Assembly (NCBI GenBank): GCA_040377305.1
Contig: JBEIPA010000013.1
Span: forward strand, 87,093 to 151,092
DNA length: 64,000 nt
Reading direction: 5' to 3'
Source: Flavobacteriales bacterium
GTDB taxonomy: Bacteria; Bacteroidota; Bacteroidia; Palsa-965
Part shown: positions 1 through 64,000 of the stretch, in pieces
Position numbering within the stretch: the stretch's first letter is position 1
Layout: every line of letters starts with the position of its first letter
Notes under the pieces: model-generated
Told to the model about the DNA's origin: nothing
The model's input: only the letters and a program-made list of their open reading frames with translations
The model's database searches: none
Program-made: the position numbers and the translations under genes

Positions 1-14
1 TGAATGCAACACTG

Positions 15-632
15 CTAAGGACTGACGCTGTCAGCAACATTAACACAGTTTTCGGTGCCAAAAAGTCCATAACGTTTATTGTTTTTAATGACGTAGTTCG
101 ATTTGATTTGTCCGCCCGGAAACCAGATTTGTTGTTTGCCATTTTCATGTCCTGCAACGAAATGCTGTGAGCGAAATAGTTGTCCGTTTGAGTACCACTC
201 GATGTATTCACCTTCGTAAATATCTTTTCCGTAGTGATAAATGAATCGCGGGGTTCCGTTGCTGTACCATCCGAAATGCGTTCCTTCTTTTCTCCCATCA
301 ATATACTTTCTCACTTCACAAAGCATTCCGTTGTCGTACCAGCTTCTCGATTCACCATGCTCTTTTCCGTTGCGGTATTGAGTGGTCTTGATCGTATCAC
401 CACCCGCATTCAGAAAGAAGAGGACTCCGTGTGCAACTTCACCATTTACACTGGTGATCCCGCGGCGGGAAGAGATCTGTACACTGTCACCGTTTCTCCA
501 TCGGTAAACGGGTACAGATCCTTCCGTGCGACAGGAGGCAATGATACTGATTGCCGCCACGAGAGCAACCGTCGCGTAAGTTGCTGCTTTAATGTGACCA
601 CGTTCCCTGAACTCCATAATATCCGTTGCCAT
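15..632 (-). CDS. MORN-variant repeat (YwqK-like) putative lipoprotein
   Basis: Repeated G..HG....WY.NG motifs; hydrophobic segment ending IASC; overlaps the upstream YHYH gene, so the start is uncertain. Confidence 0.7.
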   Translation of the reverse strand: MATDIMEFRERGHIKAATYATVALVAAISIIASCRTEGSVPVYRWRNGDSVQISSRRGITSVNGEVAHGVLFFLNAGGDTIKTTQYRNGKEHGESRSWYDNGMLCEVRKYIDGRKEGTHFGWYSNGTPRFIYHYGKDIYEGEYIEWYSNGQLFRSQHFVAGHENGKQQIWFPGGQIKSNYVIKNNKRYGLFGTENCVNVADSVSP

Positions 633-1359
633 TGATGTAAGGGATGTCTGCTGTAATGTGGTAATGGTAAGTTCCGTTCGGATAATCTTCCGTTACTCCG
701 TAATGGCCGTGGTACACATCAAGATCTGCACTCGTCAGCACCACATTATTTTCCATGGGGCCATAGATCGGAAATCCATCGAGCATGAATCCCATCAATG
801 CATCTGCACCTTGATTGGTGGTGAGGAAATTCGGTTCTATGTGATAGTGATACTCATTCATCGGTGTGGGATGTCCACCGTATAAATCGAACGAAACATA
901 TTCGCCGCTCGTAGTTGTGATGAGTTGGTTCTGCGCCTGGTATTGATTGAAGAATGCAATACCATTCAGCGCAACTCCGATTGTTGCCGCAGTCAATGCG
1001 GTGTGTGTACTTGCTTCTGTCGGATTAAGCGGCAGGCGGAAGGTGGTGTTTGTAGTTGCAACTAGATTTCCCGGTGCCTGATTAAAACCAACACGTGTAT
1101 CGTCGATCCACATGGTGCTTTCCCATTGTGTATTGAGGAAGTACGGACTCTGGTGATCAGGAACTCCGTTCGTCTTGATCACAATGTAATCACCATCGAT
1201 GTACATGTCGGTTGCGCCATAGATTTTCTCATATACTGCGGGCACATCTTCATCGGAAGTAGCAGAAAGATCAACATCATCTTTTTTACATGCTGTGAAT
1301 GCTGTAGCGGCGAGGAGAAAAATAAAAACGTTTTGGGTGAAGTGGGCTGGGCGATGCAT
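589..1359 (-). CDS. YHYH domain lipoprotein
   Basis: Lipobox FTAC; IGVALNG, GGH, YHYH twice, GFMLDGFPIYGP. Confidence 0.9.
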   Translation of the reverse strand: MHRPAHFTQNVFIFLLAATAFTACKKDDVDLSATSDEDVPAVYEKIYGATDMYIDGDYIVIKTNGVPDHQSPYFLNTQWESTMWIDDTRVGFNQAPGNLVATTNTTFRLPLNPTEASTHTALTAATIGVALNGIAFFNQYQAQNQLITTTSGEYVSFDLYGGHPTPMNEYHYHIEPNFLTTNQGADALMGFMLDGFPIYGPMENNVVLTSADLDVYHGHYGVTEDYPNGTYHYHITADIPYINGNGYYGVQGTWSH

Positions 1360-1466
1360 AGTTGTACGATTTAAATTATACTTCCTTAACGCATCGACGT
1401 TTCAGAATGTTTTAATAAAACACAGGTTGGCGGAGAATGAAAGTTTTTGTGCGGTGAATCAAACGT

Positions 1467-1501
1467 AAAAGTCCCGACTCACTTTCGTGGTCGGGACTTT
1501 T
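1467..1501 (-). terminator. Intrinsic terminator
   Basis: aaaagtcccgac...gtcgggactttt downstream of the 1523..3250 gene. Confidence 0.75.
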
Positions 1502-1522
1502 CGTCTCAAGGTTATGCCACTA

Positions 1523-3250
1523 TTATTCTACGATGAGCTGCTCCGTTACTTTAGCAGTACCCGTGTAAACATTAACAAAGTAAACGCCTGAAGTGAAGTT
1601 CTTCAGATCAACGTAAGTTGCTGTTGATGTTGCAGTCGTTGTGTAAACAACTTGTCCAAGTGTGTTTGTGATTTCAACGACCTGATCTACGGCTGTAGAT
1701 ATTACTACTGACTCGTTTGCCGGATTCGGGAACAAGGAAACATGAGGAGGTCCGGGAATAGAAGGAACACTTGCAGCCGGATCAATGACAACGGGAGTTC
1801 CCATTGTAGCCAGAGGAATGTTTACCATCTGACCATCGATTGCTCTCACGTTCGACAGTGTCAGATTCATTGTACTCATCGTACTCACGTTTGCAGCAGT
1901 GAATGTCACTGTTCCAATGTAACCGTATCCATTCACTTCAGTGTGTGTGGTGCGACACATTGCAATGTCGTTAGTTCCCGTTGCAGAATTGTCGTGTGCG
2001 AAACCTAACATGCTGGTGTTTTTGATTCCCACCATTGATCCTGCGAAAGATGTGCTGGTGGATCCGGTCTGCACGAGCATGTTGTCGTAGACCAGTGTGA
2101 AAGAAATACCATATAAATTATTCACTGGCATTGCTTGCGATCCCATATAAACATCAGCGGTAATTACACCTCCCGGAGCAACGGTGTCGGTGATTACGTC
2201 GAGGTAAAGCGTAGGCGCCGTAAGCGGATCAACTTGAGGTAATTCTAAACGGAACGTGTGGGTTTGCAAATAGTTCTGTGAAATTGCAAGCGTGTCGTTT
2301 ATGTCGACAATTCCGTCACCATTTGTATCCGCGTGTTTGTAGTTCGCACCGAGTGGTACAGACTGCGACCAGTCTGCAGATGCTTCTGCTTGCCACGAAG
2401 TAGTTGCACCTACGCGTGGAGTTCCCGTTGCGCCGTATGCTACACCAAGTGTGAGAACATCCATGTTGTTCGCTTGCAAATCGTAGTCAGCGTCGCCGGG
2501 CCAAACGTTTGGAGTTGGCGCACCGAAACACGATACATCGATGTACGTGTAACCAAAGTGTCCGCTGAATGCGCAATCGGAATTGACAAATTCAATGGTG
2601 ACAGTCTGGCCAACAAGCGAAGAAAGATCAATGCTCAATGGAGTCCAGCGACGATACAGGTGTGAAAAGTTTGCACCAGAAATGATATAAGGAACACTTG
2701 GGTCGCCTGCCCAGATGGTGTCACACAATGCTACAACAGGTGTTCCTGTCTGGTCAAGTACATTGACCATGAAGTACGGTTGCATATCCCACACGTGCGA
2801 AGGATCTTCCATCACAGAAGCGAATTGAAACTGAAACCAGTTGTTGTTCGCAGTTACAGTATACGGAAGCATGAGTTTCTCACATTCAGCTCCGGGCAAT
2901 GCATTACCTAAACGCACAGAGGCGATTCCACCCCCGGGCGCAAGTGTTGTCATTTGCGTATCGGGCAGCATCGTTATAGGATCAGTCACAACTGAATCGA
3001 TCTGATTCACTGTAATGATTGTATGACGAGCTGTTGCGTTGTATACCGAGGCATTGTTGCCGTTGGAAATCAAACCTGCAGACCACGGAACACTTGTAAG
3101 AACACCCGAGTTTGTTCCGGTTGCACCTGTCCAGCCTACAAATGTGCTGTCGTCGAAATCCTGGTTGTTGCAATTGGATTGTGCATGCACACCTACGGAA
3201 GAGGCGATAAGTGTACACGCAAGAATAGTTTTGAGTAGAGGTTGTTTCAT
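1523..3250 (-). CDS. T9SS type A cargo with dockerin-like and cohesin-like modules
   Basis: Signal peptide; WPGDADYDLQANNMD and ADTNGDGIVDIND Ca-binding loops; beta-rich LYGISFTLVYD domain; C-terminal FPNPAN...SGVYFV CTD. Confidence 0.8.
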   Translation of the reverse strand: MKQPLLKTILACTLIASSVGVHAQSNCNNQDFDDSTFVGWTGATGTNSGVLTSVPWSAGLISNGNNASVYNATARHTIITVNQIDSVVTDPITMLPDTQMTTLAPGGGIASVRLGNALPGAECEKLMLPYTVTANNNWFQFQFASVMEDPSHVWDMQPYFMVNVLDQTGTPVVALCDTIWAGDPSVPYIISGANFSHLYRRWTPLSIDLSSLVGQTVTIEFVNSDCAFSGHFGYTYIDVSCFGAPTPNVWPGDADYDLQANNMDVLTLGVAYGATGTPRVGATTSWQAEASADWSQSVPLGANYKHADTNGDGIVDINDTLAISQNYLQTHTFRLELPQVDPLTAPTLYLDVITDTVAPGGVITADVYMGSQAMPVNNLYGISFTLVYDNMLVQTGSTSTSFAGSMVGIKNTSMLGFAHDNSATGTNDIAMCRTTHTEVNGYGYIGTVTFTAANVSTMSTMNLTLSNVRAIDGQMVNIPLATMGTPVVIDPAASVPSIPGPPHVSLFPNPANESVVISTAVDQVVEITNTLGQVVYTTTATSTATYVDLKNFTSGVYFVNVYTGTAKVTEQLIVE

Positions 3251-3315
3251 CTAAGATGTATTTCGTTTGCTAATGCAAAATACAGAAAGGAAAGCAGCCA
3301 TCCAACGCGGTTTTA

Positions 3316-3609
3316 ACGCGGATTTTGATGTCCGAGGATTGCTAGGCGTATTTATGGATGATTCTGCTGATTAGGAAGGGTGGGTTTTGGATTTTATGAG
3401 ATAAGCTCAAGAAGGTGGTCATTGGGTGTTCAAACAACGTTAACCAGCTTTTCTGTCGTTAGAAAGAACCTTGCGCTTGAATTGCGGTTCGGTTCCAAAA
3501 TTCAACAGCTGATTAAGCTTATCTCATAAAATCCAATTCCGCGCTTGTAGTATATACAACACTCATCCCTTCAAGGAAATTAACACGCAACGGACATCAA
3601 AATCCGCGT
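3316..3609. repeat. Nested inverted-repeat element, family A copy 1
   Basis: Perfect 19-bp outer IR (3316-3334/3591-3609) and perfect 21-bp inner IR (3387-3407/3516-3536). Confidence 0.9.
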
Positions 3610-3620
3610 CCAATTTCCCG

Positions 3621-4718
3621 TTAGTTCAACCGAAACATCTTCCCCGGCAAAGACTTCACCGCTCCTGCAAACTCCAACTGCAAAAGCATCGCAGAAACTT
3701 TTCCCATAGGCAATTCCGACATCAAACGAATTTCATCGATGTGTACGTTGCCCATTCCGCGCATACACGCAACGACTTTTTCTTCATCGCCTGAAAAAGT
3801 TTGTAAGGTGGTTTGAACAACTTTGGATGCATCCGGTTTTTCCCAGCCCATGGCATAAGCTACATCATCTGCAGAATCAATCAATGCAGCTTTGTTGCGC
3901 TTGATCATGGCATGACAGCCTGCTGATGCGGCTTCACCAACTCTTCCGGGAAATGCAAACACATCGCGGTTGTAGTTCATTGCGAATTCTGCGGTGATCA
4001 TTGAACCTCCGCGTTCACCCGATTCAACCACAATCACGGCATCGGAAAGTCCGGCAACAATTCGGTTACGCTGCGGAAAATTTTCACGATCCGGGTTTGT
4101 TTCACAGGGAAAATCGGTGAGTAAACCACCTTGCGAAATCATTTTCTTCGCAGTGCCGGCATGAACACGTGGATAAACTTCATCGAGTCCGTGCGCGAGT
4201 ACTCCAACCGTATCGAGCCCTTGGTCCAATGAAGCACGGTGAGCACAAATGTCGACTCCATACGCCAGTCCGGACACGACCAGCACATTGTATTTCACTA
4301 AATCGGCAACGAGCTTTTCGCAAAGTTGTGTTCCGTAATCTGTAATTTGACGGGTACCGATGATGGAAACAATTCTCTTCGCATTCAGGTCAGCAGATCC
4401 TTTGTAGTAGAGCAGAGGAGGAGAGTCGTAGCAATGCTTCAAACGCGACGGATAGTTCGGTTCCGTGAAATACAACATTTGAATTCCGGTTTTCTCAATG
4501 CGCTGCAATTCCTTTTCCGCTTTCGCGCGATAGTCACGATCGGTTACCAGCTTGGCCGTAATTGTTCCGATACCGGGAATAGTTTCCAGGAGCTTTTTCT
4601 TCTCACGAAAAACAGCTTCGGCACTGCCACAATGCAATACCAATTTTTTAGCAATCACGGGTCCAATGCCCGGAATCATCGTCAGAGCGATACGCCCTGC
4701 ATATTCGTCGAAACACAT
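3621..4718 (-). CDS. dprA: DNA-processing protein DprA
   Basis: IIGTR, VVSGLAYGVD, FPQRNRIVAGL, ESGERGGSMITA; C-terminal winged helix. Confidence 0.97.
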   Translation of the reverse strand: MCFDEYAGRIALTMIPGIGPVIAKKLVLHCGSAEAVFREKKKLLETIPGIGTITAKLVTDRDYRAKAEKELQRIEKTGIQMLYFTEPNYPSRLKHCYDSPPLLYYKGSADLNAKRIVSIIGTRQITDYGTQLCEKLVADLVKYNVLVVSGLAYGVDICAHRASLDQGLDTVGVLAHGLDEVYPRVHAGTAKKMISQGGLLTDFPCETNPDRENFPQRNRIVAGLSDAVIVVESGERGGSMITAEFAMNYNRDVFAFPGRVGEAASAGCHAMIKRNKAALIDSADDVAYAMGWEKPDASKVVQTTLQTFSGDEEKVVACMRGMGNVHIDEIRLMSELPMGKVSAMLLQLEFAGAVKSLPGKMFRLN

Positions 4719-4770
4719 AGTACTTAACAAACTTTTATTTTACATTGCAATAACATTCCGCTCCATTGTG

Positions 4771-7113
4771 ATGAAGTCAATATTGTACCTAACGGGCTTT
4801 CTTCTTGCAAATTTCCTCTTTCTTTCTGAGATAAGTGCGCAACAAACGTTTGTAAACGGCTCTGTGACCGATAGTGCCTCAGGAGAGGCTTTAATCGGCG
4901 TTATTGTGACCACTTCTCAAGGCAAGGGCGGGGTTACGGACATTAATGGAAACTTTCACGTCGAAGCGACCTCCGGGGAAATTGAGTTCACATTAAACTA
5001 CACGGGTTACCGCACACTCATTCAATCGCGTAATGTTATTGTGGAACAGGACGTGATGCTGGAATTCAAAATGGTGCGCACGAGCAAGGAACTGAATGTG
5101 GTCGTGGTTTCGTCCGGGCGTTACGAACAGAAAATTGGTGAGGTGCCGATTTCAATGGAAGTCATAAAGCCCGCACTTATCCAGAACAAGAATACGACGA
5201 ACATCAACCAGGTAATTGATCAGACTCCGGGCGTGAATGTTACCGATGACCAGGCAAATATTCGCGGAGGAAGCGGATTCAGTTATGGAAGTGGTTCGCG
5301 TGTACTGCTTGTTGTTGATGACATGCCTATGCTTTCCGGTGATGCGCAGGATGTAAAATGGAATTATCTCCCGATTGAAAACGTTTCTCAGATTGAAGTA
5401 ATGAAAGGAGCATCGTCTGCACTCTTCGGTTCATCTGCTTTGAATGGAGTAATTCATTTCCGTACTGCTTACCCAACGAGTAAACCGGCTACAAACATTA
5501 CCATGTTCTCCGGTTTCTATGATGAGCCTCAGCGTGCGTCGTTGAAGTGGTGGCCGAACGCAAATCCAATGTTCAGCGGAATCAACTTCGGACATTCCCG
5601 TCAGGTGAAGCAATGGGATTTGGTTTTCGGTGGACACATTTTCAACGATGATGGTTACCGCTATCTCGAAACAGAACAGCGTATGCGATTCAATATCAAT
5701 ACGCGGTATCGTTTCAAAAAAGTTGACGGACTCACAGCGGGCATCAACGCAAACCTGATGCGCACACAAGGCGGTCTATTCATACTCTGGGAAAACGATT
5801 CACTCGCGTACACACCACTCGATTCAGGAATTCAGAATTACAAGAACTTCCGTTATAACGTTGATCCGTTTATTATTTATCGCGGACCGAAAGGACATAA
5901 TCACGCATTACGCACCCGTTTGTTTGTGACCGATAACAACAACGATACGGAACAAGGCTCTCTCGCCCAATTCTATTACGGAGAGTACCAGTATCAGTTT
6001 CGCTTCAAAAATGAAGTGGCGTTCACTGCAGGACTTGTCGGTTCATACACGCACGTTGTGTCTGATTTGTACGACGATGCCGCAGACGGAGTAGGAATTG
6101 ATTCAGCTGCGCCGCGCATTGGCAGAAACATGTCAGCGTATTTTCAGTTCGACAAAAAATTCTTCGACAAACTTTTTGTTACTGTGGGCGGTCGCTTCGA
6201 ATATTATCGTCTCGATACTGCGGTTACGGAATATTCCATGGTGGTGAGGAATGATACGTTGCTTACAGTTCCTTTCCGTCCTGTTGTTCGAATTGGAGTG
6301 AACTATCAGATTGCAGAAGCGACATACATCCGCACTTCATACGGACAAGGTTATCGTTTCCCCTGCATTGCCGAGAAGTACGTGCGTACGAGTGCCGGTG
6401 GATTGGAAATTTATCCGAATGAAAAACTTCAGCCGGAGTACGGTCATTCAGCTGAAATCGGAATCAAACAAGGAGTCGTAATAGGAAACTGGAAAGGTTA
6501 TGCCGATGCTGCAATATTCTGGATGCAGTATTCGAACATGATGGAATTCAAATTCGGTGCGTACGGAAATCCGTTGACAGATCCGTTGTTCGGTTTCGGA
6601 TTTCAAAGTGTAAACATTGGGCCAACGCGCGTGCGGGGAGTTGATTTCTCCATCATGGGCGAAGGAAAAATTGGCATGCTGGATGTTACCTTGCTTGCAG
6701 GATACACCTATATGGATCCGCGATCACTCGCTTACAACGCCGCAGTCGATACGCTAAGCTCTACAGCAAACTATAACGTACTGAAGTATCGCTACCGTCA
6801 CCTCGCGAAGTTTGATTGCGAAGTGAGCTACAAGAAATTCTCTGTCGGATTAAGTGCGCGTTACAACAGCTACATGGAAGCTATCGACAAAATATTCGTG
6901 CAGGTAGACAACATTATTCCGGGAATCAAAGACTATCGTGAGATTCACAACAAGGGCGATATTCAGTTTGACTCGCGTATGATGTATCGCATCAATGAAA
7001 CATTGCGGGTGTCGCTAATTACAAACAACATCTTCAACCGCGAGTGTACATCACGTCCTTCGGATGTACTGGCGCCACGCAATTTTGCTTTCCAGGTGCA
7101 GCTGAAATTCTAG
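4771..7113 (+). CDS. TonB-dependent receptor with N-terminal CarboxypepD_reg-like domain
   Basis: Signal peptide from 4771; plug motifs ANIRGG and IEVMKGASSALFGSSALNGVI; C-terminal Phe. Confidence 0.92.
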   Translation: MKSILYLTGFLLANFLFLSEISAQQTFVNGSVTDSASGEALIGVIVTTSQGKGGVTDINGNFHVEATSGEIEFTLNYTGYRTLIQSRNVIVEQDVMLEFKMVRTSKELNVVVVSSGRYEQKIGEVPISMEVIKPALIQNKNTTNINQVIDQTPGVNVTDDQANIRGGSGFSYGSGSRVLLVVDDMPMLSGDAQDVKWNYLPIENVSQIEVMKGASSALFGSSALNGVIHFRTAYPTSKPATNITMFSGFYDEPQRASLKWWPNANPMFSGINFGHSRQVKQWDLVFGGHIFNDDGYRYLETEQRMRFNINTRYRFKKVDGLTAGINANLMRTQGGLFILWENDSLAYTPLDSGIQNYKNFRYNVDPFIIYRGPKGHNHALRTRLFVTDNNNDTEQGSLAQFYYGEYQYQFRFKNEVAFTAGLVGSYTHVVSDLYDDAADGVGIDSAAPRIGRNMSAYFQFDKKFFDKLFVTVGGRFEYYRLDTAVTEYSMVVRNDTLLTVPFRPVVRIGVNYQIAEATYIRTSYGQGYRFPCIAEKYVRTSAGGLEIYPNEKLQPEYGHSAEIGIKQGVVIGNWKGYADAAIFWMQYSNMMEFKFGAYGNPLTDPLFGFGFQSVNIGPTRVRGVDFSIMGEGKIGMLDVTLLAGYTYMDPRSLAYNAAVDTLSSTANYNVLKYRYRHLAKFDCEVSYKKFSVGLSARYNSYMEAIDKIFVQVDNIIPGIKDYREIHNKGDIQFDSRMMYRINETLRVSLITNNIFNRECTSRPSDVLAPRNFAFQVQLKF

Positions 7114-7118
7114 GCTGT

Positions 7119-7269
7119 TTTACCTCATAGGATCATAGCCCTTTGTTTTCTTGTTGGGCGAAAGAACTACATAGTTCACAAGAGAATATCGCTGCGCGAT
7201 ATTTCTCGTGTGTTCTATGATCGCGTAGCGCCTTAGCACCTAACGAAAACTATGTTCCTATGTGGTAAA
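7119..7269. repeat. Nested inverted-repeat element, family B copy 1 (reverse orientation)
   Basis: Arms tttacctcataggatcatag / ctatgttcctatgtggtaaa; inner hairpin catagttcacaagag; related copies at 50171, 50356 and 63846. Confidence 0.85.
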
Positions 7270-7414
7270 TTTCACACCTCTTAACAGGCGGACCGAAAAC
7301 ACTTATCCGTCCAAACTGCTACACTGTTAATTCTATTGCTCCATTTGCGGATTTGGCCCGTAAGTCACATGTCATTTGGCGCAAATTGGTGTTATAATAG
7401 AAAGTAACACCAGC

Positions 7415-8089
7415 ATGAACGCCGTCCAAAGCCCGCTGAAATTAACATTGAGTACCACCCTGAAGATTATTTTCTGGGTGCCGACCATTTTCCTGAGTCT
7501 GCTGCTGGTGTGGAATACCATTCCGTATTTCACGTTCAACGAAAATCTTCCTTTTCTGAAAGAGCGGGCAGTGCTGCTTGAGAAATCAGTTTGGAAGATT
7601 TGTTTCTACACGCACATTTCCGCAGGCGCGTTCTGCATCACAACAGCGCTTATTCAGTTTTCTTCTTTTATTCTGAAGAAGCGCAAGAAGATTCACATCA
7701 TCTCCGGAAAAATATATGTGTTCGTGGTTTTGCTCATCGGGGCACCGAGCGGATTGTACATGACCTACTTTGCAAAAGGCGGATACGCAGAACGAGGAGC
7801 ATTCCTGGCAATGGCCGTGTTCTGGTTCTTCACCACCTACAAAGGATTTGTAACAGCTGCACGCGATAGAAATTTCGTTGCACACAAACACTGGATGATC
7901 CGCTCGTATGCAATGGCATTAACCGCAGTTACATTCCGCATTTATCACATTTTGTTCGCTGACTTAGGAATGAACTCTTTCAACAACTATTCTCTTTCAC
8001 TTTGGATAAGCATCATCGGCAATTGGCTGGTGGCGGAATTCGTAATCTACTTACAGTCTAAAAACTATCTAAAAACTTATTTATCATGA
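7415..8089 (+). CDS. DUF2306 family membrane protein
   Basis: Multi-TM; FYTHI, HIISGKIYV, HKHWMIRSYA. Confidence 0.85.
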   Translation: MNAVQSPLKLTLSTTLKIIFWVPTIFLSLLLVWNTIPYFTFNENLPFLKERAVLLEKSVWKICFYTHISAGAFCITTALIQFSSFILKKRKKIHIISGKIYVFVVLLIGAPSGLYMTYFAKGGYAERGAFLAMAVFWFFTTYKGFVTAARDRNFVAHKHWMIRSYAMALTAVTFRIYHILFADLGMNSFNNYSLSLWISIIGNWLVAEFVIYLQSKNYLKTYLS

Positions 8090-8394
8090 AGTACTTCCTC
8101 TCCACCTGCATTGCACTGATGTTTGTTGCTGGCATTTACGGCGCAACTGATATGACACGTGACATCAAAAACGACGAACTCATCGACTACGAACACGTGC
8201 GCGATCGTCACGCGAAGAATTTATTGTTCATCATCAAGACAACCGGACTCGGCACATACAAATTCCGTTCGTATGCGAAAGAGTCGAAGGAGAATGAAGT
8301 GAAAGAAACAAAAGTAGAAGAACAGGTAGAAGGAAAAGAGAAATCTGCGATGGAGTATTTTGAAGAATTCAGCCGCGGATGTGAAGATTGTTAA
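8086..8394 (+). CDS. Hypothetical exported protein
   Basis: ATGA overlap with the upstream gene; N-terminal hydrophobic segment; ends FSRGCEDC. Confidence 0.65.
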   Translation: MKYFLSTCIALMFVAGIYGATDMTRDIKNDELIDYEHVRDRHAKNLLFIIKTTGLGTYKFRSYAKESKENEVKETKVEEQVEGKEKSAMEYFEEFSRGCEDC

Positions 8395-8508
8395 AAGTGT
8401 ACCCGGCTTTGTAACTTTTCAAACATGCCACTGTTATACTATCGGCGACCACGGAACTGCTATCGGTCGCCGGTGGACCTGGCCTGGACCGCAGCCTTGC
8501 TCCACGAC

Positions 8509-8548
8509 AAAAAAACCTACCGGGATGTCCTCCTTGGTGGGTTTTTTT
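8509..8548. terminator. Bidirectional intrinsic terminator
   Basis: aaaaaacctacc...ggtgggttttttt between convergent genes. Confidence 0.6.
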
Positions 8549-8567
8549 ATGTGGCGTCAGGTCCCGT

Positions 8568-8602
8568 TAAACCTTAAAGGTTTTTAAAACCTTTAAGGTT
8601 TA
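8568..8602. repeat. REP-like palindrome, family C copy 1
   Basis: taaaccttaaaggtttttaaaacctttaaggttta; includes the gpmI stop; near-identical copy at 23289. Confidence 0.85.
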
Positions 8603-10105
8603 TACGAGTGCGGTTCCAGTCATTTCTTTGGGCGACCCGATCTCCATCAATTTCAACAACGTCGGTGCAACATCCGCCAAACGTCCGTTCTGAATATTCG
8701 TGTATCGGTCATCAAGGAGAATACACGGAACAGGATTCGTGGTATGTGCAGTGTTTGGTGTTCCGTCAGGATTCACCATGTAATCTGCGTTGCCGTGATC
8801 GGCGATGATGATGAAAGAGTAGTTATGTTTCTTTCCCGCTTCAACTACTTGTTTGAGACAAGCATCAACGGTCTCGAGTGCTTTCACCACTGCAGAAAAA
8901 ACGCCGGTGTGACCAACCATGTCGGGATTTGCGAAGTTGAGACAAACAAAATCCGGTTCTCCGCGTTCGAGTTCAGGAACGATCAGTGATGTCAGTTCAT
9001 TCGCACTCATCTCGGGCTGCATATCGTACGTCGCCACTTTCGGCGATGGAGCCATCAAACGTTTTTCACCGACAAATTCTTTTTCTCTTCCACCGGAAAA
9101 GAAAAAAGTAACGTGCGGATACTTTTCTGTTTCTGCAATGCGGATTTGTTTCTTGCCGGCAGCTTCAAGCACTTCACCAATCGTATTGCGAAGATCTTCT
9201 TTCGAATACACCACATTCACATTTTTGTACGTGTGATCGTAAATGGTCATCGTGGTGTAGTGAAGCGGCATGGTTTTCAATCCATGCTCCTGCATATCTT
9301 TTTGTGTAAGCGCAATGGTAATTTCACGGCAACGATCTGTTCTGAAATTGAAACAGAAAACCGCATCGCCTTCTTTGATCAGTCCGTCTTTGTTCAGAAT
9401 GACCGGAAGAATGAATTCATCGGTAACGTCTTTCGCGTATGAATCGCGAATTGCATCTTCAGCAGAGTTTGCAGAAACTCCGATTCCGTTCACCATTGCA
9501 TCATAGGCAACCTTCACGCGTTCCCAGCGCTTATCGCGATCCATTGCGTAGTACCGACCGGTGATTGTTGCAATACTGCCCGTCGATTGTTGCAGATGCG
9601 CATCAAGCTGTGAAATATAGCCGAGTCCGCTTTTGGGATCTGTATCGCGACCATCTGTGAATGCGTGTACGAAAACATTTTTCAGTCCGTGCGATTTACA
9701 GATATCCAGAATGTGGTGAAGATGCTCCTGTGTTGAGTGTACACCACCATCGGAAACTAAACCAAGCAGGTGAAGCGACTTTCCTGTGCTCTTCACGTAA
9801 TGCATCATTGCAAGAATAGCTGGTTCATTGTCAATGGTCTTCTCGCGACAAGCAATATTGATTTTTGCTAAGTCCTGATACACCACGCGACCGGCACCAA
9901 TGTTCAAATGCCCAACTTCAGAATTTCCCATTTGACCATCGGGCAACCCAACATCTTCGCCGGAGGTTTTGAGGGTGCTCCACGGTTTAGTTGCAATCAG
10001 CTCATCGTAAAAAGGGGTATGCGCATGCTTGATCGCATCGGATTGTGAACCGTCGCCGATTCCCCATCCATCTAGAATGATCAATGCGGCTTTTCTATTG
10101 CTCAT
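8600..10105 (-). CDS. gpmI: 2,3-bisphosphoglycerate-independent phosphoglycerate mutase
   Basis: LIILDGWG, GQMGNSEVGH, SDGGVHS, AETEKYPHVTFF, NPDMVGHTG, ADHGN; start at MSNRK. Confidence 0.98.
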   Translation of the reverse strand: MSNRKAALIILDGWGIGDGSQSDAIKHAHTPFYDELIATKPWSTLKTSGEDVGLPDGQMGNSEVGHLNIGAGRVVYQDLAKINIACREKTIDNEPAILAMMHYVKSTGKSLHLLGLVSDGGVHSTQEHLHHILDICKSHGLKNVFVHAFTDGRDTDPKSGLGYISQLDAHLQQSTGSIATITGRYYAMDRDKRWERVKVAYDAMVNGIGVSANSAEDAIRDSYAKDVTDEFILPVILNKDGLIKEGDAVFCFNFRTDRCREITIALTQKDMQEHGLKTMPLHYTTMTIYDHTYKNVNVVYSKEDLRNTIGEVLEAAGKKQIRIAETEKYPHVTFFFSGGREKEFVGEKRLMAPSPKVATYDMQPEMSANELTSLIVPELERGEPDFVCLNFANPDMVGHTGVFSAVVKALETVDACLKQVVEAGKKHNYSFIIIADHGNADYMVNPDGTPNTAHTTNPVPCILLDDRYTNIQNGRLADVAPTLLKLMEIGSPKEMTGTALV

Positions 10106-11060
10106 TGGTGTACGGAATATCGATTGTAAAAATACTTCCTTGTGGTGTGTTGTCGGAAATTGTGATTTTCCAACCATGCATTTCTGCGAGGTAATTTGCG
10201 ATGTACAATCCCAATCCTGTTCCTTTTGTACTGCGGGTTTCTTCATTGCCGGTGCGATAGAAGCGCTCGAACACGGTTTGTTTGTAGTCATCTGCAATAC
10301 CTTTTCCTTCGTCGGCAACAGTAAGAATAACACGGTTGTCTTTTCTCTCCAGTGCAACGGTAATTGTTGTCTCAGCTTTCGAGTATTTCGCGGCATTCTC
10401 AATGATGTTAGCGATTACAGAATGTGCTGCTACATCATCGAAGTCGAATTCAATCTTCTTGTCAATCTTCAAATTGAATTTATGGTTCTGGCCAACTCCG
10501 TGCGAGATTTTGTCAGCGAGCTGTTCTACGAAGTGAGAGAAGTCGCGTTTGCTGGTTTGTAATGTGAATGCCGCAGTGTCAATTCTCGCTGCGAGCAGGA
10601 TATTTCCGATAAGTGCATTCAATCGCTCCGTGTCTTCCAGTACGTTCGAAAGAATTTGCGATTGTTTTTCTTTCGGAAGATCACGCTTCAATAGTGTTTC
10701 AGCCTGTAAACCTATTGACGCAAGCGGTGAACGTAATTCGTGTGTAACCGAGAGCAGGAAGTTCTTCTGACGCTCTGCAAGCAGTTCTTCGCGACGAAAA
10801 GCAACACGCGTACGTTGTATGGCCCAGGTGAGCAGTGCGAGAAATACGATTCCTTCTCCGATGATCATCCAACGGCGCTTTGCAAGATCACTATCCACTT
10901 TCTCGGGCTGATAGTAAGTAGTCACCGATTGTTTCTGAAGCTCCGCAACACTGTTGTTGGTTCGGATTAACAAATACGCCCACCACGAAAATTGGAGCAG
11001 TACATACACCATGAGCACATAAAAAAGCAGAAGAGGCCGCGGTGTATTGGATTTGTTCAT
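10095..11060 (-). CDS. Sensor histidine kinase
   Basis: Two TMs; THELRSPL H-box; ENAAKYS; DEGKG; GTGLGL. Confidence 0.95.
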   Translation of the reverse strand: MNKSNTPRPLLLFYVLMVYVLLQFSWWAYLLIRTNNSVAELQKQSVTTYYQPEKVDSDLAKRRWMIIGEGIVFLALLTWAIQRTRVAFRREELLAERQKNFLLSVTHELRSPLASIGLQAETLLKRDLPKEKQSQILSNVLEDTERLNALIGNILLAARIDTAAFTLQTSKRDFSHFVEQLADKISHGVGQNHKFNLKIDKKIEFDFDDVAAHSVIANIIENAAKYSKAETTITVALERKDNRVILTVADEGKGIADDYKQTVFERFYRTGNEETRSTKGTGLGLYIANYLAEMHGWKITISDNTPQGSIFTIDIPYTNEQ

Positions 11061-11065
11061 TACTT

Positions 11066-11073
11066 CAAAGGTA
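11066..11073 (-). promoter_or_regulatory. Bacteroidota -7 promoter element (TACCTTTG)
   Basis: Matches TAnnTTTG, 5 nt before the kinase ATG. Confidence 0.6.
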
Positions 11074-11080
11074 TAGAAAG

Positions 11081-11106
11081 AAAAAGTCCGCCGAAGCGGA
11101 CTTTTC
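11081..11106 (-). terminator. Intrinsic terminator
   Basis: aaaaagtccgccgaagcggactttt. Confidence 0.7.
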
Positions 11107-11161
11107 AAAGGGGAATACTGTAGTGAACAAACCCATGAAAACTACACCCGTTCCCCAATTT

Positions 11162-11605
11162 CTATTTCGTGACTTTCGTATTTACTGTTTCTGCAACCCC
11201 ATTGCGGATAACTTCTCCGTCTTTCTGTAGCTGCGTCATATCCGTTTCAAGCTCTGTCAATTGCATTTCATTCCGCGTCTGGTTCGTAGTGTCTGCCTGA
11301 ATCAGTTGCAAGCGATGACTCGCCAGTTTCGCATGATATGTTTCAAGAATCTCGTTCTGCTTGCTGATCGTTTCGAGACCGTGACTATTGCTGGTAACAC
11401 CCATTTCCTGGCTGTATGCAGTAACATTTTCCTGCTGAATTTTATTCAACTCTTTCAGCATCATGTCGAATCGTACAATCTCCTCGCGGATCTGTGCAGC
11501 GCTTCCTGTTGCTTTTGTGTCAGCTTTACTTTCCTGGCACGCACTATAACTGATTCCAAAGAACGCCATCATTATTGCGGCAATCGGAAGAAGTATATTT
11601 TTCAT
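11162..11605 (-). CDS. Hypothetical coiled-coil lipoprotein
   Basis: Lipobox YSAC; helical mature region. Confidence 0.75.
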   Translation of the reverse strand: MKNILLPIAAIMMAFFGISYSACQESKADTKATGSAAQIREEIVRFDMMLKELNKIQQENVTAYSQEMGVTSNSHGLETISKQNEILETYHAKLASHRLQLIQADTTNQTRNEMQLTELETDMTQLQKDGEVIRNGVAETVNTKVTK

Positions 11606-11762
11606 TTGCTCACTGTGAAATTGACGTTACAAATGTAAATACTGTTTCTACGATCGAACGAGATATTAGACGACACTCGAACACAAATGGACGGAAGGGT
11701 ATTAGTGTGCGATGAGTGTTTTATTTACGCACTTCAGGGGTGCCGGACAAAAACCGGACAAC

Positions 11763-11797
11763 AAAAAAGCCTGTCTGAGCAATGTCAGACAGGCTTT
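11763..11797 (-). terminator. Intrinsic terminator
   Basis: aaaaaagcctgtctga-gcaatg-tcagacaggcttt. Confidence 0.8.
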
Positions 11798-11814
11798 CAA
11801 ATCGGTATTACTTC

Positions 11815-13932
11815 TTACTGTTTAACGAATGTCAAAGTTGCTTTTACATCAGCACCTTCGAGTGATACAGAATAGTTACCTGCGCTGAGTCCAGCCACAT
11901 CAACCATTGCTCTGTTGCCACCGTTCACGCTCTGTGTCATTACAACTTTACCAGTTACATCCATAACGCGGATTGTAGTAACAGTTGTGTTTACGTCCCA
12001 AGTGAGGTTGAGAACTTCAACCGCAGGGTTTGGTGCGATAACAATTGAGCTTGTGAAGATTTCGTTGATTCCAACACAAGCGTTTACAACGATCGTAGAA
12101 GAATCACTTCCTGAACAACCGCTGCTATCTGTGTAAGAATACACAATTGTGTGTGTGCCTGCACCAGCAGTTGTAGGATCAAGGCTAGCTCCTGAAACTC
12201 CAGGGCCAGAGTATGTACCACCTGCAGGGCTTCCTGAAGTCAATGCCACGTTTGCATCATCAACGCAAACTGCAGAGAATGTTCCAAGCGTAACAGTTGG
12301 ATTTGTATTAACCAGTGCAGTTGTAGAAGTAGAATCCATGCAACCATTAGCATCAGTTACCACGTAAGTGATTGTGTGGTTGCCCGCACCTGCAGTTGCA
12401 GGAGTGAACATGCCACCAGATACACCAGGACCAGCATACACACCACCAGCAGGACTTCCGTTCAATGATACAGCTGCATCATTAAGACAAGACGAACCAA
12501 CTGAAGCAAGTGTTGCAACCGGAGGCTGATTCACTACGATTTCAATAGTAGAACTGTTCCAGCAACCGTTAGCGTCCATTGCAACTACAGTATAAGTTGT
12601 AGTCGAAGTTGGAGTTACACTAACACTTGTTCCTGTTAATGCACCAGGATTCCAAGCGTACGTGTTGCTTGTATCCGCAGCCATCATCGTAGTTGATCCA
12701 CCAAGACAGAATGTGTCTTGTGCAGCGCTCAACGTTACAGAAGGAACCGGGTTTACGGTTACAGTGATTGTGTCAGGTGCACCATTCAATGAGCAAGTTC
12801 CATTTACAGCCATTGCAACTACTGTGTAAGTGCCAGGAGCTGCAGTTCCCGAAGTGATCATGATCATGTTTGTGTTCTGACCGCTAAGGAAATTCAAAGC
12901 AGCATCAACTGTCCAGGTATAGAACGTCGCTTCTGGATCAGAAGGCGTCATGAAAGAAAGTGTGTCTTGTGAAGAAGCGCACATCGACATTGCAGCACCA
13001 GTAATTACTGCAGGTGAAGGCGTAGGATCTTCATAAGTAAAAGTCACCATTCCATCACCAATCCAGATTCCGTTGGTCATAGATGCGTTTGCTCCAGTAC
13101 CAGTGAAAGATGAACCACCGGCACCACCGCCGCCAGCACCTTTGTCGTTACCAGAACAGCCTGTAGTTCCTGCAGAACCACCGCCGCCGCCGCCGCCGCC
13201 AGCGAATCCACCTCCGCCACCACCACCAGCAGGAATAGAACCAGCTGAGAAGCAACAGCATGACTGGCCAGCACCACCGGCACCACCAACTCCACCAACC
13301 GCAGAAGCCCCTGGCTGACCAAGGAAACCACCACAGCCGACACCAGCTGCACCAGCACCAGCACCTATACCACCAAATCCACCGCCAGCGTCACCGCCAG
13401 AAGTTGGAGAGTTCTCTCCGTTTTCTCCGTTACCGCCACCACCAAGACCACCATCGCCACCAGCACCCAATGAGCTTTCGCAACCACCGCGTCCGCCACC
13501 GCCACCGCCACCGGCAACGATAATACGATTCGCTTCAGCTGAACCGCCGAAACGTACGTCAGATGCTCCACCACCGCCACCAGCGTTCTGTGAACCACCG
13601 TTAGCACCACCGTTGAATCCACCAGTTGGAGTTCCACCTTGTCCACCAACGTAAATCTCGAAAACATCTCCAGTGTTTACAGGAAATGTAGCTTGAGAAT
13701 AACCACCCAAAGCACCAGCACCGCCGGTTTGAGTGAATGTTGAAATGCTTGCGCCATTAGCACCAGCACCCCCTTGTGCGCCCCAGCAGCTGATCGTAAT
13801 CGAATCAACGCCGCAAGGCACGGTAAATGTTTGCGTACCACCTGTAAAGTTGTACGTGGAGCTTACCGTTTGAGCCGATGCCGATAAGGCAGCGAATACG
13901 GTTACCGCTCCAATGAGGTAATTTTTTACCAT
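11815..13932 (-). CDS. Glycine-rich (ALK/LTK-type Gly-rich domain) T9SS cargo with Ig/PKD-like repeats
   Basis: QTFTVP...WGAQGG, GGGGGASDVR, RIIVAGGGGG; repeated PAGG.YSGPGV...AGAG.HTI.Y; C-terminal APNPA CTD. Confidence 0.85.
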   Translation of the reverse strand: MVKNYLIGAVTVFAALSASAQTVSSTYNFTGGTQTFTVPCGVDSITISCWGAQGGAGANGASISTFTQTGGAGALGGYSQATFPVNTGDVFEIYVGGQGGTPTGGFNGGANGGSQNAGGGGGASDVRFGGSAEANRIIVAGGGGGGGRGGCESSLGAGGDGGLGGGGNGENGENSPTSGGDAGGGFGGIGAGAGAAGVGCGGFLGQPGASAVGGVGGAGGAGQSCCCFSAGSIPAGGGGGGGFAGGGGGGGGSAGTTGCSGNDKGAGGGGAGGSSFTGTGANASMTNGIWIGDGMVTFTYEDPTPSPAVITGAAMSMCASSQDTLSFMTPSDPEATFYTWTVDAALNFLSGQNTNMIMITSGTAAPGTYTVVAMAVNGTCSLNGAPDTITVTVNPVPSVTLSAAQDTFCLGGSTTMMAADTSNTYAWNPGALTGTSVSVTPTSTTTYTVVAMDANGCWNSSTIEIVVNQPPVATLASVGSSCLNDAAVSLNGSPAGGVYAGPGVSGGMFTPATAGAGNHTITYVVTDANGCMDSTSTTALVNTNPTVTLGTFSAVCVDDANVALTSGSPAGGTYSGPGVSGASLDPTTAGAGTHTIVYSYTDSSGCSGSDSSTIVVNACVGINEIFTSSIVIAPNPAVEVLNLTWDVNTTVTTIRVMDVTGKVVMTQSVNGGNRAMVDVAGLSAGNYSVSLEGADVKATLTFVKQ

Positions 13933-14000
13933 AAGATAGTTGTTTGTTAGGTTATGACTGCTCCTGTGAAATCACCACAGGAGCCGAGTATAAAGCGTCG

Positions 14001-14008
14001 CAAAGTTA
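14001..14008 (-). promoter_or_regulatory. Bacteroidota -7 promoter element (TAACTTTG)
   Basis: TAnnTTTG upstream of the glycine-rich gene. Confidence 0.6.
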
Positions 14009-14282
14009 GAATCCTTTCGATGTAGAAATCAATATTTGTAGAACTATTTTCGCATGCAGATATGAACCAAAAGTGACTGAATAACTGCCTTTTTAGGTTA
14101 TGCAGACAGTCAGTACTGGAATAGGGCGGCTTTTTTTGCGAAAACCACTAAAACTGGGTTGCTCACTTGCGATATTCGCTTGAAATGCACCAACCATCGG
14201 GTGTAATTTTAAATGCATCGTATTGTTGAAGAGGTCGGGGAAGATTCCGCGTAGAAACTGATAGCAATCCGATGTTACTGAA

Positions 14283-14948
14283 ATGAGATTTCTCTACCTG
14301 TTCATTCTCTCATGCACCCTCGTTGTTCCGCTCTTTGGGCAGGAACCGGGTTATTATTTTGGCCCGCGACTCGAACTTGGGCAAGCGCAGTTCACAGGAC
14401 AAACGGGCTTCTACAACGGACTTGCATTGCAGATCGGACTTACTTCGAGCCGGCAGTTCACGGAGAGTTTTGCTGTGCAGTTTGTGCCCTTCATCGGAGT
14501 TTACAACGGTCAACGACAGAACGGAGAAGGAGATGGCAGCTATCCGAACGGCACACGAAAAGTGCTGACGTATCGCGACAAGTATAATATCTACAGCGTA
14601 GAATTTCCTTTGCTCGTAAAATTCAGCGGAGGTTTCAGGCGTGCCCACTTTTCCGTTTTTGGTGGGCCTTCACTGGGCTATATCATGGGCGGAACACGTT
14701 CGAAGCAATACGATGATGCCAATCACAATGCAGAACATGGTTACAGCGGTCACGCAATGGAAGATCTCAAACGTGGCATGTATTCCGGAGAAATTGGCGT
14801 TGCTACAGAGCTGAAAAGCGCGAAAGGATTAGTCGTTATCGACTTTCGTATTCATCGCAACTTGTCTCCATTGGGGCGACTCGAAGGAAACTATTTCACC
14901 GCAAACATGATGACAATTGGTCTCGCATGGACGTTTAATGCGCTTTAG
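14283..14948 (+). CDS. Outer-membrane beta-barrel protein (PorT/OMP_b-brl-like)
   Basis: Signal peptide; YSVEFPLLVKF...FGGPSLGY pattern; aromatic C-terminus. Confidence 0.7.
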   Translation: MRFLYLFILSCTLVVPLFGQEPGYYFGPRLELGQAQFTGQTGFYNGLALQIGLTSSRQFTESFAVQFVPFIGVYNGQRQNGEGDGSYPNGTRKVLTYRDKYNIYSVEFPLLVKFSGGFRRAHFSVFGGPSLGYIMGGTRSKQYDDANHNAEHGYSGHAMEDLKRGMYSGEIGVATELKSAKGLVVIDFRIHRNLSPLGRLEGNYFTANMMTIGLAWTFNAL

Positions 14949-15088
14949 ACAATGGTTGATCCCATGAATCACTGATCCCATGATGCAATCATCGCCGCAA
15001 ATACCATTGGAAATCACCGTTTTCTGAGAATAAGACACCGAAAAACGAATAAAATCAATGTTTTTTTTTGAGATTTGATTGTACCCCT

Positions 15089-15096
15089 TATATTTG
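15089..15096 (+). promoter_or_regulatory. Bacteroidota -7 promoter element of the tRNA (TATATTTG)
   Basis: Consensus match with upstream TTTG. Confidence 0.75.
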
Positions 15097-15110
15097 CACC
15101 CCGTTTCAAA

Positions 15111-15185
15111 GGGAGCATAGCTCAGCTGGTTCAGAGCATCTGCCTTACAAGCAGAGGGTCACAGGTTCGAATCCTGTTGCTCCCA
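15111..15185 (+). tRNA. tRNA-Val (anticodon TAC)
   Basis: GGGAGCA/TGCTCCC acceptor stem; D arm GCTC/GAGC; anticodon loop with TAC; GGTTCGAATCC T arm. Confidence 0.97.
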
Positions 15186-15196
15186 CAGATAAAACG

Positions 15197-15226
15197 AAAA
15201 GCCGACCCCGAAGGGCCGGCTTTTTT
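15197..15226 (+). terminator. Intrinsic terminator after the tRNA
   Basis: aaaagccgaccccgaagggccggctttttt. Confidence 0.75.
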
Positions 15227-15338
15227 ATTGGAATTAAAATCAAGCTCCGCTTGAATTTTAATAACGATAAATAAGACGGAAGCGCGATAGCGCGGTTGGT
15301 TTTTCGTTTTACTTCGGGACGCGAAGGTTCACGCAAGT

Positions 15339-15354
15339 AATCCTGTTGCTCCCA
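15339..15354 (+). repeat. Duplicated tRNA-Val 3' end (att-like)
   Basis: aatcctgttgctccca identical to 15170-15185; followed by a second terminator (aaaagtcgcc-taaca-ggcgactttt). Confidence 0.85.
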
Positions 15355-15445
15355 AAAAGTCGCCTAACAGGCGACTTTTTCCTTTTAATAGATGTACTAC
15401 AGTAACGAAGGTGCCCGTGGCAAATACACTCATGTGTTATTCTTT

Positions 15446-15477
15446 TAGCACATTAGCACACTAACACATTAGCACAT
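15446..15477. repeat. 8-mer tandem repeat (tagcacat) x4 next to the folC stop
   Basis: tagcacat tagcacac taacacat tagcacat. Confidence 0.8.
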
Positions 15478-15478
15478 T

Positions 15479-16771
15479 CTAAAGCACTTCTGCCACAACA
15501 AACGTCGATCCACCCACGAAAATGAGATCGTTTTTGTTCGCCTGGTCTTTCGCTGCCTTCAACGCTGTCTTCACACTTGGAAACGCAGCTCCCTTCAAGC
15601 CAAATTCACCAGCAGCTACTTGTAGTTCTTCCGAACTCATTGCGCGTGGTAAATCAAACGAACAGAAATAGTAACTCGCATTTTTCGGAAGCAGAGAAAG
15701 TATCTTGCCCGGATCTTTATCATTCACCACACCAATTACCATGTGCAGTTTTTTATATGTGGTATGTTTGAGCTGGGTAATTATTTCGCGAATACCACCT
15801 TCGTTGTGACCCGTATCTGCAATCACCGGCGGATTTCTTCCAATGGTTTGCCAACGCCCAAGTAATCCGGTTGTCTCTGCAACATCACGAAATCCTTTTC
15901 GCATCGCAAGTTCATCTACGTTCCATCCTAAGCGACGCAATTCTTCAAGCACTGCAATGACCGTGACGAAATTCTTTTTCTGATACTCGCCAATCAATGA
16001 TGAACGTACAGTGACTTTATAACCGGCACGCCCAGCAAGATCAGCAACAACATGTGGCGACGGAACATCACTCACATCCCACTTGCGTACGGAGAAAACT
16101 TTATCAGCAAACATAACCGGTGCACGTTGGGCCGCTGCTTTCGCAACAAAGACGTGAGAAATTTCAGGTTGCGATTCTCCGATGATCACGGGAACATCAC
16201 GCTTGATGATTCCTGCTTTCTCCTTCGCAATTTTCTCCAGCGTGTTGCCCAGAAGATTCATGTGATCGTAACTGATATTGGTGATCACAGAAACTTCAGG
16301 AAGTATCACATTCGTGGAATCCAGTCTTCCACCTAAACCTGTTTCGATGATCGCAATGTCCACTTTCTTCTCGCGGAAATAATCAAACGCAAGTCCAACA
16401 GTCCATTCGAAAAAAGAGAGATCAATTTTTTCGAAATCAACTTTGTGTCGCTCAACAAATGCCGCGACTTCATCTTTCGAAATCATTTTTCCGTTGACAC
16501 GAATGCGTTCACGAAAATCTTTCAGATGCGGTGAAGTGTACAAGCCGGTTTTATATCCCGCTGCCTGTAATACACTCGCGAGCAAATGAGAAGTTGAACC
16601 CTTCCCATTTGTACCCGCGATGTGAATGCTTTTGAAACTCTCGTGCGGATTGTTCAGCGCTTTGCAGAGAGCAATTGTATTCGAAAGATCTGCTTTGTAT
16701 GCTGCAGGACCGATGCGTTGAAACATCGGCAGACGACTGTATAAATAATCCAGCGTCTGTTGATACGTCAC
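15479..16771 (-). CDS. folC: Folylpolyglutamate synthase/dihydrofolate synthase
   Basis: HIAGTNGKGS, YTSPHL, ETGLGGRLDSTN, EKAGIIK, DTGHN. Confidence 0.97.
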   Translation of the reverse strand: MTYQQTLDYLYSRLPMFQRIGPAAYKADLSNTIALCKALNNPHESFKSIHIAGTNGKGSTSHLLASVLQAAGYKTGLYTSPHLKDFRERIRVNGKMISKDEVAAFVERHKVDFEKIDLSFFEWTVGLAFDYFREKKVDIAIIETGLGGRLDSTNVILPEVSVITNISYDHMNLLGNTLEKIAKEKAGIIKRDVPVIIGESQPEISHVFVAKAAAQRAPVMFADKVFSVRKWDVSDVPSPHVVADLAGRAGYKVTVRSSLIGEYQKKNFVTVIAVLEELRRLGWNVDELAMRKGFRDVAETTGLLGRWQTIGRNPPVIADTGHNEGGIREIITQLKHTTYKKLHMVIGVVNDKDPGKILSLLPKNASYYFCSFDLPRAMSSEELQVAAGEFGLKGAAFPSVKTALKAAKDQANKNDLIFVGGSTFVVAEVL

Positions 16772-17577
16772 TTCAGTGTGAAGTTAAACGAGATGACACA
16801 CTGTACAATTTCCGGACGATCATCATCGGCATTGAAACGCACTTTGTAGGCCGACTGTGTTGCCGTTGCTTTCAACTGTGGATTTCCGGTTGTCGATCCA
16901 CCAGTCGTTGCTTCTGCTTTCGTAACAGAACCATCACGATTCACAGAAACACGAACAGAAACTACACCTTCTTCCTGAGTTGGATTTGCAACATCGGGAG
17001 AGTATTCAATGCGGATGGTTTTATTCGTTCCACCGTTTCCACCTTGTCCGGGAATTCCTCCATCACCAGGTCCAACACCGGGACCATTTCCATCACCGAT
17101 TCCTGTGCTGTATGGACCCGAGTTACCTTGTCCTCCAACCGAAACAGAAGTGTTGTTCTTTTTATTCTTCAGTTTGTCGAGCAAGGCTTGTGTTTCGCTG
17201 CTTACCGATGGTTCTGCATTCGGTGTAGGCTGCGCGTTCGAATGAACATTTGATTCAGAATTCGGATTGGTAATTGCACCGGTTTGTGATGGATTTGAAT
17301 TTGCATCGGTTGGATCACTGTTCTGGGATCCCGGATCACCCGTGTTGCCTTGTGATCCTCCACCCATTACTTGATTTGTTCCTCCGGGCATTGGACCATC
17401 GTATAATTCAATCGAAAGTGTTTCCGGATCAGGTGGAATTGCCGGAATGGGTGTTACGATCTTAATCAGCCACAAAAGCAACAATAGTAAAATTGCGAAT
17501 GACGCGGTAAGAATACCTGCCGTCGTGTGAGCGCTCTTATCAGGGCGGTCATCAAAAATCTCAACTGCGCTTGTCAT
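16768..17577 (-). CDS. tonB: Energy transducer TonB
   Basis: Single TM, Gly/Pro-rich linker, EEGVVSVRVSVNRDG C-terminal domain; in an exbB-exbD operon. Confidence 0.85.
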   Translation of the reverse strand: MTSAVEIFDDRPDKSAHTTAGILTASFAILLLLLLWLIKIVTPIPAIPPDPETLSIELYDGPMPGGTNQVMGGGSQGNTGDPGSQNSDPTDANSNPSQTGAITNPNSESNVHSNAQPTPNAEPSVSSETQALLDKLKNKKNNTSVSVGGQGNSGPYSTGIGDGNGPGVGPGDGGIPGQGGNGGTNKTIRIEYSPDVANPTQEEGVVSVRVSVNRDGSVTKAEATTGGSTTGNPQLKATATQSAYKVRFNADDDRPEIVQCVISFNFTLK

Positions 17578-17583
17578 GATATC

Positions 17584-17982
17584 TTATTTTGATGGGTTTA
17601 CCGACAAAGCAAATTTAATCCCTAATTCTTGTTCGATCTGCATTACATCTGCCAGATCCTGAACGGTGAGCGACTTATCCATGAATAAGATTACACTCTT
17701 CGTGTCTTTTGCTTTCGTTTCTGCCTGAATGACTGGCTTGAGCTGGTCAAAAGGAACAGGCGCATTGTTAACATAGTAATTATGCTGCGCATCTACGGAA
17801 AGTGTCACTTCACCTTTTGTAATCGTTGCATTGGTTTTCGAGGTCGGCACTTCCAGTGGAATCACGTTCGGATTGACCAGCGTCGAGATAATGATGAAGA
17901 ACAAGAGCAGGAAGAACATGATGTCGTTCAGAGATTCTGTAAAGACTTCTGCTCCTTCTCTTTTATGTTTTCTGAGTTTCAT
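17584..17982 (-). CDS. exbD: Biopolymer transporter ExbD
   Basis: SLNDIMFFLLLFFII TM with the conserved Asp. Confidence 0.93.
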   Translation of the reverse strand: MKLRKHKREGAEVFTESLNDIMFFLLLFFIIISTLVNPNVIPLEVPTSKTNATITKGEVTLSVDAQHNYYVNNAPVPFDQLKPVIQAETKAKDTKSVILFMDKSLTVQDLADVMQIEQELGIKFALSVNPSK

Positions 17983-17989
17983 GTTGCGC

Positions 17990-18712
17990 TTATTTCGAAG
18001 GCTCGTTAATCACGTCGAGGAACTCCAGGCTGCTGCGTTCAATCTTTTTCGCAATGCCATCGATCATGGTATTCAGGAAGTGATAGAACACGAAGGCTAT
18101 TACACCAATAATCAAACCTGCGCCTGAAGAAATCATTTTCTGGTACAAACCGCCAGAAATCGATTTAATGCTGATGTCGCCTGAATTAGCGATATCATAA
18201 AAAATGGTAACCACACCTGCGATGGTGCCGATGAATCCTAACATTGGTGCAATTCGCGCGGTCATTCCAAGAATATGCAGATTCTTCTCCACCTTGGATA
18301 TTTCAATGCTGCCTTGTGTTTCGAGCGCTTCGCTGATATCGCGACCCGGTTTTCCGATTCGGGAAATTCCTTTTTCTATAGTACGCGAAACCGGCGTGTT
18401 TGAAGCACGACATAATTCGCGAGCGGATTCAATTTTTCCGTTGAGCAGATAATCGCGGATGTTCAGCATGAACTGTCTGTCGAGCTTTGCTGCTTTCGAA
18501 ATCACAATCAATCGCTCTATTGCGAAGTAAAGTGTGAGGAGCAAGAGGAGAATGAGCGGAAACATAACCCATCCGCCTTTGAGTAGTAGCTCCATTGGAG
18601 TAATTGCCACTTCTACCGGAACAGGCGTAACCGTATTTGTAACCGTGGTCGCTGCTGTTGTTGCAGCCGAATCCGTCGGAGAGGTAATTTGAAGGAGAAT
18701 GTAATTTAGCAT
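17990..18712 (-). CDS. exbB: MotA/TolQ/ExbB proton channel
   Basis: GGWVM.P; APMLGFIGTIAG. Confidence 0.93.
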   Translation of the reverse strand: MLNYILLQITSPTDSAATTAATTVTNTVTPVPVEVAITPMELLLKGGWVMFPLILLLLLTLYFAIERLIVISKAAKLDRQFMLNIRDYLLNGKIESARELCRASNTPVSRTIEKGISRIGKPGRDISEALETQGSIEISKVEKNLHILGMTARIAPMLGFIGTIAGVVTIFYDIANSGDISIKSISGGLYQKMISSGAGLIIGVIAFVFYHFLNTMIDGIAKKIERSSLEFLDVINEPSK

Positions 18713-18948
18713 CTTACGTTGTCTTAGATCTATAACGTGGATTATCCTTCGAAATTATCTAAACAAAAAGGCTCCCGGGTAAGGCCCTGAGCCGATTGTC
18801 AACACTGCCGTGTTGATTCATTCCCGGGAGCGGGCCTACCTGTGTTTTCACGCAGGCAGGCGCGGTCCAGCTTTCCGTCGTCACAGATTACTGGACCGGC
18901 CGCGCGACAATCAATGCCCACACAACTGAGCAGGCGAATGCGATTGTG

Positions 18949-19749
18949 TTACTTTAACGAGAAACGGATTGGTTTGCGCATGATGAAATCAACGAGAGTC
19001 CCGTTTTCATCTTTCGCAGGAGTCCACTTAGGCATGCAGCTCATTACACGAAGTGCTTCCTTGTTGAGTGCAGGATGTGCACCACGAACCACTTTCACAT
19101 CGCGGTAATCACCCTTTGTGTCGACGATGAACTCGACATACACAACACCTTCAATTCCGCTTTCACGGCAAATCTGAGGATAACGAGTGTTCTTCGTGAG
19201 GTGATCATCCAAACCAGCGCATTCCGGCGGGAAAGGAGTCCAGTCGCGAATGACGAGCGGCGGAGTGGAATCCTGTTTACAGTTGATGCAGTTTCCAACC
19301 GGTTGTTTCACGACAGCACCAGAACCGATTCCAGACGAATCACCTTTCGGATCTCTGCCAGCTTCAAGATTTCCAGGAGGAACACTGTCCGTGTTAGTAA
19401 TCTTGATAATTGATGTCAACGCCTGGGTTCTCGGTCCTATTGCAGCTGCGGTTGTTTTCGGCGGCTCAATCGGTTTTGGAGGAGTAGCTTTCGGCGGATC
19501 GTTGGGTTTCGGAATTCCCGGTACCGGAGTAAGGTCGACAGGAACCGATTGCCATCTGTGTAGGTCGTCTGCTTGCGCAACAAAAGCCCAAGTCATAGAT
19601 CCACACGTAAAGAAGAGAATTGCTGCTGCACCGGCAATCAGCATATAACGTCCATACTTGCGCCGGATTTCATACGCTCCATACTTTTTGTTTCGGTTTT
19701 CGAAAACAATGTCGTTGAAGCTTTGCGAGAGAACAAATTTATTGTCCAT
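18949..19749 (-). CDS. Energy transducer TonB (second copy)
   Basis: DIVFENRNKKYGAY N-terminus; YP...GIEGVVYVEFIVD; MPKWTPA. Confidence 0.92.
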   Translation of the reverse strand: MDNKFVLSQSFNDIVFENRNKKYGAYEIRRKYGRYMLIAGAAAILFFTCGSMTWAFVAQADDLHRWQSVPVDLTPVPGIPKPNDPPKATPPKPIEPPKTTAAAIGPRTQALTSIIKITNTDSVPPGNLEAGRDPKGDSSGIGSGAVVKQPVGNCINCKQDSTPPLVIRDWTPFPPECAGLDDHLTKNTRYPQICRESGIEGVVYVEFIVDTKGDYRDVKVVRGAHPALNKEALRVMSCMPKWTPAKDENGTLVDFIMRKPIRFSLK

Positions 19750-20317
19750 AATGATCTGTTTTTATCAGGTTAAACATTACTGTTTACAACGTTGGTCAGG
19801 GAACCATCCGTTGTCCTGTAACTCGTCCAGGGTGTACATGTTGTTGCGGGGGAATGTAGGGATGCAACGTTATGTGTAGAACCAGGTCAGGAGTAGAATC
19901 AGATCATAGATGCGTTTAAGTGTGTGTTTCCATAACTCAGATTCCAAAATTTAAAGCAGACAAATCACGAAGAGGGTTACTTGAATGTGTCGGTTGCTTT
20001 GCGTTTCAGAATCTGAGTTTATATTGTTGCTTTCACTTTCTTTAACGCAATGTTAGGGCAGTAGTTGCAATGCAACTATGCATAGTTTGCAAGTGGAATG
20101 TGAACGAATACAAGTGGAATGAGTAGTGAAGCAAAGCATACGTCCACACGAATAACGCATACATGCCAGTTGTTTGCCGGAATCAACCAGTGAAGCGAAT
20201 GAAGTGAAAAAGGAAATGAATCTTGCAAGTGGCGAAACGCAGCTAAACATGCGTTATGTGTCCGGTCGGAGACGCAGACACCACATTGTGAGTCTGATGT
20301 CGGATACTTACTTCTCG

Positions 20318-21556
20318 CTATACAAGCTTACTCAAAGCAATCCCAAACGCAGCCTGGGCAATTCCTGTTTTCGAATTGTGCTGCTGGTGAGTTTCACGCA
20401 TTGCGTTTTCAATCACGCGGGAAACATCGGAGAAAATTGCATCATCCGTTAGCACTGCATCATCACTCATGAGGTATGCAAACACACGCGCCATTCCACA
20501 GTTGGAGATAAAGTCGGGAACAACGCTCACTTTGTTATCTGTGTATTCTCCGATTGGACCGAAAAAAATTTCTTTATCAGCAAAAGGAACATTCGCGCCG
20601 CACGCAATTACTTCCAGTCCGTTTGCAACCATCGCGTCTACTTGTTCCTGAGTAACAAGTCGTGATGCAGCTGCCGGAATAAAAATCTCAGCACCGCAGC
20701 TCCACACTTTTTGCGCAATTTCTGCAGCCGACAACATATTATCAGCTTTCAGCTTGTTGCCGTCTTTATTCACCATCAGATTGGTGATAGCAGCAAGGTC
20801 TAAACCTTCCGTAGAAATGATTCCGCCTTCACGATCGATGATGCCCGTAACTCGTGTGCCCATCTGTCCGAGATAATACGCCGCCGTAGAAGCAACGTTA
20901 CCCCATCCCTGAATAATTACACGTTTACCTTTTACATCGCCACCCCAAATAGCATAGTAGTGACGAACAGATTCCGCAACACCGTAACCGGTAATCATAT
21001 CGGATACGGTCAAGCCATCATGCGGAACATATTTTTTATCCGTAACAACCTTCACCACGCCTAGCTGAAGGTTTGAGATTTTCTTTCCAACCTGTTTGTC
21101 ATCCTGCATGCCGAATGGCGACAATCCGAAATGACCACGCATCACACCTTCCTGGGGATGCATCAATCCATATTTCTCCGTGATCGCAATTACATCATGG
21201 ATCTGATCCACGTTCATGTCGCCACCCGTTCCGTAATATGATTTCAGAACCGGAAGCACAGCTTTGAACCAACGCTCAAGCACACCGCGTTTTCTCGGAT
21301 CAGCAGGATCGAAGTTGATTCCCGACTTAGCTCCTCCAATCGGAGGACCCGCGACGGTGAATTTCACTTCCATTGTTTTCGCCAATGATTCTACTTCACG
21401 TCGGTCTAAGCCTTTACGCATACGAGTGCCACCACCGGCAGCACCGCCACGAAGCGAATTGATCACGATCCAACCTTCAGCTTCGGTCTCCGTGTCTTTC
21501 CATTCGAATACAATTTCGGGGCGTTTGTTCTCGTATTTATTCAGCAGATCTTTCAT
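20318..21556 (-). CDS. Glu/Leu/Phe/Val dehydrogenase
   Basis: GGTRM, GGAKSG, GGDMN, QGWGNVA, GAN, PDFISNCG. Confidence 0.93.
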   Translation of the reverse strand: MKDLLNKYENKRPEIVFEWKDTETEAEGWIVINSLRGGAAGGGTRMRKGLDRREVESLAKTMEVKFTVAGPPIGGAKSGINFDPADPRKRGVLERWFKAVLPVLKSYYGTGGDMNVDQIHDVIAITEKYGLMHPQEGVMRGHFGLSPFGMQDDKQVGKKISNLQLGVVKVVTDKKYVPHDGLTVSDMITGYGVAESVRHYYAIWGGDVKGKRVIIQGWGNVASTAAYYLGQMGTRVTGIIDREGGIISTEGLDLAAITNLMVNKDGNKLKADNMLSAAEIAQKVWSCGAEIFIPAAASRLVTQEQVDAMVANGLEVIACGANVPFADKEIFFGPIGEYTDNKVSVVPDFISNCGMARVFAYLMSDDAVLTDDAIFSDVSRVIENAMRETHQQHNSKTGIAQAAFGIALSKLV

Positions 21557-21739
21557 TGTCGCGTTGCGATTCTTGGGAAGGAAATTTTGGTGGCGCAAAA
21601 ATACTAAATCATTATCATGTGCGCGGTATATACTTTTTTCCCTACCCGCGGTGGAATTCTCAGAAAAAATATTTTTTTGAACGATTGCACCACATGAAAA
21701 AATATCATTCTAACTTTAGGCTAAAGAAAATCATCGGGG

Positions 21740-22042
21740 ATGAAAAAAGTTAGCAAGACAACGAAAACTGCAGTGACTGCCAAAGCGAAACCCGCAGCAA
21801 AAGTTGCAACTTCTTCAAAGAAGAAGAGTGAAGAGGATATCGATGACGAAGATATTCCGGAAGAGATAGAATCAGATGAAGAGGTAGAGGAGAATGACGA
21901 CTACGAGCGTCCCGATCCGGAAGATGCTATCGACGAGCCAGATCCTAAGAAAGTGAAAATTGAAGAAGTTGAGTTGGACGATCTCGATTTGGATCTCGAT
22001 GACGAAGACGATGATAAATTCTACAATGAAGATACATTCTAG
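21740..22042 (+). CDS. Small protein with basic N-terminus and acidic C-terminus
   Basis: K/A/T-rich first ~30 aa then a D/E-rich tract; own terminator at about 22063-22088. Confidence 0.8.
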   Translation: MKKVSKTTKTAVTAKAKPAAKVATSSKKKSEEDIDDEDIPEEIESDEEVEENDDYERPDPEDAIDEPDPKKVKIEEVELDDLDLDLDDEDDDKFYNEDTF

Positions 22043-22196
22043 CTAACAAACAGCTTATGTTCAAACCTCGCTTGCGAGGTTTTTTTTGCCTTATACAAAC
22101 CGCGTCTATATGATAAAATTATAGAATGATAAGATTGGGTCGCTAGTATTGACAAATCGCATTATCCAATCATCTTATCATCCAATAATCCCATCA

Positions 22197-23240
22197 TCAT
22201 TTCGGAGTGTGGATAGTACCACCACAGCTATCCCGACTCGCGCCCGTCACGGAGGCAAGTGCGTTCACTTTATCGTGTAATCGCAGATAGCCCAGCAACG
22301 CGAAGATGAGCGCTTCTTTGAACTGCACCGTTTCATCATCGGGAATTACGATTTGCGCCTTGCTGTGTTTCTTCAGTTCTCCAATGAAAAACTTGTTGTA
22401 AGCACCTCCGCCTGTCACAAGCATTTTACCTTCACCTGTGCATACACGAGCTGTTTGTTTCGCAGCGTGAATTGCAAACGTGTGCAGCTGATCTTCGGGC
22501 GACATTTTTTCACTCAGCAGTGGAAATATATTTTTCTCAACCCATTCTCTGCCGAGTGATTTCGGTGGAGACTGTGAAAAATAAGGAAGCGCATCCAGTT
22601 CTTCTCCCAGCGCTGCATGGTATTTCCCCTTTGCCGCAAGCTTGCCGCCTGTATCATATTCCTGACCCCGACGTTGCGCAATTCTGTTCATCACGTAATT
22701 GAGTGGAACTACATCAAAGGCTTTTCGCAGTCCGTTTACCTCGAAGGAAATATTCACGAATCCACCGAGGTTCAAACAATACGTGAAATTCCCAAACATC
22801 ATTTTATCACCAATCGGAACCAGTGGCGCACCTTGACCGCCCAATGAAACATCGGTGGTACGGAAATCATTTACAGTCGTGATTCCGGTGATGCGCGCTA
22901 TTTCACTTCCGCTTCCCGACTGGAATGTGTACCCGTTCGCCGGATCATGAAAAATGGTGTGCCCGTGAGACGCGATGTAGTCGGGTTTCTCAGTACCCAG
23001 AAATTTCACGCACATTTCGCCGAGCAGCTGACCATATTCTTTGTCGTGCGTCGCCAGTTCTTCACCCGATGTCTTTTCAGCATCCTTGAGCTTCTGTTTC
23101 CATTCGGCAGAATAGGGGAGGGTTTGTGCTCTCAGGATTTTATACTTCGTCCCGGCACCTGAAATGCGACATAACGCAAGATCCAATCCATCGAGGGAAG
23201 TGCCAGACATCAGTCCTAGAATGGTCAGTGAATCCTGCAT
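22197..23240 (-). CDS. anmK: Anhydro-N-acetylmuramic acid kinase
   Basis: GLMSGTSLDGLD, SHGHT, DFR..D...GGQGAPLVP, LNLGG, TGGGAYN. Confidence 0.96.
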   Translation of the reverse strand: MQDSLTILGLMSGTSLDGLDLALCRISGAGTKYKILRAQTLPYSAEWKQKLKDAEKTSGEELATHDKEYGQLLGEMCVKFLGTEKPDYIASHGHTIFHDPANGYTFQSGSGSEIARITGITTVNDFRTTDVSLGGQGAPLVPIGDKMMFGNFTYCLNLGGFVNISFEVNGLRKAFDVVPLNYVMNRIAQRRGQEYDTGGKLAAKGKYHAALGEELDALPYFSQSPPKSLGREWVEKNIFPLLSEKMSPEDQLHTFAIHAAKQTARVCTGEGKMLVTGGGAYNKFFIGELKKHSKAQIVIPDDETVQFKEALIFALLGYLRLHDKVNALASVTGASRDSCGGTIHTPK

Positions 23241-23248
23241 TTTTCAAA

Positions 23249-23372
23249 GATAGGAGATGGGAGATAGGAGTCGGGAGGTCGCGCGCATAAACCTTTAAGG
23301 TTTTTAAAACCTTAAAGGTTTGTACGCTTTCGCGATTTTTACTCCCGTCTCCCAACTCCTAACTCCCAACTA
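23249..23372. repeat. Inverted 7-mer arrays enclosing a family C palindrome (23289-23321)
   Basis: gataggagatgggagataggagtcgggag ... aaacctttaaggtttttaaaaccttaaaggttt ... ctcccgtctcccaactcctaactcccaact. Confidence 0.85.
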
Positions 23373-23411
23373 TTCCCGATATTTGGCGTCCACACTTAAA
23401 CCATCCTAACC

Positions 23412-24551
23412 ATGTTTTTTGAATTATCTGAAGAGCACCGCGCAGTACAACAAGCAGCACGCGATTTCGCACAAAACGAACTCAAGCCTGGCGTAATTGA
23501 ACGCGACGAGCTTCAGAAGTTTCCTACTGAGCAAATCAAAAAACTGGGCGAGCTCGGATTTCTTGGAATGATGGTTGATCCGAAGTACGGCGGCGGCGGA
23601 ATGGACGCTATCTCCTACGTACTCGCAATGGAAGAAATCTCCAAAGTCGATGCCTCTTGCTCCGTGGTCATGTCGGTGAACAATTCACTGGTGTGCTGGG
23701 GACTCGAATCATTCGGAACAGAAGAACAAAAACAGAAATACCTCGTGCCACTGGCGAAAGGTGAAATCATCGGCGCATTCTGTCTTTCAGAACCGGAAGC
23801 AGGATCGGATGCAACTTCACAGCGCACAACGGCAATTGACAAAGGCGATCACTATCTCCTCAACGGAACGAAGAACTGGATTACCAATGGTAACAGCGCT
23901 TCTGTTTATCTCGTCATTGCACAAACAGATGCCGATAAAGGTTCACGCGGAATCAATGCATTCATCGTTGAAAAAGGAATGCCTGGATTCGTAGTAGGAC
24001 CGAAAGAAAATAAAATGGGAATCCGTGCATCGGATACGCACTCCTTGATGTTCACAGATGTGAAAGTTCCGAAGGAGAACCGCATCGGAGAAGACGGATT
24101 CGGTTTCAAATTCGCGATGAAAACATTGACTGGCGGACGAATCGGAATTGCTGCACAAGCTCTCGGAATTGCTGCTGGTGCATACGAACTTGCACTTGCT
24201 TATTCGAAAGAGCGCAAAGCATTCGGAAAGACAATCAACCAGCACCAGGCCATTGCTTTCAAACTTGCTGATATGGCAACTGAAATTGAAGCAGCACGTT
24301 TGCTGTGTTTGCGTTCTGCGTGGATGAAAGATCAGCACATGGATTATGGAACTGCATCTGCAATGGCGAAACTTTACGCTTCACGCGTTGCCATGTGGGT
24401 GACTACCGAAGCAGTTCAGGTGCACGGAGGATACGGTTACGTGAAAGAATACCATGTTGAACGTTTAATGCGCGATGCTAAAATCACGCAGATCTACGAA
24501 GGAACTTCAGAAGTACAGAAGATCGTAATCTCACGCAGCGTACTCAGCTAA
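23412..24551 (+). CDS. Acyl-CoA dehydrogenase
   Basis: FCLSEPEAGSDA, LNGTKNWITNG, KMGIRAS, GRIGIA, QVHGGYGY, QIYEGTSE. Confidence 0.97.
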   Translation: MFFELSEEHRAVQQAARDFAQNELKPGVIERDELQKFPTEQIKKLGELGFLGMMVDPKYGGGGMDAISYVLAMEEISKVDASCSVVMSVNNSLVCWGLESFGTEEQKQKYLVPLAKGEIIGAFCLSEPEAGSDATSQRTTAIDKGDHYLLNGTKNWITNGNSASVYLVIAQTDADKGSRGINAFIVEKGMPGFVVGPKENKMGIRASDTHSLMFTDVKVPKENRIGEDGFGFKFAMKTLTGGRIGIAAQALGIAAGAYELALAYSKERKAFGKTINQHQAIAFKLADMATEIEAARLLCLRSAWMKDQHMDYGTASAMAKLYASRVAMWVTTEAVQVHGGYGYVKEYHVERLMRDAKITQIYEGTSEVQKIVISRSVLS

Positions 24552-24684
24552 CCGCAGCGGCGCGGCGCCGCAAGTGACGCATAGAAATAGTTTGTCCCGG
24601 TTAACCAAGGTTAGCCGGGACAATTTTTTGAGGTAGTACTTCCAATTAGAAATCTAACGTTGCGTCGCTGCGCCGCTGCGGTTA
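24549..24684. repeat. Inverted-repeat element D spanning the two stops of convergent genes
   Basis: taaccgcagcggcgcggcgccgcaa / ttgcgtcgctgcgccgctgcggtta; internal hairpin ttgtcccgg...ccgggacaa. Confidence 0.85.
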
Positions 24685-25104
24685 TGATTTAGGTACTAAG
24701 TGCACTTCCCAATCATTTCCATCATCCTGAAAGCGAACCCAGAATTCTTTTTCCTTCAAGCGTAGAATCTGGTATTGTTCCGACTCACCGTCTGTGTTTG
24801 TAAAGCGGATTTCCATTTTTTCGCTTACAAACTGCCACTGACCACTTTCGTTTACTTGTGCTAAGCTAAATGGACTGTAAGAAAGTGAATACGTATCGTC
24901 TTTGCGGATGTCGAGTAAGTAACCGGCGAAAGCTGCGTTGAAATCAGAAGTTTTGTCAACTCCGTTTTGCATAGCTGAGCTTACTTGCCACTCGTTACAC
25001 ACACGTTGTTTCTTAGTACGTAGACTTAGTCCCGGACCATCTTCATATTTGCCGCATCCAACTAAAATGAAAAGCGGAATTGCAAGGAGCATTATTTTTT
25101 TCAT
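24682..25104 (-). CDS. Lipocalin-like lipoprotein
   Basis: Lipobox LVGC; KYEDGP; G.W.F; ILRLKEKEFW. Confidence 0.75.
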   Translation of the reverse strand: MKKIMLLAIPLFILVGCGKYEDGPGLSLRTKKQRVCNEWQVSSAMQNGVDKTSDFNAAFAGYLLDIRKDDTYSLSYSPFSLAQVNESGQWQFVSEKMEIRFTNTDGESEQYQILRLKEKEFWVRFQDDGNDWEVHLVPKS

Positions 25105-25125
25105 AACGATTAAGTTTTACAGGGT

Positions 25126-25542
25126 TTATTTAGGATGAAGATGCAATTCCCATTCGTTGCCCGAATCGGTGAACCGCACCCATAATTCATTGCCGGCTAA
25201 ACGCAGTATCTGATAATCGATTTCACTTCCATCGTCGGCCGTAGCGACGAAATGAAGTTTGTCGTTCGTGAATTTCCAAACACCCTTTTTAATGATATGC
25301 TGTTCATCACTATTCCGATAGAACTGTGTATACTTTTCATCATCACCAATATTGAACTGGTAATCCCTGTAGGTATCCAGAAATGAAGGTGCTTCACCAT
25401 TCACGTGGATGGCTTCGTTAATCATCCAGTTGTTCGTTAGCCGTTCCTTGCTCGTGATCAAGCTATACTCGGGACCGTTTTCGTATTTCGTGCATCCCGC
25501 CAGAAGCAGAATTCCAATCGCAACAGAAAGTATCGTTTTCAT
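25126..25542 (-). CDS. Lipocalin-like lipoprotein, tandem paralog of 24682..25104
   Basis: Lipobox LAGC; shares KYE.GP, YQILRL...E.WVRF.D.GN.WE.HL.PK. Confidence 0.78.
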   Translation of the reverse strand: MKTILSVAIGILLLAGCTKYENGPEYSLITSKERLTNNWMINEAIHVNGEAPSFLDTYRDYQFNIGDDEKYTQFYRNSDEQHIIKKGVWKFTNDKLHFVATADDGSEIDYQILRLAGNELWVRFTDSGNEWELHLHPK

Positions 25543-25690
25543 CACACACATTTCCAGAACATCATTCGAATTCTATGCCTCAAAGAAAAATCGCGTTTTT
25601 GGAAAGAATACGTTTGTTTTGGATTTCTCACCGTGGAGTACAATCCACACTTCCGGACATTTCGCGGGAGATACTTATCTTGCGTGTTCC

Positions 25691-27295
25691 ATGGACGAAC
25701 AGAAAATCGGCAAGAAAGTTTGGATTGCAATTCTGTTTATTCTCACTTTTCTTATTTATGGAAGAACAGTCTCCTACGAATTCGTGTGGGATGACGAGAG
25801 ATCGCACCTCACCGCGCATAAAGATCTGATGGAAGGAAATGTCGGGAAGCTCATGACCAAAACTTACGATGGCATGTACATTCCGGTAACGTACCTAACG
25901 TGGAATGCGGTGAAGACCTTCGCGAAAGACGGAGAAACACTTAGCCCGAAACCATTTCACTTTCTAAACGTGCTGTTTCACGCGATCAACGTAGTGCTGC
26001 TGTTTCTGATTCTGCACTTGCTTTTTGGAAATAGCCTGGCAGCATTTATCGGGGCATTTGTTTTCGGTTTTCACCCGATGCAAGTAGAGAGTGTCGCGTG
26101 GATTTCAGAATTCCGGGGCGTGTACAGTTGCTTCTTCAGCTTAACGGCGCTGTTGGTTTTATTCCGCAATCTCAAAACACATACGTTTACTTCAGCGAAA
26201 GATCTGATCAGCTCGAGGTTTTTTATTGGAGCCACAGTACTTTTTGTCTGCGCACTTCTGTCAAAACCAACTGCGGTGATGTTTCCATTCATCACGATGT
26301 TACTCGTGTGGTGTTTCTTCCGCGAATCGTTCACCGCAGCACGAAACGCCATGATCGTGTGGGTTGTCCTTGTCATTCCGGTTGCCCTCAGTACATCCGG
26401 TGCTCAGCAGAACGATATCATGGAATTCGTTACACCGTTTGCACAACGATTTGCTTTGGTTGGCTATTCCATCGGATTCTACCTGATGAAAGTTTTTGTT
26501 CCAATCAACCTTGCACCGTCTTATGGAATAACTCCGCAAGTTATTCTGCAGGATGTAATGGCGTACGTTGGACTTGCAATCGTTCTTGCCATTGCCGCAT
26601 TCCTATTCTGGAAACGCGAGAAGTATAAGCACCTGTTCACAGGATATTATCTGTTCGTGCTGAGTGTTCTGCCCGTTACCGGAATCGTTACGTTTTATTT
26701 TCAGCGTTATTCCAACGTTGCCGATCGATACGTCTACTTTGGCATGATTGGTTTTGCCATCATCGCAGCATACACCAACGCTCGTGCATCAGTGAAATGG
26801 GTTAGAAGTATTCCGATCGGACTCATAGCGGGCTATTTGATTTTTGCGAACGCACAAATTCCGGTTTGGAAAGATGAATTTTCGATCTGGAACCATTCCT
26901 ATTTTGAGTATCCAAATCAGTTCCAGGCTGCATACAATCTCGGTGTATATTATGGACAACGCAATGATTCCAGAAGAGCAGTTGCCTTCTACACGAAAGC
27001 ACTTGAAAACAATCCATCGAGCAAGGATGCGCTCGTCAACCGTGCAAATGTGTATGGCAAGACGAACGATTTTCCGAATGCATTAAAAGACTACGACGCA
27101 GCTCTCGCATTGGACCCCAACGACGGCAGCATCTACTACAACCGCGCGCTCACCAATTACTTCATGAAAAATTACGAAGCGTGTCCACCTGACATTATCA
27201 AAGCCCAGGAATATGGTTTTGTAATTGACATGCAGTTTGCAACGGCGGTGAGGGATTCTATGCGGGCGGTGAGGGGGAGAGATTCGTTGCAGTGA
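25691..27295 (+). CDS. TMTC-like GT-C membrane protein with C-terminal TPRs
   Basis: FVWDD, FH..N..FH, HPMQVESVAWI, LLSK, ADRYVY; TPRs at the C-terminus. Confidence 0.85.
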   Translation: MDEQKIGKKVWIAILFILTFLIYGRTVSYEFVWDDERSHLTAHKDLMEGNVGKLMTKTYDGMYIPVTYLTWNAVKTFAKDGETLSPKPFHFLNVLFHAINVVLLFLILHLLFGNSLAAFIGAFVFGFHPMQVESVAWISEFRGVYSCFFSLTALLVLFRNLKTHTFTSAKDLISSRFFIGATVLFVCALLSKPTAVMFPFITMLLVWCFFRESFTAARNAMIVWVVLVIPVALSTSGAQQNDIMEFVTPFAQRFALVGYSIGFYLMKVFVPINLAPSYGITPQVILQDVMAYVGLAIVLAIAAFLFWKREKYKHLFTGYYLFVLSVLPVTGIVTFYFQRYSNVADRYVYFGMIGFAIIAAYTNARASVKWVRSIPIGLIAGYLIFANAQIPVWKDEFSIWNHSYFEYPNQFQAAYNLGVYYGQRNDSRRAVAFYTKALENNPSSKDALVNRANVYGKTNDFPNALKDYDAALALDPNDGSIYYNRALTNYFMKNYEACPPDIIKAQEYGFVIDMQFATAVRDSMRAVRGRDSLQ

Positions 27296-27301
27296 TCTGC
27301 T

Positions 27302-28156
27302 TTACTCACTGACAACAATTTTATTGCCTGCAACATTACCTTGAGCAGTACTTAAAACATAGGTATATGTTCCGGGCAAAAATGTTCCCGATTCAATCAC
27401 AAGTGTGTTGAAACTGCTGGTAACACTGTATTGCTTCACTTCCTGACCTAGTAGGTCATAGATGATCATTGTTCCTGAATTTGTTCCGGCAGGTAGCTGA
27501 TATGGAATTGTAACACTACTGGTGGTTGGATTGGGGTAAGGAGCGGGGAGTTGCTGGTTTGGCTGCGTTCCCCCGCCCGTTTGTTGAATTCCATTGATCA
27601 CACCTCCGGTACACTCGTTGCAAGGTATCGTGCCCGGCAAGCTGTATACTTCCATCGCTCCTGAAGGCGACATATCACGAATTAGCATTTTCACACCGGC
27701 AGAAGTAAATACGATTCCGTGCTGTGCCATGGGAAAGCTATTGGTTGAATTGGGACAATCGGCAGTGTCTCGTAAAAAAAGCACATTTCCCAATTCATCA
27801 TACACGCGTATATGGCTTGGCCCAATGCCAAAATTTGTGGTGTCGCGATACACAATCATGTATTCTATATCTGCTGAATTCGTGTTGAACAATTCATCAC
27901 TTACGAATCGAACTCCAATGTTTGAAATTGGCGTGAATGGTTGCGGAGGAATTGAGAAGGTTCTAAATAGTGAATGATTGAGATTATAGATATTGATTTG
28001 CCCATTCACATTCTCGAAGTATTTGTATCCTGCCGCGCTGAGTTGAATCAAACCTGAATTTGAATAACCCGGTGCATTAGGATAGCTAGCTTCAAACGTG
28101 ATTTGGGCGGTTGCTGATATAGCAATGAGTTGAAAGGTGACCATCAATTTTTTCAT
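27302..28156 (-). CDS. T9SS type A cargo, unknown function
   Basis: Signal peptide; C-terminal YPNPT...IYDLLGQ...GTYTY CTD. Confidence 0.85.
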   Translation of the reverse strand: MKKLMVTFQLIAISATAQITFEASYPNAPGYSNSGLIQLSAAGYKYFENVNGQINIYNLNHSLFRTFSIPPQPFTPISNIGVRFVSDELFNTNSADIEYMIVYRDTTNFGIGPSHIRVYDELGNVLFLRDTADCPNSTNSFPMAQHGIVFTSAGVKMLIRDMSPSGAMEVYSLPGTIPCNECTGGVINGIQQTGGGTQPNQQLPAPYPNPTTSSVTIPYQLPAGTNSGTMIIYDLLGQEVKQYSVTSSFNTLVIESGTFLPGTYTYVLSTAQGNVAGNKIVVSE

Positions 28157-28242
28157 GGTAGCATGTTTAGGAATAGCAAGAATAGTGCGAATAGGCAGTG
28201 CACACAAAATCCACTTAGAGGATTCTTACGCGCTCACCATTG

Positions 28243-29556
28243 CTATTTCGCAATCGCCTCCGCCGCACCTTCCATCTTCATCCCTCTCGAACCTTTAATC
28301 AGAATTAAAGATTCACTCGGCGGATTTTTCTCCAGCCACGTTTTCACTTCACCGGCATCTTTCATACGTAGAAAATTGTGAGTGTCGCTTGTCTTTGCAA
28401 AATGATCACCCACGACAATTACGGTTGCTTCCGGAGTTTTTTCGCTGAGGAAATTTACAATGCGTTGGTGTTCGGCAGCAGAGGAATCGCCAAGCTCGAA
28501 CATATCACCCAGAATGAGCATCTTTTTATTCGCAGGAGTTGCTGCCATATTTTCAATCGCGGCAATCATGCTCGAAGGATTTGCATTGTAACAATCGAGA
28601 ATCAAAGTATTGCTTCCGCGCGTCTCGAGCTGTGAACGATTGTTATCCGGAACATACATTGCAATCGCATTGTCAATGTCGAGATGATTGACACCAAAAT
28701 GCATTCCGATAGCAGTTGCGCCCAGCATGTTCGGGAGATTGTAAGAACCGATCATTTGTGTATGCACATCGTGCGGAACAACTCCATCCGCGTGCCATTG
28801 ATAACTCACGTACGGAGTAGAGGAGATCAATGTTCCTTGCACCATCGCGGTAACATCGGTTCCGTAGGACACATTAGGCAAGCGCAATTTGAAAGCATGC
28901 AGGCGAACTTCATCTTCGAGCAAAAATGCAAATGCCTTTTTCTTTTCAAGATGAATCAGCATTTCGGTTTTGCCTTTAAACACGCCTTCTTCTCCACCGA
29001 ATCCTTCGAGATGCGCAAGACCGATGTTCGTAATCAAACCGCAATCGGGATCGGCAATGGCACACAAGTCGCGAATTTCTCCCTGATGATTTGCGCCCAT
29101 TTCAATCACCGCAATTTCATGCGCTGCTGTCAAGCGCAACAACGTCAACGGAACACCGATGTGATTATTCAGATTGCCCTGCGTAAAAAGCACGTTGTAT
29201 TTTTTCGCAAGCACTCGCGCAATTAATTCTTTCGTCGTCGTTTTGCCGTTACTTCCGGTGAGCGCAACAACTTTCAATCCGCTTGCACCAAGAACTTTTC
29301 GGTGATGGGCAGAAAGGTCTTGCAACGCTTTCAGGACATCGCTAACGAGCAAACACTTGTCCGACGACACATATTCCGCTTCGTCAACAACAGCGTACGC
29401 AGCGCCTTTAGAAATAGCATCTGCCGCGAATTTATTTCCGTTGAAGTTTCCACCTTTGAGTGCGAAGAAAATGCAGCCTGGCGTAATCGTACGCGTGTCT
29501 GTGCAAACTACCGGATTGCTGGTGAATACTTCGTATAGCTGCGCCGTTGACGTCAT
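28243..29556 (-). CDS. murF: UDP-MurNAc-tripeptide--D-Ala-D-Ala ligase
   Basis: TDTR, TGSNGKTTTKE, NLNNHIGVPL, EMGANH, DCYNANP, LGDMFELG, KGSRG. Confidence 0.98.
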   Translation of the reverse strand: MTSTAQLYEVFTSNPVVCTDTRTITPGCIFFALKGGNFNGNKFAADAISKGAAYAVVDEAEYVSSDKCLLVSDVLKALQDLSAHHRKVLGASGLKVVALTGSNGKTTTKELIARVLAKKYNVLFTQGNLNNHIGVPLTLLRLTAAHEIAVIEMGANHQGEIRDLCAIADPDCGLITNIGLAHLEGFGGEEGVFKGKTEMLIHLEKKKAFAFLLEDEVRLHAFKLRLPNVSYGTDVTAMVQGTLISSTPYVSYQWHADGVVPHDVHTQMIGSYNLPNMLGATAIGMHFGVNHLDIDNAIAMYVPDNNRSQLETRGSNTLILDCYNANPSSMIAAIENMAATPANKKMLILGDMFELGDSSAAEHQRIVNFLSEKTPEATVIVVGDHFAKTSDTHNFLRMKDAGEVKTWLEKNPPSESLILIKGSRGMKMEGAAEAIAK

Positions 29557-29580
29557 GCTTCGAAGTTACGAAGACTGATA

Positions 29581-29955
29581 TTATTCCCGTCTGTAAATCA
29601 TTTCCACCTTTTTTCGTTTTTCTGTTTTCTCAAAAACGATCTGGAGTGATCCGTTTTCAGCACGTCGCGTAAGAAAGAATGATTCTTCGCGTGGCTCACT
29701 ACGAAAGATGACGTGGATTTTATTATCCGGCTCAATCGTGTACCTCCCACCATAAACAATGGTAATCCACTGGCTCGTGTCTGTATAGGATTGGTATGTT
29801 GAATGAACAAACAGACTGTCATTGGTTATCACAAGTTTCTGTTCTTTCCCGTGATTATCGATACACACCCAGGTTCCCTTGATGCTATCTGAAGTGAGTT
29901 GGGCAAAAGCTGTTGTGCTGAAGACGAGAGAAAGGAGGAGTATGATTTGCTTCAT
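29581..29955 (-). CDS. Hypothetical exported protein (lipocalin-like fold possible)
   Basis: Signal peptide; IKGTW motif. Confidence 0.65.
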   Translation of the reverse strand: MKQIILLLSLVFSTTAFAQLTSDSIKGTWVCIDNHGKEQKLVITNDSLFVHSTYQSYTDTSQWITIVYGGRYTIEPDNKIHVIFRSEPREESFFLTRRAENGSLQIVFEKTEKRKKVEMIYRRE

Positions 29956-29988
29956 GTCATGAAGGGGTTACGTATAGTTTAAATTTAT

Positions 29989-30023
29989 AAAAAAAGGCTG
30001 CTCAATCTGAGCAGCCTTTTTTT
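29989..30023 (-). terminator. Intrinsic terminator after gldJ
   Basis: aaaaaaaggctgctca-atc-tgagcagccttttttt. Confidence 0.8.
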
Positions 30024-30037
30024 ATATCAGAATACTA

Positions 30038-31570
30038 TTACTTTCCTCCGAGTCCAACCGGTGAACCAACGCGGTCCATGCAGCAGCGGAATCCGATGAA
30101 TGCTGTAGATTGTTGCTGATCGAGGAAGCGACGCGTTCCTGGTACCATCCAGTATGCGCGATCTCTCCACGAGCCGCCTTTGTACACACGGGCTTTGTCA
30201 TTGATCAATGATGTAAAGCCGTATTCGTACATGAGTTTGTTTGGAGTAACTGACGCAGGATCGCTGTAGTATACAGAAGACAAACCATCACCATCATGGT
30301 AATTGATGTTGTCAGCATACTTGTAGTTACGACGCTTGTCAAGTTTGTCTTCTTTGTAAGAGATGTCAACGTTACGGTAACGGATCGCACCAGGAATTGA
30401 CACGATGTTTGAGTCTTTGTCGTAACGAACAGAATCTTCAACGTACATCAACGTAGGGTCAGTAGGATCCATCAATTGAGTCTGGAAAACGTTACCACGG
30501 AATCCGCGGAAATCATCATCATCAGTCAATGAAAGCGGACGATATACATCCATTACCCACTCTGATACGTTACCTGCCATGTTGTACAGACCGTAATCGT
30601 TCGGCCAGTAAGAATAAACTGGAGTAGTGATATCACCGGCGTCATTCAGGTAACCTGCAGTTCCCATGTTGTCACCGTTTGAACGCTTGTAGTTAGCAAG
30701 CATCTGTCCGATATATTCTTCGTTCGGGTTACGAACCGCGTGTCCGTTCCAAGGATAGAGACGACGATCTGTGATACGCTCACCGATTGTGTTTCCGATC
30801 AATCCGAATGCAGCATATTCCCACTCAGCTTCTGTCGGGAGGCGGTACTTCGGAAGAAGGATACCATCTTCCATACGCACACGACGCTCTTCAGGTCCTG
30901 TTGGGTTGAGTGCAGGAATGTTCGAGATTACGTTACCCACGAATGGGTTGTTTGCTTTGTCCCCGGCGAGGTAGTGATCTGTGTTGAACGCCTGATCATT
31001 CAATGCATCAGGAGCCCAGTCAAGAACGCCTTCGCGGATAAGAATGAATTCGTTTACACGATCTGTACGCCAGCTGGCGAAGTTCGAAGCCTGTAGCCAG
31101 TTCACACCTACTACCGGATAATCGCGGTAAGAAGGGTGACGCAGGTAATACAATACGTACGGTTCATTGTACGCCAGCTTCTCGCGCCATACGAGTGTAT
31201 CTGGAAGTGCGTTGTTGTAGATCTCCGGATAGTCAGCACCGTAAACACGAATCGTCCAGTACAAGTACTCGAGATAATCAAGGTTACGAACTTCTGTTTC
31301 GTCCATATAGAAAGACGACACAGTTACACGACGTGGAACGTTGTTCCAATCGTAGTTGACGTCCTGTTCTACACGACCCATAGTGAATGTTCCGCCTTCG
31401 ATGAACACCAGACCAGGTCCGGTCTCTTGCTCTTCGTAAGGCACAACTTCAAATCCTCCGTTATTTGGATCGTTGTAGTCCCAGCCGGTAACGTTAGATC
31501 GCTCTCTTTGGCAGCTGCCCAAAAGAACAATTGTCGCTAACAGCATCATCGGCATCACTGATTTTTTCAT
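30038..31570 (-). CDS. gldJ: Gliding motility lipoprotein GldJ (FGE-sulfatase family)
   Basis: Lipobox LGSC; TGW.YND; GPGLVFIEGGTFTMG; YPVVGVNW; RLPTEAEWEYAA; murF/porU neighbourhood. Confidence 0.88.
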   Translation of the reverse strand: MKKSVMPMMLLATIVLLGSCQRERSNVTGWDYNDPNNGGFEVVPYEEQETGPGLVFIEGGTFTMGRVEQDVNYDWNNVPRRVTVSSFYMDETEVRNLDYLEYLYWTIRVYGADYPEIYNNALPDTLVWREKLAYNEPYVLYYLRHPSYRDYPVVGVNWLQASNFASWRTDRVNEFILIREGVLDWAPDALNDQAFNTDHYLAGDKANNPFVGNVISNIPALNPTGPEERRVRMEDGILLPKYRLPTEAEWEYAAFGLIGNTIGERITDRRLYPWNGHAVRNPNEEYIGQMLANYKRSNGDNMGTAGYLNDAGDITTPVYSYWPNDYGLYNMAGNVSEWVMDVYRPLSLTDDDDFRGFRGNVFQTQLMDPTDPTLMYVEDSVRYDKDSNIVSIPGAIRYRNVDISYKEDKLDKRRNYKYADNINYHDGDGLSSVYYSDPASVTPNKLMYEYGFTSLINDKARVYKGGSWRDRAYWMVPGTRRFLDQQQSTAFIGFRCCMDRVGSPVGLGGK

Positions 31571-31668
31571 GGTGAGAGATGTTGGTTGTAGTAGTTTCCC
31601 TTTATTGTTTACTAATCTATATAACGGCGTTTCCCGCGCCAGATACATATACTATTGAAAATAATTTT

Positions 31669-32619
31669 TTAGAACGACGGACAGCTAACTGTACGGAACT
31701 TCTTTTTCTTCGGACGACACTCAAACTGCATCTGGAACGACAGCTCATGTGAACCTGCTGTAGCGTTGGTCAGTTTCGACACTGTTACGTCGTAGCTGTA
31801 ACCAAACTTGAACAAGTCCTGCTGGAATCCAAGAAGTAGAATGAACGAATCGCGGTTACGGTACCATGCACCACCAACGATTGGTCCTTTAGTGAAGTAG
31901 ATTCCGAGGTTCAGCTGTTCGAAATCTCCTTGTTTCTGATACAGGATGTTTGGTGAAATATTCGAATCACCATAACGTCCTCCCAATGGAATTACAGCAC
32001 CGGCGTGGCCTGTATATTTCATTGGCAATTTTGACTGACCAAGGAATCCTTCATCAGGCTCAGTAATGTGGTGTACAGCGAAACCGAAGAAATAACGGCG
32101 GCTGTATCCCAAAAGACCTGCTGAGAAGTCAACGTTGGTACGACTAGTAACGTTCGGAACCTCTGCTGTATTGTATACGAAGCCACGACGCGGGTCGATC
32201 ATATCACCGAAATTCAGCTTGCTCCAGTCAACCGACTTTTGAGCGTATGTAGCCTGCATTCCGATTTTCATCGAGAACTCACGTGTGATGTTCAGCTGAT
32301 ATGAATACATACCGCTGATGTTTGTAGTGTTGATTGTAGCTTGTCCGGCACGGTCGTTGGTGAAAAGGAATCCAACACCTCCCTGAATCGCATCAATATG
32401 CTGATCGTATGATGCACTGTACGTTACGAATGTTCCTGAAATCCCAGGCCATTGGTTACGGTAGTTCAAACAAATACGCGGACAGCGCGCAGTACCTGCA
32501 AAAGCGGGGTTTAGGTACAGCGGATTTGCATAGAACTGGGTAAATTCCGGGTCCTGTGCAAAAAGATCGCCCATGCTAACTGTTACAAGCGCAAGGACAA
32601 TAACCAGACGTTTCATCAT
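31669..32619 (-). CDS. T9SS membrane protein, PorP/SprF family
   Basis: AQDPEFTQFY.NPLYLNPAFAG; YRNQW; GYSYD; GSHELS. Confidence 0.93.
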   Translation of the reverse strand: MMKRLVIVLALVTVSMGDLFAQDPEFTQFYANPLYLNPAFAGTARCPRICLNYRNQWPGISGTFVTYSASYDQHIDAIQGGVGFLFTNDRAGQATINTTNISGMYSYQLNITREFSMKIGMQATYAQKSVDWSKLNFGDMIDPRRGFVYNTAEVPNVTSRTNVDFSAGLLGYSRRYFFGFAVHHITEPDEGFLGQSKLPMKYTGHAGAVIPLGGRYGDSNISPNILYQKQGDFEQLNLGIYFTKGPIVGGAWYRNRDSFILLLGFQQDLFKFGYSYDVTVSKLTNATAGSHELSFQMQFECRPKKKKFRTVSCPSF

Positions 32620-32892
32620 GTTTATGATGTTAGGTTAAGATACAATGATACGGATTTTACCCGAACCAACCGTCCATTTGAGAAAATCGACAGTGCTCAG
32701 GCAATAAACCGTGTTTGCCAACGTTTTTCTCTCGGTTTTAATTCTGGTCCGGAGACTAACTAAACATAAAGTACAGTAATTTCAACCGGAATTCCAAGTA
32801 AACAGGCGGCAAACCTGTTTTTTTGTCCGGATTAGAGCCGAAAATTGGCCCGCACGCCAGCAAAAAAAGGAAGAACTTTATTGAATTGCGAC

Positions 32893-35800
32893 ATGAAGTC
32901 ACGATCTGCTACAATACGCTTATTTACAGCCATTTGCGCCCTAGTTGCGACTCAGGGAATGGCTCAGAATTTCCGCAAACTGAACACTGGAGAGCACCAG
33001 GAATTGCGTTGGACCACGCCCATTTACAACCGGTTTAACGAGAACGAGGTGAAGACCTTCGCCTACTTTGAAGGGGCACAATACGATGCTTCTAAGAATT
33101 TCCTTCCGTACTGGCAGGAGATGAAACAGCTCAATTCAGATGTAACCGTAACCGCTGTTATTGAAAACGCGGTGTATGAAACTATGGATCCGAATTCGGT
33201 TTCAGCAATCGGCACACAAGCCAGTCAGATTGGAACTGAGGCGGAAGTTGTTGCTATTGTTACGAAATCGCGCGGCAAATTTTATTCGAGCATTCGCATT
33301 GTGCCGATGCGAAGAACAGGAAACGGAACTATCCAACGGCTGGTTAGCTTCGATCTGCGCACCATTGAAACGCCGAATACTCAGCGTCAGCAAATACAAA
33401 CTTCCAGTGTTGCGAACTCAGTTCTTGCAAGCGGAACCTGGTATAAAATTGCCGTTGTGTATTCAGGAATTCATAAGATCGATTACAACTTCCTGAATAA
33501 TCTTGGAATTGATATGGCTTCGCTTGATCCACGTGATCTGCGTCTTTATGGAAATGGCCGTGGACAACTTCCATTCAGCAATTACGAACAACATTACGAT
33601 GATCTGAATGAGAATGCGATTTATGTTCAGGGTGAAGCTGACGGTGTTTTCGATCAGAACGATTACATGTTGTTCTACGGCGTTGCTCCGAATACGTGGG
33701 AATACGATACTTCAGATAATCATTATCGTCATCACGTTCATGAGTATTCAGACACGACTTACTATTTCCTCACGTATGACAAAGGTCCGGGCGCTTCACG
33801 TATTCAGGGACAAGGATCTTCTTTGCTGACTCCAACAGATACCGTTGATGCGTTCGACGATTATGGTTTCCACGAATACGACAATGAGAATCTAATCAAG
33901 TCCGGGCGTTCGTGGTACGGGGAGAAAATCGATATCATCAACACGTACAGTTTCGCGTTCAACTTTCCGAACATTGAGTTAGGAGAATTGTCGTGGTGCG
34001 ATGTGGACATGATTTCACGAAACGGTTCGTCTACCTCTTTCAATTTGTCTTGTCAATCGAACACATCGCAGTTTTTCATCGGACCAGCACAAATGACCAC
34101 GTATTACGCGCCGTATGCAATCGGAGGCGGACAGGAAATTACGTTTACTCCTAATGGACCAACAATTACCGTCACAGTGACGCGTGACCCAAATAGCGCA
34201 GCTACAGCGTGGATCAATTGGGTGGAAGTAAACTGTCGTCGCCAATTGCGCATGAGCGGATCCCAAATGGCATTCCGTGATATGACTACTGTTGGCGCAG
34301 GGAATGTTGCGCTGTATCAATTCTCAAACTTCAGCAACTCAACTGTTATTTGGGATGTGACAGATTATGCGAATCCGAAAACACAGGCAACAACGATCAA
34401 CGGACCAATTCTGGAATGGACATTGCCTGCTGATACTCTTCACGAGTTTGTCGCATTTGATGGTTCTTCATATCACACACCACGAAGTGCCGGTGCAATA
34501 GTCAATCAGAATCTGCACGCAACACCGCAGGTTGATTACATCATTGTAACACATCCGATGTTCATGGCGCAGGCGCAGGAGCTTGCACAGCTTCACGCTG
34601 ATCACGATACGCTGACCACCGTTATTGTAACTCCGCAACAGATTTACAACGAGTTCTCTTCGGGTGCACAAGACGTTACTGCCATCCGCGATTTTGTGAA
34701 AATGCTTTACGATCGTGCATCTACACCGGAAGAATTGCCGAAGTACTTGTTGCTGCTTGGAGATGGATCTTACGACAACAAACGTCGTTTATCGAACAAC
34801 ACGAATTTCATTCCAACGTTTCAGAATTTCGATGGACTTGGATTAACTACATCGTATGTATCGGATGAATTTTACGGATTGCTGGATGATCAAGGTCATT
34901 GGGACAGCGGTGCAGATGTCGGTACCTGCGATTTAGGAATCGGACGTTTCCCGGTGCAGTCTGTTGCAGAAGCGCAAGGCATTGTTGACAAGATTCGTTT
35001 CTATATGACGCGTCAGGAGCCGGTTATTAATACTGCGGCCTGCACCAACAATCAGTGTGGTAATGGTGGTGAGTGGAGAAACACGGTTGTGTTTGTTGGG
35101 GACGACGAAGACTCGAACATTCACATGAGTCAGGCAGATCAGATGGCGACGCTGGTTGATACGAGCTATGACAATTACAACATCGATAAAATTTATCTCG
35201 ACGCATATCAGCAAGTGGAAACGCCGGGTGGATCACGTTATCCGGATGTAAACGAGGCAATCACACGGAGAGTTGAGCGCGGTGCATTGATAATAAACTA
35301 TACCGGTCACGGAGGAGAAGTTGGGCTTGCGCACGAACGTGTTGTGGAAGTTCACCAGATTAATTCGTGGAGAAATATGTGCAACCTGCCCTTGTTTGTA
35401 ACTGCTACCTGTGAGTTTGCGCGTTACGATGATCCGGGCAGAACATCTGCAGGCGAGTATGTAATTCTTAATTCACTCGGCGCAGGAATCGGGTTGTTTA
35501 CGACTACGCGTCTTGTATATTCAACGCCGAATTTCGTACTGAACCGGAATTTCTACCGTACAGTTTTCGAACCAATCAACGGTGAAATGCCGCACATTGG
35601 TGATGTGTATTGGGAAACGAAATTGCTTAGCGGAAACAGCACGAACAACAGAAACTTCGCATTACTTGGTGATCCTGCGTTGAAACTTAATTATGCGCAC
35701 AACGAAGTTGTAACTACCGAAGTAAACAACGAACCGGTGAACATGTCGCAGGCCGATACGTTGAAAGCACTCGATCGCGTAACAATCAAAGGTTTTGTTT

Positions 35801-36780
35801 CAGATCCATCGGGCGCATTGATGAGCGGCTTCAACGGAATTCTTTATCCGACCGTATTCGATAAGCCCGCAACTATTACAACGCTTGGAAACGATCCTCC
35901 GAATCCTCCGTTCGTGTTCAAGTTGCAGCGTAACGTTTTGTATCACGGAAAAGTAAGTGTGGTGAATGGAAACTTTGAATTCTCATTCGTTGTTCCCCGC
36001 GACATTTCATACTCCTACGGAATCGGAAGAGTGAGTTATTACGCGGAGGATGGAATTACTGATGCGCATGGTCATTATGAAAATCTGGTGATCGGTGGCT
36101 CGAATACAACTGCACCTCCGGATAACGTTGGGCCTGCAATACGGTTGTTCCTGAACGACAGTTTGTTTGTCGCAGGCGGAATTACTGACGAGAGTCCGAA
36201 GCTGTTTGCGATGGTAACCGATAGTAATGGTGTGAATACAGTTGGTAATGGTATTGGTCACGACATCGTTGCGGTTCTTGATGAAGAAACGGATCACGCT
36301 ATTGTACTAAACGATTATTACCAGGCAAGCATAAACAGTTATCAGAGCGGAACGATTATTTATCCGTTCGCTGATCTCGAACCAGGTCCACACACATTGT
36401 CGCTGAAAGTTTGGGACGTGTACAACAATTCTGCAACGGTTACTACCGATTTTGTGGTGCAGGCAGCGAGCGGATTGCGATTGAGTCATGTGTTGAATTA
36501 TCCGAATCCGTTTACAACAACAACTTCATTCTACTTCGAACACAACCAATGTTGTACCGATTTCGATGCGATGGTTCAGATTTTCACTGTATCAGGAAAG
36601 CTGGTGAAAACGATAAACGAGCATCTTTACTCTGAAGGCTATCGCTCACAGGCCATTATTTGGGACGGAACCGACGATTACGGTGATAAAATCGGTCGTG
36701 GTGTGTATATCTACCGGATGTATGTGCGTACTGCGGATGGCTTAGCAGCAGAGCATTACGACAAACTGGTAATTCTCTAG
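32893..36780 (+). CDS. porU: T9SS sortase PorU (C25 family)
   Basis: SVLASGTWYK; IYNEFSSG; LLGDGSYD; NYTGHGGE; TATCEF; LLGDPA; VWDVYNN; NYPNPF. Confidence 0.96.
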   Translation: MKSRSATIRLFTAICALVATQGMAQNFRKLNTGEHQELRWTTPIYNRFNENEVKTFAYFEGAQYDASKNFLPYWQEMKQLNSDVTVTAVIENAVYETMDPNSVSAIGTQASQIGTEAEVVAIVTKSRGKFYSSIRIVPMRRTGNGTIQRLVSFDLRTIETPNTQRQQIQTSSVANSVLASGTWYKIAVVYSGIHKIDYNFLNNLGIDMASLDPRDLRLYGNGRGQLPFSNYEQHYDDLNENAIYVQGEADGVFDQNDYMLFYGVAPNTWEYDTSDNHYRHHVHEYSDTTYYFLTYDKGPGASRIQGQGSSLLTPTDTVDAFDDYGFHEYDNENLIKSGRSWYGEKIDIINTYSFAFNFPNIELGELSWCDVDMISRNGSSTSFNLSCQSNTSQFFIGPAQMTTYYAPYAIGGGQEITFTPNGPTITVTVTRDPNSAATAWINWVEVNCRRQLRMSGSQMAFRDMTTVGAGNVALYQFSNFSNSTVIWDVTDYANPKTQATTINGPILEWTLPADTLHEFVAFDGSSYHTPRSAGAIVNQNLHATPQVDYIIVTHPMFMAQAQELAQLHADHDTLTTVIVTPQQIYNEFSSGAQDVTAIRDFVKMLYDRASTPEELPKYLLLLGDGSYDNKRRLSNNTNFIPTFQNFDGLGLTTSYVSDEFYGLLDDQGHWDSGADVGTCDLGIGRFPVQSVAEAQGIVDKIRFYMTRQEPVINTAACTNNQCGNGGEWRNTVVFVGDDEDSNIHMSQADQMATLVDTSYDNYNIDKIYLDAYQQVETPGGSRYPDVNEAITRRVERGALIINYTGHGGEVGLAHERVVEVHQINSWRNMCNLPLFVTATCEFARYDDPGRTSAGEYVILNSLGAGIGLFTTTRLVYSTPNFVLNRNFYRTVFEPINGEMPHIGDVYWETKLLSGNSTNNRNFALLGDPALKLNYAHNEVVTTEVNNEPVNMSQADTLKALDRVTIKGFVSDPSGALMSGFNGILYPTVFDKPATITTLGNDPPNPPFVFKLQRNVLYHGKVSVVNGNFEFSFVVPRDISYSYGIGRVSYYAEDGITDAHGHYENLVIGGSNTTAPPDNVGPAIRLFLNDSLFVAGGITDESPKLFAMVTDSNGVNTVGNGIGHDIVAVLDEETDHAIVLNDYYQASINSYQSGTIIYPFADLEPGPHTLSLKVWDVYNNSATVTTDFVVQAASGLRLSHVLNYPNPFTTTTSFYFEHNQCCTDFDAMVQIFTVSGKLVKTINEHLYSEGYRSQAIIWDGTDDYGDKIGRGVYIYRMYVRTADGLAAEHYDKLVIL

Positions 36781-36800
36781 TAAAAGCATCAGTTAAATTT

Positions 36801-36808
36801 TATATTTG
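36801..36808 (+). promoter_or_regulatory. Bacteroidota -7 promoter element (TATATTTG) upstream of porV
   Basis: Consensus match. Confidence 0.6.
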
Positions 36809-36818
36809 CTTACTAACA

Positions 36819-38087
36819 ATGATTGAAATGAAAAATTTGGCCACAAAAGCGGTTGTAGTTGCAGGAGCGGCTTTGTTAATTTCCGCAGTGCCAGCATCTG
36901 CACAAAACGGACCTACCAGCACGTTAACGCGTGATGAGATTTTGGGTGGACTGAATACGATCACTACCGCGGTACCTTTTCTTCTCATCACACCTGACTC
37001 ACGCGCAGGAGGAATGGGAGAAGTAGGAGTTTCGACGACGCCTGATGTAAATTCTATTCACTGGAATGCCGCGAAGCTTGCGTTTGCTCCGCAGAAATTC
37101 GGTCTGGGAGTTTCGTACACACCCTGGTTGCGTGCGCTTGTTCCGGACATTAACCTCGCTTACGTTTCTTTCTACGTGAAGCCGGATAAGAATTCAGCAT
37201 TTGCAAGCTCACTGCGTTATTTCTCTATGGGTAGTATCACCTTTACTGATGTAGTAGGAAATACCATTGGGCAGTTCCGTCCGAATGAATTTGCACTTGA
37301 TGCAGCGTACTCACGGAAACTTAGTGAACGTTTCTCTGCAGCAATGACGGCTCGATTTATTTTGTCGAACCTCACGAACGGAATCACGGTTCAGGGTCAG
37401 GATACAAAAGCGGGTAAAGCAGTTGCAGTTGACTTGTCTGCGTTCTACATGAACGATGATCTCGAAATGGCAGATAAGCCAATGACACTTATGTTCGGTC
37501 TTGCGATCACAAACATTGGTAACAAGATTTCTTACTCAACGAGCACGAACAAAGATTTCATTCCAATCAATCTTCGTCTGGGTGGTGGTTTCAGCGTGAA
37601 AGCAGATGATTACAACCGCATCGGATTTAATCTGGAGTTCAACAAGCTTCTCGTTCCGACTCCTCCGATTTACAAGAAAGACCAGCAAGGAAATTATATT
37701 CCGGATGGTAACGGTGGTTACGAAATTGAATTCGGAAAAGACCCAAACCGTTCTGTGCCTGAAGGAATGTTCGGTTCATTCAATGATGCGCCGGGTGGTT
37801 TCACAGAAGAGCTACGTGAGATTAACCTGAGCACTGGTGCTGAATACTGGTACAACGAAACATTCGCAATTCGCGCCGGATATTTCTACGAGCATCCTTT
37901 GAAAGGGAATCGTCAGTTCCTAACGCTTGGTGCAGGAATCAAGTACAATGTATTCGGACTTGACTTCGCTTACCTCATTCCAACAAACGCACAACGCAGT
38001 CCGCTGCAGAATACATTGCGTTTCACGCTTACGTTCGACTTCGATGCAATGAAGAAGAATAACGAAGCTGGCGGCGACGCAAAATAG
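36819..38087 (+). CDS. porV: T9SS shuttle PorV
   Basis: NTITTAVPFLLITPDSRAGGMG; SYTPWLR; NKLLVPTPP; SFNDAPGG; KGNR; follows porU. Confidence 0.95.
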   Translation: MIEMKNLATKAVVVAGAALLISAVPASAQNGPTSTLTRDEILGGLNTITTAVPFLLITPDSRAGGMGEVGVSTTPDVNSIHWNAAKLAFAPQKFGLGVSYTPWLRALVPDINLAYVSFYVKPDKNSAFASSLRYFSMGSITFTDVVGNTIGQFRPNEFALDAAYSRKLSERFSAAMTARFILSNLTNGITVQGQDTKAGKAVAVDLSAFYMNDDLEMADKPMTLMFGLAITNIGNKISYSTSTNKDFIPINLRLGGGFSVKADDYNRIGFNLEFNKLLVPTPPIYKKDQQGNYIPDGNGGYEIEFGKDPNRSVPEGMFGSFNDAPGGFTEELREINLSTGAEYWYNETFAIRAGYFYEHPLKGNRQFLTLGAGIKYNVFGLDFAYLIPTNAQRSPLQNTLRFTLTFDFDAMKKNNEAGGDAK

Positions 38088-38107
38088 CGTCATCCATTGC
38101 CTTATAG

Positions 38108-38141
38108 AAAAACGGCGATTCCTCAAGAGTCGCCGTTTTTT
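38108..38141 (+). terminator. Intrinsic terminator after porV
   Basis: aaaaacggcgatt-cctcaag-agtcgccgtttttt. Confidence 0.75.
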
Positions 38142-38533
38142 ATTTGCCACACCTTTTCACTTTTTTCTTTCCACTTTTTTAGAAAAAGTGGAGCAAAAAT
38201 CGGCCGCCTAATATTTTCATTCGATTTTTCTCGTCTCCACGCGCACCGCGTCCCTAGGCGCGACGTCGTCTCTAAGAAAATGTGTGCTTCGGAGCAACTA
38301 CATTCGTCATTGATCAACATCATTCGCCGCGCTTGGTCCGCTTAAGGTGCACGTTCCAACGGAAAAATCGCCTGAAAATATTTTGCGTCCCGGCCCGCCT
38401 CACGAGTAGGGTAAATTGGGGACCGCATCAAATGTGTGCCTTGAAAAAACGAGAATGGTGTTGTCCACAATGAAAATTGTGCTTGAAGCGCAATTGAAAA
38501 CGTCTTTTTTCGTTTTACAATTGGCCCACGCAC

Positions 38534-39607
38534 ATGAAACGATTTCTTCTTTTTTCATTGGTAAATCTGGCGGTTGCTCCTTTGGTGTCGCAATCGAATT
38601 ACCAGATCAACAGCGACTCAACAGCGGTTCCGTTTTTGAGAATTTCTCCCGACTCTCGTGCTGGAGGAATGGGTGATGGAGGTGTCGCGTGTGCAGGTGA
38701 TCCCAATGCGATTCACTGGAACCTGGCGAACCTTGCTTTTGCGAAGAGAAAATTTGCGGTGGCTGTTTCTTATACGCCGTGGATGCGTGCACTCGTACCC
38801 GATTGCAATCTTGCATATCTGGGATTCTATGTGAAGCCCGACTCCATTTCTGCAATCGGTGTATCGCTTAGATATTTTTCATTCGGACAAATGACTACAC
38901 TTACACCGGGGATTGGTGCTTACGGACAATTCCGACCGAACGAGTATGCAGCAGACATAGGCTACACACGTAAACTCTCAGAACATTTCGCGGCGGGAAT
39001 CAGTGCTCGTTTGATCCAATCCAATTTGGTTGGTCCGGGCGTATTTGCGCTATCAATGATTAAGGGCATGGCATGCGCCGGCGACATCACCGCTGCATGG
39101 AAAGGAGATGCGATCGGAAGTGAATTCAGAAACATGAGACCTTCACTCGGACTTTCCATCTCGAACATCGGAACAAAGATGTGGTATCGCGATCGCGACT
39201 CAGCAGAATTTCTTCCAACGAATGCGCGTTTTGGAGGTGCATTGTTGTTTGTGATTGCACCTAATCATCAGTTCACATGGCAAGGTGAAGCAAACAAATT
39301 ACTTGTGCCTACTACAACGGTAAACACCACAAAGGAGAAGCTCGGACAAATAACACTCAGCAGCGGAATTGAATACATCTTCAAACAGAACTTCAAATTT
39401 CGCGGCGGATATTTCCACGAGTTTAGATCACACAGCGACAATCGCTACATGACCACAGGAGTCGGAATTGAGTATAGTGTGTTTCAACTGGATTTCGCGT
39501 ATCTGATTCCGGTGGGAAGAGTTCACAGTGCGCCGGAAGAAACAATTCGGTTTACGTTGTTGTTGAATTTTGATGTGCTTCGTCAGGCCAAACCAAAACG
39601 CAAATGA
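38534..39607 (+). CDS. PorV paralog 2
   Basis: TAVPFLRISPDSRAGGMG; SYTPWMRALVPD; NKLLVP; lacks the long NDAPGG loop. Confidence 0.9.
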   Translation: MKRFLLFSLVNLAVAPLVSQSNYQINSDSTAVPFLRISPDSRAGGMGDGGVACAGDPNAIHWNLANLAFAKRKFAVAVSYTPWMRALVPDCNLAYLGFYVKPDSISAIGVSLRYFSFGQMTTLTPGIGAYGQFRPNEYAADIGYTRKLSEHFAAGISARLIQSNLVGPGVFALSMIKGMACAGDITAAWKGDAIGSEFRNMRPSLGLSISNIGTKMWYRDRDSAEFLPTNARFGGALLFVIAPNHQFTWQGEANKLLVPTTTVNTTKEKLGQITLSSGIEYIFKQNFKFRGGYFHEFRSHSDNRYMTTGVGIEYSVFQLDFAYLIPVGRVHSAPEETIRFTLLLNFDVLRQAKPKRK

Positions 39608-40794
39608 AGAAACTGATTCTTGCAGTACTTTTTCCCGTTAGTCTTTACGCGCAAAGTCCCTATCCATTTTTCCCTACGATTGATGGGACCGAAATATTGG
39701 GACAAGTGAATGGCATACCGATAGCATTTCCTTTTCTGCGAATTGCACCCGATGCACGTGCAGGCGGGATGGGTGATGGAAGTGTTGCACTTTCCAACGA
39801 TGCGAACGCCATGTTTTGGAATCCGTCGCGACTAGCATTTAATAAAACGCGTTATGGTACTGCGGTAACGTGGAATCCATGGTTGCGTGCCTTGGTGCCT
39901 GATCTCAATCGTTTTTATGTTGCTGCATATTTCAAGCCCGATTCTGTTTCAGCAATAGGTGTTTCGTACACGTATATTTCCCTGGAATCTATAAGTGGGT
40001 ACATGTGGATACCGACTGAGCGAACCTGGGCCATGAGCACGGATGTTGCTTACTCAAGAAAGGTTCATAAGAATATTTCTGTAGGTCTTACCGGGCGATA
40101 TATCCAATCATCAAACTATCCCGTGTACGGGAACAGTAATCAGGCATTTGCTGCCGACATTGGTTTTTCATGGGTTGGGAATGAATTCGACTGTAAAAAC
40201 TGGAACGGACATCTTCAATCGGGTCTTGCAATTACGAATATGGGGCCGAAGTTATTGTATGATGCCGCCTGGGTACCAGATGACTTCCTTCCAACGAATC
40301 TCGCCCTTGCATTCGGAAGCGAGTTCGAAAAAAATGAGAAGCACTTCATCGCATTTCAGGTTGAATTGAACAAGCTGTTGGTTCCATCGCCACCGATATA
40401 TGCGATGGATGCCAGTGGAAATTATATTCCCGATGGTAACGGGGGGTACGTAATCGCATATGGTAAAGATCCGGACCGTTCGGCGTGGGACGGAATGATT
40501 GGTTCGTTCAACGATGCTCCGGGCGGTGCGAAGGAAGAGTTGCGGGAAATCTACGGTAGTGCAGGGGTGGAGTATGATTATAAGCGAATCGTAAAAGCGC
40601 GAGCCGGCGTTTTCTACGAGCATCAAACGAAAGGCGCGAGACAATATCTCACCTTCGGAGTAGGACTATGTTACAAGAATGTTGCGTTTGATGTGTCGTA
40701 TTTACATCCGGTGAATGCACAACGAAGTCCGCTGCAAAACACCCTGAAGTTCACGTTGCTCGTACACTGGAATAAGTTCAGCGCATCCAAATAA
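39604..40794 (+). CDS. PorV paralog 3
   Basis: PFLRIAPDARAGGMG; NKLLVPSPP; GSFNDAPGG; NAQRSPLQNTL. Confidence 0.9.
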   Translation: MKKLILAVLFPVSLYAQSPYPFFPTIDGTEILGQVNGIPIAFPFLRIAPDARAGGMGDGSVALSNDANAMFWNPSRLAFNKTRYGTAVTWNPWLRALVPDLNRFYVAAYFKPDSVSAIGVSYTYISLESISGYMWIPTERTWAMSTDVAYSRKVHKNISVGLTGRYIQSSNYPVYGNSNQAFAADIGFSWVGNEFDCKNWNGHLQSGLAITNMGPKLLYDAAWVPDDFLPTNLALAFGSEFEKNEKHFIAFQVELNKLLVPSPPIYAMDASGNYIPDGNGGYVIAYGKDPDRSAWDGMIGSFNDAPGGAKEELREIYGSAGVEYDYKRIVKARAGVFYEHQTKGARQYLTFGVGLCYKNVAFDVSYLHPVNAQRSPLQNTLKFTLLVHWNKFSASK

Positions 40795-40812
40795 GACGGT
40801 GACACTTGTTGC

Positions 40813-41277
40813 TTAATTTGCAAAGCAGACGTATGCGTTGAGCGAAACGGCAATGCACAACCAGAGTGCGTAAGGAGACATGAGCACGCCCTGTAGAGTT
40901 GAAGTTTTGAATCCGTTTCGTGTGAACACAAGTACTATTAGCAACAGAGCTACGATCACGATTAATGCAGCCCATGTAGCGTGCATATAAAAAAACACAA
41001 TGTTCCAGGAGATATTCAAAACCACCTGCGTGGTGTATAACACGATGTAGCGTGGAGTCAACTGTTTATTGTTCCAGACATTCGCCATGAAAAAACTGAA
41101 ACAAACCATAATGGAGAACCAGGCTAGTCCGAATACATATCCCGGAGGTGTCCACGGTGCTTTGTCGAGACTGGAATACCATGTTCCCTCAACAGCTGGT
41201 GTTGTGAACATGCTTCCAACGAACAGTGCTCCGAAATTGATCGCACCAAACATTAGCAGATGGAGAAAGTACTTCAT
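40813..41277 (-). CDS. TspO/MBR family protein
   Basis: WY..L.KAPWTPP; LNISWN..FF; PY..W..IA..LN. Confidence 0.92.
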   Translation of the reverse strand: MKYFLHLLMFGAINFGALFVGSMFTTPAVEGTWYSSLDKAPWTPPGYVFGLAWFSIMVCFSFFMANVWNNKQLTPRYIVLYTTQVVLNISWNIVFFYMHATWAALIVIVALLLIVLVFTRNGFKTSTLQGVLMSPYALWLCIAVSLNAYVCFAN

Positions 41278-41396
41278 GGTCGCACAAAGTTAGGGCTGTA
41301 GCCTGAACTTCATTGACGAAGGATCGACGAAAAACTGTTTAGCATCGAAATGTTCTGTGAATCGCAGCATTCCTAATGGTTTGCTACTTTTATGAC

Positions 41397-41879
41397 ATGG
41401 TACCAAACATCCGGATTGGAATGGGTTACGATGTTCACCGCTTGTCGGACGAACGCGAATTGTGGCTGGGCGGAATTTTGATTCCGGCAGAAAAAGGTTG
41501 CGACGGACATTCGGACGCGGATGTGTTGTTGCATGCGATTTGTGATGCGTTGCTCGGAGCTGCTGCATTGCGCGATATAGGATTTCATTTTCCGAATACA
41601 GATGACCAGTGGAAGGGAGCCGACAGTAAGAAATTGCTTGCTGAAGTTGTGCGATTAATTGGAGAGAAGGGTTGGAAAGTGGTAAACATTGATGCAACGC
41701 TTGCGATGGAAGCACCAAAGATTAATCCACACATTCCAAAAATGGTGGATGCAATTGCACCGCTACTCAATGTAGAGAAAGATTGTGTGTCGATTAAAGC
41801 GACAACGAATGAGAAGTTGGGGTATGTGGGAAGGGAAGATGGGGTGAATGCATGGGCTGTTGCTCTAATCGCGAAGTGA
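41397..41879 (+). CDS. ispF: 2-C-methyl-D-erythritol 2,4-cyclodiphosphate synthase
   Basis: RIGMGYDVH; GHSDADV; DIGFHFP; KATTNE.LG. Confidence 0.98.
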   Translation: MVPNIRIGMGYDVHRLSDERELWLGGILIPAEKGCDGHSDADVLLHAICDALLGAAALRDIGFHFPNTDDQWKGADSKKLLAEVVRLIGEKGWKVVNIDATLAMEAPKINPHIPKMVDAIAPLLNVEKDCVSIKATTNEKLGYVGREDGVNAWAVALIAK

Positions 41880-42075
41880 TTGGAACGCGGATTTTGATTC
41901 CCAGTAGTTGTTAGTCTGAATATGGATCAGTTCGGTGAATTGGAAATCCACGACTTCTGATCTAATGAGATAGACCTAAGTTTATCTCATAAAATCCGAT
42001 ACCCGGTTGTTCTATCTATCACAGTGATCCGGGGGAAAGATAGAAAACAACGGACATAAAAATCCGCGTTCCAAT
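41879..42075. repeat. Nested inverted-repeat element, family A copy 2
   Basis: Perfect 17-bp IR attggaacgcggatttt / aaaatccgcgttccaat; shares ttatctcataaaatcc and caacggacat with copy 1. Confidence 0.88.
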
Positions 42076-42077
42076 TC

Positions 42078-42755
42078 CTACAGGTTTATCGTATACTCAA
42101 GTCCCCAGATGAATAGGGATTGGCGATCGATGACGTTGACTTCTTTCTGTACTAAGAAGTACGTTCCAATTACATTGTGTTTGTTGATCTCGTAGTTGAC
42201 TCCTGCGAAATAACGTGCGCGATCAATTGTTTGGTGATATGGAATTCTCGGGTTTTGCAACTGCCAGCGAACTTCTGTTCCTACGTAAGGTTCGAGATCG
42301 TTTGTTGCTTTGTATTGGATCTTCACCTGGTTGCGCCAGAATATTTCCGGAATATTTCCGAATTCTCTTGAGTAGCCAACAGTTCTCCACTCGGCCTGAA
42401 AACGTGCACGGTAAGCAATGTTGAAATCACCCGGTTTTACTTTGAATGTGAGGTCAGTGAAAATCCGGTGTCGGATTCCCCACGTGAGATCTTCCTTGTG
42501 ACGATCGATAAAGCGATAAACAAGTGAAGCTTTGAAGTTGTCGCTGAACTTGTAACTCACTCCGACATTCGTGTACAACATGTGGAGAGTCGTCAGATTA
42601 TCGCGCAAACGCAATTCCTGATCGATGCCAACGGTGAATTTATCAGTAATGTCTTTGTTGACACTGAACGTATTCCACAACCCAAAGTCGCTGCGTTGTG
42701 CAGAAACAGTAACTGAAAAAAAGAAAGCGATGATTGGCAGAACACGCTTCATCAT
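42078..42755 (-). CDS. DUF2490 family outer-membrane beta-barrel
   Basis: Signal peptide; DFGLW; ELRLRDN; YRARFQ; PYVGTE. Confidence 0.8.
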   Translation of the reverse strand: MMKRVLPIIAFFFSVTVSAQRSDFGLWNTFSVNKDITDKFTVGIDQELRLRDNLTTLHMLYTNVGVSYKFSDNFKASLVYRFIDRHKEDLTWGIRHRIFTDLTFKVKPGDFNIAYRARFQAEWRTVGYSREFGNIPEIFWRNQVKIQYKATNDLEPYVGTEVRWQLQNPRIPYHQTIDRARYFAGVNYEINKHNVIGTYFLVQKEVNVIDRQSLFIWGLEYTINL

Positions 42756-43552
42756 ACATCCTGATTTTTGGCTCCGTGATAGTAGATCTTAACAGTAGCG
42801 GTATCGCGGAGGAAATCGACACGGCCGATGCTCACTTTGTGAATGTTTAATCCGGTACGTTTCTTCAGATCTTCTATCAGGTCTTCGTGGCGTTCCGGTT
42901 TGATCAGTTCAATGTTCTCGTACTGAACCGTTTTTACAAATTCAGTTTTCATGAGCACGTTTCCGTCAAGCGCGAATGCCGCAACAAGAATGATCGCGTT
43001 GATGATTGCAACTTCCAGTACACTTCCTTTGTTAACGGATGTCATAAGGCCCAATGCAATCACGATGAAGAGGTACGTCATGTCGCGGGCGGAAATATCT
43101 TCGGTACGGTAGCGCAAGAGCGAGAACACAGCGAACAATCCGAATGCAGCGCCTGTAGAGAATGCGCTTTTTCCGCTGAGCAACGTTGCGATAATGAATA
43201 TCGTGATGTTGAACATGTAGAACGTGAACATGTGATCGCTCCGGCGATAGACAGGATAATAGATGAATCGAATGAGAATGATCATCGAAAGAACGTCAAT
43301 CAACAAGCGAGTGAAAAACGATATATCGAATTTATCAAGTGCGAAGGAGAAGAATGGGACATCCACGTCTTTGTTCTTGTCTTTATCCTTGTCTTTGTCC
43401 TTGTCTTTATCCTCGTCGTCATCACTTGCAGTAATGGAAAGCAAAACAGGATTCACAGCCGCGTTCACATGCATTTGTGTGGCAGGAGCCAGAAGAAGAA
43501 GTACGGGCAGAACCCATTTAAGCAATGCGAGTCTCATTGAGAATTTTATCAA
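42752..43552 (-). CDS. DUF4956 family membrane protein
   Basis: GAAFGLFAVFSLLRYRT; DMTYLF; DLKKRTG; DFLRDTA. Confidence 0.9.
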   Translation of the reverse strand: MIKFSMRLALLKWVLPVLLLLAPATQMHVNAAVNPVLLSITASDDDEDKDKDKDKDKDKNKDVDVPFFSFALDKFDISFFTRLLIDVLSMIILIRFIYYPVYRRSDHMFTFYMFNITIFIIATLLSGKSAFSTGAAFGLFAVFSLLRYRTEDISARDMTYLFIVIALGLMTSVNKGSVLEVAIINAIILVAAFALDGNVLMKTEFVKTVQYENIELIKPERHEDLIEDLKKRTGLNIHKVSIGRVDFLRDTATVKIYYHGAKNQDV

Positions 43553-44300
43553 CGGTGAGTAATTTTTCTTTAAAATTATTTTGTTTCATGTCCGGAATGA
43601 GCTTGCTCACCGCCATACAGTATTTACTCATTCCTCCCTCGCGAATGTGCTTTTCTTTCAGCAGTTTCACGAATGGAGTATTCTGAACTTTCGACATTTT
43701 CGCTTCAACGATTACAAGTCCGTCGAATGCAAATGTGGAATCGTCATTTTTTACTTCCAGATCGAGGTCGATTGTTAGTCGTTCTTCTGCAAAGCGATTC
43801 ACCAGGGTGATCCGTGTGTAATTTACATACAGCTTCGGTTCGAGGTTCGCCGATTGCATACCGGTTTTCTCTTCCAGTAAAGTCTGTGCATTACCTGCAA
43901 TTTCTCCACCCTCATTTTTTTTCTTCACACGCGACTTGATCGTGCGGCCTTTGTTGTTCTTGTGTTTAACCTCAAAGAAATGCAGGTCAGACTCCACATA
44001 CTTTCTCGTACGAATCTTGAAACGCGTTGGCTTGCCCTTGTGGTGCGTTTTGTATAAATCATATCCGGGCGTGTCGTAGTACAAAGTTTCGTAACGACTC
44101 ATTCGTGTACCGCTAACTTCCAGTGTACGGTATGAATCACGGATATTGTCAAGCAGTTCAGGAAGATGATGAATACTGAAATTGAATTTCAGGTCGGTCC
44201 GATCCATCAGTTTCACCCCGTCCATTTCTTCGAGGGTGATCGGATCAAACCGGTCTAAAGCCGATTTTACATCAACAAGAAAATTCCTGCTAGTATCCAT
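43518..44300 (-). CDS. VTC (polyphosphate polymerase-like) domain protein
   Basis: LMDRTDLKF; YETLYYDT; KIRTRKY; FFEVK; ERLTID; IVEAK; SKYC. Confidence 0.9.
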   Translation of the reverse strand: MDTSRNFLVDVKSALDRFDPITLEEMDGVKLMDRTDLKFNFSIHHLPELLDNIRDSYRTLEVSGTRMSRYETLYYDTPGYDLYKTHHKGKPTRFKIRTRKYVESDLHFFEVKHKNNKGRTIKSRVKKKNEGGEIAGNAQTLLEEKTGMQSANLEPKLYVNYTRITLVNRFAEERLTIDLDLEVKNDDSTFAFDGLVIVEAKMSKVQNTPFVKLLKEKHIREGGMSKYCMAVSKLIPDMKQNNFKEKLLTVDKILNETRIA

Positions 44301-44877
44301 AAGTGTATTTCACCACTTTCTGAACCACGTCACCGGCGCCATAAGTAGTTTTGGAAATCTTCAATCCTTTCGCATCGTAACCGTATGCAATTTTCTTGAT
44401 GAGTGCACCTTTGCCATCGTAAACAACTTCGTACAATTTGTCTTTGTTCTTGTTGTAAGCGTAAGTGGTTTTCTTGATGAGGTTTCCTTTCTCATCGTAT
44501 TCAGCCTGTTCAATTTCATCTCCGTCCTTGTCGTACTTCCACGTTGTCTTCTTGTACGTTTTGCCGGCAGATGACGCGTCCTTGTCACCGCGCTCGTCCA
44601 CGATTTCTTCCGTTTTATTTTTTCCGGAATACTTCGTTGTTTCTTTTCGCTTCACCGATCCATCCTGATTGTACTCTGTATCTTCTGTTGTGTTTCCGTC
44701 TTTGTCGAATACACGGTAACCTGATTTGAAAGAGGTTTCCTTCCCGTTTTCGTAAACAGTTGTATTCTCGGTGCAGTTTTTCACTTTAAGCTCTTTCAGT
44801 AATTTTCTTGACTGAGCAGAAAGTGCGGTAACAGATAACAACGAAGCGGTAAGCAGGAGAATGATATTCTTCATCAC
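44290..44877 (-). CDS. Exported protein with YD-like beta-hairpin repeats
   Basis: Signal peptide; repeated YD.KG.LIKK..Y.Y. Confidence 0.7.
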   Translation of the reverse strand: MMKNIILLLTASLLSVTALSAQSRKLLKELKVKNCTENTTVYENGKETSFKSGYRVFDKDGNTTEDTEYNQDGSVKRKETTKYSGKNKTEEIVDERGDKDASSAGKTYKKTTWKYDKDGDEIEQAEYDEKGNLIKKTTYAYNKNKDKLYEVVYDGKGALIKKIAYGYDAKGLKISKTTYGAGDVVQKVVKYTYGY

Positions 44878-44880
44878 AAT

Positions 44881-45291
44881 TTATTTTTCAATTTCCAGTG
44901 TGCCCAAATCAATTTGCTGATTTTTTTCTGTTACATCAACGGTCAGTATCACTGCTGACTTACCGGAAGGTTCGCTGCAGTCATTTGAATAGGCGTATAT
45001 TTTGTAAGTGCCAACGCGCAGATAACGGAAGAGGAACGTGCCATCCGGGCCTGTACGTACGCGATCTCCGTAAGCCACTTCGTCACCATAGATGATATAT
45101 ACTTCTTCGTCCGGAACGAAATATTCGTCACCATTCGTAATAGCTATGCAATTAGAGTTCCAAACATTCGTAGCGTGAAGACGACCCTGAATGGAAGATT
45201 TTCCACCGGGTCCCGGGCCATTAGTACATGAAGAGAAAAGCGCAACCACCGTCAATGCGGCGAGCGCAAGTCGAAGTACTGATTTTTTCAT
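44881..45291 (-). CDS. Hypothetical lipoprotein (prealbumin-like fold possible)
   Basis: Lipobox FSSC; GPGGKSSI.G; TGPDGTF.F..L..G.Y. Confidence 0.75.
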   Translation of the reverse strand: MKKSVLRLALAALTVVALFSSCTNGPGPGGKSSIQGRLHATNVWNSNCIAITNGDEYFVPDEEVYIIYGDEVAYGDRVRTGPDGTFLFRYLRVGTYKIYAYSNDCSEPSGKSAVILTVDVTEKNQQIDLGTLEIEK

Positions 45292-45364
45292 AATTGGAGT
45301 GAATGTCAACGTTAAATTGTGATTAACGTAAAGTTACCTGCTTTTTTATATTTCCATACAGAAA

Positions 45365-46888
45365 TCAGGCGGACCGGCAGAATCTGGAGGAAAGTACCGC
45401 GCCACTGCTGTTTTTAAGCACGATGAAGTACACGCCCGCAGACAAATCGCTGACATCTAAAGAGAAACTTCGTGTTCCGTTCACGTGATTCTCAGATAGG
45501 ATTACACGTCCGGAATAGTCGAGTATTTCAGTGGTAAAATCGGAGTTTGACCACGTAGCCGGAGTTGAAATCCACAACACATCTGTAGCCGGATTCGGGA
45601 ATACGTGCAGTGTTTCATCCTCAATTGGAGCATCGTTAATGCCGACATAACATCCGTAAACTGCCAACTGCGTTTCAAGACTTGCACGACGAGCGGTAAT
45701 GAAATCTTTCAGTCCGAGAATGTTGCCGCCCATTGGTCCACTACCCGTGATGTCTGACGTTAGATTTGTTTCGAAATCGGCATTCGAATAGAACTTGTTC
45801 GGATCGGCGTACACATCCGTGCGTATCACATTCGCAACACTATCGATATATGGATCGAGGTATGTGTTCGTGAAATTCTGCATGAGCTGACAGTATGTGC
45901 TGATGTAAACCTGACGATATGTTGGATCAGCCATCATCTTCACAAACAGCGGACGATTGTTTGGTTGATTCACATAATCGAACTGAAGTGTTTTCAATTG
46001 TGTGGGAGTGAGGCCGAGGGTGAACGTTCCGAAAGTTTCATTCACATCCCATGGAATCCAGCGCCATTTCATCAGCGTTGAATCGTGATAGATGTAGTAG
46101 TTGTGTCCACTTCCGCAGTACGAATCCAGGTTGACGAAGATGTTGTTGATGGCGCAGTTCGCAAGGAAATCCCAACCGAACATACTGTCTTCAACAGAAG
46201 TATAGTAGGTTCCGGTTGGAGAATTGTTCACGGTGTTGATGAGATTCACAAGATCAGTCCAATCGTTTGTTGATGACTGATCGAGCTCATAGTGCGGAGT
46301 GTAAGAACTTACGCTTGAGCCGAACCATTTGAGATCGCCATGCGGATCGCCTTTGAACAGATTTCCATTGTTGTTACTGAAATGCTGATCAAGAAATTTG
46401 CTGTTCACATCTTCAACGAGTGTGAATAAACCCCAGTAAACGTTGTTGTAGTACACGCGTGCATAAGTACAACGCGGTGTGTGAATTCCATTGCGACGCA
46501 TGTAGTCCATCGTGAGTTTTTCCCGTATGAACGTAGGATCTTTGAACAGGTTGTTGAGATTGAATTTCTTGATGCCGTCGTAATCTTGTCCGGCAACAAA
46601 TTCGTTCAGATCAACTTTCATAGACTTCTTCTGACTTTGATTGTTGAAGGAAGAATTTCCCTTGAAACGAAGCCCGCATGAAGGCAACAACATCCCGTCG
46701 AAGGTCATGTCGCATTGAACGTAGTTACCCGTTGTGTGAGATTCCATCAGGGAATCGTAATAGCTCGTTTGTGAAAAGGTGAAATAGATATCGTGGATAA
46801 TTGGAAGTTCCCAGATACTGTCGCCATCGGCAGCGCGAAGATTGGGAAGGGAAAATAGAAGTGCGAGGGAAAGTAGCAGCTTTCGCAT
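45365..46888 (-). CDS. CotH kinase family protein with T9SS CTD
   Basis: GLRFKGNSS; KKSMK; DPTFIRE; YWGLFTLVE; NLDSY...HNYY.Y; IPWDVN; FPNPA CTD. Confidence 0.92.
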   Translation of the reverse strand: MRKLLLSLALLFSLPNLRAADGDSIWELPIIHDIYFTFSQTSYYDSLMESHTTGNYVQCDMTFDGMLLPSCGLRFKGNSSFNNQSQKKSMKVDLNEFVAGQDYDGIKKFNLNNLFKDPTFIREKLTMDYMRRNGIHTPRCTYARVYYNNVYWGLFTLVEDVNSKFLDQHFSNNNGNLFKGDPHGDLKWFGSSVSSYTPHYELDQSSTNDWTDLVNLINTVNNSPTGTYYTSVEDSMFGWDFLANCAINNIFVNLDSYCGSGHNYYIYHDSTLMKWRWIPWDVNETFGTFTLGLTPTQLKTLQFDYVNQPNNRPLFVKMMADPTYRQVYISTYCQLMQNFTNTYLDPYIDSVANVIRTDVYADPNKFYSNADFETNLTSDITGSGPMGGNILGLKDFITARRASLETQLAVYGCYVGINDAPIEDETLHVFPNPATDVLWISTPATWSNSDFTTEILDYSGRVILSENHVNGTRSFSLDVSDLSAGVYFIVLKNSSGAVLSSRFCRSA

Positions 46889-47069
46889 AAGAGGGGGTTT
46901 TGCTTTTGACGTTGCAATATACAGGAGGTTTAATCAATGTGCTAGTGGGTTAATATGCTAATCTGCTAAGGGGATTGTGGCTGCTTCGCCCGTGAGAACC
47001 AGGATCGTGGCTTTTATTTTGCCGCAGATTCACAGATTTCGCAGATTGAATGGTATATATTTGTTCAGA

Positions 47070-47558
47070 ATGAAAAAGCTCTCGATCACAAGTACAATTG
47101 AAGAATACGATTCATCGGCAGAATTGAATGCAGATGATCAGGCGTTGCTTGCGAAGGCGAAAGATGCTGGCAAAAATGCGTACGCGCCTTATTCGGCATT
47201 TCATGTGGGAGCTGCGTTGCGATTGGAGAACGGTGTAATTGTTACCGGAAATAATCAGGAGAATGTGGCGTACCCGTCTGGCTTGTGTGCGGAACGGGTT
47301 GCGATTTTTTCTGCGGGTGCAAACTATCCGAACGTAGCCGTGAACACGATTGCGATTACGTGTGCGTCAGCGAAATTTTCAGTGAATCGTCCGCTTTCTC
47401 CTTGTGGGGCGTGCAGACAAGTGATTGCCGAATACGAGCGCAAGGGTGGAAAAGATATTCGCATTATTCTCGCTGGTGAAACGGGCGCAGTTTATATTGT
47501 GAGTGCGATGAAAGATTTGCTTCCACTTTCGTTCGAAGCCGATGAGTTGAAAGCTTGA
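47070..47558 (+). CDS. cdd: Cytidine deaminase
   Basis: AYAPYS.FHVGAA; GNNQEN; LCAERVA; PCGACRQ; TATATTTG at 47056-47063. Confidence 0.97.
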   Translation: MKKLSITSTIEEYDSSAELNADDQALLAKAKDAGKNAYAPYSAFHVGAALRLENGVIVTGNNQENVAYPSGLCAERVAIFSAGANYPNVAVNTIAITCASAKFSVNRPLSPCGACRQVIAEYERKGGKDIRIILAGETGAVYIVSAMKDLLPLSFEADELKA

Positions 47559-47629
47559 TCGGCTCATCAAATAGCTTGCGGTTTTCCGCTTGAGAATCAA
47601 GAGAATACTTCATTTTCTAAACCGCTCAT

Positions 47630-47656
47630 GGGATTGCTTGGTGCCTCGCAATGACG
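47630..47656. repeat. CGTC-type REP-like element
   Basis: gggattgcttggtgcctcgcaatgacg; its reverse complement begins cgtcattgcgag. Confidence 0.55.
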
Positions 47657-47801
47657 TTACGCTATTTTGTGAGCCGTTCAAGCAAACCTTGCCGCAAGGA
47701 CTGTACGCTTTTTTGTTGAGGACAAAAAGCTGATTTTCAGCGTTCTGAGGAGGGAGTTTTACTCTTATCTTTACCTTCCAACTAACCGGTTTATTCACAC
47801 A

Positions 47802-48824
47802 ATGGCAACTAAGACGAAAGCGACTGAGAAGACGAAAACGCAATTCAGTAAAGAGACCTATCAGCAGTGGTATGAGTCAATGCTGCTGATGCGTCGTTTC
47901 GAAGAAAAGTGCGGTGAGATGTACATTGAACAAAAGATCCGCGGATTCTGTCACTTGTACAACGGACAGGAAGCACTTGTTGCAGGAGCGGAATCTGCAA
48001 TTACAAAAGACGACAGAGTAATTACTGCATATCGCGATCACGCGCATCCGATTGGGCGTGGCATGCATCCGAAATTTATTCTTGCTGAGCTTCTCGGAAA
48101 AAGTACCGGATGTTCGAAAGGAAAAGGGGGATCGATGCACTTGTTCTCGAAGGAATTTAATTTCTACGGTGGACATGGAATTGTTGGTGGACAAATTCCA
48201 CTCGGTGCAGGAATTGCATTCGCAGATATGTACAACAAGAATGGTCGTGTGACTTTGTGTTACATGGGTGACGGTGCAGTTCGTCAGGGCGCGCTTCACG
48301 AAACATTCAACATGGCGATGTTGTGGAAAATTCCGGTGATTTTCATTATCGAGAACAACAACTACGCCATGGGAACTTCAGTTCAGCGTACATCCAACGT
48401 TCACGAATTATACAAGCTGGGATTAGCTTACGATATGCCATCATTCCAGGTTGACGGAATGCGTTGCGAAACTGTACACAATGCAATTTCAGATGCAGCG
48501 AAACTTGCTCGTGCCGGAAACGGACCAACGCTACTTGAAATCAAAACGTATCGTTACCGCGGACATTCCATGTCTGATCCTGCGAAATACAGAACGAAAG
48601 AAGAGCTCGAGACTTACAAAGAACAAGATCCGATTTTGCAGTGTCTTTCTGTGATGATGGAGAATGGTTGGATTGACCAGGCAGGTGTTGATGCGATGGA
48701 GAAGAAGATCGATGACCTCGTGCAGGAATGCGTGAAGTTTGCGGAAGAGAGTCCTTTCCCGGAAGTGGATGAATTGTACAAAGACGTTTACGCAGAACCG
48801 AATTATCCTTTTATAATGGAGTAG
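47802..48824 (+). CDS. pdhA: Pyruvate dehydrogenase E1 alpha subunit
   Basis: GFCHLYNGQEA; YRDH; GGSMH; GDGA; TYRYRGHSMSDP. Confidence 0.98.
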   Translation: MATKTKATEKTKTQFSKETYQQWYESMLLMRRFEEKCGEMYIEQKIRGFCHLYNGQEALVAGAESAITKDDRVITAYRDHAHPIGRGMHPKFILAELLGKSTGCSKGKGGSMHLFSKEFNFYGGHGIVGGQIPLGAGIAFADMYNKNGRVTLCYMGDGAVRQGALHETFNMAMLWKIPVIFIIENNNYAMGTSVQRTSNVHELYKLGLAYDMPSFQVDGMRCETVHNAISDAAKLARAGNGPTLLEIKTYRYRGHSMSDPAKYRTKEELETYKEQDPILQCLSVMMENGWIDQAGVDAMEKKIDDLVQECVKFAEESPFPEVDELYKDVYAEPNYPFIME

Positions 48825-48826
48825 TT

Positions 48827-48898
48827 AAGTATATAAGTCAGTAAGTTGGCAAGTCGGCCACTTACTTGCCTACTTAATAACTTCATACTTATATACTT
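48827..48898. repeat. Inverted 8-mer arrays between pdhA and pdhC
   Basis: Perfect 12-bp IR aagtatataagt / acttatatactt with internal aagt/actt periodicity. Confidence 0.75.
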
Positions 48899-48906
48899 TT
48901 GAAATT

Positions 48907-50172
48907 ATGGCTACAATAGTAAAAATGCCCAAGCTGAGTGACACCATGACAGAAGGTGTTGTTGCAGCGTGGCACAAAAAAGTTGGTGACACTGTGAAGA
49001 AGGGCGACCTGCTTGCGGAGATTGAAACCGACAAAGCAACAATGGAATTTGAGTCGTTCTTTAACGGAACGCTTTTGCATATTGGAGTAGAGCAGGGAAA
49101 AGCTGCACCTGTTGACACAGTTCTTGCGGTGATCGGAGAGAAAGGTGAAGATTTCACTGCGGCACTCGCGGCTGCGCAAACTGCTCCTGAGAAGAAGGAA
49201 GAAGCGAAGCCTGCTCCGAAAGCAGAAGAGAAAAAAGTAGAGACGGTGAAAGCAACTGAACCTGTGAAGGCAGTGGCAAACGCTCAACCTGTTGTCGTTG
49301 CATCTTCGAATGGAGATTCGCGTATCAAAGCATCTCCGCTTGCGAAGAAAATGGCAGCGGAAAAAGGATTGGAGCTTAGTGGAGTTTCCGGAACTGGTGA
49401 TGCAGGTCGTGTTGTTAAACGTGACATTGCAAACTGGCATCCCGGGAAACTCGGCGGACTGGCATTCGGCAATAACGTAATTAATGGAACAGAAAGCTTC
49501 ACGGAAGAATCTGTTTCGCAGATGCGTAAAACAATTGCGCGTCGATTGGCAGAGAGCAAGTTTACTGCACCACATTTCTATCTGACGATGGAAATTGATA
49601 TGGATCAGGCATGGAAGTCGCGTGAAGCGATTAACCAGCTTTCTCCAACGAAAGTTTCTTTCAACGACATGGTGATTCGTGCTTGTGCGGCTGCATTGCG
49701 TCAGCATCCAAAAGTGAATTCATCGTGGCTTGGAGATAAGATCCGTTACAACAATCACATTCACATTGGTGTTGCGGTTGCAGTAGAAGACGGGTTGCTT
49801 GTTCCGGTTGTTCGTTTCGCAGATCAGAAATCGTTCTTGCAGATCGGTGCTGAGGTGAAGGAGATGGCGAAGAAAGCAAAAGAGAAAAAATTACAGCCGG
49901 CAGATTGGGAAGGAAATACATTTACGATTTCCAACCTGGGAATGTTCGGTATCGAAGAGTTCACTGCGATTATTAATCCGCCGGATGCATGCATTCTCGC
50001 TATAGGTGGAATTAAAGACACGCCAGTTGTGCGCAATAATCAGGTTGTTCCGGGTAAAGTGATGAAAGTTACTTTGAGCTGCGATCACCGTGTTGTTGAT
50101 GGTGCGAGTGGAGCGGCGTTCTTGCAGACGCTAAAGATGATGCTGGAAAATCCGGTGACCATCCTTATTTAA
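48907..50172 (+). CDS. pdhC: Pyruvate dehydrogenase E2, dihydrolipoamide acetyltransferase
   Basis: Lipoyl ETDKA; ASPLAKK; FTISNLG; DHRVVDG. Confidence 0.97.
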   Translation: MATIVKMPKLSDTMTEGVVAAWHKKVGDTVKKGDLLAEIETDKATMEFESFFNGTLLHIGVEQGKAAPVDTVLAVIGEKGEDFTAALAAAQTAPEKKEEAKPAPKAEEKKVETVKATEPVKAVANAQPVVVASSNGDSRIKASPLAKKMAAEKGLELSGVSGTGDAGRVVKRDIANWHPGKLGGLAFGNNVINGTESFTEESVSQMRKTIARRLAESKFTAPHFYLTMEIDMDQAWKSREAINQLSPTKVSFNDMVIRACAAALRQHPKVNSSWLGDKIRYNNHIHIGVAVAVEDGLLVPVVRFADQKSFLQIGAEVKEMAKKAKEKKLQPADWEGNTFTISNLGMFGIEEFTAIINPPDACILAIGGIKDTPVVRNNQVVPGKVMKVTLSCDHRVVDGASGAAFLQTLKMMLENPVTILI

Positions 50173-50530
50173 ACACATAGGATCATAGATTGCGATCCGT
50201 GTTAAGGCGCTTCGCGATCATGGTTCACAAGAGAGAGGGAGAAGTGCTAAGCAATTTCTCCCTCTCTTGCGTTCTGTGCGTTCTAGCGAAACCGGGAATT
50301 GTAAAAAGAAAATCCACTTTCCTTTTTTTCTATGATCCTATGTGTTTCAAAATTTAAACACATAGGATCATAGATTGCGATACGTGTTAAGGCGCTTCGC
50401 GATCATAGTTCACAAGAGAGAGGTAGGATTGCTTAGCAATTCTCCCTCACGCGTTCTATGCTCTCTCAACTTATTACGTTTTGTTGTTACGAATCACGGC
50501 TCTGAATTTTTTCTATGTCCCTATGTGTTT
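50171..50530. repeat. Two tandem family B nested inverted-repeat elements (50171-50347, 50356-50530)
   Basis: Each has aaacacataggatcatag...ctatg(at/tc)cctatgtgttt arms; the first ~62 bp are nearly identical between copies. Confidence 0.92.
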
Positions 50531-50660
50531 CAAAAAAGAAAACCGATGCCCCTCTACAAGCATCGGTTTGGAATGTGATAACAATCCCCGGCAAGAACCC
50601 CTCCTATACCGGTCTTAATTTAGCGGCCGTTGTATTATCGAAATTGGAATCCCGAAACAC

Positions 50661-51212
50661 CTAGTGCCAACTCTTGTCTTGTAGATTAGAGCCTGCCGTA
50701 TTGGTGTTTGAAGGAATATCTGTGCGCACATTCGCATGGTACTCGCGATTGTAATCGAAATCTTTTTTCTGCTCATCGTAGTGAACAACAGCAACCGGAA
50801 AATCGTCGAAGGTGTTTGATTTATCGTTCTCAATAAATTGAATGTCGTAGCGGAACGTGTACAGGCTGCGTAATTTTTTAGCGCCAACGTGTGTGTCGAC
50901 CAGCATCAATCTGTCTTTACAACCTGGACGTGTGAATTTCAAGGCGTAGTGATGATTCACCGGAAGCGAGTAATGTTGTTCGAGGCGATTGTTTACGTGG
51001 AAAGTATCCGATGGTGATCCGTCCTGAAAAATATAAACTGAGTAGTTCGCGACTTTTTCGCCGCCGATTGTCATTACTCCCGATAGATCGAGAAATGATT
51101 CTTCGAATGTAACGTTGGTAGCTGCGGTTTTTGGTTCTGCGAGTGCCATTGGGCAAACGATTGTAAGAACTCCGGCGAGGATCAGTAGTAGGAAAAGTTT
51201 AATAGGGCTCAT
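50661..51212 (-). CDS. Hypothetical exported protein
   Basis: Signal peptide; C-terminal FPVAVVHYD...FDYN.EY motif. Confidence 0.7.
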   Translation of the reverse strand: MSPIKLFLLLILAGVLTIVCPMALAEPKTAATNVTFEESFLDLSGVMTIGGEKVANYSVYIFQDGSPSDTFHVNNRLEQHYSLPVNHHYALKFTRPGCKDRLMLVDTHVGAKKLRSLYTFRYDIQFIENDKSNTFDDFPVAVVHYDEQKKDFDYNREYHANVRTDIPSNTNTAGSNLQDKSWH

Positions 51213-51323
51213 GTGCAAATAGTTTTTGAGTTTGATGAAGCAAAACTACTGCGGGGATGAACGGTGGACTAGCCGGTTGTTGGGAGGATGTTACGGGTGT
51301 AAGAAAATTGGGGTTTTTGTAGC

Positions 51324-51440
51324 GCCTCACCCCAACCCCTCTCCGGGGGAGAGGGGCTTTATTATCCTTCGGATAATTGTTTTGAGCCTCACCCCAACCC
51401 CTCTCCAAAAGAGAGGGGCTTTATTATCCTTCGGATAATT
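51324..51440. repeat. Tandem REP-like units, family F (2 copies)
   Basis: gcctcaccccaacccctctcc-nnnn-gagaggggctttattatccttcggataatt twice; third copy at 55798. Confidence 0.9.
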
Positions 51441-51445
51441 TTGGC

Positions 51446-52099
51446 TTAACGACTGCGTCGTTTGTTTTTGGGAACGTAGACCTTGATTTGGGTAGGTTGT
51501 TTTTCAATTCGCTTTGGCCACCACGATACTCCTGCGGAAAAGCACAGTGCAAGTGGTAAGCCCGGAGTGAAGCCGACGTTAAGATCGAGGTGATCGCCCA
51601 TGCGATAGTGGTAGGCGAACTCTCCGCTGATCGGGAAGATGCGCCACTGCACATTGCCGATGTTACGCGAGTGGTAACGATTGAAGCCACCTTTGTCTTC
51701 ATACTCTTCAAATCGGTTCCAATCTTCGCGGTAGTAAATCATGGGACCGGCGCCGAGCATGAGGCGGTGTTTTCCTTTGTCGAGAACGAGTGCGCGAATT
51801 CCGATGTGGGAAAATCCGGCCCAGCCTGCGGAACAATCGGTGAAGAAAGCCTGCATTGCGGTGACGCATACGAGATCTTTATAGATGTAGTGATCGGCAG
51901 AAACAAACCCGCCGAAGTTGCCAACGAAGCGTGCCTTTTTATCGAGCTTGTATTTCTGGATTGCGGCCGTCTGATCGCCGAACGGGTGTATCGTTAATCC
52001 GAAATAGCGGAAGGAGAAGGAGGTCTTCTGCAGAAGAGTTGACTGGGCCTGCGATTTGAATGCGGCAAATAGTAGTAATGCTAGTATCAGCTTTTTCAT
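51446..52099 (-). CDS. Hypothetical outer-membrane protein
   Basis: Signal peptide; alternating beta-strand pattern. Confidence 0.65.
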   Translation of the reverse strand: MKKLILALLLFAAFKSQAQSTLLQKTSFSFRYFGLTIHPFGDQTAAIQKYKLDKKARFVGNFGGFVSADHYIYKDLVCVTAMQAFFTDCSAGWAGFSHIGIRALVLDKGKHRLMLGAGPMIYYREDWNRFEEYEDKGGFNRYHSRNIGNVQWRIFPISGEFAYHYRMGDHLDLNVGFTPGLPLALCFSAGVSWWPKRIEKQPTQIKVYVPKNKRRSR

Positions 52100-52189
52100 G
52101 AGGTCAAAGTTTTCATCCTGGAGTTGAGTCGTTGGTTGCACTCGTGGCAGTGTCAGGATTGGGATCCTGACACCACTCGTGCCTCCAAG

Positions 52190-52987
52190 CTACTTCAACA
52201 TCCAAACGAGTGGTTGAATGAAAAACTTAGCCACACGATGAATGAACGTGTACTTGCCGTACTTCGCAACAAATCCAGGCGACCAACTGTAATACCAGTT
52301 GATGAACCAACGTCCGACCTGCGAGTGTTGTAAGAAGTTGTCGCGGAAACGACGCAGCACCCATACCTCATCTGCATCGTAACTGCCGTAGACCATAGTT
52401 GCAACGTAACATCCGCTTGCGCCGGAACCACTGTCGCCGGAATTGCTGGAGCCGCTGTTGGAATTGCTGTCGCTGCTTTGATCAGAGCTTGCGTTTGCCT
52501 GATCGGAACTCGCGTTTGAAATTAAAACAGACAGACCGATGAGTCCGCCGACGAGTATACAAGCAATAATAATGCTCAGCAGTAAAGCAATGGCGCTCGT
52601 CGATTTCAAGAATGATGCGCGTGTGTCTTTGCCCATCATCGAGACATTCGCTATTTCCGATTTGTGAATTGCGATTTGAGATGAATCAGCAATCACAGCA
52701 TCGTTGGCACTGTAAATCGACATGTCGTTCTTCTGTGCTTTTGCGAATGATGCAGAATCGGCTTTCACGGCCAGTCCGTAAATCGTATCACCGGAAACGC
52801 GCGCGTCTTTCAGATTGTACACGCCACTGGTGCTGTGATAAAATATTTCATAGCCTCCGATGTAATCAGAAATATCATTGTCTTCGAAGATTACAGAAGC
52901 GGGTTGCTGCACCGGTGTGTATACTTTACATGCGGCGATAAAAGATACAGCCAGACCAATCGCGATAACTCGTAATGATTTTTTCAT
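52190..52987 (-). CDS. Lipoprotein with internal TM helix and CFI-box-CTERM domain
   Basis: Lipobox IAAC; TM; Ser/Gly linker; GCYVATMVYGSYDA.EV..LRRFRD..L...GRWFI.WYY.WSP. Confidence 0.85.
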   Translation of the reverse strand: MKKSLRVIAIGLAVSFIAACKVYTPVQQPASVIFEDNDISDYIGGYEIFYHSTSGVYNLKDARVSGDTIYGLAVKADSASFAKAQKNDMSIYSANDAVIADSSQIAIHKSEIANVSMMGKDTRASFLKSTSAIALLLSIIIACILVGGLIGLSVLISNASSDQANASSDQSSDSNSNSGSSNSGDSGSGASGCYVATMVYGSYDADEVWVLRRFRDNFLQHSQVGRWFINWYYSWSPGFVAKYGKYTFIHRVAKFFIQPLVWMLK

Positions 52988-53190
52988 TTTAGTTGGTTTG
53001 ATTATTCCGTGAGAACGTGCAACGGTTCAGCGATGGAAAGGTATATATTTCGTAAGCGAAAATGGTCTGTGAAATCTTAAAACATGAAGAGAAAAGTGTG
53101 CGAAATTTCATTGTGTGATGTACATTTACGGAGTGTCGAAAAATCGCTACCGATTATCAAATCACTATTGGCTCGCTTCGCGATCGCTTT

Positions 53191-53306
53191 ACCACGGCGG
53201 CACGGCGAGCACGGCTTTTAATCTTTTGATTGGCGAGTATAAAATGAATTACATCATTCACACAGTAGGACTAAATTTATCTCCGTGCTCGCCGTGTCGC
53301 CGTGGT
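53191..53306. repeat. Inverted-repeat element E upstream of recG
   Basis: 24-bp IR with 1 mismatch, accacggcggcacggcgagcacgg / ccgtgctcgccgtgtcgccgtggt, built from cacggcg units. Confidence 0.85.
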
Positions 53307-53328
53307 GAAGCGCTGAACATCGTGAAGC

Positions 53329-55434
53329 ATGGCAGATAGTTTTCTCGAGACACCAATCGAATTTCTCAAGGGCGTAGGTCCGGAGAGAGCGACTGTGTTC
53401 AAGAAAGAGTTTGAGATTACGACGTTTGGTGATTTACTGAAATGGTATCCGTATCGACATGTTGATCGCACGAAGTTTTATGCGACGAATGAAATCAATG
53501 CAGATTTGCCATACGTGCAGTTGCGTGGACAGATTCTGAATTTTCAGATTATCGGAACCGGAAAAATTCAGCGGGCAACTGCTTATCTGAACGACGGCAA
53601 AGGAATTGTTGAGCTCGTTTGGTTTCAGGGAATCAAATGGCTGCAGGGAAAATATTTACCGGGACATGAGTACATCGTATTTGGAAAACCGGCGGTGTAT
53701 AATGGGAAGATCAACATTGCACATCCGGAAGTAGAAGAGGTGAACGAAAAAACGCTGCAGCGTACGAACGTGTTGCAGCCCATGTATTCTTCCACCGAGA
53801 AGTCGAAGCTGAAAGGATTGGACTCGAAAGGAATTCTCAAATTAACAAAAGTGCTCGTGCCGCTGATGACCGGAAAAGTTCCCGAGTTTATTCCGGAGCA
53901 GGTGATAAAGAAACTGAAAATGCTTTCGCGGGAAGAAGCGTTGAAGCAGATTCACTTTCCGGATAATCCGGCTTTGCTGAAACGTGCTGAAGCGAGAATT
54001 AAGTTCGAAGAATTTCTGATGATTCAGTTGCGTTTGCTTCGAGTGAAGAGCATGCGCAAAACAAATTTCCGCGGATTCGATTTCAGTAACGTCGGCGAGA
54101 AGTTCAACGGATTTTACAACGAGAATTTGCCGTTTCCACTGACTGGTGCACAAAAGCGTGTGATCAAGGAAATCCGTGCCGACATGGGCAGCGGAAAACA
54201 GATGAACCGTTTGTTGCAGGGCGATGTAGGCAGTGGGAAAACAGTAGTGGCGCTGATGTGTATGTTGCTCGCGAACGATAATGGATTCCAGGCTTGCTTA
54301 ATGGCACCGACGGAAATTCTGGCGAATCAGCATTTTCATTCGCTGCGCGAGTTGCTGAAAGGACTGAACGTGAAGATTGCACTGCTCACCGGAAATACGA
54401 GAGCAGCTGATCGCAGAGCCATGCATGCAGCTTTACAGGCGGGAGAACTAGATATTCTCATTGGCACACACGCGCTCATTGAAGACGAAGTGAAGTTTAA
54501 GAATCTCGGCTTTGTGGTGATTGATGAGCAACATCGTTTTGGTGTGGAGCAACGATCGAAGCTGTGGAAGAAGAATCAGAATCCTCCGCACGTGTTGGTG
54601 ATGACAGCCACGCCTATTCCGCGCACACTGGCGATGACGTTGTATGGTGATCTCGATACATCTACGATTGACGAATTACCACCGGGAAGAAAGCCGATAA
54701 AGACTGTTCACTTCGGAGATGCGCAGCGTTTGCGTGTCTTTGGTTTCATGAAAGAACAGATTGGATTGGGCAGACAGATTTACGTGGTGTATCCGCTTAT
54801 TAATGAATCGGAGAAACTCGATTACAAAGATCTCATGGATGGCTACGAAAGTATTTCACGCGCATTTCCATTGCCGGAATACAAAGTGAGTATCGTCCAC
54901 GGAAAAATGAAACCGGCAGATAAAGACTGGGAGATGCAGCGTTTCGTGAAAGGTGAAACGAACATCATGGTCGCTACAACCGTTATTGAAGTTGGTGTAA
55001 ACGTTCCCAACGCCAGTGTGATGGTAGTTGAAAGTGCAGAGCGATTTGGTCTCTCGCAATTACACCAACTGCGCGGACGAGTAGGTCGCGGTGCCGATCA
55101 AAGTTTCTGTGTGCTCATCACAGGACACAAATTGAGCAAAGACACGAAGTTGCGCATGGACACGATGGTGCGCACGAACGACGGATTTGAAATTGCAGAA
55201 GTAGATTTAAAACTACGCGGTCCGGGAGATTTAGAAGGAACGAGACAGAGTGGGTTGATGGGGTTGCGGTTGGCGGATTTGACGAAGGACCAGGCTATTT
55301 TACAACATGCACGTGGTGTAGCTGCTGAAATTATAGATAGTGATCCTACACTAGAAATGAAAGAACACGGATCATTGTTTGCAGAACTTGCACGACAAAG
55401 AGAAGGATCAGTAAACTGGGGTCGTATCAGCTGA
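53329..55434 (+). CDS. recG: ATP-dependent DNA helicase RecG
   Basis: LLQGDVGSGKT; APTEILA.QH; DEQHRFG; TATPIPR; QLRGRVGR; DLKLRGPG. Confidence 0.98.
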   Translation: MADSFLETPIEFLKGVGPERATVFKKEFEITTFGDLLKWYPYRHVDRTKFYATNEINADLPYVQLRGQILNFQIIGTGKIQRATAYLNDGKGIVELVWFQGIKWLQGKYLPGHEYIVFGKPAVYNGKINIAHPEVEEVNEKTLQRTNVLQPMYSSTEKSKLKGLDSKGILKLTKVLVPLMTGKVPEFIPEQVIKKLKMLSREEALKQIHFPDNPALLKRAEARIKFEEFLMIQLRLLRVKSMRKTNFRGFDFSNVGEKFNGFYNENLPFPLTGAQKRVIKEIRADMGSGKQMNRLLQGDVGSGKTVVALMCMLLANDNGFQACLMAPTEILANQHFHSLRELLKGLNVKIALLTGNTRAADRRAMHAALQAGELDILIGTHALIEDEVKFKNLGFVVIDEQHRFGVEQRSKLWKKNQNPPHVLVMTATPIPRTLAMTLYGDLDTSTIDELPPGRKPIKTVHFGDAQRLRVFGFMKEQIGLGRQIYVVYPLINESEKLDYKDLMDGYESISRAFPLPEYKVSIVHGKMKPADKDWEMQRFVKGETNIMVATTVIEVGVNVPNASVMVVESAERFGLSQLHQLRGRVGRGADQSFCVLITGHKLSKDTKLRMDTMVRTNDGFEIAEVDLKLRGPGDLEGTRQSGLMGLRLADLTKDQAILQHARGVAAEIIDSDPTLEMKEHGSLFAELARQREGSVNWGRIS

Positions 55435-55764
55435 GTGAAGAATGTGCCGATATGCCTATGTGCCGATTGAAAAGCGAGAGGTGTGGCGGCGGAGATAATT
55501 GATGGGGATCCGGGGTTGGAGAAGAAAGAACATGGGCCTTTGTTTGCGGAACTCGCACGACAAAGAGAGGGATCAGTAAACTGGGGTCGTATCAGCTGAG
55601 TGAAGAATGTGCCGATATGCCTATGTGCCGATTGAAAAGCGAGAGGTGTGGCGGCGGAGATAATTGATGAGGATCCGGGGTTGGAAAAGAAGGAGCATGG
55701 GCCGTTGTTTGCGGAACTAGCGAGGCAGAGAGAGGGGAGTGTGAATTGGGGGAGGATAAGTTGA
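55309..55764 (+). repeat. Three in-frame copies of the recG 3' 42 codons, 165-bp period
   Basis: 55309-55434, 55474-55599 and 55639-55764 all encode ARGVAAEIIDxDPxLExKEHGxLFAELARQREGSVNWGRIS*; identical 39-bp spacers. Confidence 0.95.
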
Positions 55765-55797
55765 GAGGGCTGGTGGTGAGGCGCTGGTGTTGATCGC

Positions 55798-55881
55798 GCC
55801 TCACCCCCAGCCCCTCTCCAAAAGAGAGGGGAGTGGTGACTTCGTCACGGGTAGGGAGAGTGGGTTTATCCTTCGGATAAT
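55798..55881. repeat. Family F REP-like unit, copy 3
   Basis: gcctcacccccagcccctctccaaaagagagggg...ttatccttcggataa. Confidence 0.85.
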
Positions 55882-55906
55882 TAAATATCGAAATTTGAAA
55901 TGCTGC

Positions 55907-56422
55907 ATGAGTCAACTTAAAATATTTGCTCTGGTTTTCTTCGTCGTGGTTGGTGCGAACGTTGCGTGTGCGCAAGACAGACTCGATACTGTTTCCTTCC
56001 ACGAAGCATTTACTGAAACGTATCCGGAGTTTATTGCTGATCATGCTGTGTGGGTTGTGAAATACAGAAAAGGATGGACGGTGCGTGATTCCTTGGGTGA
56101 GATGACGCGCGTGGAAATGGATTCTGTTTACTTCATGACAGAGAAAGTGCAAGCAACGTCGGTCTTCCTGTTTTATGAGAAGGACACCTTAATGAGCATG
56201 AATTTCTTTCTGAGTATAGCAGAAGACGAAAAGTTTATGGGGGCATTGAAGAGGGGTGCATTCGCAAGACTGGGTGGTCGAGGTAAGACGCGAAAGGTTA
56301 AGTCAGAAGGAGATTGCTATTATTATCAACGGAATCTGATTCCTGCGGATGATACGCATGTAGCGGAGTTTAGCTATAGAGTTTATACGGAGAGGCTGCG
56401 CAATAAGAACAAACAAAACTGA
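55907..56422 (+). CDS. Hypothetical exported protein
   Basis: Signal-like MSQLKIFALVFFVVVGANVACAQ; the upstream part of the ORF is repeat-derived. Confidence 0.65.
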   Translation: MSQLKIFALVFFVVVGANVACAQDRLDTVSFHEAFTETYPEFIADHAVWVVKYRKGWTVRDSLGEMTRVEMDSVYFMTEKVQATSVFLFYEKDTLMSMNFFLSIAEDEKFMGALKRGAFARLGGRGKTRKVKSEGDCYYYQRNLIPADDTHVAEFSYRVYTERLRNKNKQN

Positions 56423-56427
56423 AAAAA

Positions 56428-56883
56428 ATGAAAACCTGTTTTCTGATTGCGATTGGAATTATTCTTTCACTACGCTTGTCTGCAACGCCGGAAGCGAATG
56501 TTGATTCTTCCAGGCTGATGACGATTTACTTTACGTATGAGTGTACAGAGAATGAATGCTTCTACATTTACAATGAGAATCAATCACGGCTGCTCTATAA
56601 GAGTAAACGTGTAACACCGGGAACAACGGTGATCGACAGTTTAAAGATTATTCCCGATTCAACTATTCTTTTCGGAACCTCGCTCCGGTTTCAGATTATT
56701 CAACGAGACCTTCGGAAGAAAAGAAACAACATTTCATCCATTGCGTTTCGTGCACAATACCTGGAAGGCTATCCGTTTTTGTGGATGGATGCATTTCAAA
56801 TAGACGGGCAGTATTTCTTTTTGAGTTCGTATTCTCGGGAGCCGATGAGATTTATGACTTGTGGGACTGGTGGGGGGAAGTGA
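56428..56883 (+). CDS. Hypothetical exported protein
   Basis: Signal peptide; 5 nt after the previous gene. Confidence 0.65.
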   Translation: MKTCFLIAIGIILSLRLSATPEANVDSSRLMTIYFTYECTENECFYIYNENQSRLLYKSKRVTPGTTVIDSLKIIPDSTILFGTSLRFQIIQRDLRKKRNNISSIAFRAQYLEGYPFLWMDAFQIDGQYFFLSSYSREPMRFMTCGTGGGK

Positions 56884-56932
56884 ATGAGTACGCCTCCAAC
56901 TATCCAATGCCCTGGCAACTATTCAGCCAGTG

Positions 56933-57787
56933 TTATTTATATCCTTCCAAAAATTTCATGCAGTCTTTTTTGTCATTAAAGACAGCTTCTATCCTATCAC
57001 CAGTATTGTACTTAATGGTGATTTCGTATTTGATAACAGGCAACTTAATTTTGTCCTCCGAGTACTTTTTTAAGAAGTCAAGGGCCTCTAGTATGTTATT
57101 CAAATTGTTTTCTTGACCATGCAGAGGAACTATAATGATACGTTCAATGGATCTGGAGACTGCATTGGACAACGAATTAAAAAAAGTCTTAACTGCATTT
57201 TTATTCAATTTAATGAGGGTTTCAAGCAGCTTATTCTTGTCTGCGAAGCTCTCCCAAATTTGAATTCTCCGAGCAAATTCTGCTTCTTCGGTAGCATCAT
57301 CTGAAAAAATATCAAGGTTAAACTTCTTAAATGCAGCGACAAAGACTGCGGTAGGAAAATGTAAGATGGTAAAATTATCTGAACGTAACTGAACGAGAGA
57401 TGGTGTCGTGAAGTCTCCACCCAAAATGGCTCCTTTGAAACAAACAGTTTCGTGATGCAACTGGACTATCGGATTGATAGCCGCCTGAATTTCTTGAACT
57501 TTGTTTTTCGAATGTCGCGTTCCTCTCCTCCAAGCAGATTCAATAAATGCAACCGGAGAACCGATCTTGCTTTCTTTACCACCACGCTCAAGAACTAAGT
57601 CAAGATCATGTTTGTTTCCTTTAGCGTCTTTCCATGTAACCTTCTTACCTGGGCGAGCCTTCCTTGAACCTTTCTTGTCCAAAAAGAGTTTGTGCTTTCG
57701 AGAGAATTTTTCGAAATGTGGTAGAAGCGCTAACTCTAATAGCTCACCAATTGTCTGTCCAAATTTATGAGAAAATGATTTGCCCAT
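56933..57787 (-). CDS. Putative restriction endonuclease, PD-(D/E)xK-like
   Basis: GELLE helix, HDLDLVLE...AFIESAWRR...KNKVQE; directly downstream of the methyltransferase. Confidence 0.65.
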   Translation of the reverse strand: MGKSFSHKFGQTIGELLELALLPHFEKFSRKHKLFLDKKGSRKARPGKKVTWKDAKGNKHDLDLVLERGGKESKIGSPVAFIESAWRRGTRHSKNKVQEIQAAINPIVQLHHETVCFKGAILGGDFTTPSLVQLRSDNFTILHFPTAVFVAAFKKFNLDIFSDDATEEAEFARRIQIWESFADKNKLLETLIKLNKNAVKTFFNSLSNAVSRSIERIIIVPLHGQENNLNNILEALDFLKKYSEDKIKLPVIKYEITIKYNTGDRIEAVFNDKKDCMKFLEGYK

Positions 57788-57791
57788 GCTC

Positions 57792-59087
57792 TTAACTATT
57801 TATCCATAGTCTTCCTTCGTGCAAAGGAACAGTATGTTTTCTATTTTTCCATTTAATATTTCTGTCCCGTAGCTTTTCAAACGAGTAATCGCCAAATCCT
57901 GCGGACACGGCCAATTTCCCAAGCCATTGGTCGACAGGAACATAAATTCCATAAGGAGCAGAATCACCAATAACAAAACACATTTTGCTATTTTGATTGG
58001 TGGCCCGTCGAAGTGAATGGAATACATCAGCGAGGTCGTTAAAATATGCGGCTATCATTAGATGATAGTTTTTCTTGCCACCATGTTTCAAGCGTTCTTC
58101 TTTAAGTTTTTCAAAAACCTCTAAAAGTTCTGATTGAATAACGGATAATCTTGGATTAGACAAAATACTGTCAACACTATCTCCCAGCTTAGACACGTGT
58201 TGCGTACAAGCTCTAACTAAGTGCTTTCTGACGTGATCTTGTAAATCGGCCCACCCGCTAATGTCGCCCCAGAAAGTCATTTCCAGTCTCGTAGCATCAG
58301 CATAGTCATAGTTATTTGCATAAGGTGGAGATGTAATTACTAAGTCGCCCCAATTATCTGGTATCGATTGTATGTTTCTAGCATCTTCATTCAAGATGAT
58401 TGAATCAACTGGATTTTTGATGCGGCTCTGGGTCCGCTTCATATCTAGATACATGGCAACAACTTTGGCTTCAAAAGCCACAAACGGGTCTATGACTTTC
58501 GATTTAGTTTTGTTCGGTTGAATATATTGCCACTGGGCAGTTCCTACCGGAGAAGTTGTACGAAGTATTGAGGTAATGATGAACCAGTTGAAATTCTTGA
58601 TTTCATTTTCCTGTTTCATCTCTAACCAAGTTTGTTTGAGCGCTTCGAGTTTTTGAATTGTTTCGATAGGATAACAGCTCATTATTAGTTTCGGAAATTC
58701 AACTTTTGTTATCGTTTTGTTCTTGGCCTTTTTTAGTAAGGCGAGAGCTTCTTCTTTAAATTTCTCTGCTGGGAAATTCCAACTTAATTTGGCCTGTGCA
58801 ATTCGATAAATATATGGATGAGCTTCTACACCATATGATTCAACTCCTGCAAATTCGCTTTCAAGCAATACTGTTCCTGAGCCCGCAAAAGGGTCAATAA
58901 TTTTACTTCTGCCGTTGCTTATTTCTTTTCTAATCAATTCGCTAACCCACGCAGCAGAAAATCCTGCTGTATATCTATACCATTTGTGAATTGGCATTTT
59001 CATATTATCTGCGAAAGTCGCAGTATAATCCTGCTCAACCTTTATTTCATTCGGAAACAAGTCCAGAGTTTGTGCCTGATATGTCAT
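57792..59087 (-). CDS. DNA amino-methyltransferase (likely N4-cytosine)
   Basis: HKWYRY.AGFS; motif I IDPFAGSGT precedes motif IV VITSPPY. Confidence 0.9.
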   Translation of the reverse strand: MTYQAQTLDLFPNEIKVEQDYTATFADNMKMPIHKWYRYTAGFSAAWVSELIRKEISNGRSKIIDPFAGSGTVLLESEFAGVESYGVEAHPYIYRIAQAKLSWNFPAEKFKEEALALLKKAKNKTITKVEFPKLIMSCYPIETIQKLEALKQTWLEMKQENEIKNFNWFIITSILRTTSPVGTAQWQYIQPNKTKSKVIDPFVAFEAKVVAMYLDMKRTQSRIKNPVDSIILNEDARNIQSIPDNWGDLVITSPPYANNYDYADATRLEMTFWGDISGWADLQDHVRKHLVRACTQHVSKLGDSVDSILSNPRLSVIQSELLEVFEKLKEERLKHGGKKNYHLMIAAYFNDLADVFHSLRRATNQNSKMCFVIGDSAPYGIYVPVDQWLGKLAVSAGFGDYSFEKLRDRNIKWKNRKHTVPLHEGRLWINS

Positions 59088-59090
59088 AAT

Positions 59091-59399
59091 TCAATGTTGT
59101 TTATGCTTCTTTAAATACTTGATTTCCTCTTGTGCAGCGACCAAAATGTCTTTGACATATTTCTCCTCTACAAGTTGATAAGCCACTTGCTTACTCATGA
59201 ACTTTATAACTAGATCTTTTTCGTCGACCTTAAAAGTCTTTGCAATGATAGGCAGCATTTGTCTGCTTACTGGACGTTCTCCGCGCTCCAATTTGCTCAA
59301 CGTACTCTGATCAATGTCTAATACGGCAGCAAGTTTGCGCAACGGCATGGCTGACTCTTCTCTTAGGAGTCTAATATATTCACCTAGGTTTGTACCCAT
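59091..59399 (-). CDS. XRE-family HTH regulator (putative controller protein)
   Basis: LGEYIRLLRE...LRKLAAVLDIDQSTLSKLERGER. Confidence 0.93.
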   Translation of the reverse strand: MGTNLGEYIRLLREESAMPLRKLAAVLDIDQSTLSKLERGERPVSRQMLPIIAKTFKVDEKDLVIKFMSKQVAYQLVEEKYVKDILVAAQEEIKYLKKHKQH

Positions 59400-59414
59400 T
59401 TGGACAATAGTTTC

Positions 59415-59435
59415 TTGACAATGTTGTCAAAGTTA
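59415..59435 (-). promoter_or_regulatory. Operator-like inverted repeat overlapping a -7 promoter element
   Basis: ttgacaa-tg-ttgtcaa at 59415-59430; TAACTTTG on the minus strand at 59428-59435. Confidence 0.65.
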
Positions 59436-59516
59436 AGAAGGGCCATTGTGTCTTTCTAACTAATTAGACTTTCTTATTAACAGGTTTAGATTCTTACAGT
59501 TGTAAAATAGAATTGT

Positions 59517-59548
59517 TTATCCGTTTACAAACGTTTGTAAACGGATAA
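59517..59548. repeat. Perfect 32-bp palindrome
   Basis: ttatccgtttacaaacgtttgtaaacggataa equals its own reverse complement. Confidence 0.9.
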
Positions 59549-59557
59549 CCTTCCTGA

Positions 59558-60802
59558 TTATTGAAATTTCGTGTAAACGTTGAGAATTAACGTTTCGATG
59601 TGTGCAGCAGCTCTAAGTTCACCAATCACTAGAGAATTGGGATGTCCGCAACTATTCCTCAACTGCAAGCATTGCTCGAGTTCTTGTTTGACATTCTTGC
59701 CAATTATACCAGTACCAGCAATTATTTGAAGAAAACTATGCTCTTTCATACTTGTCAAATCATCAAACGTGTTTGCATTTTTCCATTTGGCATTGACCCG
59801 ACTAGCTTCTGCGTTAAATTGGACTAAGTGATTTTGAATTATGTGGTCATATAACAACGAAATCGCACCGACCCATGAAAGGACAACAGCTGCACGGTAG
59901 TTGGAGTTAGAATAACAACCAATAGCTTCGTCAACAAAATCTTTTGTTTGCTGATTTTGCAAGTTATTCACTTGTGCTCTAAATGCATTCGCCTTGACTT
60001 TAACTGCAGGTAGTTTTGTCGTTATACTTTCTCCAAACTCACCTTTGATGTAATCTGAAGTGACATCCGTCCCGAAATCTCGCAAAATGCTTTCGGTTAA
60101 CTGCTCTCCACCGGCACTTGCTTTTAATTTCTTGCGCAAGTCTTCTTTGGACAAACCGTTGTATTCATCAGCTACTTTGAAAATTTTAATTCGATGAAAC
60201 CCTTGCAGTCGAGTTTTAGTTCCGTCCAAGACTACCTCATATTTTCCTTCCTCATATGCCTTCTGCAATTTCTCAACTTCACTGTGATGTGCAGCAATTC
60301 GGTAGACCGGAATTTTCTTCTCTATAGTTTTGTATTTGATATAAATATTGAATTTTTGAAGAGCTATTGATGTGACTTTATTCGTTGATTCTTTGAGAGA
60401 CTTTGAGAATGCAAGGTGGGAAAGCACTATTTTGCCGTGTAAGTATCCCCACTCACCTTGAATAAAATTCTCCGTGATATCACGACCCATTTTTTGTAAG
60501 ACGCGTTCATAGTGGGTGCCTAAAAATGTATCAGGACCGGAATCCAATTTTTCGAAAGATGATTCAACGTCTTCACGATAACTATTCGAATTCGGCAGTT
60601 TGGAATTATCATAAATTCTGATCGCTCGAATCGGGCCAAACTTCATTTTAGAGCCGCGGAGAAACACTTCAGACGTTCCTTTTTTATAAGCAACAAGTAG
60701 TTTATCTAATTCTTGATCATTTAGTCCAAGTCGACACATCCATGGACTAATTACAGCATCATTCAATTGATAACATAAGTTGTATAGAGTTGTAGCTGTC
60801 AT
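59558..60802 (-). CDS. Tandem unknown-domain protein with C-terminal HEPN-like domain
   Basis: Two ~115-aa internal repeats; C-terminal EAIGCY...YRAAVVLSW and LRNSCGHP (Rx4H). Confidence 0.75.
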   Translation of the reverse strand: MTATTLYNLCYQLNDAVISPWMCRLGLNDQELDKLLVAYKKGTSEVFLRGSKMKFGPIRAIRIYDNSKLPNSNSYREDVESSFEKLDSGPDTFLGTHYERVLQKMGRDITENFIQGEWGYLHGKIVLSHLAFSKSLKESTNKVTSIALQKFNIYIKYKTIEKKIPVYRIAAHHSEVEKLQKAYEEGKYEVVLDGTKTRLQGFHRIKIFKVADEYNGLSKEDLRKKLKASAGGEQLTESILRDFGTDVTSDYIKGEFGESITTKLPAVKVKANAFRAQVNNLQNQQTKDFVDEAIGCYSNSNYRAAVVLSWVGAISLLYDHIIQNHLVQFNAEASRVNAKWKNANTFDDLTSMKEHSFLQIIAGTGIIGKNVKQELEQCLQLRNSCGHPNSLVIGELRAAAHIETLILNVYTKFQ

Positions 60803-60819
60803 GTCAAAGAAATGTGAGA

Positions 60820-63800
60820 CTATTCTAGAGGTACCCCCGCATCAAAACACCTCTTCGCCCACACCCCCATCAAACTCTCCCGCTCATACTGCGCAACAAT
60901 ACTATACAACAACGCTATCTGATCTTTCTTATAATAACTATCACTACTCGGATGATCCATCGTCTTGTACCATTGCACGCAGCCCATGAAATGATTGAAC
61001 GCAGTTGTGGCCATGGAGTCGGCGAGGATTTCGTCACCGCTCTTGTAGGCGGCGTCGGTCATGCTGATCCAGTAGTCGTCGGGAGCGATTTGCAGAGGGG
61101 GGATGTTGTTGACGCAGGTGCGGATGAGACCAGAAGCTTGTTCGTTCATTCCTGATTCGCAGAGCGCGTGCGCGGTGATGGCGCAGGAGTAACGATACGG
61201 ATCGCTGAACATGCGTTGCGTGGTTTCGTCGGCGTAAACGTCGAGATCGCTGAGGCCGCCCCAGGAGAATTTTTTCAGGAAGAGGTTGTAGGTTTTCTCG
61301 AGGTTGACCTGCGGACGCTCAACGAGATTTGCATCTTCACGCATGTTGTACGTAGGCACGAGTTTGTACGTGAGTCCTTCGAGCTGAAGAAAATTTCCGA
61401 GTCCGCCGTAACAGCTTTGCGGCATGTTCACTGCGAAATGGATCGGACGTTCCCAGTTGTTGTGCGCGAGTATGTCGAGAATGATGATCTGATCTTTGAG
61501 CAGATAACTTCCCGGAAGACTCCACATGATTTGACCGGAATCGTTATCGGCAGGAAGAATTACGGTGCGCGCAGGAATGTAATTCAACCAATCGCCGGCA
61601 ACGGTTTCGTATTGGTACTGCTTGTCGTCTGTGCTGAAAAAGTCGACCACGTTTTCGAGCAACATGGTGTCGTTACTTTCGATCATCATGTAATCGCGTG
61701 TGCCTTCGCGGTATTGCCAATGCTCCATGGCAATCGGAAGCGGATCGGAATCATATTGTTTTCTTTTCGCCTGATCGATGTGCCAATCGCTGCGGAAAAG
61801 TGAAAGACAAACAATGCGCACATCTTTGCGAACACCGAGCACTTCCTGCGCATACCAGAGCGGGAATGTATCGTTGTCGGCATAAGTGAAGAGAATTCCG
61901 TTTCGCTCACAGGACTCCAACATACTTATTGCGAGATCGCGTGCTACTGTACGGTTCGAACGGTCGTGGTCATCCCAATTTTGCACGAGTAGAAGAGTAG
62001 GAATGACGGCGCTCAACGAAACCGCCGCTGCGAGTGCAACTGTTCTTCCCAAAAGATTTTTCAGATCATAGAGGTACATAATTCCGAGACCAATCCATAT
62101 CGACCACGCGTAGAAGGAACCAACGAACGCATAATCACGTTCACGCGGTTGCCACGGCGTTTGATTGAGATAAAACACAATGGCAAGTCCGGTGAAAACA
62201 AAAAGTAATCCGGTGATGAGTGCATCGCGTTTTGAAACAGTCATGTGATAAAACATGCCTACAATGCCGAGAAGAAACGGCAACATGAAGTACACATTGT
62301 TTGCTTTGTTGTGCTGAATAGTTGGAGGCGCAAGTTCTTCGTCGCCTAATCGCCAGTTGTCGAGCGGAGCAATTCCGGATTTCCAGTTTCCTTCTGCATC
62401 GGGACCGCCTCCGGAGAAATCGTTTTGTCGCCCGGAGAAATTCCACATGAAGTAGCGGAAGTACATCCAACCCATTTGGTACGTGACGAAAAATTGCGCG
62501 TTCTGTGTGAATGTTGGAATGGTTACAGTTGTCGCAGTTCCATCTTCTTCTTCGAGTACAATTTCTTTTCCGGCACCATCGACCCAACTCTTGTAACCTT
62601 GTTCGTGTCCGGAGCTCCACATGCGCGGAAACCAAACGCACGCACGGTTGTCGTAATTCGCTACGCTGCTTTTGCGTGCGTCGCTGATCACATATTTTCC
62701 TGACTCTTCGTCTTTCGCATACACCGGACTTCCATCTACCCACGGTTCCTGTGAATCGTACGGTGTGCTGTATTGTTGTCCGTAAATCAACGGCCATGTT
62801 CCGTATTGTTCGCGATTGAGATACGACAACAAGCTTACAGGATCGCTCGGATTATTTTCGTTGATCGGTGTCCATGCATTTGCACGAATAACAATAACGA
62901 GAAAGCTGGAGTAACCCAACAGCAGCACGAGGAATGAAAGAACTGCAGTGTTGAGCCAACGGATTTTTCGCTGAGCGGAGAACCACAATCCGCCAACGAT
63001 GAGTGCGGCAACGAAAACAAAGAATACGAGAATGCCCGTGTTGAAACCGAATCCCATTTCGTTGACGAAAAACAATTCTGTTTTACCGGCGAGTTTTACA
63101 ATCCCTGGAATGAGAATGTCCTGTACACCGCCGAGTAGGAGCAATGCCAGCAAGAATGTTTTGAGTAATCCGAGTCGTGTTATTTTTTCCGTCTTGCGGA
63201 AATAATAGATAAACACGAGTGCAGGAATCGTAAGTAGATTCAGCAAGTGAACGCCGATGGAAAGTCCGATGAGAGCAGCAATGAAAACAATCCAGCGATC
63301 GCTTCGTGGATCATCTGCTTCGCCTTCCCAGCGCAACATGGCCCAGAACACCATTGCAGTGAAGAAGGAAGAGAGTGCGTATACTTCGCCTTCTACTGCA
63401 GAGAACCAGAATGAATCGGTGAATGCATACGTGAGTGATCCACACATTCCGCAGATCATGATAAGCACCATGCGTCCCTGAGAAAATTTATCGAGACGTT
63501 TGAGCACAATTTTCTTCGCGAGATGCGTGATCGTCCAGAAGAGAAACATCACTGTGCCCGCACTTGCTAACGCCGACATGCAGTTGATCCACCACGCCAC
63601 GTTTTCGTTGTTGCCCATGGAGAACAAACCGAACACGCGACCGAGAATGAGAAAGAATGGCGCACCGGGAGGATGGCCGCTTTCGAGTCCCCAGGCACAG
63701 GCGATGTACTCGCCGCAATCCCAGAAACTGGCTGTGGGCTCTAGCGTACAGATATAGACGAGACCGGAAATAAAGAATACTACCCAGCCGGACAATAGGT

Positions 63801-63831
63801 TGATTCGACGATACTGCTCAGGAATTTGCAC
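60820..63831 (-). CDS. DUF2723 / TMEM260-like GT-C membrane glycosyltransferase
   Basis: PTASFWDCGEYI; HPPGAP; FWFSAVEGEVY; GVHLLNLL; YLNREQYG; QPRERDY; DNDTFPLWY; GTG start behind TATCTTTG (63835-63842). Confidence 0.92.
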   Translation of the reverse strand: MQIPEQYRRINLLSGWVVFFISGLVYICTLEPTASFWDCGEYIACAWGLESGHPPGAPFFLILGRVFGLFSMGNNENVAWWINCMSALASAGTVMFLFWTITHLAKKIVLKRLDKFSQGRMVLIMICGMCGSLTYAFTDSFWFSAVEGEVYALSSFFTAMVFWAMLRWEGEADDPRSDRWIVFIAALIGLSIGVHLLNLLTIPALVFIYYFRKTEKITRLGLLKTFLLALLLLGGVQDILIPGIVKLAGKTELFFVNEMGFGFNTGILVFFVFVAALIVGGLWFSAQRKIRWLNTAVLSFLVLLLGYSSFLVIVIRANAWTPINENNPSDPVSLLSYLNREQYGTWPLIYGQQYSTPYDSQEPWVDGSPVYAKDEESGKYVISDARKSSVANYDNRACVWFPRMWSSGHEQGYKSWVDGAGKEIVLEEEDGTATTVTIPTFTQNAQFFVTYQMGWMYFRYFMWNFSGRQNDFSGGGPDAEGNWKSGIAPLDNWRLGDEELAPPTIQHNKANNVYFMLPFLLGIVGMFYHMTVSKRDALITGLLFVFTGLAIVFYLNQTPWQPRERDYAFVGSFYAWSIWIGLGIMYLYDLKNLLGRTVALAAAVSLSAVIPTLLLVQNWDDHDRSNRTVARDLAISMLESCERNGILFTYADNDTFPLWYAQEVLGVRKDVRIVCLSLFRSDWHIDQAKRKQYDSDPLPIAMEHWQYREGTRDYMMIESNDTMLLENVVDFFSTDDKQYQYETVAGDWLNYIPARTVILPADNDSGQIMWSLPGSYLLKDQIIILDILAHNNWERPIHFAVNMPQSCYGGLGNFLQLEGLTYKLVPTYNMREDANLVERPQVNLEKTYNLFLKKFSWGGLSDLDVYADETTQRMFSDPYRYSCAITAHALCESGMNEQASGLIRTCVNNIPPLQIAPDDYWISMTDAAYKSGDEILADSMATTAFNHFMGCVQWYKTMDHPSSDSYYKKDQIALLYSIVAQYERESLMGVWAKRCFDAGVPLE

Positions 63832-63845
63832 CCTCAAAGATAATG

Positions 63846-64000
63846 TTAACCACATAGGAACATAGTGTGTTAGGTGTTAGAAAAAAGGCGCGCCAAGGCG
63901 CGATACATAGGTCACAAGAGAAACGGGAGATGTGAAACATCTCCCATTTGTTACCTCGACTTTAACCACGTAGTATCATAGGGTGTTAGGTGTTAGAAAA
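63846..64000. repeat. Family B-related units (tandem, truncated by the window end)
   Basis: ttaaccacataggaacatag...cataggtcacaagag; second start ttaaccacgtagtatcatagggtgttaggtgttagaaaa at about 63962. Confidence 0.8.

Follow-up and report, generated by a model that had tools for sequence, protein, structure and literature searches.

The DNA-repair gene recG in this Bacteroidota genome is followed by two displaced copies of its own 3' end, and the three ends probably represent recG alleles that were stacked by two rounds of homology-anchored insertion of DNA from a related strain or species.

Organization of the recG 3' end

Within the window (the whole 64,000-nt stretch of DNA that was analyzed), three 126-nt recG ends, each consisting of 41 sense codons and a TGA stop, are arranged in tandem with a 165-bp period and separated by identical 39-bp spacers with octamer units, which confirms the layout described in an initial, sequence-only reading (Table 1). 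The G-rich tract located directly 5' of the A/T-rich end is likely the native flank of recG, and the A/T-rich end with copy 1 would be the latest replacement allele. Copy 2 appears to be an earlier functional recG end and copy 3 the native one.

Table 1. Features of the recG 3' end and the adjacent region (window positions)
Feature	Position	Strand	Basis or remark
recG, 701 aa, intact	53329..55434	+	ORF list; profile matches to NCBIfam TIGR00643 and PRK10917, both above cut-off
G-rich recG tract, 12/14 third positions G	55252..55293	+	Codon table versus four relatives
A/T-rich functional recG end	55294..55434	+	Contains copy 1 proper
Copy 1 proper, in use	55309-55434	+	Third-position G 3/42
100-bp perfect direct repeat, first copy	55405..55504	+	Second copy at 55570-55669
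Spacer 1, 39 bp	55435..55473	+	Three-unit octamer array at 55443-55466
Copy 2, stranded	55474..55599	+	Composite of three segments
Spacer 2, identical to spacer 1	55600..55638	+	Octamer array at 55608-55631
Copy 3, stranded, G-rich	55639..55764	+	Third-position G 25/42, C 0
REP-like inverted pair, strong hairpin (z -4.26)	55765..55835		Immediately 3' of copy 3
Variable cargo, recG to convergent TMEM260-like gene	55910..60802		Context, outside the array

The array in spacer 1 belongs to a dispersed intergenic octamer family. Folding revealed no stable hairpin in the 39-bp spacer (z 0.44), and neither the spacer nor any of the three recG-end copies was found to be structured. The 100-bp perfect repeat comprises the end of copy 1, the spacer, and the first 31 nt of copy 2. 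There is no spacer 3' of copy 3; the REP-like pair found there represents a dispersed family of about 20 copies and matched no Rfam family at gathering score, all 13 matches in the Rfam search being far below it. The cargo includes two orphan ORFs, a putative restriction-modification trio (an unmatched ORF, an N6/N4 methylase, and an HTH protein), and one further orphan ORF. No more remnants of the recG end or the TMEM260-like end were detected from 55765 to 60819 at score 36. The copies are in frame, as originally stated, in that 165 bp equal 55 codons, but this is of little significance: an in-frame stop is present within the spacer itself, and the insert lengths of the 22 stranded-end pairs in this genome (see below) are distributed 8/6/8 across the three frames, which is the chance level.

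The three-copy array is real. In the source-run unitigs, the depth is 31 for the 100-bp repeat, 11.5 for the copy-2-specific sequence, and 15.9 and 13.5 for the flanks, and the assembly graph contains the array loop. This run may be the source sample itself, so it argues against misassembly but is not independent. An assembly chimera of co-occurring strains, compatible with an array spanned by this one run only, as unitigs, and with the somewhat shallower copy-2 unitig, is very improbable: the depth of the repeat unitig is double that of the flanks, both ends of the copy-2 unitig connect to the repeat, copies 2 and 3 are not entered from any other recG body, no competing recG end was found in the source-run unitigs at 88% likeness, and the layout recurs in independently assembled genomes. 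The A/T-rich end is also present in a run from a second study, with 4 differences in 209 nt; in a single depth-3 contig of that second strain, the spacer behind copy 1 has a variant start. Coverage in the second run, at a depth of 3, is limited to copy 1, and the missing coverage over copies 2 and 3 was not taken as evidence.

Divergence of the three copies

Copies 1 and 3 differ at 43 nt and in 32 of the 42 codons but in only 4 of the 41 residues, with 28 of 36 synonymous codons respelled. In a simulation, 43 random changes altered a mean of 25 residues and a minimum of 16 (20,000 trials). Both copies thus evolved as working code, in accord with the earlier proposal that copy 3 was once functional. 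The respelling goes in opposite directions, as seen from the third-position G counts (Table 1). It spans 47 codons, leaves no common run longer than 8 nt, exceeds that in all 10 species pairs with at most 4 residue differences (0.24 to 0.54), and is slightly beyond saturation (p = 0.037). Adenines of copy 1 hold 20 of the 43 differences and T, C, or G hold 23; given this distribution, the synonymous nature of the differences, and no RT-like ORF in the window (ORF list inspected by eye), a diversity-generating retroelement was rejected.

At the peptide level, the three ends are identical except for residues 671, 674, 677, and 682, none of them in conserved columns, which speaks against the suggestion of a useful reservoir of spare ends. 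A kept set of silent cassettes that vary the RecG C terminus by recombination is extremely improbable: swapping could proceed through the direct repeats, and excision of prophage e14 is described as swapping the icd ends (PMC13626634), but the differences are limited to these four residues, the array is unique among 224 genomes, and variant joints were not found in the source run.

Copy 2 begins at the same base as copy 3 and differs from it in 16 synonymous codons and one residue. Its nt 1 to 31 are those of copy 3, nt 32 to 84 are nearest to G015, the closest relative, and nt 85 to 126 are one base from copy 1. Its description as a chimera holds for the 5' part, similar to copy 3, and the 3' part, similar to copy 1, but not for three sites that match neither; all three are synonymous third positions, and two match G015. 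The middle of copy 2 thus keeps ancestral bases lost from copies 1 and 3, so that the array records two insertions and no fewer than three alleles that were once functional. These bases do not support amplification through unequal crossing-over between copies 1 and 3 in the form proposed.

The same ancestral states, missing from both neighbors, count against an origin in which slippage at the repeat duplicated the end locally, with unusually rapid mutation of the region and selection on whichever copy is in use thereafter. Such a process would account for the 100-bp perfect repeat as a recent event, for several near-identical pairs elsewhere in the genome, and for the base composition near repeats, where gene tails are G-up and C-down and gene starts after octamer arrays show the mirror bias. 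However, it gives a stranded copy no reason to keep its peptide, as seen between copies 2 and 3, and leaves copy 3 with no spacer behind it; we consider it improbable.

Comparison with the recG ends of relatives

The recG ends of relatives indicate which copy is ancestral. Among the informative synonymous codons, 17 match G015 in copy 3 and 4 do so in copy 1, so copy 1 is the newcomer, in agreement with the gene-end replacement that the sequence-only reading had proposed. The distances to G015 are 21 nt for copy 3, 27 nt for copy 2, and 40 nt for copy 1, and the last 42 nt of copy 3 are 4 bases from G015. By segment, copy 2 has 2/10/15 differences and copy 3 has 2/15/4; a sequence combining the front of the former with the back of the latter would have 16, below any real copy, a comparison based on 6 sites versus 1. 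The match between copy 3 and G015 might be partly convergent, as both are G-rich and gene tails are G-rich genome-wide.

No better match to copy 1, as a donor, was found among 29 evaluable genome loci; the 15 pattern hits in viral contigs included none related to the recG end, and the 80 distant recG loci from a metagenome scan included none closer than G015. The idea of a cassette family targeting recG was not borne out, as no extra recG end was detected in the 223 other genomes of the class (224 in all). Of the 108 recG loci for which 300 nt or more of downstream sequence was available, only the one here and that of G019 have a stranded end; a score-46 match at locus L085 was judged to be due to chance. 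The stranded recG end in G019 starts 22 codons later than the one here, and a 7-mer array lies behind the gene. A recG end at an unrelated site in G019 is nearest to that of G017 (3 residues, versus 8 for its own gene). G015 has a single recG end and encodes the same putative restriction-modification genes, and the gap between recG and the TMEM260-like gene varies among relatives and contains no integrase.

Stranded ends of other genes

A census of 3,536 ORFs identified 24 rows with a stranded end, or 22 after one paralogue pair was dropped (about 0.6% of the genes), and 0 in the internal-window control. Duplicated ends are thus found in 21 other genes of this genome, as well as in genes of four relatives from the same genus (G007, G013, G015, and G019), as the check proposed in the sequence-only reading called for. 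Compared with control genomes (3/1,295), the 22/3,536 found here do not constitute a significant excess (p = 0.11). The inserts are heterogeneous in length (30 to 3,515 bp, most of those at other genes being <1 kb) and in content, including ParE/RelB pairs, an IS200/RAYT-like gene, several repeat families, or nothing recognizable. The duplicated parts comprise 12 to 42 codons (36 to 126 nt) and have variable boundaries. In the 21 other pairs, synonymous differences are fewer in the 5' halves (44/151) than in the 3' halves (64/151, p = 0.022), as predicted by a shared crossover block. When ten other genes were compared with relatives, the stranded copy was clearly native only for asd (8 versus 2), the remaining ones being mostly ties or leaning to the working copy. 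In about six of the 22 pairs, the two copies are nearly the same and might have arisen by simple duplication in place.

A flavoprotein gene in G015 has a stack of four ends, each followed by an octamer array, with boundaries that differ within the stack and 6-nt microhomology at one junction. One of its stranded ends differs at 11/54 nt from the working end in this genome and at 15/54 nt from G015's own, and the array downstream of it scores 39 against the array here and 29 against G015's own. Both being closer to this genome, the end and its neighbor travel together, a pattern for which the G017-like recG end in G019 is a further example. In G000, G007, and G013, the end of one orthologous gene has a toxin-antitoxin cassette, behind which each of these genomes has a host-like stranded end. 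Contig C6 contains a 15-kb island associated with a duplicated gene end. Of the 10 rows for N termini, most were due to wrong starts or internal repeats, and two were accepted (hemC and C17:52759). The rule that working copies are G-poor and stranded ones G-rich failed in the 21 pairs (Wilcoxon p = 0.98), and the G-rich tract 5' of the duplicated part is a tendency only (0.32 versus 0.25 in gene bodies).

Octamer arrays are associated with stranded ends but are not required, since the inserts also come from other repeat families, from toxin-antitoxin pairs, or from nothing recognizable. The link to the octamer family proposed earlier therefore holds in part: arrays are over-represented behind stranded-end genes (3/24 versus 75/3,536, p = 0.013) and accompany the four-unit stack in G015, but most stranded ends have other inserts or no scored repeat, with 19 of the 22 having no octamer array within 150 bp. 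The scan used detected no stranded end at about 99 intergenic arrays. For any repeat family, the numbers are 7/24 versus 188/3,536 (p = 1.7e-4), a value inflated because some families were defined after the inserts had been seen. An octamer array also separates the duplicated hemC start, and inverted octamer arrays bracket a gene of the TIGR02436 four-helix-bundle family (C7:50729-51242), one of nine such genes in the genome. This family is not known to have catalytic activity. A repeat-armed TIGR02436 cassette at recG was rejected: the recG array has a single repeat arm and no four-helix-bundle gene. Inverted arms with the same octamer were seen at the C7 locus.

These arrays raise the tentative possibility, which we consider unlikely, of a dedicated miniature mobile element, in which an octamer array, as the arm of a four-helix-bundle cassette, and a carried respelled end would be inserted at gene ends by a trans-acting protein and stack like tandem islands at tRNA genes. 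Such an element would fit the octamer associations just listed, the 7-mer array behind recG of G019, the shared start base of copies 2 and 3, the sharp beginning of the A/T-rich end 3' of the G-rich tract, and the variant spacer start in the second strain. Set against it are the many stranded ends that lack arrays and arrays that lack stranded ends, variation in the duplicated lengths and in the boundaries (the latter also among the units of the G015 stack), the absence of additional recG ends from the 223 other class genomes, and the lack of known catalysis in the four-helix-bundle family.

Proposed mechanism

Under homology-anchored insertion, the explanation preferred here, imported DNA with its own recG end and a repeat behind it would have recombined into the resident end, displacing the older one. 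In the first round, a small circle of a recG end and the 39-bp spacer may have entered by a single crossover near nt 82 to 85 of the resident end, with copy 2 becoming the working end and copy 3 the displaced piece, so that both reciprocal products would be preserved. In the second round, the incoming strain would have already had copy 1, the spacer, and a G-rich stranded start, and out-of-register pairing via the shared block could have added copy 1 in front. No dedicated integrase would be needed, the conserved gene end itself being the recombination anchor, and the survivors would be only those products that encode a whole RecG C terminus. The extreme C terminus of E. coli RecG is described as vital for unwinding (PMC4027168).

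Plain import from a relative does not account for the excess of respelling between copies 1 and 3. The strong respelling in opposite directions likely combines the local G-ward bias at gene ends near insertion sites measured here with a candidate second factor, better survival of direct repeats that have diverged too far to be lost again by recombination. Of the 7 tyrosine recombinases and 1 large serine recombinase in the genome, none is encoded on contig C11, which contains recG, and no circle or empty site of the recG-end and spacer unit was observed. The comEC gene is present but is also found in 10 of 14 control genomes and is therefore uninformative on competence.

Comparison with known systems

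Tandem islands at the ends of tRNA and tmRNA genes and SCC elements at rlmH likewise stack displaced 3' fragments by serial insertion. However, they have short fixed cores and a cognate integrase, whereas the recG-type ends are 36 to 126 nt long, with variable boundaries and no enzyme nearby. In Allomyces atp6, in fungal mitochondria, a mobile endonuclease ORF brings a foreign, respelled C terminus and the native end is displaced, as in the recG array; unlike there, the recG insert has no endonuclease gene, and its respelling is longer than a nuclease site. A homing endonuclease cassette was also rejected: the 39-bp insert contains no endonuclease, and the putative restriction-modification genes, located on the far side of copy 3, occur in G015 as well, with its single recG end.

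The icd gene of E. coli is a site of phage 21 as well as of prophage e14. In the latter case, an alternative, largely synonymous C terminus restores the gene, the other end is stranded downstream (icdC fragment), and recombination between the two ends swaps them (PMC13626634). The recG gene is similarly intact with copy 1, and its native end is displaced downstream. Unlike the 15-kb e14 with its site-specific system, recG has a 39-bp repeat, no recombinase, and three alleles, and many unrelated genes show the layout. No integrase was found between the ends (39-bp inserts) or nearby on contig C11. With regard to a short identical core at the 5' edge, the first 31 nt are common to copies 2 and 3, the longest run common to copies 1 and 3 is 8 nt, no reuse was seen in the 223 other class genomes, and the stranded end of G019 has a start 22 codons further on.

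The array could also be the remnant of a classical integrative element of the e14 type, a phage or island that supplied copy 1, lost almost all of its cargo, with the integrase, by deletion, and was then duplicated. Such an origin would fit the layout shared with icd/e14/icdC (PMC13626634), the A/T richness of copy 1, common in mobile DNA, and the 15-kb island on C6. Its probability is low, given that the contig has no integrase, no viral relative was found, an element targeting recG is absent from the 224 class genomes and 108 recG loci bar one short-cargo case, copies 1 and 3 have no identical run longer than 8 nt, and most other inserts are <1 kb.

A parallel to homology-anchored insertion is provided by homology-facilitated illegitimate recombination (HFIR) and by single-crossover rescue of circularized DNA, which involve one homologous anchor, one short-homology joint, and no integrase; in E. 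coli, circularized incoming linear DNA and one crossover gave 109- to 950-bp lacZ-end duplications (PMC3240628). Those events took place in the laboratory, where the markers were selected and the homology was identical, and no natural stacked, respelled alleles are reported there. In HFIR proper, about 1 kb of resident DNA is usually lost. The stranded ends described here show a shared block at the crossover side, as seen in the 5' halves of the other pairs and the 31-nt block of copies 2 and 3. Of the 3- to 10-bp microhomology expected at the other joint, one 6-nt case was seen, in the G015 stack. Hotspots with no mobile elements turn over via recombination at flanking core genes (PMC5635113), and the recG region resembles this 2017 model in its gap that varies among relatives, its lack of an integrase, and its flanking core genes as anchors. 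In the model, however, a double crossover replaces the gap and leaves no stranded gene end. A literature search found no earlier description of the recG layout; subscription journals or supplements could hold one.

Implications

A more speculative and rather unlikely view is that a gene end together with a short repeat forms a protein-less mobile entity, in which the repeat arms (octamer arrays and REP-like hairpins) would trigger breaks or circles at gene ends, the respelled last codons of hosts would be carried between strains and stacked, and a strand-asymmetric signature, a G-rich host flank and an A/T-rich carried end, would be written. If true, this would be a general integrase-free route for tiny repeats and toxin-antitoxin cassettes into conserved gene ends and would tie an orphan four-helix-bundle family to DNA mobility.

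RecG itself gains no new function, and an end swap would change no more than four residues, which are not conserved. Phages, islands, and homing endonucleases are known to replace gene ends, each by means of an enzyme of its own. In this genome, replacement involves a cargo of 39 bp and two events at a single gene, and the layout is seen in about 0.6% of genes. The stack, with three alleles of one gene end placed in order of time, offers a test case for hotspot formation and G-rich tails. These observations suggest that small repeats and cassettes can spread by nothing more than ordinary recombination at conserved gene ends.

The recG array

Two stranded ends, that is, extra copies of a gene end lying beyond the working gene and behind an insert, follow the recG end in use (copy 1). 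Between copies 1 and 3, 43 nt and 32 of the 42 codons are changed, yet only 4 residues; random change at this level would be expected to alter ∼25 residues. All three ends formerly functioned as coding sequence, in agreement with what the sequence-only reading had proposed for copies 1 and 3.

The array is genuine and documents gene-end replacement that happened more than once. In the unitig graph of the probable source run it is present as a loop without a competing path, which makes an assembly chimera very improbable. Unitig depths were 31 for the 100-bp repeat, 11.5 for copy 2, and 15.9 and 13.5 for the flanks; the sample is probably that of the assembly, so these values are not independent of it, and they do not fix the per-cell copy number. 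A single depth-3 contig in a run from another study carries copy 1, differing at 4 of 209 nt, and continues into a variant form of the spacer start. By its gene content, the genome is placed in Bacteroidota.

A hairpin family represented by a 30-bp inverted repeat pair upstream of recG also makes up the inserts at two stranded ends, those of asd and an ABC ATPase. The REP-like element seen after copy 3 recurs in tandem at two sites, and six copies of it bracket one ORF on contig C50. A putative type II restriction-modification trio (an unmatched 284-aa ORF, an N6/N4 methylase, and an HTH protein) also lies directly behind recG in the closest relative, G015, and is missing there in more distant relatives.

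Positions of the recG array and other features (plain numbers, window; otherwise genome:contig:position, G000 being the genome under study)
Feature	Position	Details
recG	53329-55434	701 aa; family scan
recG end, copy 1	55309-55434	end in use
recG end, copy 2	55474-55599	126 nt, behind 39-bp spacer with three octamer units
recG end, copy 3	55639-55764	126 nt, behind an identical copy of that spacer
G-rich tract in recG	55252-55293	G at 12/14 third positions
Hairpin-family repeat pair	53185-53312	
REP-like tandem copies	51324-51440	
REP-like tandem copies	G000:C50:226479-227837	
Restriction-modification trio	56933-59399 (-)	
TMEM260-like gene tail	60820-60945 (-)	third positions: G 21/42, C 0
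hemC stranded 5' end (L149)	G000:C7:17960-18100	
Four-helix-bundle gene (L202)	G000:C7:50729-51242	
Signalling paralogues	G000:C10:67029, C26:239, C11:77323, C50:66	
Low-homology island	G000:C6:61351-76764	15 kb
Flavoprotein end stack (L165)	G015:C246	
Isolated recG end (L031)	G019:C71:480-640 (-)	

Age of the three ends

G015 (89% RecG identity) has a single recG end, from which copies 3, 2, and 1 differ at 21, 27, and 40 nt, respectively. At the informative synonymous codons it agrees with copy 3 at 17 and with copy 1 at 4, bearing out the earlier proposal of gene-end replacement; more distant relatives do not discriminate between these two copies. Copy 3 is thus quite probably the old end and copy 1 the newcomer. 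Part of the resemblance between copy 3 and G015 may be convergent, because gene tails in this genome are generally G-rich, more so beside repeats.

Copy 2 is identical to copy 3 over nt 1-31 and lies 1 base from copy 1 over nt 85-126. Between them (nt 32-84), it shares six sites with G015 against copy 3, the reverse holding at one site, and two of its three private sites, all synonymous, match G015. Copy 2 was therefore not built from the present copies 1 and 3, contrary to the simple unequal crossover first suggested. The front of copy 2 joined to the back of copy 3 is 16 nt from G015, closer than any actual copy; this fits, suggestively only, an incoming circle that recombined with a resident end by one crossover near nt 82-85. 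In a second event, copy 1 would have been added in front, with the spacer junction reused. That event is recent, as marked by the 100-bp perfect repeat.

Base composition and respelling

Copy 3 has G at 25 of 42 third positions and no C, a G-richness matched in only 9 of 2,979 gene tails and in none of 2,022 internal windows. Copy 1 has 3 of 42, and 33 of the 2,979 tails are as G-poor. The working recG switches abruptly from a G-rich tract to this A/T-rich end. The tail of the convergent TMEM260-like gene, pointing into the same variable region, is similarly G-rich. Throughout G000, G becomes commoner and C scarcer at third positions along the last 30 codons of genes (G is 0.29 in the last ten codons versus 0.22). 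The trend is stronger where repeat elements adjoin and where the next gene is convergent or distant. Starts of genes that follow octamer arrays are biased in mirror fashion, with C up (p = 5.5e-4). The whole pattern is strand-asymmetric and has intergenic insertion sites at its centre.

Between copies 1 and 3, 28 of 36 degenerate codons are respelled, compared with 124 of 286 between the G000 and G015 recG gene bodies (p = 2.8e-5) and with 22.7 expected from independent draws on genome codon usage (p = 0.037). Among the species pairs whose recG tails differ by no more than 4 residues (10 of 231, three including the unpublished genome G012), the respelled fraction is 0.24 to 0.54, rising to 0.8-0.9 in more distant pairs. 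Plain import from a relative is therefore not a full explanation of copy 1. Candidate explanations are the survival of poorly recombining repeats and opposite local mutation biases; local duplication plus fast mutation, by which the copies would have diverged in place, is improbable.

Stranded ends elsewhere in the genome

When the last 41 residues encoded by each of 3,536 ORFs were compared, without gaps, with the 4 kb downstream, 24 stranded-type rows resulted, or 22 once one paralogue pair is removed, about six near-identical pairs and one or two possible decayed paralogues being retained in the count. The internal-window control gave 0 rows and the gene-start version 10, of which 2 were accepted. 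Hosts include asd, an RsmF methylase, mltG, an HI0933 flavoprotein, a Mur ligase, and hemC. In hemC, which mirrors recG, a respelled 5' end is stranded, with an octamer array between it and the working start. Stranded ends also occur at all four of a set of paralogous signalling proteins that share a C-terminal motif; at three of them the inserts are related, which suggests movement between paralogues. In the 21 non-recG pairs, the 5' half diverged less than the 3' half (p = 0.022).

The proposed link to the octamer family held in part: arrays lie behind 3 of 24 stranded-end genes versus 75 of 3,536 genes (p = 0.013), but inserts (30 to 3,515 bp) are of several other kinds, containing several repeat families, ParE/RelB pairs, a Y1/RAYT-like gene, or orphans. 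A dedicated repeat-armed mini-element using a trans factor, to which the enrichment would point, is rather unlikely. G000 has 102 intergenic octamer arrays and nine four-helix-bundle (TIGR02436) genes, with such a gene between inverted octamer arrays at L202, where the octamer is that of the recG spacers, and at L203. A low-homology island on contig C6 lies between copies of a 45-codon gene end; it encodes TIR-like proteins and sensors but lacks a tyrosine recombinase.

Proposed mechanism and known systems

On balance, we favour homology-based recombination anchored in the gene end, with no dedicated enzyme, because inserts are varied, boundaries variable, and 5' blocks shared, alleles move with their neighbours, and no enzyme lies nearby. 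In E. coli, incoming DNA with a gene end was circularised and a single crossover duplicated 109-950 bp of the end, HFIR joints having 3-10-bp microhomology (PMC3240628); hotspots without mobile elements are described as having more recombination at flanking core genes (PMC5635113). E. coli RecG requires its extreme C-terminus (PMC4027168). That need would favour the survival of products restoring the recG end; by analogy, selection for a restored end would act in Bacteroidota RecG, whose tail differs in sequence from that of E. coli. In the recG tail alignment, R and W are invariant and I-S near-invariant, which backs the analogy. The swapping-in of spare ends raised by the sequence-only reading is not supported as a useful function, and a reservoir for variation of the RecG end is scarcely credible.

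Systems for comparison include phage 21, SCC at rlmH, tandem islands at tRNA genes, and the Allomyces atp6 element. The array resembles in its working icd/e14/icdC, where synonymous ends are swapped on excision (PMC13626634), but it lacks an integrase and hence does not belong to that class. A remnant of an integrative element is likewise improbable; the recombinases of G000 (7 tyrosine and 1 large serine) are all on contigs other than C11, which carries the array. The array also does not fit a homing-endonuclease cassette or a diversity-generating retroelement. The literature searched, which covers few subscription journals, yielded no description of enzyme-less stacked gene ends. Gene-end replacement itself is already known, and the array is a variant form of it.

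Stranded ends in relatives

For ten G000 stranded-end genes, five relatives provided 46 ortholog loci, 41 of them checkable for a stranded C-terminus. Four had one: the G015 flavoprotein (three extra ends), a toxin-antitoxin site in G007 and G013, and, weakly, G015 mltG. The stranded copy was clearly native at asd only (8 versus 2), the others being tied or favouring the working copy, so polarity is shown for recG and asd only. Four ends are stacked at the G015 flavoprotein, with an octamer array after every one, and one of the four is a different allele. One end, together with its array, is closer to the G000 working allele than to G015's own. The end of the flavoprotein gene is likewise duplicated in G035 and G226 and gave more than one match in 9 of 192 genomes, three confirmed as stranded.

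A profile of 65 recG ends matched 224 of 251 class genomes, with more than one match in G000 only; in G019, outside this draw, 773 bp of cargo and a 7-mer array separate recG from a 20-codon stranded copy of its end. Unpublished G114 and G190 enter the recG and flavoprotein tallies once each. G019 also carries, at an unrelated locus on another contig, an isolated, foreign-looking recG end of ∼50 codons with a frameshift, closest to recG of G017 and possibly a binning error.

Among 1,295 ORFs sampled from other genomes, 3 rows were obtained, the G000 excess being nonsignificant (p = 0.11). The stranded-end layout is thus a low-rate, widespread trait, of which the three stacked ends at recG are a rare instance.
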